Assembly: GCA_001782015.1 (NCBI GenBank)
Contig: MFNJ01000047.1
Span: 13,912 to 74,307, forward strand
Length of the DNA stretch: 60,396 nt
Source of the DNA: Candidatus Levybacteria bacterium RIFCSPHIGHO2_01_FULL_36_15
GTDB taxonomy: Bacteria; Patescibacteriota; Microgenomatia; Levybacterales; GWA1-39-11
Reading direction: 5' to 3'
Shown here piece after piece: positions 1-60,396 of this stretch; positions within the stretch are counted from its first letter, which is position 1; each line of letters starts with the position of its first letter. Position numbers and translations under genes: made by a program. Below the pieces are notes generated by a model. The model saw nothing but the letters and a program-made list of their open reading frames with translations, did no database searches and was not told the DNA's origin.

Positions 1-418
1 TGTTGAGGGTGCAGTGATAAATCCGGGAGTCTATAGTCTTAAAACAGGCTCCCGAATTCAGGACGGCCTTATAGCTGCAGGAGGATTATCGCAGGAGGCT
101 GACCGAGCCTATATTGAAAAGAATATTAATCTTGCAACAGCCCTTACCGACGGCCAAAAAATTTATATTCCCAAGCTGTCGGATGCGCAAAAAACGGGCG
201 TGGTTGATGGTGTATCTATGGACAGCAGTTTTTCCTCAAAAATAAATATAAATAGCGCTTCTACCAGTGATCTTGACAGTCTTTCAGGGATAGGTGTGGT
301 AACAGCCCAAAAAATTATAGACGCAAGGCCATACAACTCAATAGATGATCTTCTTAACCGTAAAATCGTGAGCAGTAAAGTATTTGAGCAGATTAAAGAT
401 AAAATCAGTGTATATTAA
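1..418 (+). CDS. comEA: ComEA-like DNA-binding competence protein (SLBB + helix-hairpin-helix), 5' end outside the window
   Basis: NPGVYSL...AAGG (SLBB) and KININSAS..DLDSLSGIG..TAQKII (HhH) motifs; the frame is open to the window edge; lies upstream of comEC. Confidence 0.9.
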   Translation, partial: VEGAVINPGVYSLKTGSRIQDGLIAAGGLSQEADRAYIEKNINLATALTDGQKIYIPKLSDAQKTGVVDGVSMDSSFSSKININSASTSDLDSLSGIGVVTAQKIIDARPYNSIDDLLNRKIVSSKVFEQIKDKISVY

Positions 419-517
419 TACGACTTACGCATTTTTTGTCATTCTGAATTCATTTCAGAATCCCGCTAGATGCTGAAACAAGTTCAGCATGACGTGTTTT
501 GCGTAAGTCGTATTAAT
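414..517. repeat. Nested palindromic element: 18-bp perfect inverted repeat enclosing a GTCATTCTGAA...TTCAGCATGAC element
   Basis: attaatacgacttacgca (414-431) pairs with tgcgtaagtcgtattaat (500-517); the inner element 438-493 is near-identical to 48631-48686. Confidence 0.85.
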
Positions 518-530
518 TTAAAATTAATCT

Positions 531-1829
531 ATGCTTCGAGTTTTCATTTTCTGCCTGGTTCTTTTTTTAGCGCTTTCTTTAAGGCTGGTTTGGTATTTTA
601 GCAGCCAGGAGGTTTATTATGATGGCCAGAAGGTGGAAATCAGAAAAACTCTTCTTGATAATCCAAGAATCACTGAAGGTAAAAACGGATTTTCAGGTTA
701 CCAGATTATTTATACAAATAGGCTTAAAATAATTTTTCCCCGTTTTCCGGAATACCATTATGCGGATAATCTTTTAATCTCAGGCATAGTTTCAAGACAG
801 GAATACGGCAATGAAAAGTCCAAAGTGCTAAACAAAGAAATATCATTTGTTATGAAAAACCCAAAAATTGAACCTGTGAAAAATGAAAAAGATTTATTTT
901 CTGCGTCTGTCAAATCACTGTTATCACTGACATCATATATCCGACAGAAAGTGGAACATACCTTTAATCTTTATTTGGCAAGGGATGAGGCAAGTTTACT
1001 TATGGGTATAGTTTTTGGAATTAAATCGCAGATGAATAATGATTACTTTACTGCTTTGAAAAACGCGGGAGTAATGCATGTGATAGCAGCCTCCGGCATG
1101 AACGTAACTATGGTTGGCGGTTTTTTAGAAGGAATATTCATACTGATACTAAAGAGGCAATTTGCTCTGGTTTTGACGTTGTTTGGGATAGTCTTTTATG
1201 CTGTTTTATCCGGTCTTGAGCCTTCAATAATAAGGGCTTCCGTTATGGCTGTTTTTGCCTATTCAGCCGCAATTTTGGGAAAGCAGAACTTTTCTTACAT
1301 CAGTCTTTTTGTTACAGCTTTTGTTATGCTTATGCTTGAGCCTGATCTTATGCAGGACGTTGGGTTTCAGCTCTCATTTTCTTCTACGCTGGGAATACTT
1401 TCAATCAAACCCGTACTCTCAAAAATTACGGCTAAAAGTTTTATTTCAGGAATAGGCGTAGGTGATGATTTTCTGACTACGTTCTCGGCTCAGGCAGTTA
1501 GCCTTCCGATTATGCTCACAAGTTTTTCCTCTTATAATCCTGTATCAATTTTAGTTAACATGCTTGTTTTGTGGACCATCCCGCCGCTTATGATTTTAGG
1601 GGGAGTAGGGGCGATTGCGGGACTGATTTTGCCATTTCTTGGCCAAATATGTCTATATTTATCCTTGCCTTTTTTGCTGTTTTTCAAAAAAACCGTTATG
1701 TTGTTTTCAGGTCTTCCAGGGAAAATCAGTGTTGATGTTCGAAATGAAAATTTCCCCTGGCAAATAACAGTCGGTTATTATTTAATCCTAGTTTCCTTAG
1801 TCTTGTTTATTGGAAAGAAGAAAAAGTAG
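531..1829 (+). CDS. comEC: ComEC/Rec2 competence membrane protein (Competence domain)
   Basis: GVMHVIAASGMN, SIIRASVMA, DVGFQLSF motifs; many hydrophobic segments. Confidence 0.92.
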   Translation: MLRVFIFCLVLFLALSLRLVWYFSSQEVYYDGQKVEIRKTLLDNPRITEGKNGFSGYQIIYTNRLKIIFPRFPEYHYADNLLISGIVSRQEYGNEKSKVLNKEISFVMKNPKIEPVKNEKDLFSASVKSLLSLTSYIRQKVEHTFNLYLARDEASLLMGIVFGIKSQMNNDYFTALKNAGVMHVIAASGMNVTMVGGFLEGIFILILKRQFALVLTLFGIVFYAVLSGLEPSIIRASVMAVFAYSAAILGKQNFSYISLFVTAFVMLMLEPDLMQDVGFQLSFSSTLGILSIKPVLSKITAKSFISGIGVGDDFLTTFSAQAVSLPIMLTSFSSYNPVSILVNMLVLWTIPPLMILGGVGAIAGLILPFLGQICLYLSLPFLLFFKKTVMLFSGLPGKISVDVRNENFPWQITVGYYLILVSLVLFIGKKKK

Positions 1830-1830
1830 A

Positions 1831-2388
1831 CTAGGCCTTTTGCGGTTGAGGTTTTTGAAAAGTCAGATATTGACTTTCTTCTCCTGGGAGTTGGCTAAAA
1901 GTAAAAACAGGAACAGGGTGCTGTTCGCTTATTTCCATAAAACCATGATTCTTTGTTCCTGGACCAATCGCAAGTAAGACAGTCACTTTTTCACCTTTCC
2001 GGTATTTATCTAATCTAGATCTATAAGAATCATGATAATCCGTAACTCCATCAATCATTTCACGCATGTCGGAACACCATTCAGGGCCTTTTCTATCCAT
2101 GGGTCCGGCCGCATGTTCTTCTGCCATTTCTTTCTTGAGTCTGGTAAGTTCCGCTGCCTCTTTTTCCACAGAGCCTTCCAATAGACACTCAAATCTTGGA
2201 TAAACGAGAGCTTTAAATTGTCCAATCCCATCTTGACCAAGTGCGGTTAACCGGTCCAGTTCTTCGCTTCCTTCAAATGCCAAGCATTTCCAATATCCTC
2301 CTTCAAAAAATGTTAAGCAAGCTTTTCTACTCGCGCTTGCTGCAAGTTCCTGTACTGGATTTGGTTTTGGTATTTCTCCTGATGTCAC
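1831..2388 (-). CDS. Hypothetical protein inserted between comEC and the MBL-domain gene
   Basis: 185-aa ORF, GTG start preceded by TTGACA and a TATATA-type -10; no motif recognised. Confidence 0.6.
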   Translation of the reverse strand: MTSGEIPKPNPVQELAASASRKACLTFFEGGYWKCLAFEGSEELDRLTALGQDGIGQFKALVYPRFECLLEGSVEKEAAELTRLKKEMAEEHAAGPMDRKGPEWCSDMREMIDGVTDYHDSYRSRLDKYRKGEKVTVLLAIGPGTKNHGFMEISEQHPVPVFTFSQLPGEESQYLTFQKPQPQKA

Positions 2389-2426
2389 AATTTTTATATA
2401 TACATCAAGATGTTATACTTGTCAAG

Positions 2427-3284
2427 ATGAAAAAAATTGTCATTTTAAGCACTTTTTCTTTAATTGCTTTAGCCGGAATATTTTCTTATCACTTTTTAAA
2501 ATTCAACGACGGCAAACTTCATCTGATTTTTTGCAACGTAGGGCAGGGAGATGCTATTTTTGTGAGAACTCCCAGTGGCGCAGATATTTTAATTGATGGC
2601 GGTCCCAACAGCAGTGTATTAAAGTGTCTTTCGGATCACATGCCTTTTTATGATCGTGACATTGAGGCAATTTTTGCAAGCCATCCGGATAGCGACCACA
2701 TAACCGGAATTCTTGATGTTGTAGAAAGATATGAGGTTGACGCGTTCTATGAGCCGGAAATTTCCGGCGGAACAAAAATATATGATGAAATAGAAAGATC
2801 GATTAAAGAAAAAGGCATAACTAAAAAATATATTTTTGCCGGAGATAAACTTAAAATTTCAGACGGGGTAACAATAGATACTCTTTGGCCAACTAGGGAA
2901 TACGTGGAAGAAAAAAGAAATTTGGCAAAGAACAATAAAAATCTTTTTTCACTTGTTCAGTTTTTGACTTATAGTGAGAAAAAAGTACTTTTAACGGGTG
3001 ACATAGAAGCAGCAATACTGGATGATATTGGATCTAATATAGGAAGCATTGACATTTTTAAGCTTCCTCATCATGGATCAAAAACAGGAATTGACAGTCA
3101 GACATTTCAACTGATAAAACCTGAATTAGCAGTTATTTCAGTAGGCGCAAATAATAAATACGGCCATCCGGCAAAAGAAATATTGTCCATTCTTGAGAAT
3201 AATAAAATACCATATAAAAGGACGGATAGGGAGGGGGAAGTGGAAATTGTGATTTCGGATGAAAAATTATCGTTTGTACAATAA
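2427..3284 (+). CDS. MBL-fold metallo-hydrolase (stand-alone ComEC C-terminal-type domain) with N-terminal TM anchor
   Basis: NVGQGDA, ILIDGG, SHPDSDHITG, LLTGD, PHHGS, YGHP motifs; ATG at 2427 chosen. Confidence 0.88.
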   Translation: MKKIVILSTFSLIALAGIFSYHFLKFNDGKLHLIFCNVGQGDAIFVRTPSGADILIDGGPNSSVLKCLSDHMPFYDRDIEAIFASHPDSDHITGILDVVERYEVDAFYEPEISGGTKIYDEIERSIKEKGITKKYIFAGDKLKISDGVTIDTLWPTREYVEEKRNLAKNNKNLFSLVQFLTYSEKKVLLTGDIEAAILDDIGSNIGSIDIFKLPHHGSKTGIDSQTFQLIKPELAVISVGANNKYGHPAKEILSILENNKIPYKRTDREGEVEIVISDEKLSFVQ

Positions 3285-3292
3285 AAATTTTG

Positions 3293-3364
3293 AGGCGCGT
3301 GCCGGAATCGAACCGGCGCATAGATGTTTTGCAGACACCTGCGTTTCCTCTTCGCCAACGCGCC
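3293..3364 (-). tRNA. tRNA-Cys(GCA), CCA not encoded
   Basis: Acceptor ggcgcgt/acgcgcc, anticodon arm ggtgt-ctGCAaa-acatc, T-arm gccgg-ttcgatt-ccggc, discriminator U. Confidence 0.95.
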
Positions 3365-3447
3365 GCATCAAATCCTATACCAGACGGTATGGGGTCAAGC
3401 AAGATTAGTTTAACACAGGCTGAAATCAAAATCCAGATTGAGGTATT

Positions 3448-4281
3448 TTATTCACCAAGTCTTCTGGGAATAGATACTTCCCATCCCTGAATTAAAAACA
3501 CATTATGATTAGGGCTTAATCCTACTCTGATAGAGTGCTGGTTTTTCAGGAGGTACAAGCGTCCAAAATCATTTTCCGCACTATCTGTTTCACCCACATG
3601 TCCTAATGGTTCTTTGTATCTTGTTACGCCTTTTGGAGTGGAATAAATAGTCAGAACATTTACATGTGGTTTGCCACGTCCTGATTCTCTGATCATTTTT
3701 TCTGTAATAATTCCGGCTGTTCTATATGGTCCTGTTTGGGTGTTCGCGTTACTTGGTTGTGGTACGAAAGAGAAAGTTGTTGGAAGCCATATTTTGCTAC
3801 TGACCATGTTTTCTTCCAGTGGTGAAAGGGAAACGTTGGCGCGGGTTACTTCTTTAGTATCCGCGTCGTATTCTGCTGCCACAACTCTTCTGGTGTCCCG
3901 ATCAACTCCGGCAACACGAACATAAATTGGTTCTTTATTATCAGGCGATTCTTTCTCATTATTTACCCGCCTTGCGATCTCAATAGTAGCGTCCGCATTT
4001 TGAATATTATCAATATTTCCTGTTTTACTGCCTAAAACAAGTAAAGGAAGACTGTCTCCAATAAAAAAATCTTGCCAGCGTAACTTTCCAAAACCTAATC
4101 GTCCGAAAAGGTCAGATTCAGGAGGAAAAAAAGGGAAAAATAAGCCTCTATCTGCTAAATAATCCTGTATTGCGCTTGCTGAAGTGGGCTTGTCCAAAAA
4201 TTCTTTTTTTCTGATACTCTGTTCAAGTAATCCAAGATAATAAGATCCGATTTTGACTTTTGCTTCTGGAGTAAGCGCCAT
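3448..4281 (-). CDS. Hypothetical protein
   Basis: Long ORF with an upstream TTGACA...TATATT promoter; no motif recognised. Confidence 0.65.
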   Translation of the reverse strand: MALTPEAKVKIGSYYLGLLEQSIRKKEFLDKPTSASAIQDYLADRGLFFPFFPPESDLFGRLGFGKLRWQDFFIGDSLPLLVLGSKTGNIDNIQNADATIEIARRVNNEKESPDNKEPIYVRVAGVDRDTRRVVAAEYDADTKEVTRANVSLSPLEENMVSSKIWLPTTFSFVPQPSNANTQTGPYRTAGIITEKMIRESGRGKPHVNVLTIYSTPKGVTRYKEPLGHVGETDSAENDFGRLYLLKNQHSIRVGLSPNHNVFLIQGWEVSIPRRLGE

Positions 4282-4440
4282 AATTATCAGCAATATATCA
4301 GACAAATATTAACGTGTCAATTATTTGTTGTTAATCTTTAAGTTTCTGTTTTTTTGCAAGCTGAACTTTTATGTTTATTGCTTGTTTTCCCTCTTGCATT
4401 TTTTAAAAATTATGTTAGCCTAAATTATAGAGACAATTCT

Positions 4441-4815
4441 ATGAAAAGAGTTTTGATAGTAGATGATGAGCTTGCTGTAGCATCTATCTTTGACACCGCG
4501 CTGAAAAACGCAGGATATGAGGTGAAGATTGCAACTTCAGGCAAGGGTGGTTTGGATTTGGCAAAGGCAGAAAAATTTGATCTGATTCTTCTTGATCAAA
4601 TGATAGGTGACTTGTCCGGAAACGAGGTCTTAAAAACTTTAAAACAGGATCAGACAACCAAAGCTACACCGGTTGCTATGCTAACCAATTTTGGCCACGA
4701 TACAATGGTCAAAGAAGCTTTATACATTGGGGCCGTAGACTACATCCTAAAGTATCAGATCTCAATAGATGATCTTATCAAAAAGGTTAAGACAATTTTA
4801 GGAGATGCTTCTTAA
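4441..4815 (+). CDS. Single-domain response regulator (receiver)
   Basis: VLIVDDE, DLILLDQM (phospho-Asp), MLTN, YILK. Confidence 0.92.
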   Translation: MKRVLIVDDELAVASIFDTALKNAGYEVKIATSGKGGLDLAKAEKFDLILLDQMIGDLSGNEVLKTLKQDQTTKATPVAMLTNFGHDTMVKEALYIGAVDYILKYQISIDDLIKKVKTILGDAS

Positions 4816-4827
4816 GATAATATATTT

Positions 4828-5286
4828 ATGGAACCAACTGCCAATTCAGAGTATCTGAATTTATTCTCCGAACTCATCAAAAAGCAAATAGTCGTTTTAG
4901 GCCCGGATATTACTCTTGCGAAAGTTAGAAGTGTGGGTGGGATCACGATTGATACTGCGGGAAATGTTACCAGAATAGAAGGTGATCCAAAAGCACTTTT
5001 AAGCAAGTTGATTAATCAATTCATTGAACTTTCAGGCATGATCGTTAAAAGAACGATGGAATCGATGCTTCTTAGTTATTCAAGTCTAACCAGCGCAGGC
5101 AGTCTTGGTAATGCCGCGAACGCAGGAACTGGCAAGAATTCTTCTGATGCAAAGTTACCCCCGGATTTTTCCGCGACTCCGGTTGATTTATCAAATCCTT
5201 TGGGAGGCCTTGATGAAAATAAAATTGCGGAATTAAGCAAGATGCTGGAAGGTTTGGATAAACAGGAGGAAACATCAGGAGCCTGA
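4828..5286 (+). CDS. Hypothetical protein inside the two-component locus
   Basis: 152-aa ORF 12 nt after the receiver gene; ordered N-terminal ~85 aa followed by a low-complexity tail. Confidence 0.75.
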   Translation: MEPTANSEYLNLFSELIKKQIVVLGPDITLAKVRSVGGITIDTAGNVTRIEGDPKALLSKLINQFIELSGMIVKRTMESMLLSYSSLTSAGSLGNAANAGTGKNSSDAKLPPDFSATPVDLSNPLGGLDENKIAELSKMLEGLDKQEETSGA

Positions 5287-5358
5287 AATTATGATAGGTA
5301 CATATATAATTGTGATAGGCAGTAAGAAAACGGCTGACCGGCTGAAATCTCTTACAAA

Positions 5359-7062
5359 ATGAATACTCTTATTCTATATCTTCTTGCATCAAATTTTCTT
5401 GTGGGCTTTTGCGCCTTTATTTTTTTTCTGCAGCAAAATGGCATCAAGAAGAAACTTTATGGGCAAAAACAGGATTTATCACGCAAGCTTTATGAAATTT
5501 CAATATTAAATAAAATCCAGCAGGAATTAGGTTATCCTCTTAATACCACCGAAGTAGTGGAATCTATGGTTCTAAGTCTTGAAGATCTGTTTTCAATGTC
5601 TGCGGTTTCATATGCCATTATCTTTGAGGACAGAATTGAACTCAAAACCTACATTAGGGAGCCGGTCGGCCAAGAATTTGTCAAAAAAGTAAAAGAAATC
5701 ATCTTAGATTCAGTCTGCGGGATAGACGGAAAAGACAAAAATAAGCTTATGGTTAACCAGGATATTTCCGGTATGGTTTCAAACAAAGAAACTTTTCTTC
5801 CGCAGTCTTATTTTAATATCCCGCTTTTTACCGGCGAAAGATTTCTGGCAATTATCAATATTGCTTCAAAAGACAAGAATGTTTACAAAGAAGAAGATAT
5901 GAGTATGTTTTATAAAATCATTGATAGGGCAGGCAACGCTATAAATAGGTTTGAGAGTATTATTAAGACCGAAAAAAGCAAACTTGACTCCATGCTTACC
6001 AGTATTCCGATTGGGGCGGTCATGCTTTTGTTTGAAAACGGCAGTTTAAAATTCTCCTACATGAATACTGCTGCCAGAAATTTTCTTAAGCTTAAGGATG
6101 GGATTACAACAATACATGTTATTGCTAGTTTCGGAAAGTCTTTTGACTTGATAAAAGAAGTAAAACACATACTTAAAAATAAGAAAAGCGTAGTTTTTAA
6201 TAATATAGAGATACAGGAGAAATTCTACAAAATTGTTCTGTCTCCCATGTTTTTGTTTGAGAGTAAAAACGTCATAGGGATATCAATCGCAATGGAGGAT
6301 ATTACTCTTGAGAAACAGATAGAAAATATGCGTGACAATTTTACAAACATGGTTGTACACGAGCTGCGCGCGCCTCTTGTTTCAATTAAAGGCGCCGTTA
6401 CGCTTTTGTCTAAATCTACTCTGGGAAAAGAAGATGCGGATAAAATGTTTGAAATTCTTAAAGAGTCTGCCAATACTATGCTTGAGGAGGTAGGGCAATT
6501 GCTGGACGCGGCAAAGATTGACGCGGGCCGATTTATAATAATCAAAGATCTTGCTGATATAAATGAAGTTGTTAAAGAAAGGGTTGAAACTTTTACTTTT
6601 CTGGCCAAGGAAAGAAAAATTTCTGTAGAAATGGTGCTGGGAGACGGTATCCCCCAATTTGAATTTGATAAAGTAAGAACAGGGCAGGTTTTAAACAATT
6701 TGCTTTCTAACAGTCTTAAATTTACAAACAACGGCGGGAAAATAGAAGTTGAAACTAGAAAAAATGGAGGTTCAATCACTGTGACTATCAAAGACAACGG
6801 GATAGGTATCCCTCAAGATGAACAGGCTTCACTTTTCTCAAAATACGCGCAGGCAAGCGGTATTTTCAGAAAAGACAGTACCGGCTTGGGCTTGTACATT
6901 TCAAAAGGAATTATTAAGTCTCATGGGGGTAAAATATGGCTTGAATCATCACAGGGAAAAGGAACAACAGTTTCCTTTACAATACCGATTATGAACGCAG
7001 CCTACTTGGAAAAGGAAAAACACCACAAAATAATAGCAGCCACAAACGCGGTGGTGAACTAA
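5359..7062 (+). CDS. Sensor histidine kinase (TM, GAF-like, PAS-like, HisKA, HATPase)
   Basis: VHELRAPL (H box), NLLSNSLKF (N box), DNGIGIP (G1), STGLGL (G2). Confidence 0.95.
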   Translation: MNTLILYLLASNFLVGFCAFIFFLQQNGIKKKLYGQKQDLSRKLYEISILNKIQQELGYPLNTTEVVESMVLSLEDLFSMSAVSYAIIFEDRIELKTYIREPVGQEFVKKVKEIILDSVCGIDGKDKNKLMVNQDISGMVSNKETFLPQSYFNIPLFTGERFLAIINIASKDKNVYKEEDMSMFYKIIDRAGNAINRFESIIKTEKSKLDSMLTSIPIGAVMLLFENGSLKFSYMNTAARNFLKLKDGITTIHVIASFGKSFDLIKEVKHILKNKKSVVFNNIEIQEKFYKIVLSPMFLFESKNVIGISIAMEDITLEKQIENMRDNFTNMVVHELRAPLVSIKGAVTLLSKSTLGKEDADKMFEILKESANTMLEEVGQLLDAAKIDAGRFIIIKDLADINEVVKERVETFTFLAKERKISVEMVLGDGIPQFEFDKVRTGQVLNNLLSNSLKFTNNGGKIEVETRKNGGSITVTIKDNGIGIPQDEQASLFSKYAQASGIFRKDSTGLGLYISKGIIKSHGGKIWLESSQGKGTTVSFTIPIMNAAYLEKEKHHKIIAATNAVVN

Positions 7063-7125
7063 AATCATCTATTTTACAACTTCTCCTTGATTTATCTATT
7101 GAGGTTATGTTATATTACCAACATT

Positions 7126-7512
7126 ATGTTGGAGTATGACAGATATCAACCGGTAAAAAAAGAACAACTTACTCCTGAGACTGCCGCAAAAAGATTAAGT
7201 GAAATCTGGCAGAGTTATTATGCAATACCAAAACAACAAAGGTTTCCGGAACTTGAAGATATCCACAGAGCCGCGATAGATGAATTTTACAGCAATCTTA
7301 CGCCTGCGGTAGACAGTTTCCTTCAGAAAGAAGTAGAAATAGATGGTAAATTTTTTACCCAGGGTCAACTTATTCAACAAAGAGCTCGTGAAGAGGCATT
7401 TGGCAGGAGATTGCCAGATTCCCCATCACACAAATCAGCAGGGCAAAGACTACACGAAAGGCGTACAAAAGCACAACAGAGGCGCGGAACTCCCCCCAGA
7501 CTTATTCGTTAA
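7126..7512 (+). CDS. Hypothetical protein
   Basis: 128-aa ORF, ATG just downstream of a TATATT -10 box. Confidence 0.6.
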   Translation: MLEYDRYQPVKKEQLTPETAAKRLSEIWQSYYAIPKQQRFPELEDIHRAAIDEFYSNLTPAVDSFLQKEVEIDGKFFTQGQLIQQRAREEAFGRRLPDSPSHKSAGQRLHERRTKAQQRRGTPPRLIR

Positions 7513-7634
7513 CTCCCTAAAAATAGATACACTACTTAACAGTAAATCATATTTTGATTTACTTAATATATTCAGGTTGCGAATCTGCTCGATCGTTTGC
7601 TGAACTTAAGATAGTAGTCTTCCGGGTCGCAAGA

Positions 7635-8276
7635 CTAAATTCCCAGCGCTTTCCTTCTTTCTTTCCTTATTTTTATTGCGTCATCTAAAGAATGTATGAC
7701 ACCGCTTTTTAGCCAAGGGCTGCTTTGTATAAGTTGTCTTACCTCATGTTGAAATCGAGCCAGCAAAGGTCTTTGCTCTTCAAATAATAAAGCAGAGCTT
7801 AATGTCAAAGACGCGTCCATTTCAGAATAATAATCATCGAAGTCTTGAGATGAATAACGTTTTTTATGACGAGTTAACTCAAGCTCTCTTCTAATTAATT
7901 CAAGGGAAGCATAACCAAAATTAGTTTCACAAGGATATCTTGGCCAAGCCCCCGATTGAGTAAATGCGTCTTCCAACTCTTGCTTAACAGAATTAAGTTC
8001 GTCAAAATGAGGAGGTTCACCAATAAAAACAAGATCAACGTCTAAATTGCGGGGATCGTTATACTGAAGTGATCCATGATAAATAACCGCAATATCATGT
8101 TCATTAAACCAAGGCATTTTAGAACCTACTATTTGGCGTATGGCAGCCCGAGCTTTTTCCACCTCTGGATTTTGTAGATCCGTCTCAAATCTTTTTAAAG
8201 CTTTGAGTCTTCTGTCAATTTCAGGTATAGAGATTGTTGGTTGGCCTTCAGGAGAAGGTCTTGGTATTTCGGTCAT
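7635..8276 (-). CDS. Pol-beta superfamily nucleotidyltransferase-like protein
   Basis: IAVIYHGSLQYNDPRNLDVDLVFI fits the hG[GS]x9-13Dh[DE]h signature. Confidence 0.6.
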   Translation of the reverse strand: MTEIPRPSPEGQPTISIPEIDRRLKALKRFETDLQNPEVEKARAAIRQIVGSKMPWFNEHDIAVIYHGSLQYNDPRNLDVDLVFIGEPPHFDELNSVKQELEDAFTQSGAWPRYPCETNFGYASLELIRRELELTRHKKRYSSQDFDDYYSEMDASLTLSSALLFEEQRPLLARFQHEVRQLIQSSPWLKSGVIHSLDDAIKIRKERRKALGI

Positions 8277-8373
8277 AAGCGATATATTATACAAGAAATA
8301 AGATCAACAAACAATTACTATCGGTTGAATGAATTAAAGAAGCAAAAAAATTTAGAATGACAGGATATGTGTA

Positions 8374-8688
8374 TTAAAAATTTATAAGTTTTACTCTGTG
8401 TGTCAGGATATTTCCCCAGGTCATCATTTGTTCTGCCCAGAAAAGAGGATCTTTTGGGCCTTCTAAACCTTGTTTATGTAAAATGGAGTATTCTTCTTTA
8501 AAACGATCAAAAGTCTTTTTAAAAGGATTCTGGAAGGTTTTGGAATGAAAGTTTTTGATATAGGCAGAAGTCTGCCCCAAAAACATAACAATCCTTTTTT
8601 TCTTTGCGTCATACCCGTCAGCAGCCCAATTTCCTATACGGTTGAGATTCATGGCAATATCTAAAATTTTCAGTTGGGTTTCGCTCAT
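8374..8688 (-). CDS. Small helical hypothetical protein, adjacent to the DUF5674-like gene
   Basis: 104 aa, starts 3 nt after the upstream stop. Confidence 0.75.
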   Translation of the reverse strand: MSETQLKILDIAMNLNRIGNWAADGYDAKKKRIVMFLGQTSAYIKNFHSKTFQNPFKKTFDRFKEEYSILHKQGLEGPKDPLFWAEQMMTWGNILTHRVKLINF

Positions 8689-8691
8689 GGT

Positions 8692-9021
8692 TTATAAAAG
8701 TAAATCCTTCACAATTTTATCAAATTTTTGTCTTATTTTTTGAGAAAGAATATCTCGGCTTGGATTGTTTTGTCCCGGCCGTAAGTTTATGATCGAATTA
8801 TAGTCGATTTCCTTTGTTTCCCAATCAATTCCGCCTCCCCAAAGATTTTCCTGTTGAGAGCCTTCTTTGAGAAGTAATTGTTCTCCGTCAAAATGTCTTT
8901 CTCCGCCGCCTGCCAAAATATTTCTTTCCATATCAATTACTAACTTAATATATCCATCAAAATCTTCAGACATTTTTTGAATTTCTTCAGGAGTTGCCTT
9001 GCTTTTGATAATGAGCAACAT
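8692..9021 (-). CDS. DUF5674-like protein
   Basis: IKLVID...AGGGERHFDGEQLLL..GSQQENLWGG...YNSIINLRP.QNNPSRDI pattern recalled for this family. Confidence 0.7.
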   Translation of the reverse strand: MLLIIKSKATPEEIQKMSEDFDGYIKLVIDMERNILAGGGERHFDGEQLLLKEGSQQENLWGGGIDWETKEIDYNSIINLRPGQNNPSRDILSQKIRQKFDKIVKDLLL

Positions 9022-9231
9022 TTCTTTTATTATACTTTAACAAAAGAATTCTTACTAGGAGTGTTTACGGAAAAACTGCGGAAGGGGAGAGGATGGGATT
9101 GATGTTTATATTAAATCACATTTTGACATAGTGACATTTTTTTAATGCTCGAGCGGTTGAAAGATATTATGTATTCAGATTATGAGATTGTTTAACAAGG
9201 ATGGTTACTAAATTAAGTTCTTTCTTGTGAT

Positions 9232-9675
9232 CTACCTTGTGTCGTACGGTCGGTCTAATATTCCTTTAACGCTAGCTGTGATTTCTTCTGCAGGGTGGAA
9301 TCTTATCATGCTGTAGAACATGTCTCTTTTTCTAACCGTTTCAGGATTTTTTTTTGTGCCGTCAGGGTGATAACTTCTGTCAATAGATTTTGCGTATGAA
9401 TCTGCTAATACTCCATAATGTTTGTCAAATTTCTCTCCGCCATTAGTTAACGTCAAATCATTAGATTCCAATTCTTCTAGTAACCATTCTAATTTTGTAG
9501 GAGCATTATTACTTGCTACCATTAAACCTCGCAAAAACATAGATCTGTCTTCAGTCGGTAATGTAAAGTAGGCTTCAAAATCTGGGTCAACTTCCCTTAT
9601 ATCTACATGAGGTTCAACAGGAAGAGGGGGACGCTTTGTTAATTTTGAAGTTGGTTTCCTTTTTTCAGGTGTCAT
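9232..9675 (-). CDS. Hypothetical protein downstream of rplA
   Basis: 147-aa ORF starting 9 nt after the rplA stop. Confidence 0.6.
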   Translation of the reverse strand: MTPEKRKPTSKLTKRPPLPVEPHVDIREVDPDFEAYFTLPTEDRSMFLRGLMVASNNAPTKLEWLLEELESNDLTLTNGGEKFDKHYGVLADSYAKSIDRSYHPDGTKKNPETVRKRDMFYSMIRFHPAEEITASVKGILDRPYDTR

Positions 9676-9684
9676 ATTAATTAT

Positions 9685-10497
9685 TTAGCTTGCGATTTGG
9701 AGTTTAATAGCAGGACTCATTGTTGACTTTAATGTCACATTGTTGATTTTGGTTGAGCCTATGGCGGAAAGGGCGGTTGAGATATTCTCAGATAATTGTT
9801 TTTCTGCAAAAGACAGTTTGCCCACAGACATATGAATAATGGGTGCCTCAGTTTCAGTTTTATAATTTACCTGGCCGTGCGAGAGCTTTTCGATCAGCTT
9901 TTGCGGTTCGGTTGTAATTGTTCCTGCTTTTGGGTTGGGCATAAGGCCCTTTGGTCCTAAAATTCTTGCGACTTTTGCAAGCTTACCCATCATAGAAGGT
10001 TCTGCTATAAGTATATCAAAATCTATAGTACCTTTTGAAACAGCATCAATCAAAGCATCATCCGCAACTTTTATCCTAACTTTTTTCCCTGTTCCGTGGG
10101 GTAGGGCAATTTGCCCGGAAAGGCCTTTCTCTTTTACGTTTATGTGAAGCTCTACAGTTTCATCAAAAGATGCTTTTTTGAATTTTTTTAAAACATCAAC
10201 AGCTTCATTAAGAGTAAAGAGTTTTTGTTTATTAATTGCGGCTTTGTTTTCAAGATATTTTTTCCCTTTTACTTTGGTTTTTACAAATTTCTGTTTCTTT
10301 TTCTTTTCAGGCGCTTTTTCTTCTGGTGTCTTGGTAGCTGAAGTTGCTTTTTCAACTTCTTCAGGATTTGTCGGGCCAACTGTTTTTATTTTTTCTCCAC
10401 CTTTAAGACCAGGAACCTTAACTTCCTCTTTTTTAGGCTTTATTTTTTTCTGTTTTGGAGCTTCTTCTCCGTATGTTTTGATTCTAATTTTACCCAT
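9685..10497 (-). CDS. rplA: 50S ribosomal protein L1 with Lys-rich N-terminal extension
   Basis: FDETVELH, LPHGTGK, ARILGPKGLMPNPKAGT, KSTMSP; follows rplK. Confidence 0.95.
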   Translation of the reverse strand: MGKIRIKTYGEEAPKQKKIKPKKEEVKVPGLKGGEKIKTVGPTNPEEVEKATSATKTPEEKAPEKKKKQKFVKTKVKGKKYLENKAAINKQKLFTLNEAVDVLKKFKKASFDETVELHINVKEKGLSGQIALPHGTGKKVRIKVADDALIDAVSKGTIDFDILIAEPSMMGKLAKVARILGPKGLMPNPKAGTITTEPQKLIEKLSHGQVNYKTETEAPIIHMSVGKLSFAEKQLSENISTALSAIGSTKINNVTLKSTMSPAIKLQIAS

Positions 10498-10521
10498 TTT
10501 TTACAATTTCAAATTTTAAAA

Positions 10522-10953
10522 TTAAACTTCCTGTTCCGTTTCCACTCCCATTGACCTTGCGGTTCCACGTACAATGTTGGCCGCGGCTTTAAGGTCTTTG
10601 GTGTTCAAGTCGTCCATCTTGGTTTTGGCTATTTCCTCAATTTGGGCACGGGTTAATTTTCCCGCTACCTCGCGGCTTGGTTTTTGAGCACCCCTTTCAA
10701 GTTTAAGAGTTTTTTTAATAAGCTCTGAAACCGGAGGCTTTTTGATCGTAAAAGAAAAAGTTCTGTCTTCATATACGGTTATGACGACCGGAAGAACCGT
10801 GCCTTTTTGATCAGAAGTTTTATCGTTGAAAGCCCTTACAAACTCCATTATCGGCAGACCGTGCTGACCAAGAGCCGGACCAACAGGCGGAGCAGGGGTT
10901 GCTTCTGCGCCCTTAATATTTAATTTTATAATTGTCTTTATTTTCTTAGCCAT
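10522..10953 (-). CDS. rplK: 50S ribosomal protein L11
   Basis: [23 protein letters not shown]. Confidence 0.98.
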
Positions 10954-10972
10954 GTTCCTTCCTTTCAGTCAG

Positions 10973-11064
10973 TCAAATTCAAAATTAAAAGTTCAAAATG
11001 CAAAATTAATTAAACTTTTAACTTTAAACTATAACTTTGAACTTTGCACTTTGAATTTTTAACT
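10973..11064. repeat. Inverted pair of degenerate heptamer arrays (TCAAAAT-like / ACTTTGA-like) in the nusG-rplK spacer
   Basis: tcaaattcaaaattaaaagttcaaaatgcaaaatt ... aacttttaactttaaactataactttgaactttgcactttgaatttttaact. Confidence 0.8.
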
Positions 11065-11067
11065 AGT

Positions 11068-11655
11068 TTATATCTTCGCGATTTGCAAAAAATCTAATTC
11101 TACTGGTGTTTCACGACCAAAAATTGATACCAGCACTTTTACTTTTCCGCGTGTTTCGTCAATAGATTCAATTGTACCAAGAAAATCATTGAAGGGTCCG
11201 TCAGTAATTTTTACAGCTTCTCCCACAGTAAAAGCCGTTTTGAAAACCGGTTCATTCATCTCTACAAACCTAACGATTGCTTCAACCTCTTCATCTCTTA
11301 CTGGTGTTGGTTTATTTTCCGCGCCTACAAAAGAAGTGACACCTGGAGTAGTCCTAACCAGGATCCATGATTCATCATCCAAAACCATTCTTACCAGGAT
11401 ATAACCCGGAAAAATTTTTTCTTTAACGTTTTCTTTTTTCCCGCCTTTAATTTTTATGGTTTCCTTTGTTGGGACTAATACCTCCAGGATTCTCTCCGTA
11501 AAGCCCATGCTTTGAACTCTTTGCATAAGAGTTTTTGCCACTTTACCTTCGTGGCCCGAATAGGTATGAACTATATACCACTTGCCCAGCTTTTTGACAG
11601 GAGCAGCTGTTGCTACCTCTTCTTTTTTGCTTTCCTCTTTCGGTTGATTATCCAT
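11068..11655 (-). CDS. nusG: Transcription termination/antitermination factor NusG
   Basis: WYIVHTYSGHE, FPGYILV, VRTTPGVTSFVG, KOW motif GEAVKITDGPF, IFGRETPVEL. Confidence 0.98.
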   Translation of the reverse strand: MDNQPKEESKKEEVATAAPVKKLGKWYIVHTYSGHEGKVAKTLMQRVQSMGFTERILEVLVPTKETIKIKGGKKENVKEKIFPGYILVRMVLDDESWILVRTTPGVTSFVGAENKPTPVRDEEVEAIVRFVEMNEPVFKTAFTVGEAVKITDGPFNDFLGTIESIDETRGKVKVLVSIFGRETPVELDFLQIAKI

Positions 11656-11659
11656 ATTT

Positions 11660-11743
11660 GTTAGCGTTCAGTTTGCTAGCGTCTAGCGTTTAGTTTTTTT
11701 TATATTCTGAGTCTAGACGCTAAACGCTAATTACTAGACGCTT
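11660..11743. repeat. Inverted heptamer arrays (TAGCGTC / GACGCTA) in the secE-nusG spacer
   Basis: ttagcgttc..ctagcgtctagcgtttag ... ctagacgctaaacgctaattactagacgct; partial copy at ~12056-12070. Confidence 0.8.
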
Positions 11744-11748
11744 ATTTT

Positions 11749-11922
11749 TTATTTTATTACTATCTCAAGTATTTTTGTTAATAAAAGGTCGGAAAATCCT
11801 ATGAAAAGCCCTACAAATACACTGATAACTATTACTATGCCGGTTAATCTCATAGCTTCCTTTCTTGTAGGAAATGTGACCTTTTCCAATTCCGACCTTA
11901 CTTCCTTTAAGAAACTTAGCAT
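11749..11922 (-). CDS. secE: Preprotein translocase subunit SecE
   Basis: FLKEVRSELEKVTFPTRKE plus one TM helix; upstream of nusG. Confidence 0.95.
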   Translation of the reverse strand: MLSFLKEVRSELEKVTFPTRKEAMRLTGIVIVISVFVGLFIGFSDLLLTKILEIVIK

Positions 11923-12150
11923 ATCTACAATCCTGACTTTGACTTTATAGAATTCTTTTACCAAAGTACAAATCAGGATACAGGATGTCATTTTATCAGT
12001 TTTCTCTTGACATGTAAAGTAGATACAGGGTAGAATAGGGTAGCTGTTAGTTAGTCAGCGTCTAGCGTTCATGTATAATTCTATAGCCTGACTGCCATAT
12101 ATAGAATTGTATAGGGCATACAGTTAGATATAAAACTAGATACTTAATTT

Positions 12151-13041
12151 ATGAAGATAAGAAAAGCAGTTATACCGGCGGCTGGATTTGGTACCCGTTT
12201 TTTACCTCAAACCAAAGCAATGCCCAAAGAAATGCTTCCTATAGTTGACAAGCCTATCGTTCAGTATATCGTGGAGGAACTGGTTGACGCGGGTATTAAA
12301 GACATAATTATTGTCACGGGATACCATAAAAGGACAATAGAAGATCATTTTGACAGACCCAGCATGGAATTGGTTGAAAACCTCAGGATGGGAGGAGAGA
12401 AAAAAAGGCATCTTCTTGATGAGGCTGAAAGAATAGCGGATCTGGCTAATTTTGTTTATATACGGCAAAAAGGGCCGTACGGAAATGGAACGCCACTTTT
12501 GAATGTCAGAGAAATTATAGGAGACGAGCCATTTATTTATACATGGAGCGATGATTTTATAAAAGCGCATCCCAAATCGCGTTTCAAACAGTTGATTGAT
12601 GTTTATGATGAATTCGGTTGCTCGGTTTTGGCAGCAATCCGCGCAAAGCGCGATGAAGATTATGACCGCTATGGCTTTGCCGGCGGTAAAGTAATAAGAG
12701 ACGGAATTATTGATGTTAAAACAATTATTGAAAAACCTGGAAAAAGCAACGCTCCTTCCGATTTGGCAACCGTAAGCGGTTTTATATTTACTCCTGATAT
12801 TTTTGGTTACTTGGACGAAGCTCTTGATAATTTAAATGATGGCGCGGAGCTTTACTATAATGATGCTCTTAAGCTTATGCTTGATGACGGCAAGAAAGTC
12901 ATAGCCTGCGAGATCAAGGGAGGCAAATATTATGATACAGGTAACAAACTTGAATATCTTAAGACCGTTATAGAATTTTCCCTTGAACATCCGGAAATAA
13001 ACGGGGAACTCCGACGCTTCCTCAAGAATTTAAAAATATAA
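12151..13041 (+). CDS. galU: UTP-glucose-1-phosphate uridylyltransferase
   Basis: KAVIPAAGFGTRFLPQTKAMPKEMLPIVDKP, IEKP, YDTG. Confidence 0.9.
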   Translation: MKIRKAVIPAAGFGTRFLPQTKAMPKEMLPIVDKPIVQYIVEELVDAGIKDIIIVTGYHKRTIEDHFDRPSMELVENLRMGGEKKRHLLDEAERIADLANFVYIRQKGPYGNGTPLLNVREIIGDEPFIYTWSDDFIKAHPKSRFKQLIDVYDEFGCSVLAAIRAKRDEDYDRYGFAGGKVIRDGIIDVKTIIEKPGKSNAPSDLATVSGFIFTPDIFGYLDEALDNLNDGAELYYNDALKLMLDDGKKVIACEIKGGKYYDTGNKLEYLKTVIEFSLEHPEINGELRRFLKNLKI

Positions 13042-13125
13042 AGGTTAATTTTTATTACTTTACAAAAATAGTTTGTTAACCTCCTTCTTGACTATCTAAA
13101 ATATGTGTGTTATACATTATACATC

Positions 13126-13362
13126 ATGATACGTACTCAGATTTACTTGACAGAAGAACTATATAGAGATGTTGAGGCTCTTGCCAGGAGACAGAAAAAA
13201 ACAAAATCCCAGGTAATCAGGGAGTCTTTAGAAGAAGGTTTGGAAGGGAAAAAGAAAACCTATAACGCGGGGAAAATTCTTTTAAAAATTGCCGGTAAAG
13301 CTGTTAAAGGTGGAGAGAAAGATCTCTCCGAGAATATTGATAAATATTTATACGAAGAATGA
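13126..13362 (+). CDS. Ribbon-helix-helix (CopG-like) antitoxin
   Basis: MIRTQIYL...KSQVIRESL...DLSENIDKYLYE; 4-nt overlap with the PIN gene. Confidence 0.85.
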   Translation: MIRTQIYLTEELYRDVEALARRQKKTKSQVIRESLEEGLEGKKKTYNAGKILLKIAGKAVKGGEKDLSENIDKYLYEE

Positions 13363-13772
13363 GTAATTTTGTAGTTATTGATTCGAGTGCACTTGTGTCA
13401 CTTGCGTCTGTCGATGACCAGAATCATTCTAAAGCGAAAGCTATAAGTAGTGATTGCATGAAAAAAGGTAAAACAGTGATACTTCCAAGTGGTGTTTTGA
13501 GTGAAACACTGAATATTGTGGGGAAAAAATTTGGCCGTAGTAAACAGCTTGACTTAGGAAAAGATTTATTATTCTCAGATGCTTTTGCCATTACGGAAGG
13601 TTCACTGGATATTTGCATGAATGCATTTGAAAAACTGAAAAACCAAGCTTTATCTGTTTCTTTTACAGACTGTCTTGTCATGGTATTTGCCGATAAATAT
13701 AAAACAGAAGAAGTTTTCGGATTTGATGAAGCATTTGGTAAAAACGGATACAAACTGCCGGGAGCTTCGTAA
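13359..13772 (+). CDS. vapC: PIN-domain (VapC) toxin
   Basis: VVIDSSAL, SETL, SFTDC, VFGFD acidic PIN residues. Confidence 0.88.
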   Translation: MSNFVVIDSSALVSLASVDDQNHSKAKAISSDCMKKGKTVILPSGVLSETLNIVGKKFGRSKQLDLGKDLLFSDAFAITEGSLDICMNAFEKLKNQALSVSFTDCLVMVFADKYKTEEVFGFDEAFGKNGYKLPGAS

Positions 13773-13833
13773 AATTTGACAACGGATGGTATATTTGATA
13801 TATTCTTTTACAATAACTATCATTTTGTAATAT

Positions 13834-14457
13834 ATGGCAGGACCGGAGCAGCAAAAACCAAAAACAGGAGAATACGTGCATACGGTAGATGAGATACTTG
13901 GTTATGAATTTATGGCGCATTTTGCTGAATACCCATCTAACCTTCCTGTCCTTTATTCTTCTTTAGATCAAGGTTATTTTGAAGCTCTTGGCCAATATCT
14001 GTTTGAATCTTCTTACTCTCAGTTGCCTCCTGAAAAAAAGGCAGGGTGCGATAGGGCTGCAGCAGATTATATTATTCGCGAAAGAGGATTGGGTGGTATC
14101 GCTTGCTTATTGTTTCCAAATCCGGAGGAAAGGTTAGAAGATGAATTCAATAGGGACAGGATGTCATTTGGACATTCGGAACGTTTAGAAAGAATGATAC
14201 AGGAGAAAAGGGAAAGTTTTAAAAGATATGATGGTCTTCGTAAAGTAGTGGAGGGTTGGAGTGAAAATACCAAGCGTAGCGCTTTATATAAAGGATTAAC
14301 CGCAGGAATTGGAGTATTGGATGCAAAGATTGCTGATTTATCATTTCCTTCTAGCGAAGGGCCATTGGATCCTGGTTCAGAGGATAGAATAACTAAAATT
14401 AATCTGGAAATTAATACATGTAGAGAACTTCAGAGACAGCTGCTAGAAAGAAAATAA
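13834..14457 (+). CDS. Hypothetical protein
   Basis: 207-aa ORF; no motif recognised. Confidence 0.65.
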   Translation: MAGPEQQKPKTGEYVHTVDEILGYEFMAHFAEYPSNLPVLYSSLDQGYFEALGQYLFESSYSQLPPEKKAGCDRAAADYIIRERGLGGIACLLFPNPEERLEDEFNRDRMSFGHSERLERMIQEKRESFKRYDGLRKVVEGWSENTKRSALYKGLTAGIGVLDAKIADLSFPSSEGPLDPGSEDRITKINLEINTCRELQRQLLERK

Positions 14458-14672
14458 ACCCCGATTTATATTTAAACAATACTAAGTCTCATTATTCACC
14501 TTTTTCTGATGTCCACCTTGAAAGAGTTCCATTCGTCTCCGTCAATTGACGGATCCTCAGGACTACCTTCCAGGAGGACTTTCGCTTTGAATATAAATTG
14601 AGCTTAAATCCTCATTCTTCATAAATCTGCCTTTTTCTGCTAAACTTTAATTAATCTATTGCTGGAATTCAT

Positions 14673-14837
14673 ATGCAACAAAATAGCCAAAATCAGGATA
14701 AGAAAAAAATCTTAAAAGAGTATGAAAGAAAGGCAGAGGAAATTATCGGCAAGATGCTGCAGGTCTTAATCCGTGCTCAAAGAAAAGTGGATGACATAGC
14801 ATACAGAAGAATTTTGGAGAAGATCCAGAAAGAATAA
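14673..14837 (+). CDS. Small 54-aa helical protein, not in the ORF track
   Basis: MQQNSQNQDKKKILKEYERKAEEIIGKMLQVLIRAQRKVDDIAYRKILEKIQKE*; promoter at 14618-14646; stop is 2 nt before the kinase ATG. Confidence 0.6.
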   Translation: MQQNSQNQDKKKILKEYERKAEEIIGKMLQVLIRAQRKVDDIAYRRILEKIQKE

Positions 14838-14839
14838 TT

Positions 14840-17203
14840 ATGCCAGGAGAGTCAGCGGAACCGTTACAAAAACCACCTGAAGTTACAAACCTCGCTGAAA
14901 AAGGTCCAAAACAAGAAGGATCTTCCGTTGAGAGAGGATTTCAGAAAAAATCCCAAGAAGCAACAAGAACTGCGGAATCAATAGACAGGCAAGTTGATCA
15001 ACTTGCAAAAGGAAATCCGGGTGTTAATTTAACCGCAGATGTAGCCCAGTCACAAAGTTTAAGAAGAGAACTAGGAGAGGAAACATCTGCCGTAAGGGTA
15101 AAACTGATAGGAGCAGAAACTAACCCTCCAGAAAAAACTTCTTATGACTTATTGATGGAAGCTTCTATTAAGGCAGCAGACGCTACGCAGCAAACAGATA
15201 CTACTCTAAGAAATAAATTGCTGAATGATGCTTTGGATAGGTTTGTTAGAATCAAATCAGAAGCAACTGATCCAGCTATTTTGTTAAGTGCGGATGGAGG
15301 AATTTCTGGAGTAGCTGGCAAGCTTTACGAAAATTCAAGTTGCATGGAAACAGTTCATGGCGCGATAGGTTCTGTTACTGGTGATCTTTCACCTCTTGGC
15401 CTTGCGAAAGCCGAAGTCATTTTAAAAGCGGCTGAAGCAAAAAAGAAAACACCTGATGATGAATCCAATATTGCTTATGCTAGGCGATTTATCGCGCTAG
15501 CAAAAGAGAATCTACAAGGCTCAAAAATACCTCAAAAACCTGAGCAAGCCCCAGCGCCACCATCTACATCGGCTCCAAAAGGCAAAGCCAACGAAGCAGC
15601 AGCCAGTGGTAACAAAGAGACAGAGGAAATTAATAAAGAAATGGCAAAGATTGTTAAGGCTATTAATTTAGCAGAAATCAATGGTGAAAAAGCAAAAGTT
15701 GAAGACGGTTTGGGAAAGCTTTTTGAACTGAGAGTTAAAACATCCAAAACTCAACCGGATCCAGATACTGAACTTATATTACAAACAGCGGTAGATGCTG
15801 TCCTCCAGAATGTTTATGGAAGGGATATGGCGCCTAATTTAATAAATGTAGCAGGCGGACTTATAAACCGTTACGATGGGACAATGGAAGGAATGGAAAA
15901 AGCGGAGGCAATGCTAAGATTTGTCCGAGATAAAAAACCGCATAGTGATTTTTATAATAAGTACACAGCCTACATGCAGGAAGGGATAAGTCTCAGAAGA
16001 AGAAGCATAGCCCACCCGGAAGAAAAAGATCAATTATATAAAGACTTTAAAGAATGGAAAGAGAGAAACGTTTTAAGAAATAAACCAGAGGCGGAATTTG
16101 AATACTCATTTATGGTTGATAAGGAGCTTTTATCTGATATAGCACTTATGCCGGAAATACGTGAAATCGGTTCGGCGCCTGATGCAGTAAAAGAATTAAG
16201 GCATGAATTGACTCTGGCTGCCCAGCATCCCCGCGAGAGGGATACAGCAGAAATAAAAGCAAAAATTCAAAAAGAACTATTAAAGCCACACAACACGTTG
16301 GAGGTAGATTATCTTAATAATCTCGGAGCGCTAGCTGATAGATTAAGGGATCCGGCAAAAGTTCTGCTTGAGGAAGACAGAAAAGCAGCTTATGAAGCCA
16401 GTCCTGAAGCTTTTGAGAAAATGCATAAGCAATTACCAAAAGTAGAAGTAGGTGGGTTGCTTCCCTGGGAAGGGAAAAATTATAAGGTTGAAAAGATGTT
16501 AGGGGCAGGTGCGGGAGGAGATGTGTATCTTGCTGTTTCGCATGAAGGTGAAAAGATTGTTATAAAAGTAGCAAAGTATCAAAATGATCCCAAGGCTGAA
16601 GCAAAATTTATGGGAGAAGATTATACTTTGATACGAATGGCTGATTATCAAAGAAAGCACAATATGTTAAAAGAGGGGCATATCTTAACTCCTGAATTTT
16701 TAGGAAGTGGTAATACTGTAGACGGAAAGCAGTTTTTGGCTATGACATTTGCAGAAGGCAAAATGATAGTGGGAGGAGAACCTTTAGCTGAAAAAGATAT
16801 TGCGGAAATTGGGATGCAAGCTTGCAGCGTGCTGAAGTGTTCTTCTGAGCTTGGAAAGACATATTTTGATTTCCATCCGGATGATCTTCGTTGGGATAGT
16901 GAAGCAGGAAAAGTTACAATGCTTGACTGGGATGTGCTTCTGCCATTAGTGGATATGGATGAGAGGGTTCAAAGAGCAAATCCAAGCATTGATGTATTTA
17001 CATTATCTAAATACTTATATCAGGGAGCGACAGGTAAAGATAGCCTGGAAGTTGAAAACGAGGAGATAAATGAAGCCTTAAAGACTTTATCGCTTTCCCC
17101 AGGCATGAAAAAAATTTTTGCCAAAGCTTTGGATGAAGATCCTTCCCAAAGATACCAAGCAGCAGATGAATTAATGGCAGATTTTGAAGCGTTAGGAAAA
17201 TAA
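14840..17203 (+). CDS. Protein with a long helical N-terminus and a C-terminal atypical Hanks-type Ser/Thr kinase domain
   Basis: LGAGAGGDVY (Gly loop), IVIK, YFDFHPDD (catalytic loop), MLDWD (DFG equivalent), DVFTLS, DPSQRY. Confidence 0.8.
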   Translation: MPGESAEPLQKPPEVTNLAEKGPKQEGSSVERGFQKKSQEATRTAESIDRQVDQLAKGNPGVNLTADVAQSQSLRRELGEETSAVRVKLIGAETNPPEKTSYDLLMEASIKAADATQQTDTTLRNKLLNDALDRFVRIKSEATDPAILLSADGGISGVAGKLYENSSCMETVHGAIGSVTGDLSPLGLAKAEVILKAAEAKKKTPDDESNIAYARRFIALAKENLQGSKIPQKPEQAPAPPSTSAPKGKANEAAASGNKETEEINKEMAKIVKAINLAEINGEKAKVEDGLGKLFELRVKTSKTQPDPDTELILQTAVDAVLQNVYGRDMAPNLINVAGGLINRYDGTMEGMEKAEAMLRFVRDKKPHSDFYNKYTAYMQEGISLRRRSIAHPEEKDQLYKDFKEWKERNVLRNKPEAEFEYSFMVDKELLSDIALMPEIREIGSAPDAVKELRHELTLAAQHPRERDTAEIKAKIQKELLKPHNTLEVDYLNNLGALADRLRDPAKVLLEEDRKAAYEASPEAFEKMHKQLPKVEVGGLLPWEGKNYKVEKMLGAGAGGDVYLAVSHEGEKIVIKVAKYQNDPKAEAKFMGEDYTLIRMADYQRKHNMLKEGHILTPEFLGSGNTVDGKQFLAMTFAEGKMIVGGEPLAEKDIAEIGMQACSVLKCSSELGKTYFDFHPDDLRWDSEAGKVTMLDWDVLLPLVDMDERVQRANPSIDVFTLSKYLYQGATGKDSLEVENEEINEALKTLSLSPGMKKIFAKALDEDPSQRYQAADELMADFEALGK

Positions 17204-17249
17204 GCAACAAACTTAAAATTATACATTTTATGTTAGGAGGTGATAATTG

Positions 17250-17468
17250 ATGCACAATAGGTTACACGACCCGCAGGAAGATGATCCTGAAAAAGGAAAA
17301 ATAATAAAAACAGCTGAGGAAGAAGCCATAAAAGAACTGGAAAATATACCCAGGAAATTGGGATTTGTCCATTTGCTTTGGAAAACCCAAAAAAGAATTT
17401 TGAAAGATAAATACGGGATAGACTGGAAGACTTCAGCAGAAATGAATCCTGATACAAGATTTGATTAA
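17250..17468 (+). CDS. Small hypothetical protein
   Basis: GGAGG SD upstream; compact LGFVHLLW..QKRILKDKYGIDWKTSAEMNP..RFD module. Confidence 0.7.
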   Translation: MHNRLHDPQEDDPEKGKIIKTAEEEAIKELENIPRKLGFVHLLWKTQKRILKDKYGIDWKTSAEMNPDTRFD

Positions 17469-17474
17469 CACATA

Positions 17475-18602
17475 TTACAACTCAATTTCACTGATTTTGG
17501 GGTGTTCATTTGAATCCGAATTTGGAGTTGCCGATAACCAACCCGTTTTGTCATTCTCCATAATCCAGCCAAGACTGGGCTGGGACATGAATCTTTTGTA
17601 ATATGACATCCTGTAAAAAGTACGTTTATTAACGGATTCTATAATGACAGGCACATGCTCTAAATGAAAATAGGTTGGCGTAATGTTGGTGATAATTTTT
17701 TTTGAGGCAAGTGAATACATTTTAACCAGTTCCCAAAGCAAAGGATTAAGATCCGGAGGAGTAGGTTCTGCCGGGAGGCCTATTTTTTGTGCTTCTTTAA
17801 GAACAATAGGATAACCATGCGTGGGATAAGAATCGTTTAACATATCGGCTATCCTGTTCCTGTCTTCCTCGCTTGGAGCATTGGTTCGAAGTTGCATCAT
17901 GTTTTTGGCAATCATCTTGCTAAGGTTACTGGCACGCTGCAATTCGGCAAAAACAACAGGATGAATATTTGCGAAAAGTATTTCAGACGTACTTTTAGTG
18001 CCCGGATAGTTCTTGAGATCCGTATCCAAAAACTCTTTAATCCTGGAAATTTGATCCACGGAAACCCTTGATGGTAGTCCTCTTCCGTTTGGCCGCGGAT
18101 TGAGCGGATGAGTTAAGGATGTATCTATGGCTGTCAGAAAGCCCGCTGGACCTAACAATATTTTTTCCGCCGAAAGAGCAAGAAGGGTAGCGGCGCTGGC
18201 ACATCTGCTCGGAACAACAATAATCAGATTATTGCAATAATTTCTCAATATATTTGCTATCCGCCATGTGGCTATTTGTTCTCCTCCGCTGCTTACCAGG
18301 ATTAAAGCGAGAGATGATTCAGGCTGTAAATCTCTTACGTGAGAGAAAAAGTAATCAGCATTGTCAGTATTCATTGTTGTGTGCTCATTTATATAGTAAG
18401 CAATTGTTTTCGATTGAAGCTTCTGCTCGATTTCTTTGATAAGGGATTGCGATTTCTCCCAAAGAAAGGGAGGATAACGAATTGGAGGCAAAGGTTTTTC
18501 TTCTACTTTAGATTTATGAGCTTCGGTGTTTTCAGTAACGACTGCTTTTACACCGTTATTTACCGGATCTTGTATGGAGCTTATATTATTTATATCGGGC
18601 AT
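17475..18602 (-). CDS. SDH-family ClpP-fold serine protease
   Basis: ILVSSGG, VPSRCASAATLLAL (catalytic Ser), LTAID, YPTHGYPI (Ser-Asp-His order). Confidence 0.82.
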   Translation of the reverse strand: MPDINNISSIQDPVNNGVKAVVTENTEAHKSKVEEKPLPPIRYPPFLWEKSQSLIKEIEQKLQSKTIAYYINEHTTMNTDNADYFFSHVRDLQPESSLALILVSSGGEQIATWRIANILRNYCNNLIIVVPSRCASAATLLALSAEKILLGPAGFLTAIDTSLTHPLNPRPNGRGLPSRVSVDQISRIKEFLDTDLKNYPGTKSTSEILFANIHPVVFAELQRASNLSKMIAKNMMQLRTNAPSEEDRNRIADMLNDSYPTHGYPIVLKEAQKIGLPAEPTPPDLNPLLWELVKMYSLASKKIITNITPTYFHLEHVPVIIESVNKRTFYRMSYYKRFMSQPSLGWIMENDKTGWLSATPNSDSNEHPKISEIEL

Positions 18603-18685
18603 AAATCCAGTATAGGATGTATGTAGAACGGAGTCAATAGAATTATTGTTCCTCATAAATCCGTTAATTTTACTATTTTTCACCC

Positions 18686-18714
18686 TTGACATACTGTACA
18701 TATTCATGTACAGT
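18686..18714 (+). promoter_or_regulatory. Sigma70 promoter overlapped by a palindromic TA operator
   Basis: TTGACA(18686)-17 nt-TACAGT(18709); inverted repeat actgtacat-attc-atgtacagt containing two TGTACA cores. Confidence 0.75.
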
Positions 18715-18736
18715 TTAGAAAATGAGGTGAATAAAT

Positions 18737-18988
18737 ATGACCTATACTAATATCACAAATGCCAGGGCAAATTTACCCAGTCTGGTAGATAAAATTGAAA
18801 AAGAAATGGGGAGAGTAGTAATTACAGTAAACGGCAAGCCCAAAGTAGTTATGATAAGTACTGAAGAGCTGGAGTCTTTAGAGGAAACTGCTGAAATACT
18901 TGCTACTCCCGGAGCGCTGGAAAGTATTAAAAGGGGAAGCGAACAAATAAAAAAAGGAAAATTTGTAAAATTATCCGACTTAAAATAA
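18737..18988 (+). CDS. Phd/YefM family antitoxin
   Basis: ARANLPSLVD...VVITVNGKPKVVMIS.EE.ESLEET. Confidence 0.92.
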   Translation: MTYTNITNARANLPSLVDKIEKEMGRVVITVNGKPKVVMISTEELESLEETAEILATPGALESIKRGSEQIKKGKFVKLSDLK

Positions 18989-18997
18989 TTTACATAT

Positions 18998-19246
18998 ATG
19001 GATTTAATTCTCTCCGAAGATGCAGAAAAAGACTTCCTGTGTCTTCCGAAGTCCCAGCAAGCAAAAGTGAGAAAAAAATTCTTGGCACTTCGCGATGATC
19101 CAATGTCTGGTAAAAAACTGTCAGGTGAGCTGTCGGGCTATTATTCTTTCAGAGCATGGCCGTACAGAGTTATCTATCAAATAAATCAGACAGGAAAAAG
19201 AATAGAAGTATCCGCTATTAGCCATAGGCAAGGAGCGTATAAATAG
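18998..19246 (+). CDS. RelE/ParE family toxin
   Basis: KKLSGELSGYYSFRAWPYRVIY...ISHRQGAYK. Confidence 0.9.
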   Translation: MDLILSEDAEKDFLCLPKSQQAKVRKKFLALRDDPMSGKKLSGELSGYYSFRAWPYRVIYQINQTGKRIEVSAISHRQGAYK

Positions 19247-19332
19247 TCTTATGTTTTGGTGAGATTTTTGAAGGGTCAGATCTTTGAATAGCTCTTCTTC
19301 ATAAATCCCTCTGTTTTTGATATACTCTCAAT

Positions 19333-19428
19333 AAAGCTCAAAAGTCAAAGATCAAAGCGCAAAGCCCAACTTAAAGCTAAAAGTTTTTTAGTTTTGAACT
19401 AGGTTTTGATTTTTGCACTTTGCGATTT
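19333..19428. repeat. Inverted heptamer arrays in the leuS leader
   Basis: aaagctcaaaagtcaaagatcaaagcgcaaag ... gttttgatttttgcactttgcgattt. Confidence 0.75.
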
Positions 19429-19463
19429 ACACTAAAACAGTTTGGGATTTCTTAATTAATATT

Positions 19464-22427
19464 ATGGATAAACAATCAGAAGTTAAATATAAACCAACAA
19501 TAATAGAGCCAAAATGGCAGAAGTATTGGGAGCAGAAGAGAATTTATTCTCCTGATTTAGACAAGGCTGCTGAGCCATTCTTCAATCTTATGATGTTTCC
19601 GTATCCGTCTGCTGAAGGTTTGCATGTGGGTAATATGTACGCTTTTACGGGAGCTGATGTATATGCGCGTTTTATGCGCGCAAAAGGATTTGATGTTTTT
19701 GAGCCAATAGGGCTGGATGGTTTTGGAATTCATTCAGAAAACTATGCTCTTAAAGTAGGTCATCATCCAGCGGAGCAAGCAGAGATTTCCCAGAAGAACT
19801 TTTATAGACAATTACGACTTACAGGAAATGCCTTTGACTGGACAAGAACGGTTGAAACCTACAATCCAAAGTACTACAAATGGACGCAGTGGATTTTTAC
19901 TCAAATGTTCAAAAACGGACTAGCGGTCAGGAAAAAGGCAGCAGTAAATTTTTGCCCGTCTTGCAAAACCGTCTTGTCAGATGAACAAGTTGTACAAAAA
20001 TCCGAAATCCGAAATCCGAAATCCGAAACAAATCCAAAATCCAAAATTATAAATTCAAAAATTACAGATATTGAGGAAAGGGTTGCGGTTTGTGAAAGGT
20101 GTGAGACGCCGGTTGAAAAAAGAGATTTGGAACAGTGGTTTTTTAAAATTACAAAATATGCGGATCGGTTATTGAATAATCTTGAAAATCTTGACTGGAC
20201 TGAAAAGGTAAAAATAGCCCAGAGAAACTGGATAGGAAGAAAAGAAGGAATCATAATCAAATATAAAATTCTGAACAGCAAATATGAAGTGGAATGTTTT
20301 ACAACAAGACCAGATACTAATTTTGGCGCTACATTTGTGGTTTTATCTCCTGATAATGCGTTAATAAAAAAAATTCTGAAACCCGCTTCGCAGCGAGGCG
20401 AGCAAGTTCAGGATGACAGAAGAAAGGAGATTGAAGATTATGTTGAAAAAGCAAAGAAAAAGACGGATCAGGAAAGGATGGAGGAGGGGAGAGAAAAAAC
20501 AGGCGTATTTACTGGCCTTTACTGCGTAAATCAGCTCAACAATTATAAAATGCCGCTTTATATTTCGGATTTTGTTTTGATGGGATTTGGAACCGGCGCG
20601 GTTGTGGGTGTTCCAGGGCATGATAAACGCGATTTTGAATTTGCCAAAAAGTTTAACCTTCCGGTTATCCGTGTGGTTGTGGGTTCTGATCATGACAAGT
20701 CTCCGATAACAGATATTAATCAGGTTCAGGAGGAAAATGGTGAGATGATCAATTCAAGCTTTCTTGATGGTTTGGATATTCATCAGGCAACCAATAGAAT
20801 GATGGATTATCTTGAAGAAAAAGGCTGGGGTAAACGTGAAACTACTTATCATCTTCGCGACTGGCTTATTTCCAGGCAAAGGTATTGGGGGCCGCCGATC
20901 CCGATGGTATATTGCCAAAATTGTGCTGACTCTAATCATTCATGGTTTACTTCTAAAAAAGCTCAATCTCACCATCGGGAAAATTCAAAATTCAAAATTC
21001 AAAATTCCAAGCATGAAATGCGTGGTTGGTACCCGGTACCTGACGATCAACTGCCAGTTCAACTGCCTTACATCAAAGATTTTAAGCCATTGGGTACGGG
21101 TAAATCTCCCCTTGCGAATCATCGGGATTTTTATAAAGCAGTTTGTCCTGAGTGTGGTGGAGTAGCTATGCGTGAAACGGATGTTTCAGATACGTTTCTT
21201 GACAGTGCTTGGTATTTCTTTAGATATATCGGGACGGAGTTTGATGAGATTCCATTTCCGTCGGAAGCGTTTGATAATGTCATCCTGAGGAGTGATAGCG
21301 ACGAAGGATCCCCTGACGATTCTGTAAGGCGAATGGGATTCTTCGCTAACGCTCAGAATGACAAAAGCGATAAGGTTCGAGATTCCGCTCAAAGAGCGAA
21401 AAAATGGTTGCCGGTAAACATGTATATAGGCGGGGCGGAGCATGCAGTTTTACATCTTTTATACGCGCGCTTTATGACAATGTTTTTTAAAGATCTGGGA
21501 TATATTTCATTTGAAGAACCTTTCAAGAAATTCTACGCGCACGGCCTTTTAATAAAAGAAGGCGCTAAAATGAGCAAGAGCCGCGGCAACGTAATTGTTC
21601 CGGACGAGTATATACAAAAATATGGTTCTGATACATTACGATGTTATTTGATGTTTCTGGGTCCTTTTGATCAGGGAGGGGATTTTTATGATAGCGGGAT
21701 TGAGGGAATGAGTCGCTTTGTTCGTCGGGTTTGGACTATGTTTACAAATGCAATTGCGGAATCACACCCCCGGGGTGTGCCGCAGGCGCAACACCACCCC
21801 GGGGGTGATATAACTACTCCTCGTCTTGCATTTATGCATAAGACGATCAAAAAAGTGACTGAGGATATCGAGAACCTTCGTTACAATACCGCGATCTCGG
21901 CTTTGATGGAGTGGTACAATTATTTAAGCTCAAATCTCAAAACTCAAAGCGCAAAACTAACAGAAGAAGAAATTATAACATTCTTAAAACTTCTTGCACC
22001 GTTTGCACCGCATATGACGGAAGAAATCTTCCAAAATGTCATCCTGAGGAGCAAAAGCGACGAAGGATCTCATTCTTCAGGGGATTCTTCGGCTGCGCCT
22101 CAGAATGACAACTTGTTTCGATCAATTCACTTAGAACCTTGGCCTGTCTATGACGAGAAATATCTTGAAGAGGAGTTCGTAATTATCGTGATTCAGGTGA
22201 ATGGGAAGAGAAGAGGGGAAATAAGTATTAAGTATCCCTGCTTCGCCAAGGCTTCGCGGGGCAAGCAAATATCAAGTATCCCTGCTTCGCCAAGGCTTCG
22301 CGGGGCAAGCAAATATCAAAAAGAGGTTGAAGAGATGGCGAGAGAGAAAATTCGTAATTTCCTGGAAGGAAAGGAAATCAGGAAAGTGGTTTATGTGCCG
22401 GGGAAGATAGTTAACTTTGTGGTGTAG
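19464..22427 (+). CDS. leuS: Leucine-tRNA ligase (987 aa) with several repeat-derived insertions
   Basis: MFPYPSAEGLHVGN (HIGH), FTTRPDT and GTGAV..VPGHD.RD (editing domain), DWLISRQRYWG, KMSKS, QVNGK. Confidence 0.97.
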   Translation: MDKQSEVKYKPTIIEPKWQKYWEQKRIYSPDLDKAAEPFFNLMMFPYPSAEGLHVGNMYAFTGADVYARFMRAKGFDVFEPIGLDGFGIHSENYALKVGHHPAEQAEISQKNFYRQLRLTGNAFDWTRTVETYNPKYYKWTQWIFTQMFKNGLAVRKKAAVNFCPSCKTVLSDEQVVQKSEIRNPKSETNPKSKIINSKITDIEERVAVCERCETPVEKRDLEQWFFKITKYADRLLNNLENLDWTEKVKIAQRNWIGRKEGIIIKYKILNSKYEVECFTTRPDTNFGATFVVLSPDNALIKKILKPASQRGEQVQDDRRKEIEDYVEKAKKKTDQERMEEGREKTGVFTGLYCVNQLNNYKMPLYISDFVLMGFGTGAVVGVPGHDKRDFEFAKKFNLPVIRVVVGSDHDKSPITDINQVQEENGEMINSSFLDGLDIHQATNRMMDYLEEKGWGKRETTYHLRDWLISRQRYWGPPIPMVYCQNCADSNHSWFTSKKAQSHHRENSKFKIQNSKHEMRGWYPVPDDQLPVQLPYIKDFKPLGTGKSPLANHRDFYKAVCPECGGVAMRETDVSDTFLDSAWYFFRYIGTEFDEIPFPSEAFDNVILRSDSDEGSPDDSVRRMGFFANAQNDKSDKVRDSAQRAKKWLPVNMYIGGAEHAVLHLLYARFMTMFFKDLGYISFEEPFKKFYAHGLLIKEGAKMSKSRGNVIVPDEYIQKYGSDTLRCYLMFLGPFDQGGDFYDSGIEGMSRFVRRVWTMFTNAIAESHPRGVPQAQHHPGGDITTPRLAFMHKTIKKVTEDIENLRYNTAISALMEWYNYLSSNLKTQSAKLTEEEIITFLKLLAPFAPHMTEEIFQNVILRSKSDEGSHSSGDSSAAPQNDNLFRSIHLEPWPVYDEKYLEEEFVIIVIQVNGKRRGEISIKYPCFAKASRGKQISSIPASPRLRGASKYQKEVEEMAREKIRNFLEGKEIRKVVYVPGKIVNFVV
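21278..21363. repeat. Palindromic element TGTCATCCTGAG...CTCAGAATGACA inside leuS (copy 1)
   Basis: Terminal inverted repeats; translates as VILRSDSDEGS...FFANAQND. Confidence 0.88.
22037..22110. repeat. Palindromic element TGTCATCCTGAG...CTCAGAATGACA inside leuS (copy 2)
   Basis: Same termini as copy 1; translates as VILRSKSDEGS...SSAAPQND. Confidence 0.88.
22230..22317. repeat. Perfect 44-bp tandem duplication inside leuS (30-nt hairpin element plus two AA[AG]TATC heptamers)
   Basis: aagtatc-cctgcttcgccaaggcttcgcggggcaagc-aaatatc occurs twice. Confidence 0.92.
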
Positions 22428-23226
22428 CAACGTCTCGATTTGCCGGAACAAGTATCCTGTATTCTAAATCTTCCGATTCAGAGTTTTCTATTCCCATGGG
22501 GATACAGCCGAGTTTATAAATTTCCATCAGCGGAATAAACGGGTTGCCACTCTGAAAACCCTTTTTGGCGAATAAATCTTTCCGGTCTTCCAGCAATGTC
22601 CATGTGCAGCCATCGGTAAAAGTACGAATAGCACCTGTTTCCCAAAAAATCTCATCATTAGATATATGACGTGTATTTTGAACTATGGAATTAAAAGTAG
22701 AATCGTGTGCAATTTCCCGGATGATTCTTTTCTCTTCAACTCTGTTGCTGATTTTTGCTACAGTATCAATCGCGTTTGCAACTTTACTATAAACTGTACG
22801 GATCATATGTTCCCATTTTCCAGGTTTGATACCTAGATCAGATTGAAAAACTACAGGCACAGGAGGTTTATTAAGCCGTGATAAATATTCATTAACTAAG
22901 TATGTGAGATTTTTTTCGTTTGCGTCAGCTTGGGGCACAGCCCATTTGACAGAGCCGATTTGCGATATAATTTGGGCCAGTTGGTCCGAATTTGGAAATT
23001 GTAATCTCCAGAGACAATCGGTCCAGAAGTCTTTTTGAGCCTCGGCAGGGTATGCTTGAAGTTTTACTGCGATTTCAGGAAGGCAGGTGTATTTTCCGGG
23101 ATCTTTTGATTTAGGCCATTTATTAGTTTTTTCAGGAAAAGATATTCCGGAAAAATGAAGATCCAATGATTCTTTCGCGATCCTTTGTCTTTCACCGGGC
23201 TTTGATAGTCTTTCTGCTGAATTCAT
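22411..23226 (-). CDS. Hypothetical protein, convergent with and overlapping the leuS 3' end
   Basis: ~271-aa ORF with TTGACT/GATACT promoter-like sequence upstream. Confidence 0.65.
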   Translation of the reverse strand: MNSAERLSKPGERQRIAKESLDLHFSGISFPEKTNKWPKSKDPGKYTCLPEIAVKLQAYPAEAQKDFWTDCLWRLQFPNSDQLAQIISQIGSVKWAVPQADANEKNLTYLVNEYLSRLNKPPVPVVFQSDLGIKPGKWEHMIRTVYSKVANAIDTVAKISNRVEEKRIIREIAHDSTFNSIVQNTRHISNDEIFWETGAIRTFTDGCTWTLLEDRKDLFAKKGFQSGNPFIPLMEIYKLGCIPMGIENSESEDLEYRILVPANRDVATPQS

Positions 23227-23482
23227 AATCAAATAGTATCACAATGTAGCAAACCAGTCAAGATTGTTTGAGGGAAAGGTTGGGGATTTTGTGACGCAAG
23301 CAGCTACAGTTAATTGAAGGATTATAGGTTTATCCTCCTTTGCAGAAGACCATGTTGCACATGTGGGATGTGGATGAATGCGTTTCTGCTTCGGCAGGAT
23401 TTTGCTCCACGAAGGAGAAGACGTTCGTCCCGATGGACTCAGTCCGAGGGATACCACGTCACGCAAAGCGGGGGGTGGAGTT

Positions 23483-26122
23483 TCATTTTGCAGTTACATT
23501 AACAGTATATGTTGCCAAATTGCCAGCAAGATCATAAGCTTTGGCAGAAAGTGTATAATTAGCTCCCTTTTTGGCAGGTACAAACCAAGTACAAGTAAAG
23601 GGTGTAGTCGTATCGCTACATTTAAGTGTACTGTTAACATAAAATGCTACTTTAGCAACACCTATATTATCTGTGGCTGTGGCTGTAATAGTGGTTGTTT
23701 TATTTCTTGCAACTATACCACCATTTACTGGATAAGTAATAGTGACTATTGGAGGAGTAAGATCAGGTGTGGAAGTTGGTGTCGGCGTAGGAGGAACAGG
23801 CGTAGGAGTGGGGGTTGAAGTTGGTGTCGGCGTAGGAGTGGCTGTAGACCCCAATATTTGGAAATTATCAATAAACCACCCCTCATAATTATTATTATAC
23901 TTATCCACTGTGTTGAAATCAAATTCAATTTTAATATCTTTTCCATCATAGGCTGAGAGGTCTATGGTTTCTTCTTTAAAAACTCCATTGGTGATCATTG
24001 GATAAAGTAAAGTCTCCAGATTCACTATGCCACGATAATAAATTTGTACCCTGGCTATATCCCACAAGTAAGGATCAGGTTCTGTAGATAAGGAATATCT
24101 AAAAACAAGATGCGTGTTCTGGATACCAGTCAGATTGATACTCGGAGAAACTAAAGTCCCAGCGCTTCCAAATCCATTATCATAGTTGCCAGTTTGCTCA
24201 TTTCCATAATACCAAGAAGTTATAGGGCTAACAGATTTTCTTAGGCTCTGATGCCAAATGACATTTTCTTCACCAGGACTTTTAAATACCGTCCAACCAT
24301 TAATACCATTCTCCATATTATCGCTAAATATGACAATTGGATTAGTGGTTGTGGCAACTACCACATTTGAGATGGCTGAGGCATTGCCTGCATTATCCAA
24401 AACTTTCATAGCAAGATAATAAGTAGTGTTTGGAAAAAGCCCTGCTAATTTAAAGGTTTGAGTTTGACCAGAAGCCAGTGGTATTGGAACATTAACGGCT
24501 TGAGATACTGAGTTAAAGTTATTTTCATCAATAGGCACAGTCGAATATCGCAGATCATAACGAGTTGCTTGACCAACTAATCCGTCATCTCCTACAGTTG
24601 TCCAAGTTAATTTCACATAATTAAAATCAATCGAGACTGCAGCTAAATCAGTGATAGCTGAAGGCGGGACTTTGTCGTTATCAAAAAAATTGTAGATATT
24701 AAGTCTACCATTGGTAACAGTTTTTCCCTGCAAAGCAATAACCGTATCAGAAAAATTCATGATCTTATTTTTTATCTCAGAATGTGATAGTTGGGGCGAA
24801 AAGCTCCAAAGAAGAACCGCTGTTCCTGAGACATGCGGTGTGGCCATTGAAGTCCCATTTAAATAGCGATAACCAGAAGGATCGCATAATTTGCAAGCGC
24901 CTTTAGGCACTGTAGAATAAATATTCACGCCAGGCGCACCCAGGTCAACTGTTGTCAATCCATAATTAGAAAAGCTTGCCAATTGATCTTTATAGTCAGT
25001 CGCGGCTACAGAAATAATATTAGGCAAATCATAAGAAGAGGGATACATGGGAAGTAAATCATTGTCTGAAGAATTATTACCCGCAGCCGCAATAAAAAGA
25101 TTACCAGCATTATTAGCAACTGTTATAGCTTCATATAAAGCTTGGGAATTAGCCCCTCCACCCCAGCTATTACTAGTAATTTTAAAACCCATTTGGTTGG
25201 CATATAAAATTGCTTTGACAGCATTGTCAGCAGTCCCTGAACCATTGGCGTCTAAAAATTTAATTGCGGCAATCTTGGCTTTCCAGTTTACCCCTACTAC
25301 TCCAAGTCCGTTGTTTCCTACCGCACCAATAGTTCCTGCCACATGAGTGCCATGACCATGATCATCAAAAGGGTCAGGATCGTTATTGACAAAATCATAA
25401 CCATAGATGTCATCTATGAATCCATTATTATCATCGTCAACGCCAGCCGAACCACTCTGTTCAGCTGTATTCACCCATAAATTATCCTTCAAATCCTCAT
25501 GAGTGTAATCAATGCCAGTATCAATTATGCCAACAACCAAGTTACTATCATGAATTGTGCTCCAAGCCTCAGGTGCATCAATATCAGCATCCGTTGTACC
25601 ACCATTTTGGCCATTATTATTTAATCCCCAAAGATTGGTAAAGCTTGGATCATTGGGAACTGATAAGGTTGTAACTATATAATTTAGCTCAGCGTATTCA
25701 ACGTTTTCATCTTTGTTTAAGGCTCTAAGCAAATTAGTCAGCTCTTGATCCAGGACTTCGGCTTTATATAATCGATCTAAACCCACTTTTTCTATCTGCT
25801 TTTGAATTCCACTCTTTAATTTATGCTTTGCTAAAATTTTATTTAGGAATTTTATGTTATATTCTTTAGAGAATTTCTCATCAGGGAAAAAGTCTTTTTT
25901 GAATTTGATAATGATTTCTCCTGGCACATGTTTGTTGATTTTAACTCCATTCTGTTGTCTTGGTTTTTGAGGTGTGGCTTCTACTCTTTGTGTTATCTTT
26001 TGTTTTTGTCTGACAAGAAGGGTTGTGATAGAAAGAGAAATAATAAGAATAATTAAAGTAGTCAAATTTAATAACTTTATAATAGGAATTCTCTGAATAA
26101 ATTCTTTTATTCTTTTCTTCAC
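23483..26122 (-). CDS. Membrane-anchored S8 subtilase with FN3, beta-sandwich, Pro/Thr linker and C-terminal Ig-like domain
   Basis: Catalytic triad VGIIDTG, HGHGTHVAG, GTSMATPHV; N-terminal TM; GTG start. Confidence 0.93.
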   Translation of the reverse strand: MKKRIKEFIQRIPIIKLLNLTTLIILIISLSITTLLVRQKQKITQRVEATPQKPRQQNGVKINKHVPGEIIIKFKKDFFPDEKFSKEYNIKFLNKILAKHKLKSGIQKQIEKVGLDRLYKAEVLDQELTNLLRALNKDENVEYAELNYIVTTLSVPNDPSFTNLWGLNNNGQNGGTTDADIDAPEAWSTIHDSNLVVGIIDTGIDYTHEDLKDNLWVNTAEQSGSAGVDDDNNGFIDDIYGYDFVNNDPDPFDDHGHGTHVAGTIGAVGNNGLGVVGVNWKAKIAAIKFLDANGSGTADNAVKAILYANQMGFKITSNSWGGGANSQALYEAITVANNAGNLFIAAAGNNSSDNDLLPMYPSSYDLPNIISVAATDYKDQLASFSNYGLTTVDLGAPGVNIYSTVPKGACKLCDPSGYRYLNGTSMATPHVSGTAVLLWSFSPQLSHSEIKNKIMNFSDTVIALQGKTVTNGRLNIYNFFDNDKVPPSAITDLAAVSIDFNYVKLTWTTVGDDGLVGQATRYDLRYSTVPIDENNFNSVSQAVNVPIPLASGQTQTFKLAGLFPNTTYYLAMKVLDNAGNASAISNVVVATTTNPIVIFSDNMENGINGWTVFKSPGEENVIWHQSLRKSVSPITSWYYGNEQTGNYDNGFGSAGTLVSPSINLTGIQNTHLVFRYSLSTEPDPYLWDIARVQIYYRGIVNLETLLYPMITNGVFKEETIDLSAYDGKDIKIEFDFNTVDKYNNNYEGWFIDNFQILGSTATPTPTPTSTPTPTPVPPTPTPTSTPDLTPPIVTITYPVNGGIVARNKTTTITATATDNIGVAKVAFYVNSTLKCSDTTTPFTCTWFVPAKKGANYTLSAKAYDLAGNLATYTVNVTAK

Positions 26123-26197
26123 TATTTATGTAGTATCACATAGAGATTATGTTTGTCAAATGGCATCTGTGTATGAATTCACCATTTACCAGCACTA

Positions 26198-26304
26198 TTG
26201 TCATCGCGAGTCCCGATTTATCGGGACGTGGCGATCTCATAAGATTGCTTCGCGGAGTTTACACTGAGATTGCTTCTCCGTCAACTGACGGATCGCAATG
26301 ACAA
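26198..26304. repeat. Composite palindromic element TTGTCATCGCGAG...CGCAATGACAA with nested hairpins
   Basis: Terminal IR; inner gtcccgatttatcgggac, two agattgcttc copies, and ctccgtcaactgacggatc (similar to 14539-14557). Confidence 0.82.
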
Positions 26305-26456
26305 AATCGTGTCGTAAGAGTGAGATCTTACTTTGGATTAGTAATGTTAACTTGAATAATAGTTGATTGGTAGAGAAAATATTTAAAATTGACAGTTTTG
26401 ACCACGTCAAACCGCATCAGACGCTGTTTTGAAACGTTCTGTAGTTTAGAAAATAT

Positions 26457-27623
26457 TCACGAGGGGATTGCGGGCAAAAGTTTTAAAATCTTGTCAAAAT
26501 AGTTTTTGGAATATATTGTGGTAAATGTGTGCGGCAGGGGGAAAATATCTTTTTTACCAATCTTTTCTGAGATCTTTATTTCTGCACAATTATAGTTTTT
26601 ATAATAATCTTCCAGGACAAGGTCAACTTCCTGGCCACCGTACTCTCTGTAAAAATACATGTTTTGATTGATATACAGGTTTTTACGTCTTTTTTCTATT
26701 TCTGAGATAATAAAATTCTCAAAGACACCGCCTTTGTCGGGTCGTAAATCCAATTCCCGGAAATCCTTAACCAGAATATTCCTAATACCCAGATCATAAA
26801 AGAAGAGTTTTCGATTCTCTGAAACTGCCCGTCTTAAGTTAGTTTTAAAAGACGGCAAAGGAATTAAGATATAGTTTTTTATAAATATCTCAATATAATT
26901 TGAGACCGTGCTCACATTAGCCTGAAGGCTGTTGGCAATTTCCCGGATAGATACTTCTGATCCTAACTGAAGAGCGATTTTAGTCAGAATATCTTTGGCA
27001 AGTTTTTCATTTTTAAGATCATATATTTGAGTGATGTCTTTTAAAATATAAGTGTCAAAGATATTTTGTAAAAGCTCGATTTTCTCTGTGTTGGAAAACT
27101 CATCCTTTGTGTAAACTTCAGGATAAGCACCAAAAATCTGCAGTTTTTGTAAGAGATCATGCTCGAAAACACTTTTATCATAAGAAAGTATTTGGGTGTT
27201 GTCGGCAATTTCTGTTATGGAAAGCGGAAGACAAAAACTCTCAGTAAAACGGCCGGCCAGTGTATCAAAATCTTCACCGCTTTTTTGTCTAAGTTCACTA
27301 CTGCCGGTTGCGATAACTTTTACCTTAAATTCATCGTGAAGAATTTTAAGAGCTACGGTTGATTTGGGATGACTTTGTACCTCGTCAATTAAAATAACTT
27401 TATGCTCTGAAGCAATTTTTTCCATTACTTCACGTCTGGGGATGAATTTTTCCGTATCTGATTCAAGGTCAAAATTAAAAACAGGTACAGATAAAGATGT
27501 AGACAATTTCTTAAGCAGTGTGGTTTTTCCTGAACGTCTTGGACCCCATATAAAAAAGATTTTATGGTTATCTCCTTTTAGATAAGACTCCAATCTGTTT
27601 TCTATAGCTCTTCTTAACATCAT
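26457..27623 (-). CDS. AAA_14 ATPase with DUF4143 domain
   Basis: GPRRSGKTT, LIDEVQ, ATGSS, LAGRF, FFYDLGIRN, FENF, QEVDLV. Confidence 0.9.
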   Translation of the reverse strand: MMLRRAIENRLESYLKGDNHKIFFIWGPRRSGKTTLLKKLSTSLSVPVFNFDLESDTEKFIPRREVMEKIASEHKVILIDEVQSHPKSTVALKILHDEFKVKVIATGSSELRQKSGEDFDTLAGRFTESFCLPLSITEIADNTQILSYDKSVFEHDLLQKLQIFGAYPEVYTKDEFSNTEKIELLQNIFDTYILKDITQIYDLKNEKLAKDILTKIALQLGSEVSIREIANSLQANVSTVSNYIEIFIKNYILIPLPSFKTNLRRAVSENRKLFFYDLGIRNILVKDFRELDLRPDKGGVFENFIISEIEKRRKNLYINQNMYFYREYGGQEVDLVLEDYYKNYNCAEIKISEKIGKKDIFPLPHTFTTIYSKNYFDKILKLLPAIPS

Positions 27624-27763
27624 ATTATATATAGTAGCATTAAATTGTATAATGTCAATATACAGATTAAATATAAAATGGACTATTGTATGCAATCCCA
27701 AAATTCACCTATTTACGTGAAGGGGAGGATTGTGAATTTTGTGGTGTGAGGATCCCCACTCAA

Positions 27764-27865
27764 TTACTTTGATGTGACCGTAACCGTGCTGCTTGTTTTT
27801 GTATTTCCAGCCAAATCATAGGCTTTGGCAGATATAGAATGTTTGACGTTTGGTTTGCTGGAAAA
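27764..27865 (-). pseudogene. Orphan 3' fragment of an Ig-like C-terminal domain
   Basis: Translates FSSKPNVKHSISAKAYDLAGNTKTSSTVTVTSK*, matching the tails of the S8 and C1A proteins; no parent gene. Confidence 0.8.
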
Positions 27866-28155
27866 TAAAACAACTACTGGGTGTATTTAGATAAAAATGA
27901 ATTATCAAAGAATAAAAAATAAAAAAATGCTGTTTTTCAAATTTAACCTCAAATTAATTTTGCAGCTGATAGTCTTTGATATATTTAGACTTAAAAAATG
28001 GGTTTTTCCCCAATTTCTATTTTTCCCGTTTTATCAATATCACCGGTGTTTCGCTAAACTGTTTTTATCTATTAAAAAGGATTGATGGTGTAATCCACGG
28101 TGCAGCTTTTATGGAGATATTTTTAGTTTAAAATGATAAATATGAAAATAGTAAT

Positions 28156-29361
28156 TTACTTAAGGATTAATCTATAAAGGTTTATGGGAGCCTCGTCTAT
28201 ATTCAGGTTTGTTAATATTACAAGACTGTTTCCATCATTCCAGGGGAAAACAAAGTCATCAACAAAAGGTCCTGCATAAACAGTGGTGACATTACCTCCG
28301 TCATATTCGGTGACATTGATTTTACGATCTTTCACAAAAACCAGATGTCTTGAGTCAGGATACCAGGTAAATCTTGGCATATTTTCATCTTTTCTAAGCT
28401 GTGACCTGTCAAAAATGAGATAATTTCTATCCTCTTTTATGTCATAAACATACAGGTTTCCTTTTTGAATATTTCTCTCTTCTGGGGTAGAGTCTGTTCC
28501 TATTACTCTTGGAGTAATCAGGATCGGAATATTCGCGCTTCTGGAAGCCTCATAAAGCACCGTATCCTGTTCAAGAGAAAAAGTGGGATTTTGGAAGTTT
28601 TCATTTATCAAGTCTGTGAGTTTGTTGTTCTGGTCGTCAATCAGTTTTTTAATTTTTTCAGCTTTCTGCTTTTCCCACGTATTTTTAATTTGAAGAATGG
28701 TTTCAGTTACATCTTGGAATCTATCACTAAAACCTTTTGTTGATAAAAGATATGTGGCTGGGTTTATTCCCAGAGAAACAGTGGCCAAAAGTTGTGTTCC
28801 GTCGGGTGAAAATTCAAGCAAAGCATTGGAAAAATCAACAAATGAATTATCTGCAATTTGAGTACTTGCTCCGCCAATGTTTAAGATGGGTTTTGAGTTC
28901 ATGTCAAGCACGTAAATCCCGTTTTTTTGCGCTGAAGCAGAAGACACTGTATAAGCAATAAGAGTTTCAGTTGAATCAAGAACAGGATTTTGAGCCCCGG
29001 TAGATGTTGTAGATTCAAGCTTGGGAGCCGTTGGAAAGAGTAGTGCGTCGGCTCTGCTTACAACCTCTTTTTTAATTGTGATTTTCTTATTCCAGGCAAA
29101 ATATCCGTCTTTTACTATTTTTATTTCATAATCGCCCGGAGTAAGATTTATGGTATTATTTGTAGCAGTTGCTATTTGATTGTTTACGAACACTTTGGCT
29201 GCGTCGGGCTTACTTGTTAAGACAAGAAGGCCGGTTCCTTCTACCATCGGACTGCCATTGTTGGGTACAATTCTGTAGCCTTTAGCATAGAAAATCCCAA
29301 TCAGTGTTCCGATAAGCAAAAAAGAAAAAATCATTATTCCTGTAACAACAACCCTTTTCAT
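28156..29361 (-). CDS. PEGA-domain membrane protein with C-terminal beta-propeller-like repeats
   Basis: TM, then GLLVLTSKPDAAKVFVN...LTPGDYEIKIVKDGY..W.K; FSPDG and WYPDS repeats. Confidence 0.85.
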   Translation of the reverse strand: MKRVVVTGIMIFSFLLIGTLIGIFYAKGYRIVPNNGSPMVEGTGLLVLTSKPDAAKVFVNNQIATATNNTINLTPGDYEIKIVKDGYFAWNKKITIKKEVVSRADALLFPTAPKLESTTSTGAQNPVLDSTETLIAYTVSSASAQKNGIYVLDMNSKPILNIGGASTQIADNSFVDFSNALLEFSPDGTQLLATVSLGINPATYLLSTKGFSDRFQDVTETILQIKNTWEKQKAEKIKKLIDDQNNKLTDLINENFQNPTFSLEQDTVLYEASRSANIPILITPRVIGTDSTPEERNIQKGNLYVYDIKEDRNYLIFDRSQLRKDENMPRFTWYPDSRHLVFVKDRKINVTEYDGGNVTTVYAGPFVDDFVFPWNDGNSLVILTNLNIDEAPINLYRLILK

Positions 29362-29552
29362 TAAAAGTAATTATATACTATACTCTTCGCATTTGAAAAT
29401 GCTACGGTATCTGCGACTTCGCTTTGCTTTTGCAAAAAAGACTAAATTTAAAAAATTTTCCCGCTCTTGAAAGTTATTTAATATCCGAATATAATAAAAG
29501 ATGATTGAAGCACACTTGATATAGAAAAGTGATCTTTTGATACATTTAATTA

Positions 29553-29656
29553 GTTCAAAATTCAAAGTATAAAGTTCAAAGTCGTAATTCAAGATTTAAG
29601 GTTACAGCCAAATTGCAGCTTTTAATTTTTAACTTTGAACTTTTAACTTATAAATC
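29553..29656. repeat. Inverted heptamer arrays upstream of mreB
   Basis: gttcaaaattcaaagtataaagttcaaag ... ttttaatttttaactttgaacttttt. Confidence 0.75.
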
Positions 29657-29658
29657 TT

Positions 29659-30672
29659 ATGTTATCAAAACGCATTGGAATCGATCTTGGTACCGCAAAT
29701 ACATTGGTTTACCTTGCAGGGGAGGGAATAGTTCTTAATGAGCCCACAGTTGTTGCCCTAAGAATGGATGACAATAAGGTGGTGGCTGTGGGGCAAGAAG
29801 CAAAGGAAATGCTGGGAAGAACTCCGGGGAACATTATTGTAACACGTCCTTTAAAAGACGGAGTAATTGCTGATTATGTTATCACGGAAGCAATGCTTTC
29901 TTATTTTATTGATAAGGTGTCGGGTAAGTCCCGCTTCATAAAACCGGAAGTCATGGTTTGCATTCCCTCCGGCGTAACACAGGTGGAAAAACGGGCTGTG
30001 TTTGATGCTACTCTTGCAGCAGGAGCACGTGCCGTATACCTTATTGAAGAACCGCTTGCTGCTGCAATTGGTGCAAAAATTCCGATTGCGCTGCCAACGG
30101 GACACATGATTGTTGACAGCGGCGGAGGCACAACAGACATAGCAGTAATTTCTCTTGGGGGAATTGTTGTCCATAAATCGGTTAGAGTCGCTGGAAATAA
30201 GCTGGAAGAAGCGATCGCAAATTACATAAGAAAAAAATTTAATCTACTTGTGGGTGAAAGAACATCTGAGGAGATAAAGTTAAATATAGGTAATGTTGTT
30301 CCGGATGTTAAAGATATAAAAAAAATGCAGGTTAAAGGAAGGGATAGCGTGAATGGTCTGCCGCGGCTGATAGAAGTGGATGAAGCACAGGTAAGTGAAG
30401 CAACGCTTCCAATGATAAAAACAATAATTACCGGTATTAAAGAGGTTTTTGAAATTACTCCGCCGGAGCTGGCAAGTGACATAATAGATAAAGGCATTGT
30501 CCTTTCCGGTGGCACGTCGCTGTTTAGGAATCTTGATAAATATATAGCTCAGGAAACCGGAGTCCCTTCATATGTAGCTGAAGACCCATTACTTTGTGTG
30601 GCGCGGGGAACAGGAGTTGCCTTGGAAAATCTTGAGCTTTATAAAAGGTCCATAGGTAAAAATGACTACTAA
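29659..30672 (+). CDS. mreB: Rod shape-determining protein MreB
   Basis: IGIDLGTAN, RPLKDGVIAD, IEEPLAAAIGA, DSGGGTT, TPPELASDI. Confidence 0.97.
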   Translation: MLSKRIGIDLGTANTLVYLAGEGIVLNEPTVVALRMDDNKVVAVGQEAKEMLGRTPGNIIVTRPLKDGVIADYVITEAMLSYFIDKVSGKSRFIKPEVMVCIPSGVTQVEKRAVFDATLAAGARAVYLIEEPLAAAIGAKIPIALPTGHMIVDSGGGTTDIAVISLGGIVVHKSVRVAGNKLEEAIANYIRKKFNLLVGERTSEEIKLNIGNVVPDVKDIKKMQVKGRDSVNGLPRLIEVDEAQVSEATLPMIKTIITGIKEVFEITPPELASDIIDKGIVLSGGTSLFRNLDKYIAQETGVPSYVAEDPLLCVARGTGVALENLELYKRSIGKNDY

Positions 30673-30917
30673 AATATTTACCTATAATACTCAAAAATGA
30701 ACTTTACTGTCAAGATATTTTCACAAATGTTTCACGGAGCACCAGTATTAAAAATATCCTCTAGTTTATTTTTCTCTAATGCCAATAATTTAGCTGATTA
30801 TTTAAAAAACACTAATAAATGTATTCATAAGACAGTAAAAACAGTAGGGTAAATAATTTAAACGGAAATAGCTTAACGCAAGCAATATGTTCTTAGTAAT
30901 GTAATCTTATAATTTAT

Positions 30918-31691
30918 ATGATATCTACAGATTTATTGGGAGTCAATATAACAACAGAGAAAAAAGATAAAATCTTAGAGTATATTACTAGAAGCCTAAA
31001 AAATAGAGACAGAAGATACTTTATTGTTACTCCTAATCCCGAAATATTGGTTTATGCAGAACACCATCCAGAGTTTAAGAGAGTATTAAATGAGGCTAAT
31101 ATAGCCTTACCGGATGGTTATGGCATAGTATGGGGAGCCAAGCTATTGGGTAAGCCCCTCAAGCAGCGAATTGCAGGAGTAGACCTTGTTGAAAAGCTAT
31201 GTGAAAGGCTGTCTATCCCTGTCCAAAGCGGGTCAAATACTGTTGAAGCAAAGCCCGAACGGATTGCTAATATAGGCTTTCTGGGCGGAGGGGATAGTGT
31301 AGCAGGCAAAACCGCTGATTGCTTGAAGAAAAAATATCCCGGACTGAAAGTTGCTTTTGCTAACTGTGAGTGGAAAGAGGAGTTGTTGAGCTCCAAACAT
31401 ATAGACATTTTATTTGTAGCTTTTGGTTTTCCCAAGCAGGAAGAATGGATTTACAGAAATTTAAACAGGCTGCCGGTTACAGTTGCCATGGGAGTAGGAG
31501 GCGCATTTGACTATATAGGTGGCTTTGTTCCGCGTGCTCCAAAGTTTGTTCAAAACTTGGGACTTGAATGGTTATTTCGCCTGATCGTCCAGCCGTGGAG
31601 ATGGAGGAGGCAAGTCGCGCTTGTGGAATATGGGTGGTTGATTTTCAGGGAAACATTAAGATTCAGATTAAAGCGTTTAATTGCTTTATAA
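30918..31691 (+). CDS. WecB/TagA/CpsF family glycosyltransferase
   Basis: VTPNPE, LPDG.GI, RIAGVDL, FG.PKQEEW, GVGGAFD, RAP....GLEWLFRL..QPWRW. Confidence 0.95.
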   Translation: MISTDLLGVNITTEKKDKILEYITRSLKNRDRRYFIVTPNPEILVYAEHHPEFKRVLNEANIALPDGYGIVWGAKLLGKPLKQRIAGVDLVEKLCERLSIPVQSGSNTVEAKPERIANIGFLGGGDSVAGKTADCLKKKYPGLKVAFANCEWKEELLSSKHIDILFVAFGFPKQEEWIYRNLNRLPVTVAMGVGGAFDYIGGFVPRAPKFVQNLGLEWLFRLIVQPWRWRRQVALVEYGWLIFRETLRFRLKRLIAL

Positions 31692-31808
31692 AATAATATA
31701 GAGTATTTTTAATAACTTAAATCAACTACCGATAACCAAAATTCCCCTCTTGACATGTTTGAATTATTTTGTTACTCTAGTTATAGTTACGATATACTTT
31801 TAACTACA

Positions 31809-32021
31809 ATGGCTAATCAGAATGTATCAATAGATAATCTTCCAGATCTTTTAACAGTCCGTGAGGTTGCTCAGTTATTAAGAGTTTCACCATTAACAAT
31901 CAAGCGCTGGGGTAAACGCGGAAAACTTCCCGCCATACGTATTAATTCCCGCGGCGACAGGCGCTACAAAAAAGAAGCAGTATTATATCTTCTTGGAATT
32001 CAGCAAAAAACAAACGTATAG
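31809..32021 (+). CDS. Excisionase/MerR-like (HTH_17, BldC-like) DNA-binding protein
   Basis: LLTVREVAQLLRVSPLTIKRW.KRGKL.A.RI..RGDRRY; promoter TTGACA-17-TACTCT upstream. Confidence 0.9.
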   Translation: MANQNVSIDNLPDLLTVREVAQLLRVSPLTIKRWGKRGKLPAIRINSRGDRRYKKEAVLYLLGIQQKTNV

Positions 32022-32101
32022 TTCTATTTGTTAATAAGCGTTTAGGTTTCAGGCAGAATTTTCAATCTGATCTTTAAAGCCAAGCTTTGGCATTGTTTAG
32101 C

Positions 32102-32152
32102 AAAAAAGAACCAGTGCTTTGGCTCCTTGGAATCCAGCAGAAGACTAGCTAA
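32102..32152 (+). pseudogene. Displaced alternative 3' end of the HTH gene (copy 1)
   Basis: Translates KKEPVLWLLGIQQKTS* versus KKEAVLYLLGIQQKTNV* in the intact gene. Confidence 0.8.
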
Positions 32153-32313
32153 TCTTAACTTTGACTCTAAATTCTTAATTATTAACTCTTAATTTTTAAT
32201 TCTGCATAGATACTTGAGTGGTGGGTTAGTGGCACCTGGAGATTCATCCGCTTTTGGGTTTTAATGCAACAGATACTTGTTATACTAATAATCTTATAGT
32301 ATAATTTAAGCCT

Positions 32314-33333
32314 ATGGCAAATCCTGAACTTTATACGCCAGAAATCAAACGTAGAGCAATCAGATTGGCTCAAGAACATAGGCAAAACTTTCTTGCCAGA
32401 CTACACGCGGAATTTGGTGAAAACGATACAGACGTATCATCTGAAGTGGCTTTTGTCAAAGAACGTTTCGCGCAGACATCAAGTTTAACATGTGAATATG
32501 TTTTTGTTAGAGATAATCAGCGATTAAGATTAGCAGAAGTGTTAGCCAGCGATCCGTTATTTTATCCAATTGAAACAAAAAATTCAGGAGCGTTTTATAA
32601 TAAAAGTTTAGATGCTGTATTTGTCTTTAGAAATCAAGAAATGCCCCTTGAAGCAGAAAGTTTTATGACAAGAAGAAAATTTGTCCACGAGTTGGCACAT
32701 TCAATAAAACTAGAAGATTCAGATGTAAAATTCAAAGGAGAGGATTTTAATCCTTATGACGCACTTGTCAAGGTAAATAAGGAAAATAATATTATTTTCG
32801 TGAATGTAACACAACCTAGAATGGGATTGAGATTAGTAGGAGGATGGGGTGCCTTTTTTGAAGAGGCTAAGGCAGAATATATTGCTACAGCTTGGGCAAA
32901 AGATCAACTTACTCAAGGAAGGTTCTCAGGAATTTTCAGGCAGATTTATGGCCCAGACTTTGACCCAAGATTAACTGACCAATTGAGTTTGCGGGCAAAT
33001 ATCCCAGAAATAGGAAGTTTTAGTGTGCCATTACCATATCTTATGATAGATAATCGGGGTGGGCTTAATCTGTCTGTTAGCACTTATCCTTTAATGGGTT
33101 TGGAAATTCTTTGCGAACGGGATCCTGAGATGTTGCCGTATTTTTTTGCAGCAGCAAACGGAGATTTGGAATCTTTAAGAGAATTTCCAAAAAGAGTTGA
33201 CCGGTTATTGGGTAAAGGAGCTTATGGTTATCTTCAAAAAAGAAGTAAGGATGAAGAACTTAAAACAAATTTCAAAAGAGGACTTACATATATTGTAAAA
33301 GCTTTAGGTGAAGAAGTTAATGATATTAATTAA
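32314..33333 (+). CDS. Hypothetical zincin-like metallopeptidase
   Basis: GAFY...FVHELAHS (HExxH) and downstream FFEEAKAE (third-ligand Glu). Confidence 0.6.
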   Translation: MANPELYTPEIKRRAIRLAQEHRQNFLARLHAEFGENDTDVSSEVAFVKERFAQTSSLTCEYVFVRDNQRLRLAEVLASDPLFYPIETKNSGAFYNKSLDAVFVFRNQEMPLEAESFMTRRKFVHELAHSIKLEDSDVKFKGEDFNPYDALVKVNKENNIIFVNVTQPRMGLRLVGGWGAFFEEAKAEYIATAWAKDQLTQGRFSGIFRQIYGPDFDPRLTDQLSLRANIPEIGSFSVPLPYLMIDNRGGLNLSVSTYPLMGLEILCERDPEMLPYFFAAANGDLESLREFPKRVDRLLGKGAYGYLQKRSKDEELKTNFKRGLTYIVKALGEEVNDIN

Positions 33334-33419
33334 CATTTTTTCTTAAAGCTAAAATTGAAGATAAAGGTTTTAGACTATAAGTAATTATCTGATATCCTTT
33401 CCAAAGCCAAGCTTTGATT

Positions 33420-34562
33420 TTATTTCTTCCCTACAATAAATTCCAAATAATTTTTTGGAGTAATGACTGAAAAAGAAGCATCAGGATATGAAGTTTTCCA
33501 TTCTTTTGGTGCTGTAGTTTTTCGCTTTTCAGACCATTTGCATTCATACGCGAAAATCTTTCCTTCTCGTTCTTCAATAATATCGATTTCCTGCTGGTTA
33601 TATGTCCGCCAAAAATACGTATTTGCATAAAGATTTTTGTACGAACGATATTTTAATCGTTCAGTAAAAATAAAATTTTCCCATAATTGTCCAATATCTG
33701 CTCGCAAATCTAACGGATTAAACTGTAGGATAAGACCATTTCGTATTCCGTTGTCAAGAAAATAATACTTTGCTTTGCTTGTTATTTCACTCCTTAAGTT
33801 TCTGCTAAATCCTGTTACGCTTTTGATAACAAACGCTTTCTCAAGAAGGTCAAGATATCTTTGTACTGTTTTAACATCTATGTTGACTGCATTTGCAATT
33901 TCATTCAGAGAAACTTGACTGCCAACTTGAAAAGCAAGAAGCCTTAAAATTGACAAAAGCGTTTTTGAACTTTTTACATTTTCAAGGGTTAGAATATCTT
34001 TTAAAAGGTATGAGTTCACAAGCTCTTCGAGCACTTGAATCTTTTTGTCCAGTAATTTTTCAAGAAGTACTTCGGGGTAACTGCCAAAGATAAGAAAACC
34101 ACTCAACTTTTCTTTAATTTCAAACTCATTATATTTGGATGATAAAAGTTCAAGTTGAGCGATAGGGTATAGGCAGAGTGTTTGTTTTCTGCCTGTAAGT
34201 GGTTCACCAATCTGGCCAGACAGTTCAAATGAGGATGATCCTGTAGCAATAGTACGAAGAGACGGTACTTGGTCCACCAATATTTTAAGCCCCATGCCGA
34301 TATTAGGAATATTTTGAGCTTCATCGATAACCAGAAGGTCATAGCCTTCTACGTAAGGTAGGATTTGGGAAAAATCCTGAGATCCTAAAATTTGTTGTAC
34401 GCGTATATTGTCACCTGAGTCAAGTTTGTATTTCCAGGTAGTTTTGGAAAGAAACTGGTTGACTAAGGTTGTTTTCCCAACACGACGAGGCCCATATATA
34501 ATCAAAGCCTTACCTGGTTGAATATACTTTTCAAAATTTGAATAATAGCGTGGCAGCAACAT
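33420..34562 (-). CDS. AAA_14 ATPase with DUF4143 domain (second paralog)
   Basis: GPRRVGKTT, VIDEAQ, ATGSSS, LTGRK, YFLDNGIRN, LWENF, QEIDIIE, ECKW. Confidence 0.92.
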   Translation of the reverse strand: MLLPRYYSNFEKYIQPGKALIIYGPRRVGKTTLVNQFLSKTTWKYKLDSGDNIRVQQILGSQDFSQILPYVEGYDLLVIDEAQNIPNIGMGLKILVDQVPSLRTIATGSSSFELSGQIGEPLTGRKQTLCLYPIAQLELLSSKYNEFEIKEKLSGFLIFGSYPEVLLEKLLDKKIQVLEELVNSYLLKDILTLENVKSSKTLLSILRLLAFQVGSQVSLNEIANAVNIDVKTVQRYLDLLEKAFVIKSVTGFSRNLRSEITSKAKYYFLDNGIRNGLILQFNPLDLRADIGQLWENFIFTERLKYRSYKNLYANTYFWRTYNQQEIDIIEEREGKIFAYECKWSEKRKTTAPKEWKTSYPDASFSVITPKNYLEFIVGKK

Positions 34563-34696
34563 ACTATTATCCTAACATAACTCTATAAATTTGTCAAGTT
34601 TTATGGATTAACACTCCATAGATTAGGTTAATTTTAGGGAAAATTGTCTGTATAAAAACTTTACAAACGGCATGTAGAACTGCTTTGGTATTTTTG

Positions 34697-34801
34697 AAAT
34701 GTGGAAAGCCTTTGGTAATTCGGATTAAATCGCAAGGAAATTAAAGATATAAAAAAGAAGCAGTCTTTTGGCTTCTTGGAATCCAGCAGAAAACAAGCTA
34801 A
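34697..34801 (+). pseudogene. Displaced, decayed 3' half of the HTH gene (copy 2)
   Basis: KCGKPLVIRIKSQGN*RYKKEAVFWLLGIQQKTS* aligns without gaps to KRGKLPAIRINSRGDRRYKKEAVLYLLGIQQKTNV*. Confidence 0.85.
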
Positions 34802-35028
34802 TTCTTCGATTCCGCTCAGGACGAAAGCTCTTAATTATAAACTCTAAGGCCCCTTCGCAAAATAAAGTTTATGAATATTTTGCTACGGAGGCCTTAGGGC
34901 GCATAGCCAATTGTAAAGTTTAATTTGCGACGTGCCCTAAACTATCAATTCTTAATCTCAAAATTTAAACTATTTACTTTAATTTTATGGATGCTATAAA
35001 TCTTGATTATGTTGATAAAACATAGAAC

Positions 35029-35620
35029 TTAGCCATCCTTCAACAAGAGGGCTTGAATTTGAGCATTGCGTGAGAGCTGAAGGATTGTTCTGTTTGCATT
35101 CAGATATATTGCAGTTTGCGTAACTCCTCTCTCATCTGTCAATTGAGATGGATGTCGTGAAACACCATCCAAACCATAAAACCTGATGAGAAGCGCAAGC
35201 GGGCGTGGAAGTATTTTATCCGTCCTTGTTCTAGTATATTGTGTAAAAATATTATCCGATCTTAATTGGATATTCTCCGGAGGGTCTTCAGGAAGATATG
35301 CCTCAAAAACCCGGATTAAGACCTGTCTTGCCAGCTCTAAGTTTATGTTCGGCTTTACGTATTTGTACGGTTTCAATTTCCTATACTCACAATCGATTCT
35401 TGCTACAACATTTGATATACCTTTATTTAAGATTTCTTCTTCTTTTTTGGGAAGCAGGGTTTTTCATTTTTTCAATTAGATCTAACGCAATTTCCCTTTG
35501 CCTTTTCCATTCAAGAGTTTGGTTGACCTGTTTGTTTGTTGCTAAAGACGGATTTTCAAGAGATTCCTGCTGGCTATCTGAATGTGAAAAAGGGCCAATT
35601 TTATCTGATTCCTGTGTCAT
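35029..35620 (-). pseudogene. Frameshifted gene with a C-terminal sigma70 region-4-like HTH
   Basis: ORFs 35423-35620 and 35029-35376 join if one A is removed from the A5 run at 35460-35464; LLIRFYGLDG...GVTQTAI resembles Sigma70_r4; promoter TTGACA-17-TAGAAT. Confidence 0.6.
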
Positions 35621-35961
35621 GGAGGAAATTCTATATGTGCAACAGGTATTTGTCAAGCTTAGCGCGGAGGAATGCAACTTTCCAAGAAGAGCTTGATTTT
35701 GTTTAGACTTCAGTGAATTTTAAGGTTAGCGTCTTAGGATTCAGAAGCAACAGGAGAAGTATAACTGTTTTGCCTCTTGTATTCCCACAAATCCTCTTTC
35801 TATGACCGCGTGTCGCATAAGCTTTATTCGGCTGCCGAACCCCTTTGGCGAAGGAGGTATGGTGGCGCAAGCTTCAGATGGGCACACAAAGAGAGCAGTC
35901 CCCTAATTCTATTAATTATGAATAAGCCAATGCAACAAGGATTACGTTCTTATAATTTGCG

Positions 35962-36471
35962 TTAAGAATGTCTTTTTAAAGATTCAACGTCAGCTCTAAG
36001 TATTCTTGCGTCAAGACCTTGTTTTTCACAGTTAGCAATTTCACCCATCAGAAATTCCAACTTGTTTTCCGTGGCGAGTTTCATGGCGCGTCTCATAAAT
36101 TGTTCTTCGGTTTGTTCTTCCGGCCTACCGGAAGAAGGTAGGGGTTGATTGTTTTTTGGTTTTTCACCTTCTGTTTTTGCAATAACTTCCACAACAGTTT
36201 TTGCATCTACTTGATCGGCATCCGGCGGTTGAATATTATTGGTATAAAAGACTACGGGAGCGCAAAATACACGATTTGCATTATTAACACTTAAATCAGC
36301 AATTACAAATTCTCCTTGTCTTAAGCTTGAGCCGACCAATTGATCCTTCACCTTTTCTGCAGAATCAGGCGATACTTGTTCGGTTATCTTATGACCGTTC
36401 ATGCCAGTCATACGGGCTAATCGTCTGGTACCTGTAGGTACGAGCGTAATTCTTTCGGCTGGTATTCCCAT
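35962..36471 (-). CDS. Hypothetical protein
   Basis: 169-aa ORF with TTGCAA...TATAAT just upstream. Confidence 0.65.
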   Translation of the reverse strand: MGIPAERITLVPTGTRRLARMTGMNGHKITEQVSPDSAEKVKDQLVGSSLRQGEFVIADLSVNNANRVFCAPVVFYTNNIQPPDADQVDAKTVVEVIAKTEGEKPKNNQPLPSSGRPEEQTEEQFMRRAMKLATENKLEFLMGEIANCEKQGLDARILRADVESLKRHS

Positions 36472-36745
36472 GTGCGTTATTATATACCTTTCTTACTTGA
36501 TTTTGCAACTTTTTCGAAAGAAAAATGTTGTTAAATCAGTCTAGAAAGAGTTATACCCGTAGCATTTTCAAATGCGAAGGGTATACTATAAGGTTTATTA
36601 AATTTAAAGAGATAAATTTTTTGATAATACAAAAGATAACTTGTTTATTCAAGCTGGAAAAATTTATATTCGACTACGCAAAAATCATCAAAAACAGGAA
36701 TTGTCTCTCTTGACTTCTTTTTTTGAAACATATTAACTATATCTA

Positions 36746-39700
36746 GTGAGAGAAAAAGTAAAAGAATTTATTCAATCAATTCCGGTTGTCAAATCACTGA
36801 ACCTGGTAACCATCGTGGTTCTTCTTATCTCCCTTCCCATTACAATTCTACTTGTTAAACAAAGACAAGACATCAGACAAAGAGCACAAACCACTCAAGC
36901 AGAAAATGTAAACAAAGTTCCAGGAGAACCTGATTTCAACTCAGTTTATCCCTTGGCGATAAACGATCCAATCTACAATCTTACAGTAAGCGGAACTATA
37001 ACCTTAAAAAAAGAAAATAGCTATACAAGAATTATTCTTGTTGATAAAAAAAATAATGAATATTTAGTTTTTGAAACTAATCCGTTAATTTCTAATGGTA
37101 ATAAAATCCAATTAAATAGCGTTTGTGAAGAAACGTGTATTTTGAATGCAGTTATTCCTGATCATTTAAGAGTTGAAGGAAACAGTTCTTCTTTTATTAT
37201 TACCCAAACTTTAATCTCAGAAGAATATCAGGGTAAGAAAATTAAAGACGCAAATTTTGATTTTGCTCAAGAGTCACAAAGAATTAAAGATGAAAAAGAC
37301 AGAATAAAGATAGAGGCACTTAATCGAAGAATAAAAGAAAAGGGATTAAAATGGAAAGCAGCAAAGACTTCATTCGCTCAAAAGACCTACATGGAAAAGA
37401 GAAAACTAATTCCAGGTTTCAACGGCAAACCACTTGACCACCTGCCCAACCTCCAAGGAGCAGAATTCTATGCTGGTGGTATATTTGAACCGGTAAGATC
37501 AGCTCGTTTACCTTCATCAAGCGAGCGGGTTCTGGCATTGCAAACCGCAATTTTAAAAGTAACGGATGGATATGACCAAAAATACGGCAATACCTTAGTT
37601 CAAAATGGCAATCTTTACCTTGTTACAAATAGCGATAACCAATGGGGAGAAGTTGATCCTGGTTACTTCACCAGTTTTTCCTTTGAGAAAAAAATTCCTG
37701 TTACAGCAAGTGTTGCGTCAGTAACATTTTATGTGGAACACTGGGAAGAGCAAGGAATCGATATTTCATCTGTCTACTGGCAAGCCGGAACAGGAGAGCT
37801 ATCCAGCCCCAACCCCCTAAATATTTCCAATGCCCCGCTGCGTGTTTCCGAAAGCTCCGAGACAACAGATTCCTGGGCTATTAATAATCTGAATACTTCA
37901 CAGGTTAATGATTTAAAATTGGTGATTAAAAATAATGACAGCGCAGGCAAAAAAACAAAATACGATTATATTTATGCGGAAGTCACTTATTATGATGACA
38001 TCGTGCCTACCCTTACACCAACACCTATAACTACTATAATACCCACAGTAACACCGTTGCCAATTTCTACTCCAACAAATACCCCGATTCCTACTAATAC
38101 ACCTATCCCATCCCCTCTTCCAACTGCCACTCCCACTTCTTTCCCGACTGATCCGTATCCGCTTACCTGGGATTATCGCAACTGGCATGGTGAAAACTGG
38201 ATGACGCCAGTTAAAAACCAAGGCAGCTTGGGTACGTGTATAATTTTCTCTGAGTCTGCCTCAGTTGAAGGTGTAACCAATTTATACTTCAATCAGCATA
38301 TAGATTTTGATGTTTCCGAGCAGGATATATTATCATGTCCTGGCTTTTATACAAGTGGAATAACTGATGAAACATGCTTTCCTTATGATGGAGAAGTTAC
38401 CCCGCCCTGTGAACAAAAATGCGCAGACTGGCAAAACAGAACAGTAAAGACCACTGGCAAGATAACTATAGGTGTTAGTAACTACGATGTACCTTACTCA
38501 GTTAAAAAACTGAAAGATGGAATCGCCAGATACGGTGTACTAGATATCGGTTATGCACCATGGAGGCATGCAATGGCCTTGCTTGGCTGGGAAACAGACC
38601 CGGTTGACAATGCTCCTGTTTGGATTTTTAAAAACAGCTGGGGAGCAGGCTGGGGAGAAAACGGCTATGCCAGGATTAAAGATCCTGCTGGTATAGACAC
38701 TTTCGAAAACCTGCCCAGCGGTGTCCAAACGCCCATTACTCTGGCCCGTAACCCCTCTCTGCAGACTGCCTGTGTTGATAAAGATAATGACACTTACTGC
38801 CAATGGGGGATATCGGAGACAAAACCTTCTAACTGTCCGTCAATCTGCCAATTGGTAAAAGATTGTAATGATATTGACCCAACAGCCTTATTTTATGATG
38901 AATATTTTAACTGTGTCTATCAGGGGCAACCGACACCCACCAGAATTCCTACCCAAACACCTAGTCCGACAATAACACCTTTCCCAACACCTACTCCTAC
39001 AATTGAACCCTATTTATCTATTTCCCCCTCAAACCTACTCCGAATAGAAGTTAAGCCAGGAACAACTGTGAAAATAGCTGATATTGTATCTACCGGGGCT
39101 ACTTCATTTCAGCTTGATGGCGACCCGATCGATTATGAACCCAGGATAAAATGGATACCTCAGTCAGGCAGTATCCAACCCGGCAATTTAGTACCTTTGT
39201 CTATTCAGGTTGACAGCACTGTTCCTGTTGATGCAATAATGGGAGCCACAGAAAGATTGATTAATCCGGCAAATGGAGGTTTTTATAGCTTTAACGTCAT
39301 GATCTCCGTTATTGCTGTAAATCCCACTCCTACCCCAACCATTGCTCCACCCCCTCCGCCAACTAACCTAACTTCTTCGTGTCCTTTGCCTGGTAACTCT
39401 ATAGCGCTTGGGTGGTCTTTTGCCCTAGGAGCAAAATATTATGCTGTAAGAATAGATGATTTGTCAAACGGCTGGAGCGGAGACTGCAGTCAACCTTACA
39501 GTGGCGATTTCTGCATCAATATAGACAGCCATTACAGTAGCACTTATTCACTTACATACTATATTGGGCCTGGTGCTTCTGGCCATTCATTTGCCTGGTG
39601 GGTACATGCTGTAAATTATCTTGAGATGTGGAGTCCAGCTGCGTATGGTCCCAATGTCACATGCCCTGTTCTTACACCCACTTCTACCTCTACTCCAACC

Positions 39701-40003
39701 TTAACACCAACTCCCGCCCCCGATCTTACTCCCCCAACAATTACTATTACGTATCCTTCCAATGGATCAACCATTACAAAAAATAGAACCCTAAATATAA
39801 CTGCAACAGCAACAGATAATGTAGGAGTTACAAAAGTAGAGTTTTATGTGAATTCAGTTCTTAAATGCACGGACACAACCTCTACCTACTCCTGCTCCTG
39901 GTTTGTACCGAATAAAACTAAAGTTAAATATACAATTATTGCAAAAGCATTTGATTTAGCAGGAAATACAAAAACACATTCTATCACCGTTACTTCAAAA
40001 TAG
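36746..40003 (+). CDS. Membrane-anchored papain-like (C1A) cysteine peptidase with Pro/Thr linkers and C-terminal Ig-like domain
   Basis: WDYR..TPVKNQGSLGTC (Gln/Cys), RHAMALLGW (His), WIFKNSWG.GWGENGY (Asn). Confidence 0.88.
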   Translation: MREKVKEFIQSIPVVKSLNLVTIVVLLISLPITILLVKQRQDIRQRAQTTQAENVNKVPGEPDFNSVYPLAINDPIYNLTVSGTITLKKENSYTRIILVDKKNNEYLVFETNPLISNGNKIQLNSVCEETCILNAVIPDHLRVEGNSSSFIITQTLISEEYQGKKIKDANFDFAQESQRIKDEKDRIKIEALNRRIKEKGLKWKAAKTSFAQKTYMEKRKLIPGFNGKPLDHLPNLQGAEFYAGGIFEPVRSARLPSSSERVLALQTAILKVTDGYDQKYGNTLVQNGNLYLVTNSDNQWGEVDPGYFTSFSFEKKIPVTASVASVTFYVEHWEEQGIDISSVYWQAGTGELSSPNPLNISNAPLRVSESSETTDSWAINNLNTSQVNDLKLVIKNNDSAGKKTKYDYIYAEVTYYDDIVPTLTPTPITTIIPTVTPLPISTPTNTPIPTNTPIPSPLPTATPTSFPTDPYPLTWDYRNWHGENWMTPVKNQGSLGTCIIFSESASVEGVTNLYFNQHIDFDVSEQDILSCPGFYTSGITDETCFPYDGEVTPPCEQKCADWQNRTVKTTGKITIGVSNYDVPYSVKKLKDGIARYGVLDIGYAPWRHAMALLGWETDPVDNAPVWIFKNSWGAGWGENGYARIKDPAGIDTFENLPSGVQTPITLARNPSLQTACVDKDNDTYCQWGISETKPSNCPSICQLVKDCNDIDPTALFYDEYFNCVYQGQPTPTRIPTQTPSPTITPFPTPTPTIEPYLSISPSNLLRIEVKPGTTVKIADIVSTGATSFQLDGDPIDYEPRIKWIPQSGSIQPGNLVPLSIQVDSTVPVDAIMGATERLINPANGGFYSFNVMISVIAVNPTPTPTIAPPPPPTNLTSSCPLPGNSIALGWSFALGAKYYAVRIDDLSNGWSGDCSQPYSGDFCINIDSHYSSTYSLTYYIGPGASGHSFAWWVHAVNYLEMWSPAAYGPNVTCPVLTPTSTSTPTLTPTPAPDLTPPTITITYPSNGSTITKNRTLNITATATDNVGVTKVEFYVNSVLKCTDTTSTYSCSWFVPNKTKVKYTIIAKAFDLAGNTKTHSITVTSK

Positions 40004-40129
40004 AATTTGCCTAAAACAAATCCTCAAGCTACCCACTTAACATTCCACTGATAAGTTAGTATCATCTAGGGTAGGACTACTATCCTATTTGGCTCTTTCA
40101 GGCAAGAAAGTTTTTACAACTGAAGACTT

Positions 40130-40369
40130 GGTAGTTATGTGGCAAGAAATTCAACTGTTACGATTGCCGCAACAGCGACTGATTTATCAGGAATCGCCAA
40201 AGTAGAATTTTATGTCAATAATATTTTAAGATGCACAGATACAACCACTGCTTATACTTGCAACTGGCTTGTGCCTGCTAAAAAAGGAGTGACTTATACT
40301 TTACAAGCTAAAGGTTATGATACAAAAGGAAATACTACTTCAACAAGCATCAGGGTAACTTCAAGATAA
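40130..40369 (+). pseudogene. Orphan Ig-like C-terminal domain downstream of the C1A gene
   Basis: GSYVARNSTVTIAATATD...VPAKKGVTYTLQAKGYD...VTSR* is homologous to the S8 and C1A tails; no signal peptide. Confidence 0.8.
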
Positions 40370-40432
40370 AGATTACTTCCAAACTTTAGCTTCAAAGTCA
40401 CACCGGGGGTGTCCAGTTACCTTTGTCAGTGA

Positions 40433-40575
40433 TTATTTACAAACAACAGTTATTTGATTTGCTGGTATGAGTTGTCCATCAGAAGGTAATGGCTCGCCAT
40501 TTAACCCTACCGCCTCACAATTTTGAGTTTGTGGTTGAGTTGTTGGGGTTGGTGGTTTATATATAGCAAGTGAAA
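40433..40575 (-). pseudogene. Possible orphan C-terminal fragment of a Pro/Thr-linker surface protein
   Basis: ...YKPPTPTTQPQTQNCEAVGLNGEPLPSDGQLIPANQITVVCK*; in-frame stop upstream and no start codon. Confidence 0.4.
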
Positions 40576-40692
40576 AACAAAATGGCAGATTTTAAATAAA
40601 TTGGCTTGCTTAATTTTATTGACCTATAGTTTGACAATTAGTGAATATCTATTTCTCTGTTTTTACCCCGTCACCAAAGACAATCTAGATTT

Positions 40693-41067
40693 GTGGGTAG
40701 CATTTTACATAATCACGCAGACATAGATCTTCCACCATCTCCTCCCGATCTTGGAGTGTTATTTCTGGACGAGTCATCAATAATATTATCTCCCTCCATT
40801 TTTGTGATTACAAAAGGAACGAAATTCGTAATTTTCAGGGGGCAGAATACGCCTCAATGGAGTGAGGATTTTGTTTCAGCAAAAACTGCAAGTTGGCTAT
40901 CACAGATTACTGAAAGAGCAAAACAATTTCAATATCAGGTCAATTCAAAAGAGGAAAATATATCTTTACATCGACGAGTTTACTCAGCTTTGCTTTCTCA
41001 AATTGCTGCAAAATATGATTTGAAGGTCTTTACATGTCCCACTAAACAAAATACTGTAAATAGATAG
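40693..41067 (+). CDS. Hypothetical protein or gene fragment
   Basis: 124-aa ORF with GTG start; no motif. Confidence 0.4.
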   Translation: MGSILHNHADIDLPPSPPDLGVLFLDESSIILSPSIFVITKGTKFVIFRGQNTPQWSEDFVSAKTASWLSQITERAKQFQYQVNSKEENISLHRRVYSALLSQIAAKYDLKVFTCPTKQNTVNR

Positions 41068-41121
41068 TTTGAAATCCTATAACAGCGGTGGTAAAATAGC
41101 GCAGTCGTTCGGAATTAAAAT

Positions 41122-42075
41122 ATGATGACAACTCAAGAAACAAAACCGTACATTAAAGAACTTATTGACCAGGCAAATGGGGCAGGGTTTTTGGCAATCC
41201 GCGCGCAGGGAATACTGGCAGAGCAGGATATTAAACTGCCTATTCGCGAGGCGCAGGAACACGAACCCGGCCATGAACTTTTAAGCAAAAAAGATTTTGG
41301 CCTTGTTCCGATCTCGATAGGTTTAGTAAAAAGTCAGATAGATTCCAGTAAGTGGGTTCCGGCAGAAGCAGTGGTTTTTGATGGAGTGCCAATTATTTCC
41401 TCTGTTCAGCAGGAAGTCGTTCATCGCGCAGCAATTATGGGTGAATCTTTTGCTTCAAAAGTACATCCGTTTACACAGGAATCTATAGGTAATGAGAATG
41501 ATCCTACGATAAACATATATGGCTTTCCGGGAAATGTTTTAAGATGGTCGATGGGAACAGGTTATTCGGATAAGCTTGCCGATCCTGTCTTTACATTCCA
41601 TTTTAGCCGAATTAAATCCCAGTTTCATCCCTCATTTGTTGTAAGAGACGGGAAAAGGATTTATGTACCAAATGAAGAAGAACTGGAAAACCTCGGATAT
41701 ACAGAAGAAGGGAAGAGAAGACTCGTGAGCCTTGGACTTATGACCAGAATCGTCAGTTTTGCCAATGGAAGCGAACGCGTACAGATTAATCCCGCCTCAT
41801 GCCAGATGATAGTTGTTTTGGATGAAAAAGATAAAACTTTTAAGGCAAAAACAGGCGAGCCGGTTACAGGAATTTATTATTCACTTCAGGGAATAAAAGC
41901 AGTTGCGGCAAATTCCCATCTGGTTGACCTAAGCCAACTTAGGAATTTTAACGGTGACTATTCTGCTGTTTCAGAAGAAGTTGCTCGGTTATGCAAAGAC
42001 ACAATTGCCCGTGATCTTGCCAAAAGAAATAACGTAACTACCGCAGCCCGCGCCGCGTCCCAGATTTTTGAGTAA
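41122..42075 (+). CDS. Hypothetical protein
   Basis: 317-aa ORF; no motif recognised. Confidence 0.7.
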   Translation: MMTTQETKPYIKELIDQANGAGFLAIRAQGILAEQDIKLPIREAQEHEPGHELLSKKDFGLVPISIGLVKSQIDSSKWVPAEAVVFDGVPIISSVQQEVVHRAAIMGESFASKVHPFTQESIGNENDPTINIYGFPGNVLRWSMGTGYSDKLADPVFTFHFSRIKSQFHPSFVVRDGKRIYVPNEEELENLGYTEEGKRRLVSLGLMTRIVSFANGSERVQINPASCQMIVVLDEKDKTFKAKTGEPVTGIYYSLQGIKAVAANSHLVDLSQLRNFNGDYSAVSEEVARLCKDTIARDLAKRNNVTTAARAASQIFE

Positions 42076-42179
42076 AGCATCTTTACAAACAGCGTCTTTA
42101 ATCTAATAGTTTTGATAAGAATGATAATTCTGGTTAAACTGCCGGTAGGATTAATATTACGGACATCATTTCTGTATTT

Positions 42180-43835
42180 TTATTGACAACTAAAAGGTGG
42201 TATGCCAACTCTGGCGGTACAGGAATAACTTGAACAGCATGAAGCACCAACAAGAGGTACGCATGCTGGCACTATAATATTTCCGCTTTGGTCTGTATAT
42301 GATGGCGGAACGCAATTATTGACTGTAAATACATTACTGTCTACAATCGGTTGGAATCCATTGTAGATTTTTGCTACTACCTGACCAATATTGGTAGGAG
42401 GTTGTGTGAAGTAGTAAGTGTATGTTGTTTGATTTGAACTGGTTGAGAAATATCCTGAATTCAATAGGGTTCCATCAGGCCTCATGAATTGAACAGTATA
42501 ATTATTTAAAGAAAGTAATCCGCCAGTTCTTAAAGAGAAATTTGTTATAACCGGATCTCCGGAAACAGGATCCACGATTGCTGCAGGGCCTGGCGGAAGT
42601 GTAGGAGTTGGAGTAATGGTACCAAACGGTATTTGAGTAGGAGTGGGGGTATTGGTTGGTTTGAGAGTAGGTGTAGGAGTGGGGGTTAGTGTATTTGTGG
42701 GCCTTGGAGTAACAGTCGATATAGGTGTGTTTGTGGGTGTGGGTGTGTAAGTAGGCGGAATGGGTGTAGGAGTTGCTGTAGGAATAGGTAAAATTAAAGC
42801 AAAATTGCAAAGCGCAGTATTGTTCGGAGACACAGTAAACATTCCTAAATTATTTAGAGCGGTTACTCCAGCCTGCTCTGTTCTGAATGCAAAATTGCTG
42901 CCTATAAGAACCTCGCTTCCTCCCTGAGGACTAACGTAAGCGCTGTAAGTGTGGCTAGTGATATCTACCACCATTCTAAAACTATAAGAAACATTTGCGC
43001 TGTAGGGTATTTTGTTCACGGCTGAATATGCTCCTCCGTTTCTTGCATCAATAAATCCATTTGTATTGAACCTGACACTAGCAGCAAGATTTGTGTAGCT
43101 GGTGGCTGCTGAGTTAGATAGCCCGATAACACCGTTTTGTATTCCGTCTGGTTTAGCATCAAATTTAACAGTAAAAGAATCTGTTTGGGATAAAAACGTT
43201 TTATTTTGCCATGTATCCGAGCTTGTGAGACAAGCAATATTTGGATTAACTATAATAGCAGTTGTTTGATAACTGTATGGGATTTCTAAGGAATCAAAAC
43301 TTACCAGTTGCATGTCTTGAGGAAGAACTGATAAGGTGGTTGACCCGCTAATATTTGAAGAAGCGGTAGTGAAAATAAGTTGAGCAAGTTCAAATATACC
43401 GGTGGGAGAAGCAGTATTGGGAGTCTGAGCAAGTACCAGAATGATATTGCCGGTAGTGTTGGCTTCAGCCTTTGAAGTTTTTAAGACTGTTGTTTTTAAC
43501 GGAGAATTAGAAGTGTCAACTTCATTAATAAGTTGAATATAATTCGGATCAAAACGGATACTTACTCTTGTGAAGGCAACTTTATTTGATTTAGCATCCA
43601 GCATAAGCTTAAATGATGTGTCCGGCGGTAATATTGCTGAAGATGGAATAAATAAAAATTGCGCGCTCTCAATCGCTGCTGAAGACCGATTATTGGTTGT
43701 CTGCTTGACTAATAATACAGTCGTAATCAATCCAACCAGTAATACAAGTATTATTGAATAACTTAATAATGTACTTGCTTTGAAAGAACCTATTCTTGTG
43801 AACATATTATTTTTTGTTTTTGCATTAATACTCAT
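42180..43835 (-). CDS. Membrane-anchored surface protein: cohesin-like domain, ~146-aa beta module, Pro/Thr linker, Cys-rich tail
   Basis: TM + LVKQTTNNRSSA; FKLMLDA...VSIRFDPNYIQL...ELAQLIFT resembles cohesin; module shared with 57684. Confidence 0.7.
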   Translation of the reverse strand: MSINAKTKNNMFTRIGSFKASTLLSYSIILVLLVGLITTVLLVKQTTNNRSSAAIESAQFLFIPSSAILPPDTSFKLMLDAKSNKVAFTRVSIRFDPNYIQLINEVDTSNSPLKTTVLKTSKAEANTTGNIILVLAQTPNTASPTGIFELAQLIFTTASSNISGSTTLSVLPQDMQLVSFDSLEIPYSYQTTAIIVNPNIACLTSSDTWQNKTFLSQTDSFTVKFDAKPDGIQNGVIGLSNSAATSYTNLAASVRFNTNGFIDARNGGAYSAVNKIPYSANVSYSFRMVVDITSHTYSAYVSPQGGSEVLIGSNFAFRTEQAGVTALNNLGMFTVSPNNTALCNFALILPIPTATPTPIPPTYTPTPTNTPISTVTPRPTNTLTPTPTPTLKPTNTPTPTQIPFGTITPTPTLPPGPAAIVDPVSGDPVITNFSLRTGGLLSLNNYTVQFMRPDGTLLNSGYFSTSSNQTTYTYYFTQPPTNIGQVVAKIYNGFQPIVDSNVFTVNNCVPPSYTDQSGNIIVPACVPLVGASCCSSYSCTARVGIPPFSCQ

Positions 43836-43901
43836 AGATTACTATACCAAAAATATCTCCCTGTTATCTTTGTTTGTCAAGCTCTACCCATAGGTTTAAT
43901 T

Positions 43902-46900
43902 TTAATTCTTCACATTTGGATCAGTATTATTTAAATATTCTTCAAGGTCAGTATAGCCATCATTATCATAATCACTACTTGAGTTACTGGCTGAACCGCG
44001 GCTAGTATTGCCGAAATTTGCCACTTCCCAGTTATCTGCCATACCATCATAATCGCTGTCAGTATAAGGCGTCCCAGAAGCAATGGTCGGCCAGCCGCCC
44101 GGAGCACTTTTGGTACAGCCAGTCACGCAATCAATAATCTGTCCGGTTTTAGTTCTGACCTCACTCACAACCCGTTGATCCACCACATCCCTTTGCGGCA
44201 GAGTAGCGCCAGCTTGGTTTAAAACTATCTCATAAGATGTGTCCGCATCGTAGGTTGTTACTCCTGTTGGGGCAAAAGGAGCAGATGCCTCCAGTTGTGA
44301 CCTTGAATACCTACTGTCATTTCCCACCAAAGCCCATTCATCCAGAGTATTATTAGGACGCTGTGGACCAATATTGCCTTTGATATAGAGTTTTGATAGT
44401 ATCATATCTGATGCCAGATAAATCTCAGCTGGGTTTATATCCTTAATAATGTATTTATTGTTGATAATATCGTAATACCGCAGTACACTTGCAGAATAAT
44501 AAGTATTTCCCGCAACCACTCTTGTACCACTATCAAAATAATCATACATTACATTGTTTATGACCTGTACCTTAGGTTGATTGCTGCCTTTATCGCTTAA
44601 CTGAGGGCTCCGTCTCTTGCAGTGGGCATATAAGTTATGATGAACTGAGACATTGGTATTTCCTCTTATAAGAGAACAAAACCCATGTTCGCCGTCAACA
44701 TGACCGGCATTGTTAAGCGGCTCACTGATGATACTCCATTGGATAGAAACATCTTTTGAATCAGCAGCTGAGAAAGTCTCGTCAATGCTCCAGGAGGCTG
44801 AAACATGATCAAAGATAACATTTGATGCTCCTCCCAGATAAACAGTATCCTTATCAGCGGCCATATCCCCTAAACGGATTCTAATGTGTCGGATTATCAC
44901 ATCGTTTGTTTTTACAATCAGGGCGCCTCCCTTAAGAGTGATCCCGCCTCCAGGAGCTGATTGTCCTGCAATAGTAATATAAGGATTGCCAATGGAAAGA
45001 TCAGAACTTAGATTGATAATTCCTGCTACTTTGAAAACAACTGTTCTGGGTCCTGAAGCTGTAATTGCTGCCCGCAAGCTGCCTGTGCCTGTGTCGTTTA
45101 AATTGGTGACTTCAATTACTCTACCGCCCCTTCCACCAAGAGTATTAGCGCCAAATCCTTCCGCTCCTGGGAAAGATTTCAGTCCACTAGATGTTGGGGG
45201 AAGCGTTGGTATGGATGTTGGTTGTGGAGTAACAGTAGGTGTTGAGGTGGGAGTGGAAGTAGCGGTTGGTGTAGTAGGAGTGGGGGTTAAGATTGTTGGA
45301 ATGGGCGTGGTAGGTGTTGTTCCATAATTACTTAACCAGATAGCATAATCTATACCGTTTGTTTTTCCACTGCAGTTGAAATCGCCACCGCCTGGGCCAT
45401 TATTGGTCTGAGTGTTATAGTTGGAAAGCCAAATGTTGTAATCGGTCAGGTTAATATATCCATCACTATTTGCGTCACCCATATTTGACATGCAGGAAGT
45501 AGGCGTAGTGGTTGGGGTTAAGGTGATAGTAGGCGTTATGGGAGTTGATGTAGGAGTAGCATAAACAGCCTGAGATTGTTTCAAATGATCAAGATCAGGC
45601 CCCTCATAGCCAATAGTTGTTAATTGCACATTATTAACTCCTGCATTAAGCTGTGCTGTGTAAGATAAGGTACTCCAATTTGTCCAAGTCCCAGTGGAAG
45701 GAAATTTTAAGCCAGAGTTTATTATGTTGTTATTGACGCTTAATTTTAAAGGACGATCAGCCGCTCCCAAGACATACCTGAATGTTAAGATATAATTCCC
45801 TGCAGAAGGCGCTGTCACATTGGTCCAAGTAACAGAACCGTCACTTTTAGCTGTATAATTGACTTCGCCATTACCAGTGTAACCTGGGTGTGACGTAGAA
45901 AATACTGCTCCGGACAGAACAGCATTTTCTGCCTCATAAAGTCCAGTATTTTGAGAAGGAGTAGGTGTAGGGGTAAAGGTTGGTATTCTTGTCGGCGTGA
46001 TGGTAGGTGTGGAAGTTGGTGTACCGCTTGGTTTAACCGTGGGAGTAGGAGTAGAAACTGATCCTTTTGTGAATGTACGTGTCCACTGTGGAGTTGTGAC
46101 TCCTTGTTTATAGAAGCTGACTGTCATGTTTTCTCCGTTGATATCGATTGCGCTGAACCCATACGCAACAAGGCAATAGTCTGGGTTTCTTGAAGCTGTA
46201 CAGCCTGCAGATTGTAAAACTCCTGCTGATCCTGTTATGAACTGTTCAAATGGGTGGGTAATTTCTGATCTTCGTGAGCTGTCCATGTGCACCCAGGCTT
46301 CAAGATGTTCATGACCATGGAAAGAAGCGGTAAAAACAGGGTGTTTGTTAAGCATGTTTAAAAGCGCGGCCGGAGCAACAGAGCTGGTGTGGTTGGCCAC
46401 ATAATACATTGGTCCGTGGAAAAAGACAAAAGCATGTATAATTTCAGGATGGTTTTGCTCGGCGTCAGTGAGTCTTTGGTCAATGAAAGCTATCTGGGCA
46501 GAGGTGATGAGTTTTGAATCTCCAGGAACATCAACGCCGATAAAGCGAGCATTGTCATAATCGAAGGAGTATGTTAAGTTAGTGCTTAAGGTAGTGTAAT
46601 TGCGAGCCCCTACAGTGGCAGCAGTATTGAGAAAATTGAAATAATTTGCCCAGTTACCGGCGCTGCCCGCAAGATGATCATCATGATTTCCCCTGATAAT
46701 AAAAGTTTTATATATCGTGCCATTATTTGTTCCTCCATTTAAAGCTGCTGTCCAATCTTCAATAGTCGGAGTAGCGCAGCCTAAAGTTCCTGCTTTGCAA
46801 AATCCATCAGACTGTAAATCCCCGGTATAAATAGTAAAGACAGGCTGAACAGATAATGCTTTTACTTGAGCAGAAAGACTTTTAAGAATTGACGTGCCTC

Positions 46901-47030
46901 CTTTGGTATCGCCCCAAGAAACAAATCTGAAAGCAGCATGAGCATTAGCCGGCATGAAACTGAGAAAGATTACAGCAGTCAAAAGAGACAATAGAATCTT
47001 GAATTGTGACGCGATTATTTTATTCTTCAT
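43902..47030 (-). CDS. Secreted multidomain enzyme: metallophosphoesterase, CBM6/35-like module, dockerin, pectate lyase (PL1-like)
   Basis: WGDT, TGDL, RGNHD, FHGHEH; YEAENAVLSG; GDANSDGYINLTD/GDFNCSGKTNGID; SFPGAEGFG..TLGGRGG, FDHVSASWSIDE, RSP. Confidence 0.88.
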   Translation of the reverse strand: MKNKIIASQFKILLSLLTAVIFLSFMPANAHAAFRFVSWGDTKGGTSILKSLSAQVKALSVQPVFTIYTGDLQSDGFCKAGTLGCATPTIEDWTAALNGGTNNGTIYKTFIIRGNHDDHLAGSAGNWANYFNFLNTAATVGARNYTTLSTNLTYSFDYDNARFIGVDVPGDSKLITSAQIAFIDQRLTDAEQNHPEIIHAFVFFHGPMYYVANHTSSVAPAALLNMLNKHPVFTASFHGHEHLEAWVHMDSSRRSEITHPFEQFITGSAGVLQSAGCTASRNPDYCLVAYGFSAIDINGENMTVSFYKQGVTTPQWTRTFTKGSVSTPTPTVKPSGTPTSTPTITPTRIPTFTPTPTPSQNTGLYEAENAVLSGAVFSTSHPGYTGNGEVNYTAKSDGSVTWTNVTAPSAGNYILTFRYVLGAADRPLKLSVNNNIINSGLKFPSTGTWTNWSTLSYTAQLNAGVNNVQLTTIGYEGPDLDHLKQSQAVYATPTSTPITPTITLTPTTTPTSCMSNMGDANSDGYINLTDYNIWLSNYNTQTNNGPGGGDFNCSGKTNGIDYAIWLSNYGTTPTTPIPTILTPTPTTPTATSTPTSTPTVTPQPTSIPTLPPTSSGLKSFPGAEGFGANTLGGRGGRVIEVTNLNDTGTGSLRAAITASGPRTVVFKVAGIINLSSDLSIGNPYITIAGQSAPGGGITLKGGALIVKTNDVIIRHIRIRLGDMAADKDTVYLGGASNVIFDHVSASWSIDETFSAADSKDVSIQWSIISEPLNNAGHVDGEHGFCSLIRGNTNVSVHHNLYAHCKRRSPQLSDKGSNQPKVQVINNVMYDYFDSGTRVVAGNTYYSASVLRYYDIINNKYIIKDINPAEIYLASDMILSKLYIKGNIGPQRPNNTLDEWALVGNDSRYSRSQLEASAPFAPTGVTTYDADTSYEIVLNQAGATLPQRDVVDQRVVSEVRTKTGQIIDCVTGCTKSAPGGWPTIASGTPYTDSDYDGMADNWEVANFGNTSRGSASNSSSDYDNDGYTDLEEYLNNTDPNVKN

Positions 47031-47544
47031 CTTCCTCCTCATTTTCTATCTGTGCGATCATCGGATAAATATCCGCGCTGATCTTTGTGTAAAATTGTTT
47101 GTCATCTCTTATGAGAGACATGCTTAATTTTAAGTTTCCTTTTTGAGCATAATACTCTTGAATAGTGGAACTATTAGTATCCGCAGGCCTGACCTGAATA
47201 ATCCATCCTGCCGGATCTAGTTGATTTGCGTACCACCGAGAAATTTCCTGAAGGGTAGCATCAGATTTCCAAGTGGCCAGATACTTGATTTGTTGGTTTA
47301 TCTGTACTGTTGAAGAATCCAATAAAATTGCGTTAGGATAAAGGGGTATTTGAGGAAAGTCCTTAACCAGTTTTACTTCATGTGACACTAGTTGTTGATT
47401 AAAATTAGTCTGGGGCTTAACAAAGAATAGTAATAGAAGGATTATTGCGACTAATGCCAAGAATACAATTGGAGTAACATTTTTTTGGGGAGCAGGTATA
47501 GGGTTCTTATTTATAGCCTGTTCTTTTGTTATATCTTCTTCCAT
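47020..47544 (-). CDS. Single-TM hypothetical protein, overlapping the start of the lyase gene
   Basis: TM at aa ~25-42; DFPQIPLYPNA...WY..QL...GW. Confidence 0.75.
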   Translation of the reverse strand: MEEDITKEQAINKNPIPAPQKNVTPIVFLALVAIILLLLFFVKPQTNFNQQLVSHEVKLVKDFPQIPLYPNAILLDSSTVQINQQIKYLATWKSDATLQEISRWYANQLDPAGWIIQVRPADTNSSTIQEYYAQKGNLKLSMSLIRDDKQFYTKISADIYPMIAQIENEEEDEE

Positions 47545-47774
47545 GCTAGTTTTATAATGTCTTGTTTTTTTGAATAAAAAAACGTGCTAATTTATTTTTA
47601 TTGATAATTACTTATTTTGTCAATAGCCAAGATAAGCAATAAACGTTAATAGGATTGTCATATTGTCTAAAATAGACATGCGCCTTTTAACGCGTTTATG
47701 TTATTATTTGTTGTAATAAGAGAGTTAGACTAGGTTCGGCGAGATTGACTTAAAGGCTTTATTTTATAATGCCA

Positions 47775-48545
47775 CTATTTTAAAAATACAAGGAAAAATA
47801 TGATTGCCGCAATAATTCTATATATACCAAAAGGTATAAATGTATATCTTTTTATATAGTAAAGCATCCATTTAATGACTGCCAGGGCTACAATAAATGA
47901 AACTACAAAACCAAAGATAAGTATTTCAATTTGTGAAAAAGAAAAAGAGTGAGCACTTTTTGCAAGGTCCAGGCCGGTTGCGGCCAGCATGGTTGGAATA
48001 GCAAGGATAAAAGAAAATTCAACAGCAGATGATCTGGTGAGGCCGGTAAAAAGACCTCCAATTATAGTGGCAGCCGCGCGGGAGACTCCGGGAATTATGG
48101 AAAATGACTGAAAAAGTCCAATGAAAAAAGCATTCTTATAAGATAAGGTACTTAAGTCTTTTTCCTGGGTTTTTTTCTTAAAGTGAAGTTCAAAAAAGAT
48201 TAACAATATGCCTCCCACTAGTAATGACATTACTGTAACAAGCGAATTTCCTATCAGATAATTTTTGATTACTTTATAAAGAACAAGGCCAATTATTCCC
48301 GTAGGAATGAATGCTATGATTGTTTTTTTAAGCAACTCTTTATTTTTTAATATCATTTCAAGATATAGTGCGACAACGGCCAGAATTGCCCCTGATTGAA
48401 TAATAATTTCAAAACTCTTTACAAAATCAGTTTCCGCAATCTTCAGAATCGCGGAGGCAAGCGTCATGTGTCCGGTTGAGGATATGGGAAGAAATTCAGT
48501 TAGTCCTTCAATGACTGATAAGATAAAGGCTTGAGATAAATTCAT
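47775..48545 (-). CDS. uppP: Undecaprenyl-diphosphate phosphatase
   Basis: IEGLTEFLPISSTGH, IPGVSRAAATI, EFSFILAIP. Confidence 0.96.
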   Translation of the reverse strand: MNLSQAFILSVIEGLTEFLPISSTGHMTLASAILKIAETDFVKSFEIIIQSGAILAVVALYLEMILKNKELLKKTIIAFIPTGIIGLVLYKVIKNYLIGNSLVTVMSLLVGGILLIFFELHFKKKTQEKDLSTLSYKNAFFIGLFQSFSIIPGVSRAAATIIGGLFTGLTRSSAVEFSFILAIPTMLAATGLDLAKSAHSFSFSQIEILIFGFVVSFIVALAVIKWMLYYIKRYTFIPFGIYRIIAAIIFFLVFLK

Positions 48546-48606
48546 GTTTTATTATTTTAACATATTTCAAGATCAAAAATAAAAATTCAAAAAGCAAAAA
48601 CTAGAA

Positions 48607-48701
48607 GTTATTTCAAAACCTCCGTTTCTTGTCATTCTGAACTTGTTTCAGAATCTCAGAAGATGCTGAAATGAATTCAGCATGACAGGTATTGAAATAG
48701 G
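48607..48701. repeat. Nested palindromic element (GTCATTCTGAA...TTCAGCATGAC inside an outer IR, flanked by heptamer arrays)
   Basis: Inner 48631-48686 matches 438-493; outer tatttcaaaacct/aggtattgaaata. Confidence 0.85.
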
Positions 48702-48789
48702 CACTAGTTAAAAATTCCAAGATTTGAGTTTTGAGCTTTACTCACTATAAGATCTTGACTTTCATTTTTCACGGTAATATTATATATCT

Positions 48790-49030
48790 GCTCTTGAGTG
48801 TGTAAGGAAAGCAGCATGTTTTCCTCTACACTTTTCTCGACCTTTGGGGTAGTGCCCCGATTATCGGGGACAACGAGACAGGTTTTGATACTCCGTGGAG
48901 TATTAAGCAGTCTTCCCAATTTGAATTCGGGGAATCACTGTTTTCTGTACCACTTAAGGGCAGAATTTATTAAATCTATAACTAAAACAGGCAGATGAGC
49001 AAGCTTTAATTACAAAGCTCAGGGGGTATT
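48790..49030 (+). ncRNA. Candidate structured non-coding RNA, family not recognised
   Basis: Promoter TTGACT(48755)-17-TATTAT(48778); five or more consecutive hairpins with G-U pairs; 5' ctcttgag can pair with 3' ctcagggg; T-rich end. Confidence 0.45.
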
Positions 49031-49155
49031 TTTATTTAAATTCCACTTAAAATATACTTTTCGACCCCCATAAACTTAAATCCAGTTTTTATTCCGGTAC
49101 TTTCTTGCAAAATTTGTTATAATTTTGTCTAGAAGTTCAAATTCCTAAATATTAA

Positions 49156-49386
49156 GCCGTCTTAGCTCAGTGGCCCCGAAAAAGCTTACTTCAGCTTCCG
49201 TTGAAGAGCGCTTAACGGGGTAAATGGAGTAGCAGTTTTGCTTGGGCACGTTAATGCCGCCCTAGCTCAATGGTAGAGCAGCTGTTTTGTAAACAGCAGG
49301 TTCACGGTTCGAATCCGTGGGGCGGCTCTCATAGCCCATTTTACGTGCTAAACAGCAGGTCGTCCCGCTTAGCGGGACAGACGGCT
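49156..49386 (+). pseudogene. Decayed outer tRNA-Thr(TGT), split at the anticodon (5' half 49156-49240, 3' half 49349-49386)
   Basis: Acceptor gccgtct/agacggc perfect; D stem gctc/gagt; anticodon loop tttg|taa; T stem gtccc/gggac with a non-canonical loop; 47-nt hairpin inserted in the D loop. Confidence 0.75.
49256..49327 (+). tRNA. tRNA-Thr(TGT)
   Basis: Acceptor gccgccc/gggcggc, anticodon arm gctgt-ttTGTaa-acagc, T-arm cacgg-ttcgaat-ccgtg. Confidence 0.96.
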
Positions 49387-49425
49387 CAAAAGTTGGCAGG
49401 TGCCTGGTCTTCGATCAAATCGGAA

Positions 49426-51192
49426 TTATTTAAGAAAGGTCGTAGATGCCCGTAGCTCCGATTTAAGCGGAGGTAAAGAGTACATAAATCCTTTACTTGT
49501 TAGATATTTAATTATTGTGTTTACGCAGGCGGCGGGCCTAAGTTTACTGGTATCAATTTTTATTTCCGGGTTTTCCGGCGCTTCATAAGGATCGTCAATG
49601 CCTGTTACAGCCTTGGCGAGTCCCATTTTGCCTTTTTTGTATAATCCTTTTATGTCCCGTTTTTGGCAAGTCGCAAGCGGAGTAGAAACAAATATTTCAA
49701 TGTATATCCCGTTTTTTTTAATCAATCTTCTGTTTTTTTCACGCGCGGCTTTATAAGGTGCAACAGCGGCGCACACGGCAATTCCGCCATGCTTTGTGAT
49801 TTCATTTGCCACAAAACCAATACGGGTAATGTTTATATCCCTGTCTTCTTTTGAAAAAGACAGCCCTTTTGACAAGTTCTGTCTTACAATATCACCGTCA
49901 AGAAAAGTAACTTTTTTGTCCTGTATCTCAAGAAGTTTAAAATAAAGCATTGTTGCAATCGTTGATTTTCCAGCACTCGGAAGGCCGGTAAAAAATATGG
50001 TAAGCCCATCCTTTTTCTGTTTTGGGGCGCCTTTTTTTAGCTCTTCTATTACTTCGGGAAACGAAAACCATTCGGGGATTTGTTCATTATTCAACAGTCT
50101 TTTCCTGAACTCAGTTCCGGAAATGTTTTTTATAGTATGCCCTTTTTTTAAGGCCTCCTGCGGTAAGTATTTTTTTTCATTTTCCACGTAAACCATTTCA
50201 GAAAAAGGGACAATTTTTATACCTATTTCTTTTTCCTGCTGCAGCGCGAGGTTCTGGGCATCATAAGGGGCGTAGTAGGGGATACCTTTAGAATCTTTTC
50301 CTGGTCCGGCATGGTCGCGCCCCACAATAAAATGCGTACAGCCGTAATTTTTTCTGATTATCGCGTGTAAAACTGCCTCTCTTGGTCCTGCCATTCTCAT
50401 AGCCAGGGGAAGAAGACTGAGTCTGGCAAAATTTTTTGCATATTTTCTGTGGAACTTTATGTAACTTCTGACTCTGGTTATGTAGTCTATGTCTCCGTCT
50501 TTTGTAACGCCAACAGTTGGGTGAATCAGGACTTTTGCGCCATAGTCTTTGGCTGCTTTTTTTATCATCGCGTGGTGCGCTTTATGTATTGGGTTTCTGG
50601 TTTGGAACCCGATTATTTTTTTCCATTTATTTTTCTTAAACCAGGTTTGGAGCTGACTAGGCGTGATGCGGTACTTATTAAAATCATATCTTTCAATGGG
50701 GCTTATGCCTTGAACTTTTCCGCCGATATAATAGTTTCCGACTTCATTAATGAGATAATTTACCCCAAAATGATACTCGTCAGAAGTTCCATAAACAAAT
50801 TTTGCCTCCTTTTGCTTATCCGGTTTATAAATTGATGAGACAGATAAAATCGCGAGCGGTTTTCCGTACTCGTCACATAAAACTATTTCTTCTCCAATTT
50901 TATAATTTTCTGACTGACTAACATCAAAAACTATCGGAATAGGCCAAAGCATTCCGTTGGCAAGTTTCATTTTTGAAACTACGGACTTGTAATCTTTTTC
51001 ATCCATAAAACCATCAAGCGGAGAAAAACCGCCATTTAGCAGCAGTTCAAGATCGCAAAGTTGTCTGGGATTCAGATTGACTCGCGGGAGGCTTAAAGCT
51101 TTTTTTTGTAATAATATCTGAGTTTTTTTATCACTGACAATTAAATTTTTGAGCTTGCCGCCATAAGCTTTGAATTTAAAATCTTTTGACAT
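49426..51192 (-). CDS. sat: Bifunctional sulfate adenylyltransferase / adenylylsulfate kinase (Sat-CysC)
   Basis: GGFSPLDGFM, FQTRNPIHKAH, MRMAGPREA, FIVGRDHAG; kinase FTGLPSAGKST, LDGD.VR, TGIDDPYEAP. Confidence 0.95.
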   Translation of the reverse strand: MSKDFKFKAYGGKLKNLIVSDKKTQILLQKKALSLPRVNLNPRQLCDLELLLNGGFSPLDGFMDEKDYKSVVSKMKLANGMLWPIPIVFDVSQSENYKIGEEIVLCDEYGKPLAILSVSSIYKPDKQKEAKFVYGTSDEYHFGVNYLINEVGNYYIGGKVQGISPIERYDFNKYRITPSQLQTWFKKNKWKKIIGFQTRNPIHKAHHAMIKKAAKDYGAKVLIHPTVGVTKDGDIDYITRVRSYIKFHRKYAKNFARLSLLPLAMRMAGPREAVLHAIIRKNYGCTHFIVGRDHAGPGKDSKGIPYYAPYDAQNLALQQEKEIGIKIVPFSEMVYVENEKKYLPQEALKKGHTIKNISGTEFRKRLLNNEQIPEWFSFPEVIEELKKGAPKQKKDGLTIFFTGLPSAGKSTIATMLYFKLLEIQDKKVTFLDGDIVRQNLSKGLSFSKEDRDINITRIGFVANEITKHGGIAVCAAVAPYKAAREKNRRLIKKNGIYIEIFVSTPLATCQKRDIKGLYKKGKMGLAKAVTGIDDPYEAPENPEIKIDTSKLRPAACVNTIIKYLTSKGFMYSLPPLKSELRASTTFLK

Positions 51193-51324
51193 AGGTTTGT
51201 ACCTTGATTGTACTTAGAATATACATTTTTTAAAAAATGTCAATAGAAAAGATTAATGATTGTTCAGCATAATTGGATAAGAGTTTAGTTTGAATTTTAG
51301 CTTAGAACAATATACAATCCCCAC

Positions 51325-51510
51325 ATGACTAAAACAAAAGAGGGTTGTTCAGGTTTCCCTGAAGGATATGATTCTAATCCAAATCACATAAAAATCGTGA
51401 AAAGATCACGCTGGCAGTTTTGTTGTTTTGTCAGAAGTTTTTATCTGAGATTCATGAAATCATCTATGCCATTCTGCGCTTTCAATTTACCCCAAAATTT
51501 TGTAAAATAA
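51325..51510 (+). CDS. Possible small protein
   Basis: 61-aa ORF with ATG 5 nt after TACAAT; no motif. Confidence 0.3.
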   Translation: MTKTKEGCSGFPEGYDSNPNHIKIVKRSRWQFCCFVRSFYLRFMKSSMPFCAFNLPQNFVK

Positions 51511-51523
51511 AGCATAGAAATTT

Positions 51524-51608
51524 GCTGCGGTGCCGGAGTGGTCAATCGGAACAGACTGTAAATCTGTCGCCCGTTCGGGCTACGTAGGTTCGAATCCTGC
51601 CCGCAGCA
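51524..51608 (+). tRNA. tRNA-Tyr(GTA)
   Basis: Acceptor gctgcgg/ccgcagc, anticodon arm acaga-ctGTAaa-tctgt, long variable arm, ggttcgaatcc. Confidence 0.96.
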
Positions 51609-51706
51609 CAAATTTCAAACGAAATCGCCCTTCAGTCTTTCCAACGTTTAATCCGCGCAATAGGCTACATTTGGTAAAAGGTTAGACCCTATAGTATAAT
51701 ACCCAG

Positions 51707-52878
51707 ATGAGCGGAAAAGAGAGGAAATTCTATTGTTCTGAGGCAGGCCAAATTAAGCCGGCAGAATACGGAACTGTTCTTTCTGCAGATCAGCATTACG
51801 CGGACTTCAGGCTTGAGGCAGAAAGAGCAGGGAAAGGCGAGTTGGTATTTGCCCAAACTATGGCTTTTGGAACTCCGGGCAGGGAGAATGAGTTTTGGTA
51901 GATGATTTTGCTGTTGAAAGTATGTATGAGGTTTTTGCCGCGGCTCCCAAAGATGGACCCAAAAGATACCGCATAGATTGTTATACTACTCACATGACGG
52001 GCAATGGGGAACCGATTGAGTTGTTAAAACTTTTCCCCTGGTCGGCTAAAAAAATGATTGAGCTGCAAAAAGACCAAGAGGAGTTGTTTAATAGATTTCG
52101 CGGTCTGGGGGTAAAACTTGAATTTACTAATCCTCCTAAAGGTCTTGGGAAATACGTGCCGGTATTTGGCAGAAACCATTTAAAAAATTCGGGCGTTGGT
52201 GAACGAGTGTTTTACGTGAGAGGTTTTAATGATGATGGATTAACAGCGGGAAGCGTGGATTTTGCAGTGAAGTTTACAGGAGAAGCAGCAGCCAGATTAA
52301 AAGCAGGTTTTGAGAGTATTGATACAGATGAGGGAAATAGCGATTATGAAGTAGAAATAGATCAGCAAACACGATTAATTGTTGATAGGGGCGTGCCGGG
52401 ACAATCGATGATTTATGATATTCTTCTTGAAAACATGCAGCAGTCTTTATCCAGTATAAAAGGTATGTCTGCTCTTGTACCTGATGGCAGAGGGGCAAAA
52501 GCATTAGCCGCAGCACAAACAAGAGGAAGCAGCGTTGAAGTATTTGTTTCTCCAGCAATTCAATCTAATCCGGCACATCCGTTCAGTTTTGGCAATATGC
52601 TATGGATGGCTGAAAAAGCAAATTATTTTAACATGCAAAGGAACGGAGTCAGTTTTCCGGTATTTCGTAATCAAATCCGCGGCGCGCATGGCAAATGTTG
52701 GATTTTTGATGGTAAAACCGCGATTTTTGGTACTCATAATGCTTCTGAAAAAGGTGTTAAGGCGGGAACTTGCGAGGCGGCAATTATAACTACAAATCAA
52801 AAAATTATTCAAGGCTTGCAAAATGTATTTAGCCAAACAAAACTTGAATCATATCCGGATATAAAAGGGGTTATTTAG
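51707..52878 (+). pseudogene. Phospholipase D / cardiolipin-synthase-like gene split by a one-base frameshift near 51893
   Basis: HKD-type motifs RNHLKNSGVG and AHGKCWIFDG...GTHN; the 64-aa upstream ORF joins the 327-aa ORF if one T is added to gagttttgg. Confidence 0.7.
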
Positions 52879-53157
52879 GCATCAAACATAGAATATACTT
52901 CTTGCAGTTGAAATTGCAACCTGCCTCGCCGGTCCGCTTCACCAATCTCGCGTTTAGGCGGGCTGAATCGAGACGAGCAAGGCGGGTCAGTATAACAAGG
53001 TACAGTACTGTACCTTGTATAACTCGATCTTGCCTGATCCGCCTTTGGCGAGATCAAGTAAGAAAGGTATAAATTACCCAACACTAGAGTATTTTTGATT
53101 TCTTCTATGTTGATTTTGGAAGTATTCTATTCTACTATAGATAAAGATCTACCAATA

Positions 53158-53778
53158 ATGAAAGACGATCCAAGGTTAAAAGAGCAATTGCAATTATTAT
53201 ATTCATCAGGTTATTCAATGTCTGAAATTGCAGCAAAATTTTTGTGTTCTATTCACAAAGTAGTTTATTGGATGGAAAAATATAAAATAAAAAGGAGAAC
53301 TAGAAGTCAAGCTGCATATCTTAAACAAAATCCGAACGGAGATCCATTCAAAATAAAGATAAGACTTAATAGAAATGATTTGATATCTTATGGTTTAGGT
53401 CTGGGAATATACATGGGAGAGGGCGAGAAAGTTTCTAAAAGCGCTATTAGAGTGGCTAATACAGATCCTAAAATTATTAAACTATTTATTAAATTTTTAC
53501 TTAATATTTGCAATGTAGAAAGAAATAAGCTGTCATACAGTATTGTTTGTTTTAATGATAATAATATCACAAAAGTGGTAGAGTATTGGTCAAAGATACT
53601 TGAGATACCTCAGGAAAAATTTGGTAAAATAGTGCAAATACCAACTCAGGGTAAAGGAATATATAAGAAAAAATCAGAATTTGGTGTTTGTACGGTAACT
53701 TTTTGTAATATGAAACTTAAATCATGGATTATGAGAGAGATTGAAAAGATGAAAAATTATGCTGGTGAATTTAATTAA
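53158..53778 (+). CDS. HTH + LAGLIDADG-like protein next to a tRNA
   Basis: N-terminal LYSSGYSMSEIA HTH; GLGIYMGEGEK...ANTDPKIIKLFIKFL, YWSKIL.IP, GVCTV; ends 10 nt before tRNA-Thr. Confidence 0.7.
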   Translation: MKDDPRLKEQLQLLYSSGYSMSEIAAKFLCSIHKVVYWMEKYKIKRRTRSQAAYLKQNPNGDPFKIKIRLNRNDLISYGLGLGIYMGEGEKVSKSAIRVANTDPKIIKLFIKFLLNICNVERNKLSYSIVCFNDNNITKVVEYWSKILEIPQEKFGKIVQIPTQGKGIYKKKSEFGVCTVTFCNMKLKSWIMREIEKMKNYAGEFN

Positions 53779-53788
53779 CGGGTTACAT

Positions 53789-53859
53789 GCCGACATAGCT
53801 TAGTGGTAAAGCAAGTCATTGGTAATGACTAGACATGAGTTCGATTCTCATTGTCGGCT
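53789..53859 (+). tRNA. tRNA-Thr(GGT)
   Basis: Acceptor gccgaca/tgtcggc, anticodon arm agtca-ttGGTaa-tgact, T-arm atgag-ttcgatt-ctcat. Confidence 0.95.
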
Positions 53860-53865
53860 CCGAAC

Positions 53866-53886
53866 TGGTCGTCTAAAGACGACCAT
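53866..53886. terminator. Hairpin immediately after tRNA-Thr(GGT)
   Basis: tggtcgtc-taaa-gacgacca followed by an A run (a U-tract on the minus strand). Confidence 0.45.
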
Positions 53887-54100
53887 AAAAAACGCAAAAA
53901 TTTTAAAGAACTTTTCTTTTCATAAAAATTCAAATGGCCGTTCTGGTGTAGTCAAACCCTTACGGATCTGTCCAAAGCGGCCATTAAAAAACCGTAAGGC
54001 CGTTTGACTACAAAAATAATGTATCAATTATTAAGAAAATTTGCAAGCATAAAATTAGAGCGTTTGCAGTTTGTTCTTAAATTTGAAATACTGTATGTAT

Positions 54101-55822
54101 ATGGAAGTAGAAAATACCGACCAAAATGAATTGAAATCTCAAAATTCTGTAGGCGATCAGTCCTTTCGTAAAAATATTCTTAACCAAAAAGGTAATTTTT
54201 TAATTGTTGTCGGGATAGTCTTTGTTATTCTTATAGCAGGGGCAATATATTATTTTGCTTTTTTTAAACAAGATAAAAGTCCCTTAACAAATAATTCTTA
54301 TACAAACACCTCACAATATAAAAGTGGTAATATTGAAACTTCAAAACGCACCTTATATAAAAACGGTCAGCCATATGAAGTATTAGAGGAGAATAGTAAA
54401 AGAAATTCTGATGGCTCCTTAGAAACTATAGTTACTAGTAATAATCAAAAACTTAGCCACCATTTGTATACAAAAGATTTTATCTTGGGATTAAGTAATG
54501 GTATTTTAAATCTGCAACAATTAAAGTCAGGAACAAAGCAAGTAGTTAATTACCTTACAACTGGCGAGAATATCCTTGTGTATGTAAACAAAACTCCCAA
54601 TCTTCAAAAAACTACAACAACCTTAAGTGGTAAGAAAACCACCGTATATACAATAGGTGGTAAAAAGACTACTTCGTTTGAACTGATAAGATCAGTATTT
54701 GCTCAGAGTGATGATAGTTCACTTGTAAAAATCTATGTCGATGAATCCACGGGTGTTTTGAAAAAAGTTGAACGAATACCTTTAGGTGGGATTCAACCAC
54801 AAGAAGTTATTGAGTATTCAGAAGGTCCATTTTTACCACCTTTACCAATTACTACTCTGCCACAAGGTACACCTGGCCAATCTCCTAGCATTACCCCTGT
54901 ACCTATAACTGAGCAGAACCCTCCTACTTTTCAGCCTGAAGATATAGTTAACCAACTTCCTCAGTTAGCCTTAGATGATCAATTAAAACTAATTGAAGAG
55001 AAACTTAAAAAAGACTTAGAGGCTCAAGGTAGTCAATTGCCTGAAGGTCCTAAGAAACCACCTACTTTAGTTTCTTTCAAAGAAATTGCAGCGGAGACAA
55101 AAGAAATCAAAGCTGTGAGTATTCAGCCAGCCGTAGTACCAGATGGAGCTATTTATTTGAACCCATTATCAATTATACCAACTCCTTCAGGTTACAACAG
55201 TCCAATAATGTTACTTAGTTCCACGGTTTTTAACCAACAGGCTAGAGTTGATAAAGCTCTTCAGGAAAATGGAGTCTTTAATAATGAACAATTTGCAAAA
55301 AGTAATGTTAAAGTAAGAATAGATGGTAATGAGTTAAACAATGACGGAATTGGCTTAGGCCCAACACTTAATGGGTCTACAAACTCTTCTTGGACAGTTA
55401 GCTTGCTTATTCCAAAGGGTTTATCGCCCGGTTATCACACAATTGAGATATTCATGGTTGATTCTTGGTATTTATCTCCAAATATTTTGGTAACTTTACC
55501 AAGACCAGATGAAAAAGTTGTAGAGTTAGAGCTTTTTATAAATCCACCTCCTCTAGCTACTAAATTACCGAATAATCAAGGCTACAGAGTAGTTTTAAAA
55601 GGTAAAAACTTCATCAAACCTTTTACAGTTTCTCTTGATAATACAGTTTTGGATGATGAGGCAGTTGAAGTTAATGGACACGAGGAACTGATTTTAACCA
55701 TTCCATCAGATATTCCTTCTCCGTCTAAAGGTCCAGCTTATGATGTAACCATTACAAAAGATGAGCAAAAAGCTTTTCGTCCCTCATTATTACTTCTTGG
55801 TGGTCCTCCACCACCATTATAA
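54101..55822 (+). CDS. Single-TM surface protein with a C-terminal IPT/TIG-like domain
   Basis: NQKGN + TM; Pro-rich linker; VVLKGKNF...ELILTIPS...YDVTIT. Confidence 0.75.
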   Translation: MEVENTDQNELKSQNSVGDQSFRKNILNQKGNFLIVVGIVFVILIAGAIYYFAFFKQDKSPLTNNSYTNTSQYKSGNIETSKRTLYKNGQPYEVLEENSKRNSDGSLETIVTSNNQKLSHHLYTKDFILGLSNGILNLQQLKSGTKQVVNYLTTGENILVYVNKTPNLQKTTTTLSGKKTTVYTIGGKKTTSFELIRSVFAQSDDSSLVKIYVDESTGVLKKVERIPLGGIQPQEVIEYSEGPFLPPLPITTLPQGTPGQSPSITPVPITEQNPPTFQPEDIVNQLPQLALDDQLKLIEEKLKKDLEAQGSQLPEGPKKPPTLVSFKEIAAETKEIKAVSIQPAVVPDGAIYLNPLSIIPTPSGYNSPIMLLSSTVFNQQARVDKALQENGVFNNEQFAKSNVKVRIDGNELNNDGIGLGPTLNGSTNSSWTVSLLIPKGLSPGYHTIEIFMVDSWYLSPNILVTLPRPDEKVVELELFINPPPLATKLPNNQGYRVVLKGKNFIKPFTVSLDNTVLDDEAVEVNGHEELILTIPSDIPSPSKGPAYDVTITKDEQKAFRPSLLLLGGPPPPL

Positions 55823-56227
55823 AATAATATAGTGGAAAAAGTCTGTCCTTGGAGAGAAATTGTTTTTACTTGTGGTATCTGATTAAGTAAGATCTCAAAC
55901 ATTTTGTCCTTCTTAAAGTTTCTGCTAAAATAATGGGAGTAAAAGTTTTCGAGCACGGGAGGGCGGGACAAGAAAACATTAAATTGTTTTTCTGTTCCTA
56001 TCCGCGATAGCGGATTATAATAACAAAAATCGCGCGCATTTCTGTCTTTGCAAAAAATACATAGAGCGAGGCCGAAGGCGAGCCGCCGCTACCTTTGCGA
56101 TCAGAATTTAGTCCGAACTTTTTCGTAAATGAGCTCACGAAGTACAACAGACGTGTAAAAATTAGGTCAAATAAATCAATCCAAGATAAGATTGTAATTC
56201 TTATACTTTCATTGTATAATTGCTTTT

Positions 56228-56404
56228 ATGGCTAAAAAAACAGGTGCGAGGGTAAAATTAGGGCTTTTTTGTTCTGTTTGTAAAAGCAGGAATTATGTAA
56301 CCAGCAGAAACAAGCTTAACACAAAAGAAAAGCTTGTTCTTTTGAAATTCTGTTCAAAATGCAACAAAAGGACAGAGCATAAGGAAACGGATAAGTTTAA
56401 ATAA
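56228..56404 (+). CDS. rpmG: 50S ribosomal protein L33 (Zn-binding CxxC form), not in the ORF track
   Basis: MAKKTGARVKLGLFCSVCKSRNYVTSRNKLNTKEKLVLLKFCSKCNKRTEHKE. Confidence 0.95.
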   Translation: MAKKTGARVKLGLFCSVCKSRNYVTSRNKLNTKEKLVLLKFCSKCNKRTEHKETDKFK

Positions 56405-57023
56405 AAATAAGCGACAGTAATCCAAATCCCAAACCAAGTAGACTTCCTCCTATCACGTCCGTAGTCCAATGTTCCCCCAGGCTTACCCGGGTTAAAAGCA
56501 TCAAGAATGTAAACAAAACAATACAAAAGTTATAAAAATATTTCCGGTTTTGACTTAATTTTTTAGAAATTATAATTATGTAAAGCAATATTACTGCCAG
56601 AAAAACAATTCTTAAGCTGTGCCCTGAAGGATAGGAAAAACCGGGCTGCACATAAGAAGTAGGAAAGACAAATGAGAAACTGTATCTTGCGAATAAAAAA
56701 GGCGGCCCAGGATGCGTTATAAATGCTTTGCCCAGGATTTCTATTAAATGCGCAATCATAAAAATAACCAGAATTAAAAAACCAGATGGCTTTTTTCTTA
56801 GTAAAAGAACAGCAATAAGAATTAAACCCAATATTTCAAAACTGCCTATCAAGCTTAGCGTTGATAGAAAGGCATCAATGCTTTTTGGAATATGATCTTG
56901 TATGATTACAGTTAAATCAAAATCAAAACTGGTCAGGATATCCTTTTTTACAATGATTGAGAATATCCAGAAAAAACTTATTGAAATGAGGCTTGAAATT
57001 AATAAAATTATTTTCTCTTTCAT
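56397..57023 (-). CDS. PAP2-family membrane phosphatase
   Basis: SYPSGH, TRVSLGEHWTTDVIGG. Confidence 0.92.
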   Translation of the reverse strand: MKEKIILLISSLISISFFWIFSIIVKKDILTSFDFDLTVIIQDHIPKSIDAFLSTLSLIGSFEILGLILIAVLLLRKKPSGFLILVIFMIAHLIEILGKAFITHPGPPFLFARYSFSFVFPTSYVQPGFSYPSGHSLRIVFLAVILLYIIIISKKLSQNRKYFYNFCIVLFTFLMLLTRVSLGEHWTTDVIGGSLLGLGFGLLSLIFI

Positions 57024-57068
57024 AAAGCTCAGATTATACTATTATAATATATAATAATCGTTTGCGAG

Positions 57069-57473
57069 TTATTTAGTTAAGGCCACGGTTGATTTAGGGG
57101 TTTTGTTTTCAGATGTGCTTTTAGTTTTTTTCAGCAAGCCTGGAAGTTCTTTTAAATCTCTTCCGCCTCTTATTCCAAATTCAAAACCTGCGCCGGCCGC
57201 AATAAATACAACAAGTGAACCGGTACCGGCTACAAAAATTCCGGTTTTTTTGTCATGTTTTATGTCTTTCATAAGTTTACTAAACCACTCTTTATGTTTA
57301 CCAAGTTCATCCTTGATTGTATTAATTGTATCGGGCGTTTCTAAGTTTCCTGGACTGATAACCTTTTTTCTCTTTTCATCATAAAGTACAGGTCTAAGGC
57401 CTGTTATACTGAATAACCGGCATACAGGCAGATTAAATTCATGATTACCGCAAGATGCTTCTTTTCTAGCCAT
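57069..57473 (-). CDS. Hypothetical protein with one hydrophobic segment
   Basis: 134-aa ORF. Confidence 0.6.
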   Translation of the reverse strand: MARKEASCGNHEFNLPVCRLFSITGLRPVLYDEKRKKVISPGNLETPDTINTIKDELGKHKEWFSKLMKDIKHDKKTGIFVAGTGSLVVFIAAGAGFEFGIRGGRDLKELPGLLKKTKSTSENKTPKSTVALTK

Positions 57474-57683
57474 ATTTTACGAACTCGAAAGTTTAATGCT
57501 TAGTTAGCTATTTTACCAAAAAATTGTCTAAAACAAAATGTTGAAGAATTATTATTTTTGTTATAAGCAAAGAATAGTAGATATTTTCTGATTTAGTTTG
57601 CGTTTTAGTAACTCACTTTGTGCATGTAATTCCTGCTTAGGCAGGAATCCAGATTTCTATTATCCATAGTGTATTAATTTGAG

Positions 57684-60396
57684 TTAATAAGCAAACAGTT
57701 GGGATTGAGGAACAATCTGTTTTCCTATGTTAGGCCCACTCCAAGAAAGTTGGGCAACAGCTCCTCCGCCATTTTCATAATATTCCATTTTGAGTGGATA
57801 TTTTTGTCCGGCAGTAAGAGAAATCGTTCCTGACCATTCGGTCGGTGACTGATCTATCCATTTATTAATAATTAATTGATTATTTACCCAAAGCCTTACG
57901 CCATCATCTGTTCGTGTATAGAATGTATAAACTCCGGAATACGGAGCAGCTATCTGTCCTGTCCAACGAGTGGAGAAATTATCAGGTCCAATTCTGGCAT
58001 CTGGAGATCCTCCTCCCCAGTCAAAGTTAATTATACCGTCCGTTTTGATAACTGATGCTCCTGTAAAATCAGAGTTGTCATAATATATACCCATCAATCC
58101 GTTTACTGAAGTACCGGAAAGCGCAAAGTTACAAAGAGTGATTGTATTGGGAGAAACAGTAAACATTGCAAGATTATTCAGCGTGCCTAGTTTTGCCTGC
58201 TCTGTTCGGAAAAGGAAGTTATTTCCGATCAATTGTTCAGTGCCGCCTTTAGGAGTGACGTATGCGCTATACTTATGGCTTGAAGTATCAATAACCATTC
58301 TGAAATGATATATAACGCCTGATGTGTAGGGTATTGAATTTGCAGCTTCATAAGATGATCCATTTCTTGCATCTATATATCCTTTCGGATTAAATCGTGC
58401 AATAGCAGCAAGATTGGCATAGGAACTCGCAGCGCCATTTGAAAGACCTATCACTGTATCAAGCAAATTATTATTGGGTGTTGCATCAAATGCAGCGGTA
58501 AATGTACCCGTTTGCTGACTAAATAAGGAGTTTTTCCATGTACTATCACTTAATATGCAGCCGGGAGCAAGAACTGGAGGTAATGTTGATAATAACTGTG
58601 ATTGAGGAACAGTTTGTTTTAATGTTGAAGGACTGCTCCAGAGAAGCTTTGCAACAGCTCCTCCTCCATTTTCATAGTATTCCATTTTTATGTTGTACTT
58701 CTGTCCTGCTGTAAGCGTAATGTTTCCTGAATGTTCTGTGGGAGACTGATCAACCCAGGAATCAACAACAAGCTGATTGTTTACCCATAGGCGCACTCCA
58801 TCATCTGATACAGTGTAGAATGTATACGTTTGAGAATACTGGGGAACAATCTGTCCTGTCCAGCGAGCAGAGAAAGTATCTGCTCCTATGGCAGAATTAG
58901 GTGATCCTCCTTGCCAGTCAAAGTTGATTGTACTGTCAGTTCTTGTGATTGATCCTCCTGTAAAGCCAGGATTATCATAATATGTTCCTATTAAACCATT
59001 TCCTCCTGAGTTAAGCGGAGCAATTCTGGTAAAGTTGGCAGACCCGCACCATACGTTTGTATTAGTAGCATTGTCCATATAGATATGAACATTAATGGTG
59101 TCTATTCCCTGATGCTTTGCTAAATCTACATCTGCGTACCATGTTCCTCCTCCTGCGTTTGTTCCGTTGTACCAGATAATGTCATCCTGTCCACTTCCGC
59201 TTGTCCATGTGGGAAACTTAACAGAGGTTGCATTACTGACCCCATCTGCGTACACTCGAAACACTCCCGCGGTTGAAGAAGTCGTTGATGATGTAGGATG
59301 CCCTCCGGAACAGGAAGGCTTAGAAGCAAGAGGAGTAGGGGTGGGAGTTTTTGTTGGTGTAGGAGTGTTAGTCGGTTGAACAGGAGGAGTATTGGTAGGT
59401 GGAACAGGTGTATTTGTTGGCGTTGCAGGAGTGCTGGTCGGAGGCGGACCTTGCCTGGGATCAAAGCTTGATCTTGGTGAAAAAAGCATAGCATAAAGGC
59501 CATCACCAAACAAATAGTTGTAGAAATTATTAGTGCCTGCTGAACAGAGTTGTCCATTGCCTGTATCTTGATGGCCGCAGAATAGTTTTCCCGCACCGCT
59601 GTAGTAAGAGTAATAAATATTGCGGGCAAAAGGCAAGGAAAGGTTATAATCTCCATAGTATTCAATGATGCTGTAATTAGTAAATGTTGTTCCCCAATCT
59701 TCAACTAAAGACGGTCGGGAATATCCCGCAAAGTCAAGGACTGATCCGTCACTGGCAAAAAGGTAATAATCCTGGCGTTCAACTAAATTAGTATTTGTCG
59801 TATCCCAGAGCAGTTTAGGCCGCTTGAGACGCAAAGTGTTAATATCCAGATACTCAATAACGTTTTTCTGGTATATCAAATCAATATTAGAAGATAAGGT
59901 GGGAATAGTGACACCATTTTTTGCCAAAGCATTGCGGACTATGGCAGAAGCGCCGATGATGCCTAGGGCGTAACCCGAAGGATGGAAATTATGGTTATCA
60001 ACTTCACCGCTGAGCCATATATACTGAGTGACGAAATCCCGCCAGCTGTCTGGTAAATAAGTAAAGGTAATAGTGTTTCCGTAGGCCTGTCTGAGCGATT
60101 GGCCAGTAGACGCATGGTGGAAGCCAAAAAATTTTAGGTAATCGAGTATTTTAGCTGACCGGGGATTATCTTGGGGAAAATTGACATAATACCCAGCATA
60201 GAGTGTTAGCAACCAGCTTACTTCTTCGGCAAACGTATCAGCTTTATAATTCTCCCCGCCATAGGGGAAAGAAGTTTTTTCATTTTCACCAATGTATCTA
60301 AAAACACCAGTCAAATCAAAGCCATTATTTGGCCAGGGAGTATATGTTTTCCAGTCTGAGCTTATATTCCAGTTATAAGCCTTGCCATAGGCAGTA
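57684..60396 (-). CDS. Large surface protein with Pro/Thr linker, GBS Bsp-like repeat, two PA14 domains and a shared beta module; 5' end outside the window
   Basis: FSARWTGQI...SDDGVRLWVN...EYYENGG.AVA occurs twice (PA14); VKFPTW...GQDDIIWY (Bsp-like); frame open to 60395. Confidence 0.88.
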   Translation of the reverse strand, partial: TAYGKAYNWNISSDWKTYTPWPNNGFDLTGVFRYIGENEKTSFPYGGENYKADTFAEEVSWLLTLYAGYYVNFPQDNPRSAKILDYLKFFGFHHASTGQSLRQAYGNTITFTYLPDSWRDFVTQYIWLSGEVDNHNFHPSGYALGIIGASAIVRNALAKNGVTIPTLSSNIDLIYQKNVIEYLDINTLRLKRPKLLWDTTNTNLVERQDYYLFASDGSVLDFAGYSRPSLVEDWGTTFTNYSIIEYYGDYNLSLPFARNIYYSYYSGAGKLFCGHQDTGNGQLCSAGTNNFYNYLFGDGLYAMLFSPRSSFDPRQGPPPTSTPATPTNTPVPPTNTPPVQPTNTPTPTKTPTPTPLASKPSCSGGHPTSSTTSSTAGVFRVYADGVSNATSVKFPTWTSGSGQDDIIWYNGTNAGGGTWYADVDLAKHQGIDTINVHIYMDNATNTNVWCGSANFTRIAPLNSGGNGLIGTYYDNPGFTGGSITRTDSTINFDWQGGSPNSAIGADTFSARWTGQIVPQYSQTYTFYTVSDDGVRLWVNNQLVVDSWVDQSPTEHSGNITLTAGQKYNIKMEYYENGGGAVAKLLWSSPSTLKQTVPQSQLLSTLPPVLAPGCILSDSTWKNSLFSQQTGTFTAAFDATPNNNLLDTVIGLSNGAASSYANLAAIARFNPKGYIDARNGSSYEAANSIPYTSGVIYHFRMVIDTSSHKYSAYVTPKGGTEQLIGNNFLFRTEQAKLGTLNNLAMFTVSPNTITLCNFALSGTSVNGLMGIYYDNSDFTGASVIKTDGIINFDWGGGSPDARIGPDNFSTRWTGQIAAPYSGVYTFYTRTDDGVRLWVNNQLIINKWIDQSPTEWSGTISLTAGQKYPLKMEYYENGGGAVAQLSWSGPNIGKQIVPQSQLFAY

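What the first reader, a model, noticed from the sequence alone, without database searches (positions are those of the whole stretch)
19464..22427. LeuRS carries at least eight repeat-element insertions that preserve the reading frame
Seen inside leuS: an AAATCCG heptamer array (~19998-20063, KSEIRNPKSETNPKSK); a half ATTCTGAAAC/AAGTTCAGGATGAC element with a nested hairpin (20373-20417); an AAAATTC array (20980-21007); two TGTCATCCTGAG..CTCAGAATGACA palindromes (21278-21363, 22037-22110); CACCCC-N-GGGGTG palindromes (21763-21807); a CTCAAA heptamer run (~21927-21958); and a 44-bp duplicated hairpin element (22230-22317). Related families occur in intergenic DNA of this window. All catalytic motifs are intact and the protein is 987 aa. 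Established: Rickettsia palindromic elements insert in frame into proteins. Inference: several unrelated miniature elements are creating new peptide loops in an essential enzyme, or are removed at the RNA level.
Basis: partly seen in the sequence, partly recalled or inferred. Interest (0 to 1): 0.8.

Follow-up and report, generated by a model that had tools for sequence, protein, structure and literature searches.

The report
Repeat DNA translated inside leucyl-tRNA synthetase
The only leucyl-tRNA synthetase gene of a tiny uncultured groundwater bacterium is studded with small hairpin repeats and 7-base tandem repeats that keep the reading frame and most likely become floppy extra protein loops, a Rickettsia-like case of selfish DNA inside an essential enzyme.

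Summary
The observation largely holds. Window 19464-22427 is an intact, single-copy bacterial-type LeuRS of 987 aa in a 1.37-Mb Patescibacteria genome, probably Levybacteria.

All eight flagged segments lie where orthologues differ in length.
- Six are specific to this lineage and come from repeat families found elsewhere in the genome: two heptamer arrays, two TGTCAT...ATGACA palindromes, a hairpin with a 21-nt hairpin nested in its loop, and a 44-nt duplicated unit.
- One, the CACCCC palindrome, has no other copy in this genome.
- One, the CTCAAA run, is an older 7-residue indel shared with many relatives and modelled as part of a helix.

The elements are not unrelated. They form one modular system of (AAANNTC)n heptamer arrays plus nested hairpins. 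The same system flanks the genome's one rRNA-intervening-sequence-type gene and fills the same hot-spot loops of LeuRS in relatives.

Open frames, lengths in multiples of three, low model confidence and identical inserts across independent assemblies favour translation as disordered loops. RNA-level removal could not be tested because no RNA data exist.

This is a new variant of a known kind (RPE-like). This scan has noted the same kind of thing in other genomes; my literature searches found no description of it in these bacteria.

The parts
19464..22427 (+). leuS, bacterial-type leucyl-tRNA synthetase, 987 aa, the only copy in the genome
   Evidence: one match in G000; Pfam PF13603/PF00133/PF09334/PF08264; 1h3n E 1.6e-197.
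19998..20090 (+). Insert 1 (aa 179-209), in the loop between the CPSC and CERC cysteine pairs. An (AAATCCG)4 array decays into AAATCCA/AAATTCA heptamers (to about 20063). It is followed by an older beta-arm extension ('..EERVAV') that several relatives share.
   Evidence: Absent from 26 of 26 other leuS genes (G029 has a short, different insert). In one search, 30 of 39 nearest homologues have the short form and 9 have other inserts there. It is 89% identical over 36 nt to the flank of the PF05635 gene at C15. pLDDT is below 50 at 183-204. It has no RNA structure.
20373..20417 (+). Insert 2: hairpin module ATTCTGAAAC..AAGTTCAGGATGAC (reads ILK..QVQDD), with a 21-nt GC-rich hairpin nested in its loop (20383-20403, reads PASQRGE).
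   Evidence: L066 leuS has the module without the nested 21 nt at the same site, and P0003, P0007 and P0013 read ILKQ(V/I)QDD. A similar composite lies at C58:18930-18968, 88% identical over 42 nt. Fold energy -16.3 kcal/mol, z -2.3. pLDDT 64-70.
20980..21007 (+). Insert 3: an (AAAATTC)4 heptamer array reading NSKFKIQNSK. It lies inside a clade-wide variable segment (aa 489-520, nt 20928-21023).
   Evidence: The same unit forms arrays in MreB, Mur ligase, PBP2 and a glycosyltransferase. Relatives carry other heptamer- or hairpin-coded inserts at this site. pLDDT 64-70.
21278..21363 (+). Insert 4: an 86-nt TGTCATCCTGAG...CTCAGAATGACA palindromic element reading VILRSDSDEGS...ANAQND. It is nested in an older variable insert that follows 'PFPS'.
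   Evidence: It is one of 21 paired copies of the family in the genome. Fold energy -32.7 kcal/mol, z -3.9. pLDDT is below 50 at 611-632. Logan contigs bridge both junctions with 0 differences: 20981-21363 and 21334-21792.
21763..21807 (+). Insert 5: two near-self-complementary 13-mers (CACCCCCGGGGTG and CACCCCGGGGGTG) forming one strong hairpin that reads HPRGVPQAQHHPGG. The site varies in length among orthologues.
   Evidence: I6, 100% complementary.: -33.5 kcal/mol, z -4.2. No other copy in the genome. Relatives carry heptamer plus hairpin inserts at this site. pLDDT is below 50 at 770-780.
21927..21958 (+). Segment 6: four imperfect TCAAANC heptamers reading NLKTQSAK. Probably an old three-heptamer (21-nt) insertion that is now part of a helix.
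   Evidence: It lies at a 6-7-residue indel present in about 12 of 27 orthologues. It is modelled inside helix 807-828, with pLDDT 81-95. Related arrays occur elsewhere in the genome.
22037..22110 (+). Insert 7: a 74-nt TGTCATCCTGAG...CTCAGAATGACA element reading VILRSKSDEGS...APQND.
   Evidence: Fold energy -36.2 kcal/mol, z -5.5. The same element type occupies the identical nucleotide position in leuS of G030 and G023 and the same protein site in P0003. pLDDT is below 50 at 868-882. Contigs 21883-22110 and 22082-22259 bridge both junctions.
22215..22319 (+). Insert 8: two 44-nt units plus a partial third. Each unit is two AARTATC heptamers plus a 30-nt GC-rich module. The two units are read in different frames (KYPCFAKASRGKQ and SIPASPRLRGASK). 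The net gain is 22 aa.
   Evidence: D2. Absent from all 26 other leuS genes and from 39 of 39 nearest homologues. The module recurs at C17:11436-11473 inside an (AAAAATC)n array and at C44. pLDDT is below 50 at 926-948.
437..494 (.). Intergenic two-hairpin element (GTCATTCTGAA..TTCAGAATC..GATGCTGAA..TTCAGCATGAC) nested in a larger palindrome. It belongs to the family that insert 2 is half of.
   Evidence: No ORF of 50 aa or more spans it.
48630..48687 (.). A second intergenic copy of the two-hairpin family.
   Evidence: No ORF of 50 aa or more spans it.

Best explanation
leuS of this Patescibacteria (probably Levybacteria) genome has been colonised repeatedly by one modular family of small non-autonomous repeat DNA.

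The modules are tandem heptamer arrays of the type (AAANNTC)n and short hairpin elements. The hairpin types are the TGTCAT..ATGACA palindromes, the two-hairpin GTCATYCTGAA family and GC-rich 21-30-nt hairpins. The hairpins insert into one another's loops and into the arrays.

Insertions survive in genes only when three conditions are met:
- they fall in permissive, already variable surface loops;
- they add a multiple of three bases;
- they present a stop-free frame in the sense orientation.

They are then transcribed and translated with the gene as hydrophilic, mostly disordered extra loops, while the catalytic, editing and anticodon-binding cores stay intact.

Shown: the anatomy, the repeat families, their positions relative to orthologues, and their stability across assemblies. 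Inferred: that they are translated, that they are tolerated rather than useful, and how they insert. Insertion is possibly a reaction that targets single-stranded hairpin loops, or replication template switching or slippage.
For: - **The gene is single-copy and intact, with the LeuRS domains**.
- **Inserts coincide with breaks in the alignment to 1h3n** **and with indel hot spots** in 26 related genomes and 39 nearest database homologues. Relatives carry different heptamer- or hairpin-coded inserts at the same sites.
- **The hairpin family is dispersed.** There are 21 paired TGTCAT copies in the genome. The pattern occurs in 47 of 401 genomes sampled across the phylum, and the reversed control occurs in none.
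- **Heptamer arrays are a genome-wide feature.**
  - 16 perfect heptamer arrays, against 4/2/0/0 for periods 5/6/8/9.
  - 15 of the 16 lie in ORFs of 316 aa or more, always in sense.
  - The 12 host ORFs other than leuS all have Pfam families; examples are MreB, RecJ, MiaA, PBP2, a Mur ligase and Trp/TyrRS.
  - Period-7 arrays are also found in 10 of 27 related leuS genes and in 6 of 80 further leuS loci, with none for periods 5, 6, 8 or 9 in those 80.
- **Nesting is shown directly.** G000 has 21 extra bases in the loop of a hairpin that L066 carries un-nested at the same leuS site. The module of insert 8 sits in a heptamer array at C17.
- **There is a selection filter.** TGTCAT copies have on average 1.24 of 6 frames open. 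Only 5 of 21 copies lie in long ORFs, although such ORFs cover 78-90% of the genome. All 147 insert codons are stop-free (P about 7e-4 from their own composition), while other frames carry stops.
- **The structure model agrees.** Mean pLDDT is 80.6. It is below 50 in exactly inserts 1, 4, 5, 7 and 8 (plus the KMSKS loop and residues 1-4) and 64-70 in inserts 2 and 3.
- **It is not an assembly artefact.** Contigs from four runs in four studies match with 0 differences and bridge the junctions. All full-length members of the 90% cluster, which come from NCBI, ENA and JGI, carry every insert unchanged; the one exception is P0123.
Against: - **No RNA or protein data.** Translation is inferred, and no listed run is RNA.
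- **Low pLDDT is not proof of a surface loop.** Part of it may reflect the thin alignment at lineage-specific columns.
- **No close empty-site allele.** The nearest homologue outside the own cluster is only 57% identical. Apart from the un-nested insert-2 hairpin in L066 (48% identical protein), no DNA-level comparison to an empty site exists, and the insertions cannot be dated.
- **No mobility machinery identified.**
  - No target-site duplication is seen.
  - The three RAYT-like Y1 genes and the one IS200-like Y1 gene are not flanked by these termini.
- **Insert 5 has no second copy in this genome**.
- **Segment 6 is ordered and shared with relatives,** so it is not a recent insertion.
- **The left junction of insert 1 (19900-20017) is not bridged** by the contig pieces listed.
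- **One assembly (P0123) has a single 44-nt unit and therefore a frameshift**.
- **The second histidine of the HIGH signature is Asn**.
Confidence: 0.75

Rival explanations
1. The inserts are removed after transcription, either by hairpin-directed excision with rejoining of the mRNA or by ribosomal bypassing. The mature protein would then be a conventional LeuRS of about 840 aa.
For: - Four of the inserts fold into strong hairpins: z -3.9, -5.5, -4.2 and -2.3.
- Related heptamer arrays flank a PF05635 gene of the kind found in rRNA intervening sequences. From my own knowledge, those sequences are cut out of rRNA by RNase III.
Against: - Excision would not require open frames or lengths in multiples of three, yet all 147 insert codons are stop-free and in frame, while alternative frames carry stops.
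- The heptamer inserts have no RNA structure.
- rRNA intervening sequences are removed without rejoining (own knowledge).
- No Rfam intron or other family matches the region.
- Heptamer arrays occur only in the stop-free orientation: 15 of 15 in genes.
Confidence: 0.04
2. The inserts are adaptive. They have been recruited as functional loops (for example for partner, tRNA or surface interactions), or as DNA/RNA-level signals such as pausing or mRNA-stability hairpins, or heptamer slippage acting as an on/off switch.
For: - The same element type occupies exactly the same leuS position in G000, G030, G023 and P0003.
- The inserts are identical across all assemblies of the 90% cluster.
- Segment 6 has become part of a confident helix.
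- One assembly shows a change in unit number that shifts the frame (P0123).
Against: - At each hot spot, relatives carry unrelated sequences or nothing, so no sequence is conserved.
- The inserts model as disordered.
- The hosts are many unrelated housekeeping genes.
- Switching off the only leuS by slippage would be lethal.
- No copy-number variants were seen in the contigs, but contigs drop rare variants.
Confidence: 0.12
3. The inserts are assembly or binning artefacts, with repeats wrongly threaded into leuS; or the gene is a decaying pseudogene.
For: - De Bruijn contigs break at every repeat.
- The genome is a 60-contig draft, 91.7% complete.
- One assembly has a collapsed 44-nt unit.
- The left edge of insert 1 is not bridged by the pieces listed.
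Against: - Contigs from four runs in four studies bridge the junctions of inserts 2, 3, 4 and 7, and the right edge of insert 1, with 0 differences.
- Nine near-identical gene calls from independent assemblies agree.
- A 987-codon frame stays open through seven insertions.
- It is the only leuS in the genome, and its motifs are conserved.
Confidence: 0.03

Closest known systems
Rickettsia palindromic elements (RPE-1 to RPE-10; Ogata et al. 2000 and 2002, as summarised in PMC10969869, passages read)
   Same: - Small palindromic repeats dispersed in a reduced genome.
- Many copies inserted in frame in unrelated housekeeping genes.
- Proposed to be translated in a way compatible with the protein's fold.
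- Regarded as selfish DNA in coding sequence.
   Different: - Different phylum (Patescibacteria).
- Shorter elements: 58-129 nt against about 150 bp.
- No sequence relationship was tested.
- No single conserved peptide per family.
- The elements here are modular: they nest in each other and come with heptamer tandem arrays.
- Seven or eight of them are packed into one gene.
Cyanobacterial STRR heptamer repeats with small dispersed repeats nested in them (Elhai et al. 2008, recalled and not read; 'small dispersed repeats' seen only as a term in the listing of PMC3116915); also the heptamer SSRs of Xanthomonas and Nostoc (PMC4692102, abstract and passages)
   Same: - Over-representation of period-7 tandem repeats.
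- Small hairpin elements embedded in heptamer arrays and in each other.
   Different: - Those repeats are reported as over-represented in non-coding DNA and under-represented in coding regions (PMC4692102). Here 15 of 16 perfect arrays lie inside genes, in sense.
- The units are A-rich (AAANNTC), not G-rich.
- No sequence relationship was tested.
23S rRNA intervening sequences carrying a PF05635 (23S_rRNA_IVP, four-helix-bundle) gene
   Same: The genome has one PF05635 gene (59.8 bits). It is bracketed by inverted heptamer arrays, one of which is 89% identical over 36 nt to insert 1 of leuS.
   Different: - That copy lies between protein genes, not in rRNA.
- The leuS inserts carry no gene.
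- Excision by RNase III would destroy an mRNA.
- The rRNA genes were not examined.
MITEs and REP/REPIN elements mobilised by DDE transposases or RAYT (Y1) transposases; intragenic ERIC and BOX elements (PMC10969869, passages)
   Same: - Terminal inverted repeats (TGTCAT..ATGACA), small size, many copies, hairpin-forming.
- The genome encodes three RAYT-like and one IS200-like Y1 transposase.
   Different: - No target-site duplication.
- No autonomous partner with the same ends was found.
- The Y1 genes are flanked by other hairpins.

Membership tests
Bacterial-type leucyl-tRNA synthetase (class Ia) | Catalytic Rossmann-fold domain, CP1 editing domain and anticodon-binding domain | tested here: met
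   PF00133/PF09334, PF13603 (1.9e-57) and PF08264. 1h3n E 1.6e-197.
Bacterial-type leucyl-tRNA synthetase (class Ia) | HIGH and KMSKS signature motifs | tested here: inconclusive
   KMSKS is present at 702-706. HIGH reads H-V-G-N, with the second His replaced by Asn, as in the consensus of the 27 relatives. Activity was not tested.
Rickettsia palindromic elements | Palindromic repeat, dispersed, inserted in frame in protein genes | tested here: met
   21 paired copies, 5 of them in ORFs of 281 aa or more. Hairpin z-scores -3.9 and -5.5.
Rickettsia palindromic elements | Sequence membership in RPE-1..10, about 100-150 bp, in Rickettsia | not tested
   No RPE sequence was in hand. The host is Patescibacteria and the elements are 58-129 nt. 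I therefore treat this as working like an RPE, not as a member of the family.
MITE | Terminal inverted repeats | tested here: met
   12-nt TGTCATYCTGAG / CTCAGRATGACA ends in all 21 copies.
MITE | Target-site duplication, and a parent IS with the same ends | tested here: not met
   The flanks of the 21 copies show no duplication. There are DDE hits at two loci and one weak rve hit, but their ends were not examined. No long element was found with these ends: the only distant pair, at C55, encloses a tRNA-like stretch and a hydrolase ORF.
REP/REPIN-RAYT system | A RAYT gene flanked by the same hairpin repeats | tested here: not met
   There are four PF01797 genes. None has GTCATYCTGA termini within 350 nt. 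The C55 copy is flanked by a different hairpin.
STRR/SDR-type heptamer-plus-nested-hairpin repeats | Over-represented tandem heptamers with small hairpin elements nested in them and in each other | tested here: met
STRR/SDR-type heptamer-plus-nested-hairpin repeats | Sequence relationship to the cyanobacterial families; mainly intergenic location | not tested
   No cyanobacterial sequences were compared. Location differs: 15 of 16 arrays are in genes.
rRNA intervening sequence (PF05635-bearing) | PF05635 gene bracketed by inverted repeats | tested here: met
   The gene lies at C15:1347-1730, with inverted heptamer arrays at 1277-1325 and 1710-1748.
rRNA intervening sequence (PF05635-bearing) | Located in 23S rRNA and excised by RNase III | tested here: not met
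   The C15 copy lies between two protein ORFs. Excision cannot be tested with these tools.

The most novel reading that the evidence does not exclude
Patescibacteria, and perhaps other phyla, harbour a single, undescribed, modular mobile-DNA system made of A-rich heptamer arrays, hairpins that insert into hairpin loops, and an occasional PF05635 gene.

It would spread by a reaction that targets single-stranded hairpin loops, possibly catalysed by the RAYT-like Y1 transposases. It would reuse the same permissive loops of essential proteins in independent lineages. It would be a main source of the lineage-specific insertions that make CPR housekeeping proteins unusually long and variable. In this reading, some old insertions, such as segment 6, have been built into folded structure.
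Probability: 0.3. Interest if true: 0.75.

Novelty: new variant of a known kind. Interest (0 to 1): 0.6.

Why it matters
**What it would show.**
- An essential single-copy enzyme of a minimal-genome bacterium tolerates about 150 extra codons of repeat DNA at seven sites.
- The same loops are reused by different repeats in related lineages.
- That would identify repeat invasion, not only point mutation or domain fusion, as a source of new protein loops in CPR bacteria.
- It would also explain part of the odd length variation of their housekeeping proteins.

**Practical consequences.**
- These repeats break short-read assemblies inside genes.
- They can create false frameshifts, as in P0123.
- They add low-complexity segments that confuse annotation and structure prediction.

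**A handle on mechanism.**
- A 21-nt hairpin sits exactly in the loop of another hairpin.
- One element type recurs at the identical nucleotide position in several genera.
- Together these give concrete starting points for studying the insertion mechanism.

Tried and rejected
- **RNA evidence.** No RNA holder was listed among the 11 runs found, so expression and RNA-level removal were not tested.
- **Rfam.** A scan of 19300-22600 at E up to 1 gave only a chance miRNA match (E 0.52).
- **Empty-site alleles.**
  - A search of 5.8 billion proteins found nothing between the own 90% cluster and 57% identity.
  - The cluster members differ only in start-codon calls, one divergent patch, and one collapsed 44-nt unit.
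- **Population variants.** The listed joints come from other organisms or from repeats (short sides of 21-34 nt at 88% likeness). I did not use them, except to note that one relative's contig lacks insert 1.
- **A mobilising enzyme.**
  - The Y1 genes are not flanked by the element ends.
  - The DDE and rve hits were not followed up.
  - A distant pair of termini at C55 (830 nt apart) encloses ordinary genes, not an autonomous element.
- **Target-site duplication.** None was seen in 21 copies.
- **Literature.** Five searches found no description of these elements in CPR/Patescibacteria:
  - palindromic elements / in-frame / Candidate Phyla Radiation;
  - heptamer / STRR / SDR / RPE / intervening-sequence terms;
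  - Patescibacteria with repeat elements, insertions and aaRS;
  - the terminal motifs as strings (only primers and unrelated hits);
  - small dispersed repeats / Nostoc / heptameric.
  - Subscription journals and supplements were not covered.
- **Left undone.** I did not run a structure search against the PDB, and I did not compute solvent exposure. The model file is not readable in the script box.

Full report
**1. The gene**

The window is G000:C47:13912-74307, part of a 1,371,446-base, 60-contig genome that is 91.7% complete and has 35% G+C. An ORF runs from 19413 (TTG) or 19464 (ATG) to 22427; from the ATG it is 987 aa.

Pfam finds the LeuRS editing domain (PF13603, 1.9e-57), class-I catalytic domains (PF00133, PF09334) and the anticodon-binding domain (PF08264). 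The best solved relative is Thermus thermophilus LeuRS 1h3n (E 1.6e-197).

It is the only leuS match in the genome. The nearest named homologues are labelled Candidatus Levybacteria, Levyibacteriota or Patescibacteria. Earlier notes of this scan say the same.

KMSKS is intact. The HIGH signature reads H-V-G-N, as in the consensus of the relatives.

**2. Are the eight segments real, and are they insertions?**

The alignment to 1h3n breaks into six blocks. The gaps on the query side are aa 179-212, 308-317 (inside block 2), 489-520, 602-642, 857-890, and about 22 extra residues in the last block.

I extracted leuS from 26 related genomes and aligned them (A1). I also aligned the 39 nearest database homologues. 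The results by segment:

| Segment | aa | What it is | Relative to orthologues |
|---|---|---|---|
| 1 | 179-209 | Heptamer-coded stretch KSEIRNPKSETNPKSKIINSK, then '..ERVAV' | The heptamer part is unique. The '..ERVAV' arm before CERC is shared with several homologues. 30 of 39 homologues have the short form; 9 have other inserts there. |
| 2 | 307-313 (nested part) | Hairpin reading ILK..QVQDD, with PASQRGE nested in it | In a variable loop of the editing domain. Several homologues read ILKQ(V/I)QDD, and G000 has exactly seven extra residues inside that. |
| 3 | 489-520 | NSKFKIQNSK array | At the tip of a clade-wide variable segment ('SWFT...'). |
| 4 | about 604-632 | TGTCAT palindrome | Nested in an older variable insert that follows 'PFPS'. 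|
| 5 | about 766-782 | CACCCC/GGGGTG hairpin | At a site where relatives carry heptamer-plus-hairpin inserts. |
| 6 | about 821-828 | NLKTQSAK | At a 6-7-residue indel present in about 12 of 27 orthologues. |
| 7 | about 859-883 | TGTCAT palindrome | Present at the same site in G030, G023 and P0003. |
| 8 | about 925-946 | 44-nt duplicated unit | Unique to G000 (22 aa). |

So all eight segments lie at indel sites. Six are lineage-specific in sequence.

**3. Are they repeat families?**

*TGTCAT palindromes.* The genome holds 21 paired copies of 58-129 nt. The 12-nt terminus occurs 46 times with up to one mismatch, against 5 for the reversed control.

- Five of the 21 copies lie in ORFs of 281 aa or more: two in leuS, one in a GT4 glycosyltransferase, one in a DUF6390 protein and one in an ORF with no Pfam match.
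- Stop-to-stop ORFs of 200 aa or more cover 78% of the genome, and those of 100 aa or more cover 90%. The hairpins are therefore depleted in genes.
- On average only 1.24 of their 6 frames are open.
- The pattern occurs in 47 of 401 genomes sampled across the phylum, with no hit to the control.

*Heptamer arrays.* There are 16 perfect arrays of three or more units, against 4, 2, 0 and 0 for periods 5, 6, 8 and 9. All have A-rich units: AAANNTC variants in 15 of them, and AAATCCG in the remaining one, the insert-1 array.

- Fifteen of the 16 lie in ORFs of 316 aa or more, always with the A-rich strand as sense. They read NSKFKIQNSK, SSKFKVQSSK and similar.
- For the AAANNTC units the antisense strand contains TGA. 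Because a 7-nt unit cycles through all three frames, an antisense array of three units cannot stay open. This follows directly from the sequence.
- Besides leuS there are 12 host ORFs. They include MreB, a Mur ligase, PBP2, RecJ, MiaA, YchF, a 5'-3' exonuclease, a DnaX-like clamp-loader subunit, a UvrD/nuclease protein, Trp/TyrRS and two glycosyltransferases.
- Arrays are therefore not depleted in genes. This contrasts with the heptamer repeats of Xanthomonas and Nostoc, which are reported as under-represented in coding regions (PMC4692102, abstract and passages).
- Period-7 arrays also occur in 10 of 27 related leuS genes (15 arrays, against 2/0/0 for periods 5/6/8). They occur in 6 of 80 further leuS loci (7 arrays, none for periods 5, 6, 8 or 9).

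*One modular system.*
- Insert 1's array is 89% identical over 36 nt to one of the two inverted heptamer arrays that bracket the genome's single PF05635 (rRNA-intervening-sequence protein) gene at C15.
- Insert 8 is two AARTATC heptamers plus a 30-nt GC-rich module, repeated. The same module sits inside an (AAAAATC)n array at C17.
- Insert 2 is the right-hand hairpin of a two-hairpin family, with intergenic copies in the window at 437-494 and 48630-48687. It carries 21 extra bases in its loop.
- A Levyibacteriota relative (L066) has the un-nested hairpin at the same leuS site. Another relative (L062) carries at least two whole two-hairpin elements in frame in its leuS, at the sites of inserts 2 and 4, and further termini of the family lie elsewhere in that locus.
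- Similar GC hairpins sit in the same loop position at C58 and in the 119-nt composite copies.

*Insert 5* is the exception. It forms a strong hairpin (z -4.2) but has no second copy in this genome.

**4. Reality of the sequence**

- Eleven DNA metagenome runs from eight studies hold the gene.
- Contigs from four runs in four studies match with 0 differences. They bridge the junctions of inserts 2, 3, 4 and 7 and the right edge of insert 1. They break at each repeat.
- In the two bins holding the heptamer arrays, summed depth is hundreds of times the baseline: 15,384 and 4,607 against about 10-40. This shows that these arrays are shared by many other contigs in the community.
- The left edge of insert 1 is not bridged by the pieces listed.
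- The 90% protein cluster has 11 members from NCBI, ENA and JGI, and I aligned 10 of them. All members that cover an insert carry it unchanged.
- Length differences within the cluster come from different start calls, with one exception. P0123 has a single 44-nt unit and hence a frameshifted, truncated C-terminus. This is either an assembly collapse or a real allele.

**5. Structure**

An AlphaFold2 model built from the 27-sequence alignment has mean pLDDT 80.6 and pTM 0.77.

| Region | pLDDT |
|---|---|
| Residues 1-4 | below 50 |
| Insert 1 (183-190, 192-204) | below 50 |
| Insert 4 (611-632) | below 50 |
| KMSKS loop (700-708) | below 50 |
| Insert 5 (770-780) | below 50 |
| Insert 7 (868-882) | below 50 |
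| Insert 8 (926-948) | below 50 |
| Inserts 2 and 3 | 64-70 |
| Segment 6 (inside helix 807-828) | 81-95 |

The low-confidence segments are modelled as coil. This fits exposed, disordered loops but does not prove them.

**6. Mechanism**

*Shown:*
- Insertions are nested. One is a hairpin in the loop of another hairpin, exactly 21 nt long.
- They recur at the same hot spots in different lineages.
- In genes they occur only in stop-free sense frames.

*Same-site recurrence.* The element of insert 7 sits after the same nucleotides in G000, G030 and G023.
- G030 has 11 family copies.
- G023 has none by the exact pattern, and its leuS copy is degenerate.
- This can be read as an old insertion lost from many lineages, or as a site-specific target. 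I cannot decide between the two.

*Inferred:*
- Survival reflects a selection filter: permissive loop, multiple of three, open frame.
- The insertion chemistry is unknown. No target-site duplication is seen. The genome has three RAYT-like and one IS200-like Y1 transposase gene, which are not flanked by these ends.
- A reaction on single-stranded hairpins, or replication slippage or template switching for the arrays, are the most plausible routes.

*Translation against RNA removal.* All 147 insert codons are stop-free (P about 7e-4 from their own composition). All seven inserts are multiples of three. Other frames of five of the seven inserts contain stops. An excised sequence would not be under that constraint. 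No Rfam family matches the region. No RNA data exist.

**7. Comparison and novelty**

In behaviour this is closest to the Rickettsia palindromic elements: in-frame selfish repeats in housekeeping genes (PMC10969869, passages). I do not file it as a member. The host, the size and the architecture differ, and sequence relationship was not tested.

Architecturally it resembles the cyanobacterial heptamer arrays with nested small dispersed repeats (recalled, not read). It also resembles rRNA intervening sequences that carry PF05635, a link tested here only through the C15 locus.

Five literature searches found no description of this in Patescibacteria.

Earlier notes of this scan report the same kind of heptamer-and-hairpin in-frame inserts in other genomes, including a leuS of another CPR bacterium. 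I used them as leads. I tested the PF05635 link, the hot-spot idea and the nesting myself.

**Verdict**

This is a new variant of a known kind. Interest is 0.6.

Noticed in passing
Loci L031, L032, L035, L004, L005, L034, L022 (leuS of G001, G012, G018, G002, G013, G005, G016) and L036, L037 (G010, G015); proteins P0099, P0106, P0109, P0009: Many related LeuRS proteins (995-1235 aa) carry whole extra domains inside the editing-domain region. One is an alpha/beta-hydrolase-like insert of about 190 aa, and some also have a Nudix-like insert. The database's precomputed Pfam lists PF12697, PF00561, PF06821 and PF00293 for such proteins.
   Followed up: partly
Protein P0123 (member of the query's 90% cluster), corresponding to window 22215-22319: One assembly has only one 44-nt unit. 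This shifts the frame and truncates the C-terminal domain. It is either an assembly collapse of the tandem repeat or a real, presumably defective, allele.
   Followed up: partly
Window 21677-21762, directly upstream of the CACCCC palindrome: A second strain differs at 20 positions within 86 nt (protein FFDTG...LFAKAIMQT) but is nearly identical elsewhere. It is seen in contigs of runs X2, X4 and X5 and in P0122, P0124, P0126 and P0127. It looks like a recombination tract ending at the palindrome.
   Followed up: partly
G000:C15:1277-1748 (locus L039): The genome's only PF05635 (23S rRNA intervening-sequence protein) gene lies between two protein ORFs. It is bracketed by inverted heptamer arrays related to insert 1 of leuS.
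   Followed up: partly
Loci L017 and L015 (leuS of G024 and G025), N-terminus: A GC-hairpin-coded insert (reading ...SAKASAGKQ and ...AASRGKQ) is flanked by a duplication of about 11 residues of the N-terminal KYxPSxIEPKW motif. This may be a long target duplication.
   Followed up: no
Locus L009 (leuS of G003): The same stretch of about 23 residues (SSSKYQVLSKKEEILN.KY.IHN) occurs at two different sites of one LeuRS. A repeat has been inserted twice in frame in the same gene.
   Followed up: no
G000:C36:42915-43682, C32:4707-5384, C55:13953-14630, C30:11244-11687: There are three RAYT-like Y1 transposase genes (226-256 aa) and one IS200-like TnpA (148 aa). The C55 copy is flanked by its own REP-like hairpins. 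None is flanked by the TGTCAT termini.
   Followed up: partly
Window about 19617-19628 (aa 52-55) and the alignment A1: The class-I HIGH signature reads H-V-G-N in this protein and in most relatives of its family. Several relatives from the neighbouring family f2 (G023, G024, G025, G028) keep H-V-G-H.
   Followed up: no
G000:C17:26153-27538 (locus L045): One GT4 glycosyltransferase gene carries three inserts: two heptamer arrays and a 93-nt TGTCAT element. Like leuS, it is a multiply colonised gene.
   Followed up: partly

Follow-up and report, generated by a model that had tools for sequence, protein, structure and literature searches.

How does a complete tRNA gene come to sit within the anticodon of another tRNA gene of its own kind? 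Transfer RNA genes are among the most conserved genes and, to our knowledge, those of bacteria are interrupted only rarely, by group I introns. The window analysed here, a stretch of 60,396 nucleotides from Candidatus Levybacteria bacterium RIFCSPHIGHO2_01_FULL_36_15 (GCA_001782015.1 MFNJ01000047.1:13912-74307), contains at positions 49156-49386 a complete, working tRNA-Thr(UGU) gene seated exactly in the anticodon of an older, disabled tRNA-Thr(UGU) gene. An earlier note on this DNA had described such a nest, and each of its elements was recovered in its place. The reading that we consider likely is that tRNA-Thr(UGU) genes were stacked here by events in the DNA, the inner copy being the working one and the outer copy retired. 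Complete tRNA genes lodged in layers in the anticodon of their own kind are apparently a recurring and undescribed mode of overwriting in ultra-small groundwater bacteria; full-text literature searches yielded no account of one bacterial tRNA gene lodged within another, and supplementary tables, for example those of PMC9897764, could hold some.

Anatomy of the nest and its assembly

The elements of the nest are as follows.

49156-49240, plus strand: 5' half of the outer tRNA-Thr(UGU), gccgtct allele, ending after anticodon position 35
49174-49220, plus strand: GC-clamped hairpin CCCCG...CGGGG of 47 nt, in the outer D loop after G18-G19
49241-49255, plus strand: 5' flank of the insert, 15 nt, pairing with the 3' flank
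49256-49327, plus strand: inner, working tRNA-Thr(UGU) (ARAGORN; Rfam tRNA, 71.6 bits, E 1.4e-14)
49328-49348, plus strand: 3' flank of the insert, 20/21 nt, pairing with the 5' flank
49349-49386, plus strand: 3' half of the outer tRNA-Thr(UGU), starting at anticodon position 36
49362-49378, plus strand: palindrome GTCCCGC-TTA-GCGGGAC (read as a T arm, GTCCC-GCTTAGC-GGGAC), standing where the outer T arm belongs

The outer 5' half is composed of the acceptor strand GCCGTCT, the D stem GCTC/GAGT, the anticodon stem strand GCAGT and the loop letters TTTG, while the 3' half contributes TAA, ACAGC, AGGTC, the T arm, the acceptor strand AGACGGC (49379-49385) and a discriminator T. The insert (49241-49348, 108 nt) lies between positions 35 and 36 of the outer copy, and its removal in silico leaves the 7-nt loop TTTGTAA, rebuilding a UGU anticodon loop just as the earlier note had claimed. 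That note's perfect pairing of the outer acceptor was likewise found (7/7), together with one A-A mismatch in the outer anticodon stem. Both of the pairings that it had offered for the ends of the insert are available: GCACGT/ACGTGC can form, and the minimum-energy fold favours the alternative TGGGC/GCCCA helix. Both junctions border one and the same end of the helix that closes the insert, where the internal loop has 4 nt on one side and 3 nt on the other. No repeat is found at the junctions, and the insert holds no open reading frame (ORF) beyond chance frames. As a whole, the 231-nt nest folds at -105.5 kcal/mol (z -6.6), with none of 200 shuffles equally good. The window has two copies of the 12-mer TAAACAGCAGGT, common to the 3' sides of the inner and outer tRNAs, one at 49290 and one at 49349, against a shuffle expectation of 0.00.

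Applied to the nest, ARAGORN and Rfam call the inner tRNA alone, and this gene is the sole tRNA-Thr(UGU) among the 47 tRNAs found in the assembly. ARAGORN in its intron mode, run on the native sequence, added nothing to the inner tRNA except, once the threshold was relaxed, a spurious overlap. An Rfam search of 47000-55000 at E up to 10 gave, among the 13 matches listed, ordinary tRNAs only and no group I intron model. Fragments of an old tRNA-Thr(GGU) or tRNA-Tyr were absent from the 50.5-55 kb part of the window.

An arrangement of this kind invites the suspicion that reads of two strains were joined by the assembler. The 5' junction is covered by contigs of three other metagenome runs (48900-49272/49290) and the 3' junction by contigs of two runs (49328/49334 onward), in every case with zero differences, which, for the junctions, answers the earlier note's concern about misassembly in favour of the locus. 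These contigs all break inside the inner tRNA, a repeat in the metagenome, so that none spans the whole nest; this would fit an artefact. With both junctions reproduced and the same architecture present in many independent genomes, we regard the chance of an artefact as practically negligible. Across four metagenome runs, in reads taken at 85% likeness, neither an empty site nor an alternative form of the locus was seen, and there were no alternative joints.

The outer gene and its intact counterpart

If the two outer halves once formed a single gene, that gene might survive uninterrupted in a relative. A search by a pattern on the outer 3' half led to metagenome contig L119, where a canonical tRNA-Thr(UGU) free of any interruption shares the gccgtct/agacggc acceptor; there, this allele is the live inner gene of an older nest. 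The attribution of the halves to one former allele, for which the earlier note had proposed looking for an uninterrupted copy in relatives, is thereby borne out. Relative to the allele of L119, the outer copy is identical at 18/18 positions in 49156-49173, at 12/14 in 49227-49240 and at 28/38 in 49349-49386, the 10 differences in this last segment all falling inside the 17-nt T arm and none in the other 21 positions. Outside the two hairpin events, the outer copy therefore departs from the intact allele at only 2/53 compared positions. Because the differences are so confined, the outer copy appears to have been disabled by the insertion of the D-loop hairpin, a block swap of the T arm and two substitutions. 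The description of the outer copy as decayed stands with respect to the hairpin, the changed T arm and the A-A mismatch, but not as a gradual process, since two hairpin-type events and two substitutions suffice.

Neither hairpin event is peculiar to this gene. A hairpin of the 47-nt type, likewise followed by TAAAT, is found in a retired tRNA-Ala copy of the same genome (contig C31), and genome G022 has the palindrome in place of the T arm in three old 3' halves of tRNA-Thr genes. Among 245 genomes of the order, 43 hold the palindrome, with 0 control hits. The gccgtct allele, for its part, is also the outer copy at loci L056, L118 and L120, split there by a full cassette of 163 nt. A scan of a species-genome collection for the outer allele returned one record, of Candidatus Levybacteria, the name that L118 bears.

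The regular hairpin changes in retired copies, together with the 7/7 pairing of the outer acceptor, could mean that the outer parts retain some role. In its strongest form, which we regard as unlikely, such a role would make the outer halves an exapted leader and trailer, a structured frame that now aids the processing or stability of the inner tRNA. The near-identity to the intact allele and the unbroken acceptor helix would accord with such a frame, as would the finding that retired copies in several genomes repeatedly show hairpin changes at the D and T positions, and the folding of the 231 nt far beyond that of shuffles. Near-identity, however, may simply reflect a recent event. In relatives, moreover, the outer halves have been lost on one side (L012, L008), are mismatched (L058) or are heavily deleted (L065), and a frame treated in this way is dispensable.

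The earlier note had also left room for an intron-like nesting, in which the outer exons would be joined in the RNA after release of the inner tRNA, giving a second tRNA-Thr(UGU). We consider this very unlikely. Several features are those that an intron would show: the junction restores a perfect 7-nt loop beneath a fully paired acceptor, the ends of the insert form a helix, the spliced outer copy is still a recognisable tRNA at nine relatives' loci, and the arm of the related cassettes (described below) is a covarying hairpin. In the window itself, however, the outer copy after splicing is not called as a tRNA by ARAGORN at either its default or a 70% threshold, whether the D hairpin is kept or removed; the spliced copy lacks the T-loop consensus and carries the 47-nt D-loop insertion. 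Nor does the genome, which is 91.7% complete, contain a match to the splicing endonuclease EndA or the ligase RtcB (PF01974, PF01139), for which the controls gave 4/14 and 10/14 genomes. The known intron classes fare no better. The 5' exon of a group I intron ends in U and the intron in G; here, the 5' exon ends in G and the insert in C, the insert measures only 108 nt, and Rfam provides no match. A bulge-helix-bulge intron has its splice sites in two 3-nt bulges separated by a 4-bp helix, a geometry with which two junctions at the same end of one helix do not agree. Further arguments come from the relatives. Outer and inner copies always share their anticodon, in the window as in every related case, so that an outer copy mended by splicing would add nothing; many outer copies are decayed or have halves of different alleles; and a promoter inside the cassette would be needless for an intron. 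A removal of the RNase III type without rejoining was also set aside, as a broken anticodon loop would remain.

That the outer copy represents a retired gene, and not an intron-bearing tRNA, is in our judgement a well-supported interpretation of these comparisons.

Related cassettes in the order and an older layer

A search of 41 relatives gave matches extending beyond the tRNA in G022, where tRNA-Thr(GGU) and tRNA-Thr(CGU) are flanked by halves of older copies whose anticodon stems match the inner gene and which have the T-arm palindrome as well; no donor of the 108-nt insert was found among the 41. Tandem old copies stand at a tRNA-Gln locus of G022. In G036, a complete tRNA is followed by a 3' half only.

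A wider view was obtained with a 92-nt query from G031, comprising the end of a 5' half and the start of the insert, which matched 48/245 genomes of the order. All 27 long matches, in 27 different genomes, are followed by a complete tRNA (22 Thr, 5 Cys). The scan for halves flanking tRNAs of the same isotype that the earlier note had suggested thus has a positive outcome in 27 genomes of the order, and the dropping of a new complete copy into the anticodon loop, as it had conjectured, emerges as a recurring process in the order.

These matches define a cassette, 160-176 nt long in those 19 of 22 distinct copies for which a 3' end could be placed, that begins with YCCCAG and ends with CTGGGA. 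The point of insertion follows position 35 in tRNA-Thr and position 34 in tRNA-Cys. The conserved 5' arm, of 64-76 nt, folds into a hairpin with TCCC/GGGA at its base and a -10-like loop, and is followed by GGGATCCCGTAAA; compensatory changes are seen in 11/20 predicted pairs. The 3' arm, ending in TTTTACTGGGA, pairs with the 5' arm. In our own reading, the loop keeps the form TG-n-TA-n-AAT with variable n, as a -10 element would be expected to behave. The stretches flanking the inner tRNA in relatives' cassettes also pair together, as judged by eye. Rfam, applied at gathering score to 13 of the relatives' loci, reports ordinary tRNAs only.

Layering is not limited to the window, since nests of two or three layers occur at L022, L061, L065 and L117. 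After splicing in silico, at least nine outer copies among the loci retrieved can still be identified as the tRNA in question, a lower bound set by a search that required exact loop letters; the others are decayed or show the mismatches, losses and deletions noted above. Within the genome of the window, two further nests without ORFs are interrupted at 35/36, one in a tRNA-Ala (C31) and one in a tRNA-Pro (C48), and this junction recurs in Thr, Ala, Pro and Leu genes. The locus in the window conforms to the rest of the family in that a complete tRNA of the same isotype and anticodon lies inside the anticodon loop of an older copy, at 35/36.

The 108-nt insert represents a short form, with flanks of 15 and 20 nt closing into a helix, and resembles the mini-inserts of C31, C48, L022 and L061. 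The closing stems of these mini-inserts all differ, which leaves no common terminal repeat for an enzyme to recognise. The insert of the window ends in ATTTTAC-GTGC, and GCAC-GT of the 5' flank is its pairing partner; this terminal motif is unlike the TTTTACTGGGA of the cassette. The ATTTTAC of the 3' flank does bear a resemblance, unscored and read by eye, to the TTTTAC of the 3' arms of relatives' cassettes.

In a phylum-wide sample, the core pattern of the cassette was found in 3/401 genomes against 5 control hits, which is chance level; the family therefore seems confined to the order. Among viral contigs there was a single match, GC-rich and without an ARAGORN tRNA, which we took as chance.

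With these data, the immediate surroundings of the outer gene can be interpreted. Two features are added to the locus, the first through a covariance model, R1, trained on 22 relatives' cassette arms, and the second by eye against L119.

49092-49155, plus strand: hairpin module, decayed 5' arm of an older full-length tRNA cassette (covariance model R1)
49387-49408, plus strand: possible 3'-arm remnant of the older cassette, GGCAG...CTGG, a weak likeness

The whole of R1 aligns with 49092-49158 (34.7 bits, E 1.3e-6), the runner-up in the 60-kb window having an E of 1.5, and the match ends by the first bases of the outer gene, which starts at 49156. The loop of the arm holds an extended -10-like TTTGTTATAAT at 49113-49123, and the arm probably supplies the promoter for the whole nest. 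This conserved arm stands upstream of the outer gene, whereas the 108-nt insert has only its 15-nt 5' flank and no such arm. As a cassette arm lies directly upstream of the outer gene, the outer gene itself would have been delivered by a cassette, and the locus would hold at least two generations. The 49387-49408 segment looks similar to the sequence that follows the same allele in L119, but the local alignment lacks significance, with a z of about 1.3 and 50/500 shuffles equally good. Halves of a still older host gene were sought outside 49092-49408, where alignments were no better than those of shuffles.

The breadth of the family also bears on two simpler histories. Transfer RNA genes are common sites of integration, and partial tRNA copies are left behind (PMC9897764); the nest might then be the remnant of an integrase-borne element, such as a phage or integrative element, that was later deleted almost entirely. 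The lone 3' half of G036 is what such an element could leave. In the window, however, both halves are present without a repeat at the junctions, and the 108 nt contain neither an integrase remnant nor a kilobase element. Dozens of loci with the same small size and architecture are, furthermore, not expected from independent deletions, and we judge this history highly improbable. Scarcely any credence can be given to the other, a tandem duplication of tRNA-Thr genes from which two chance deletions spared one entire gene between a 5' half and a 3' half. The clustering of tRNA-Thr genes in this region and the tandem copies at the tRNA-Gln locus of G022 would accord with duplication, but two deletions ending exactly at 35/36 would be required, and the same junction is found in Thr, Ala, Pro and Leu genes. 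The pairing of the insert flanks with one another and the cassette arm upstream also speak against it.

From the junction sequences and the general features of such mechanisms, three modes of DNA movement were set aside as well: crossover by a tyrosine or serine recombinase, for which the junctions share no common core; single-strand transposition of the IS200/IS605 kind, for which there is no matching end structure; and integron-like cassettes.

Proposed origin, candidate nucleases and known systems

The stack of genes laid down in DNA, which we consider the likely history of the locus, would have been built in two steps. First, a cassette with a promoter-bearing hairpin arm (49092-49155) would have delivered a canonical gccgtct-type tRNA-Thr(UGU). 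Then, a mini-cassette of 108 nt, carrying a complete gccgccc-type tRNA-Thr(UGU) within a short helix, would have landed at 35/36 of that gene. The outer gene would have been disabled further by the hairpin inserted in its D loop and by the exchange of its T arm for the palindrome. The inner gene is probably transcribed from the promoter of the older cassette and its tRNA probably released by the ordinary enzymes of tRNA end processing, with the helix of the insert flanks keeping the inner fold apart from the outer halves.

As to what drives such insertions, we infer a homing-like process in which a trans-acting nuclease cuts within or close to the anticodon loop of a tRNA gene that is still uninterrupted, and repair then copies in the nested allele, the outer halves serving as homology arms. 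Layering would follow because each delivered tRNA is a fresh target. The same model would explain the reuse of one outer allele, which is seen with different inserts in different genomes, and possibly also the regular damage that retired copies show in their D and T loops.

Neither the 108-nt insert nor the DNA next to it holds a gene for a nuclease or recombinase. The neighbourhood contains the following ORFs.

49426-51192, minus strand: ATP sulfurylase / APS kinase fusion
51895-52878: PLD-like ORF (PLDc_2)
53095-53778: ORF of 227 aa, ending 11 nt before tRNA-Thr(GGU), with weak helix-turn-helix matches only

A further ORF of the cluster, of 583 aa, had no domain match. The LAGLIDADG-like ORF that the earlier note had placed in this cluster is not supported: Pfam LAGLIDADG_1 and LAGLIDADG_3 are without a match on the contig of the window, and the ORFs of the cluster match PLDc_2 or show the weak helix-turn-helix matches. 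The contig is also free of GIY-YIG matches.

Elsewhere in the genome the picture is different. There are 17 small GIY-YIG ORFs of 74-149 aa, and seven of them lie within 65 nt upstream of a tRNA on the same strand, where 0.03 would be expected (binomial, 8e-16). Six of these seven are preceded by an old 5' fragment of the tRNA concerned; its break lies in the anticodon loop (Leu, Trp) or before it, and the D region usually contains a GC-clamped hairpin. In five relatives, 16/28 small GIY-YIG ORFs are within 60 nt upstream of a same-strand tRNA; four of the 16 are associated with an old 5' fragment and five with an exact copy of the tRNA 3' end 82-106 nt downstream. In G218, a small GIY-YIG ORF is found directly upstream of a three-layer tRNA-Thr(GGU) nest. 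The encoded proteins consist of little beyond the catalytic domain, and their scores do not reach the threshold for the group I intron endonuclease family. Two LAGLIDADG ORFs occupy comparable positions, just upstream of tRNA-Ser and tRNA-Cys, on other contigs of the genome. When ORFs around 33 nested loci were clustered, the only recurrent neighbours were small GIY-YIG ORFs, at 4 loci. The tRNA-linked small GIY-YIG nucleases may thus be the best candidates for the nuclease step of homing-like spread, a tentative assignment, drawn from gene positions, that we would more readily expect to fail than to hold.

A still bolder proposal, speculative and as a whole doubtful, joins these observations into one family of self-propagating elements. 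These would be tiny tRNA replacement cassettes, free of genes of their own, that interrupt an essential tRNA gene exactly at the anticodon while bringing along a spare with its own promoter, such that the host cannot lose them. They would stack in the manner of Russian dolls, driven in trans by miniature GIY-YIG nucleases, and the D and T loops of retired copies would be disarmed by palindromic hairpins, either as nuclease scars or as protection.

If these views are correct, repeated overwriting from within would be a new route of tRNA gene turnover, and the cassettes a new minimal selfish element whose sole cargo is the essential gene that it destroys. The abundant orphan GIY-YIG genes, and some of the LAGLIDADG genes, of candidate-phyla-radiation genomes would acquire a testable role. 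For annotation, the consequence is that tRNA finders see only the innermost copy, and that split tRNAs, introns or att sites may be annotated where there are in fact retired halves.

Among known systems, group I introns also interrupt bacterial tRNA genes in the anticodon loop. The insert is distinguished from them by its small size, the nucleotides at its junctions and the lack of an Rfam match, and its cargo is a tRNA, not a ribozyme.

Disrupted tRNA genes, both intron-bearing and split, are described in Archaea, including a tRNA-Thr(GGU) of Caldiarchaeum for which disruption by a mobile element has been modelled (PMC3293823). The likeness is that a tRNA-Thr is broken by inserted DNA with displacement of a fragment, with insertions also outside the anticodon loop. 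The archaeal genes are mended at the RNA level by a splicing endonuclease and a ligase, neither of which was found in the present genome, and no complete tRNA inside an interruption is known to us among them.

Integrating elements leave partial tRNA genes beside a complete copy, as att-site duplications (PMC9897764). Such a duplication provides a single partial copy, kilobases away from the complete one; in the window, the tiny insert has a half on either side and the junctions have no repeat, and the locus has neither a kilobase integrase element nor a repeated core.

The free-standing GIY-YIG homing endonuclease SegB, encoded in the tRNA cluster of phage T4, recognises a T-arm motif of tRNA genes and drives the inheritance of its own gene together with neighbouring tRNA genes (PMC2330249). 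In common with that system, the GIY-YIG ORFs reported here show a tight linkage to tRNA genes, and it is at the T arm that retired copies have been altered. Nested halves do not result from the replacement of a region by SegB; the insert in the window carries no nuclease gene, the contig has none within or beside the mobile segment, and the candidate GIY-YIG ORFs are much shorter and known from sequence alone.

A further parallel is the tRNA-dependent lysogeny of actinobacteriophages, which destroys a host tRNA gene and supplies a spare (PMC10865867); neither it nor the att-site duplications nor the archaeal genes offer a description of complete tRNA genes layered within the anticodon of their own kind. 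The phages act with a whole prophage, a tyrosine integrase and a short common core. The elements of the present order are 108-176 nt long with a tRNA as their sole gene, and, unlike the prophages, they land inside the anticodon and stack in layers.

Genes and repeats of the threonine tRNA cluster

In the window, the tRNA-Thr(UGU) nest, a complete tRNA lying within the anticodon loop of an older copy of the same kind, is separated from tRNA-Tyr by a gene for a 588-aa ATP sulfurylase/APS kinase fusion; the corresponding tRNA-Thr and tRNA-Tyr genes adjoin each other in several relatives (loci L008 and L054). Two further ORFs and a repeat also lie in this cluster:

49426-51192, minus strand: ATP sulfurylase/APS kinase fusion with a PUA-like domain
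51895-52878, plus strand: PLD-like (PLDc_2) ORF, between tRNA-Tyr and tRNA-Thr(GGU)
about 52930-53060: GC-rich inverted repeat, CCTGCCTCGCC...GGCGGG
53095-53778, plus strand: 227-aa ORF with weak helix-turn-helix matches only, between the same two tRNA genes

Ending at 53778, the 227-aa ORF stops 11 nt before tRNA-Thr(GGU), which is the site occupied by nuclease ORFs at other tRNA genes. The inverted repeat is similar to the CCTGCC...GGCAGG hairpins within retired tRNA copies of relatives.

Nests without an ORF and the T-arm palindrome

Two additional nests, neither with an ORF, are found on other contigs of the window's own genome:

C31, around 24683-24758, minus strand: tRNA-Ala(UGC) nest
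C48, around 172-244, minus strand: tRNA-Pro(UGG) nest

Both enclosing copies are split after position 35, and the outer tRNA-Ala has in common with the window's outer tRNA-Thr a D-loop hairpin, CCCCG...CGGGG-TAAAT.

The palindrome TCCCGC-NNN-GCGGGA (window 49362-49378; relatives' loci L025-L053) occurs in 43 of the 245 genomes of the order, at no more than 10 copies per genome, with zero control matches. It is often the tip of longer hairpins, at sites without a nearby tRNA.

Old copies in relatives

A single cluster in one relative (L117; G218:C7:19300-21300, minus strand) holds a tRNA-Thr(UGU) nest, tRNA-Tyr, a GIY-YIG ORF and, directly 3' of that ORF, a tRNA-Thr(GGU) nest of three layers. 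Its cassette arms, the conserved hairpins with a putative promoter 5' of the tRNAs, carry an additional insertion ahead of GGGATCCC.

The same two-hairpin D-arm insertion was seen in old tRNA-Gln copies of two families (L092 in genome G031, L107 in G022); in L107 such copies form a tandem array, preceded by a GIY-YIG ORF and by a fresh tRNA-Gln.

Nuclease ORFs beside tRNA genes in the same genome

Outside the window, seven tRNA genes of this genome (Gln, Gly, Asn, Trp, Leu, Pro and Lys) have a small GIY-YIG ORF 39-62 nt upstream:

C56:55654-55965
C55:5195-5508
C39:27140-27457
C54:6698-7018
C34:3828-4183
C29:8139-8467
C21:20729-21076

Six of these seven ORFs are themselves preceded by an old 5' fragment of the tRNA they accompany, and the D region of that fragment usually contains a GC-rich hairpin. 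LAGLIDADG is a second tRNA-gene-linked nuclease family in this genome:

C12:4564-4791, minus strand: LAGLIDADG_3 domain ORF (351 aa frame), just upstream of tRNA-Ser c[4418,4505]
C34:4530-4763, minus strand: LAGLIDADG_3 domain ORF (244 aa frame), just upstream of tRNA-Cys c[4325,4398]
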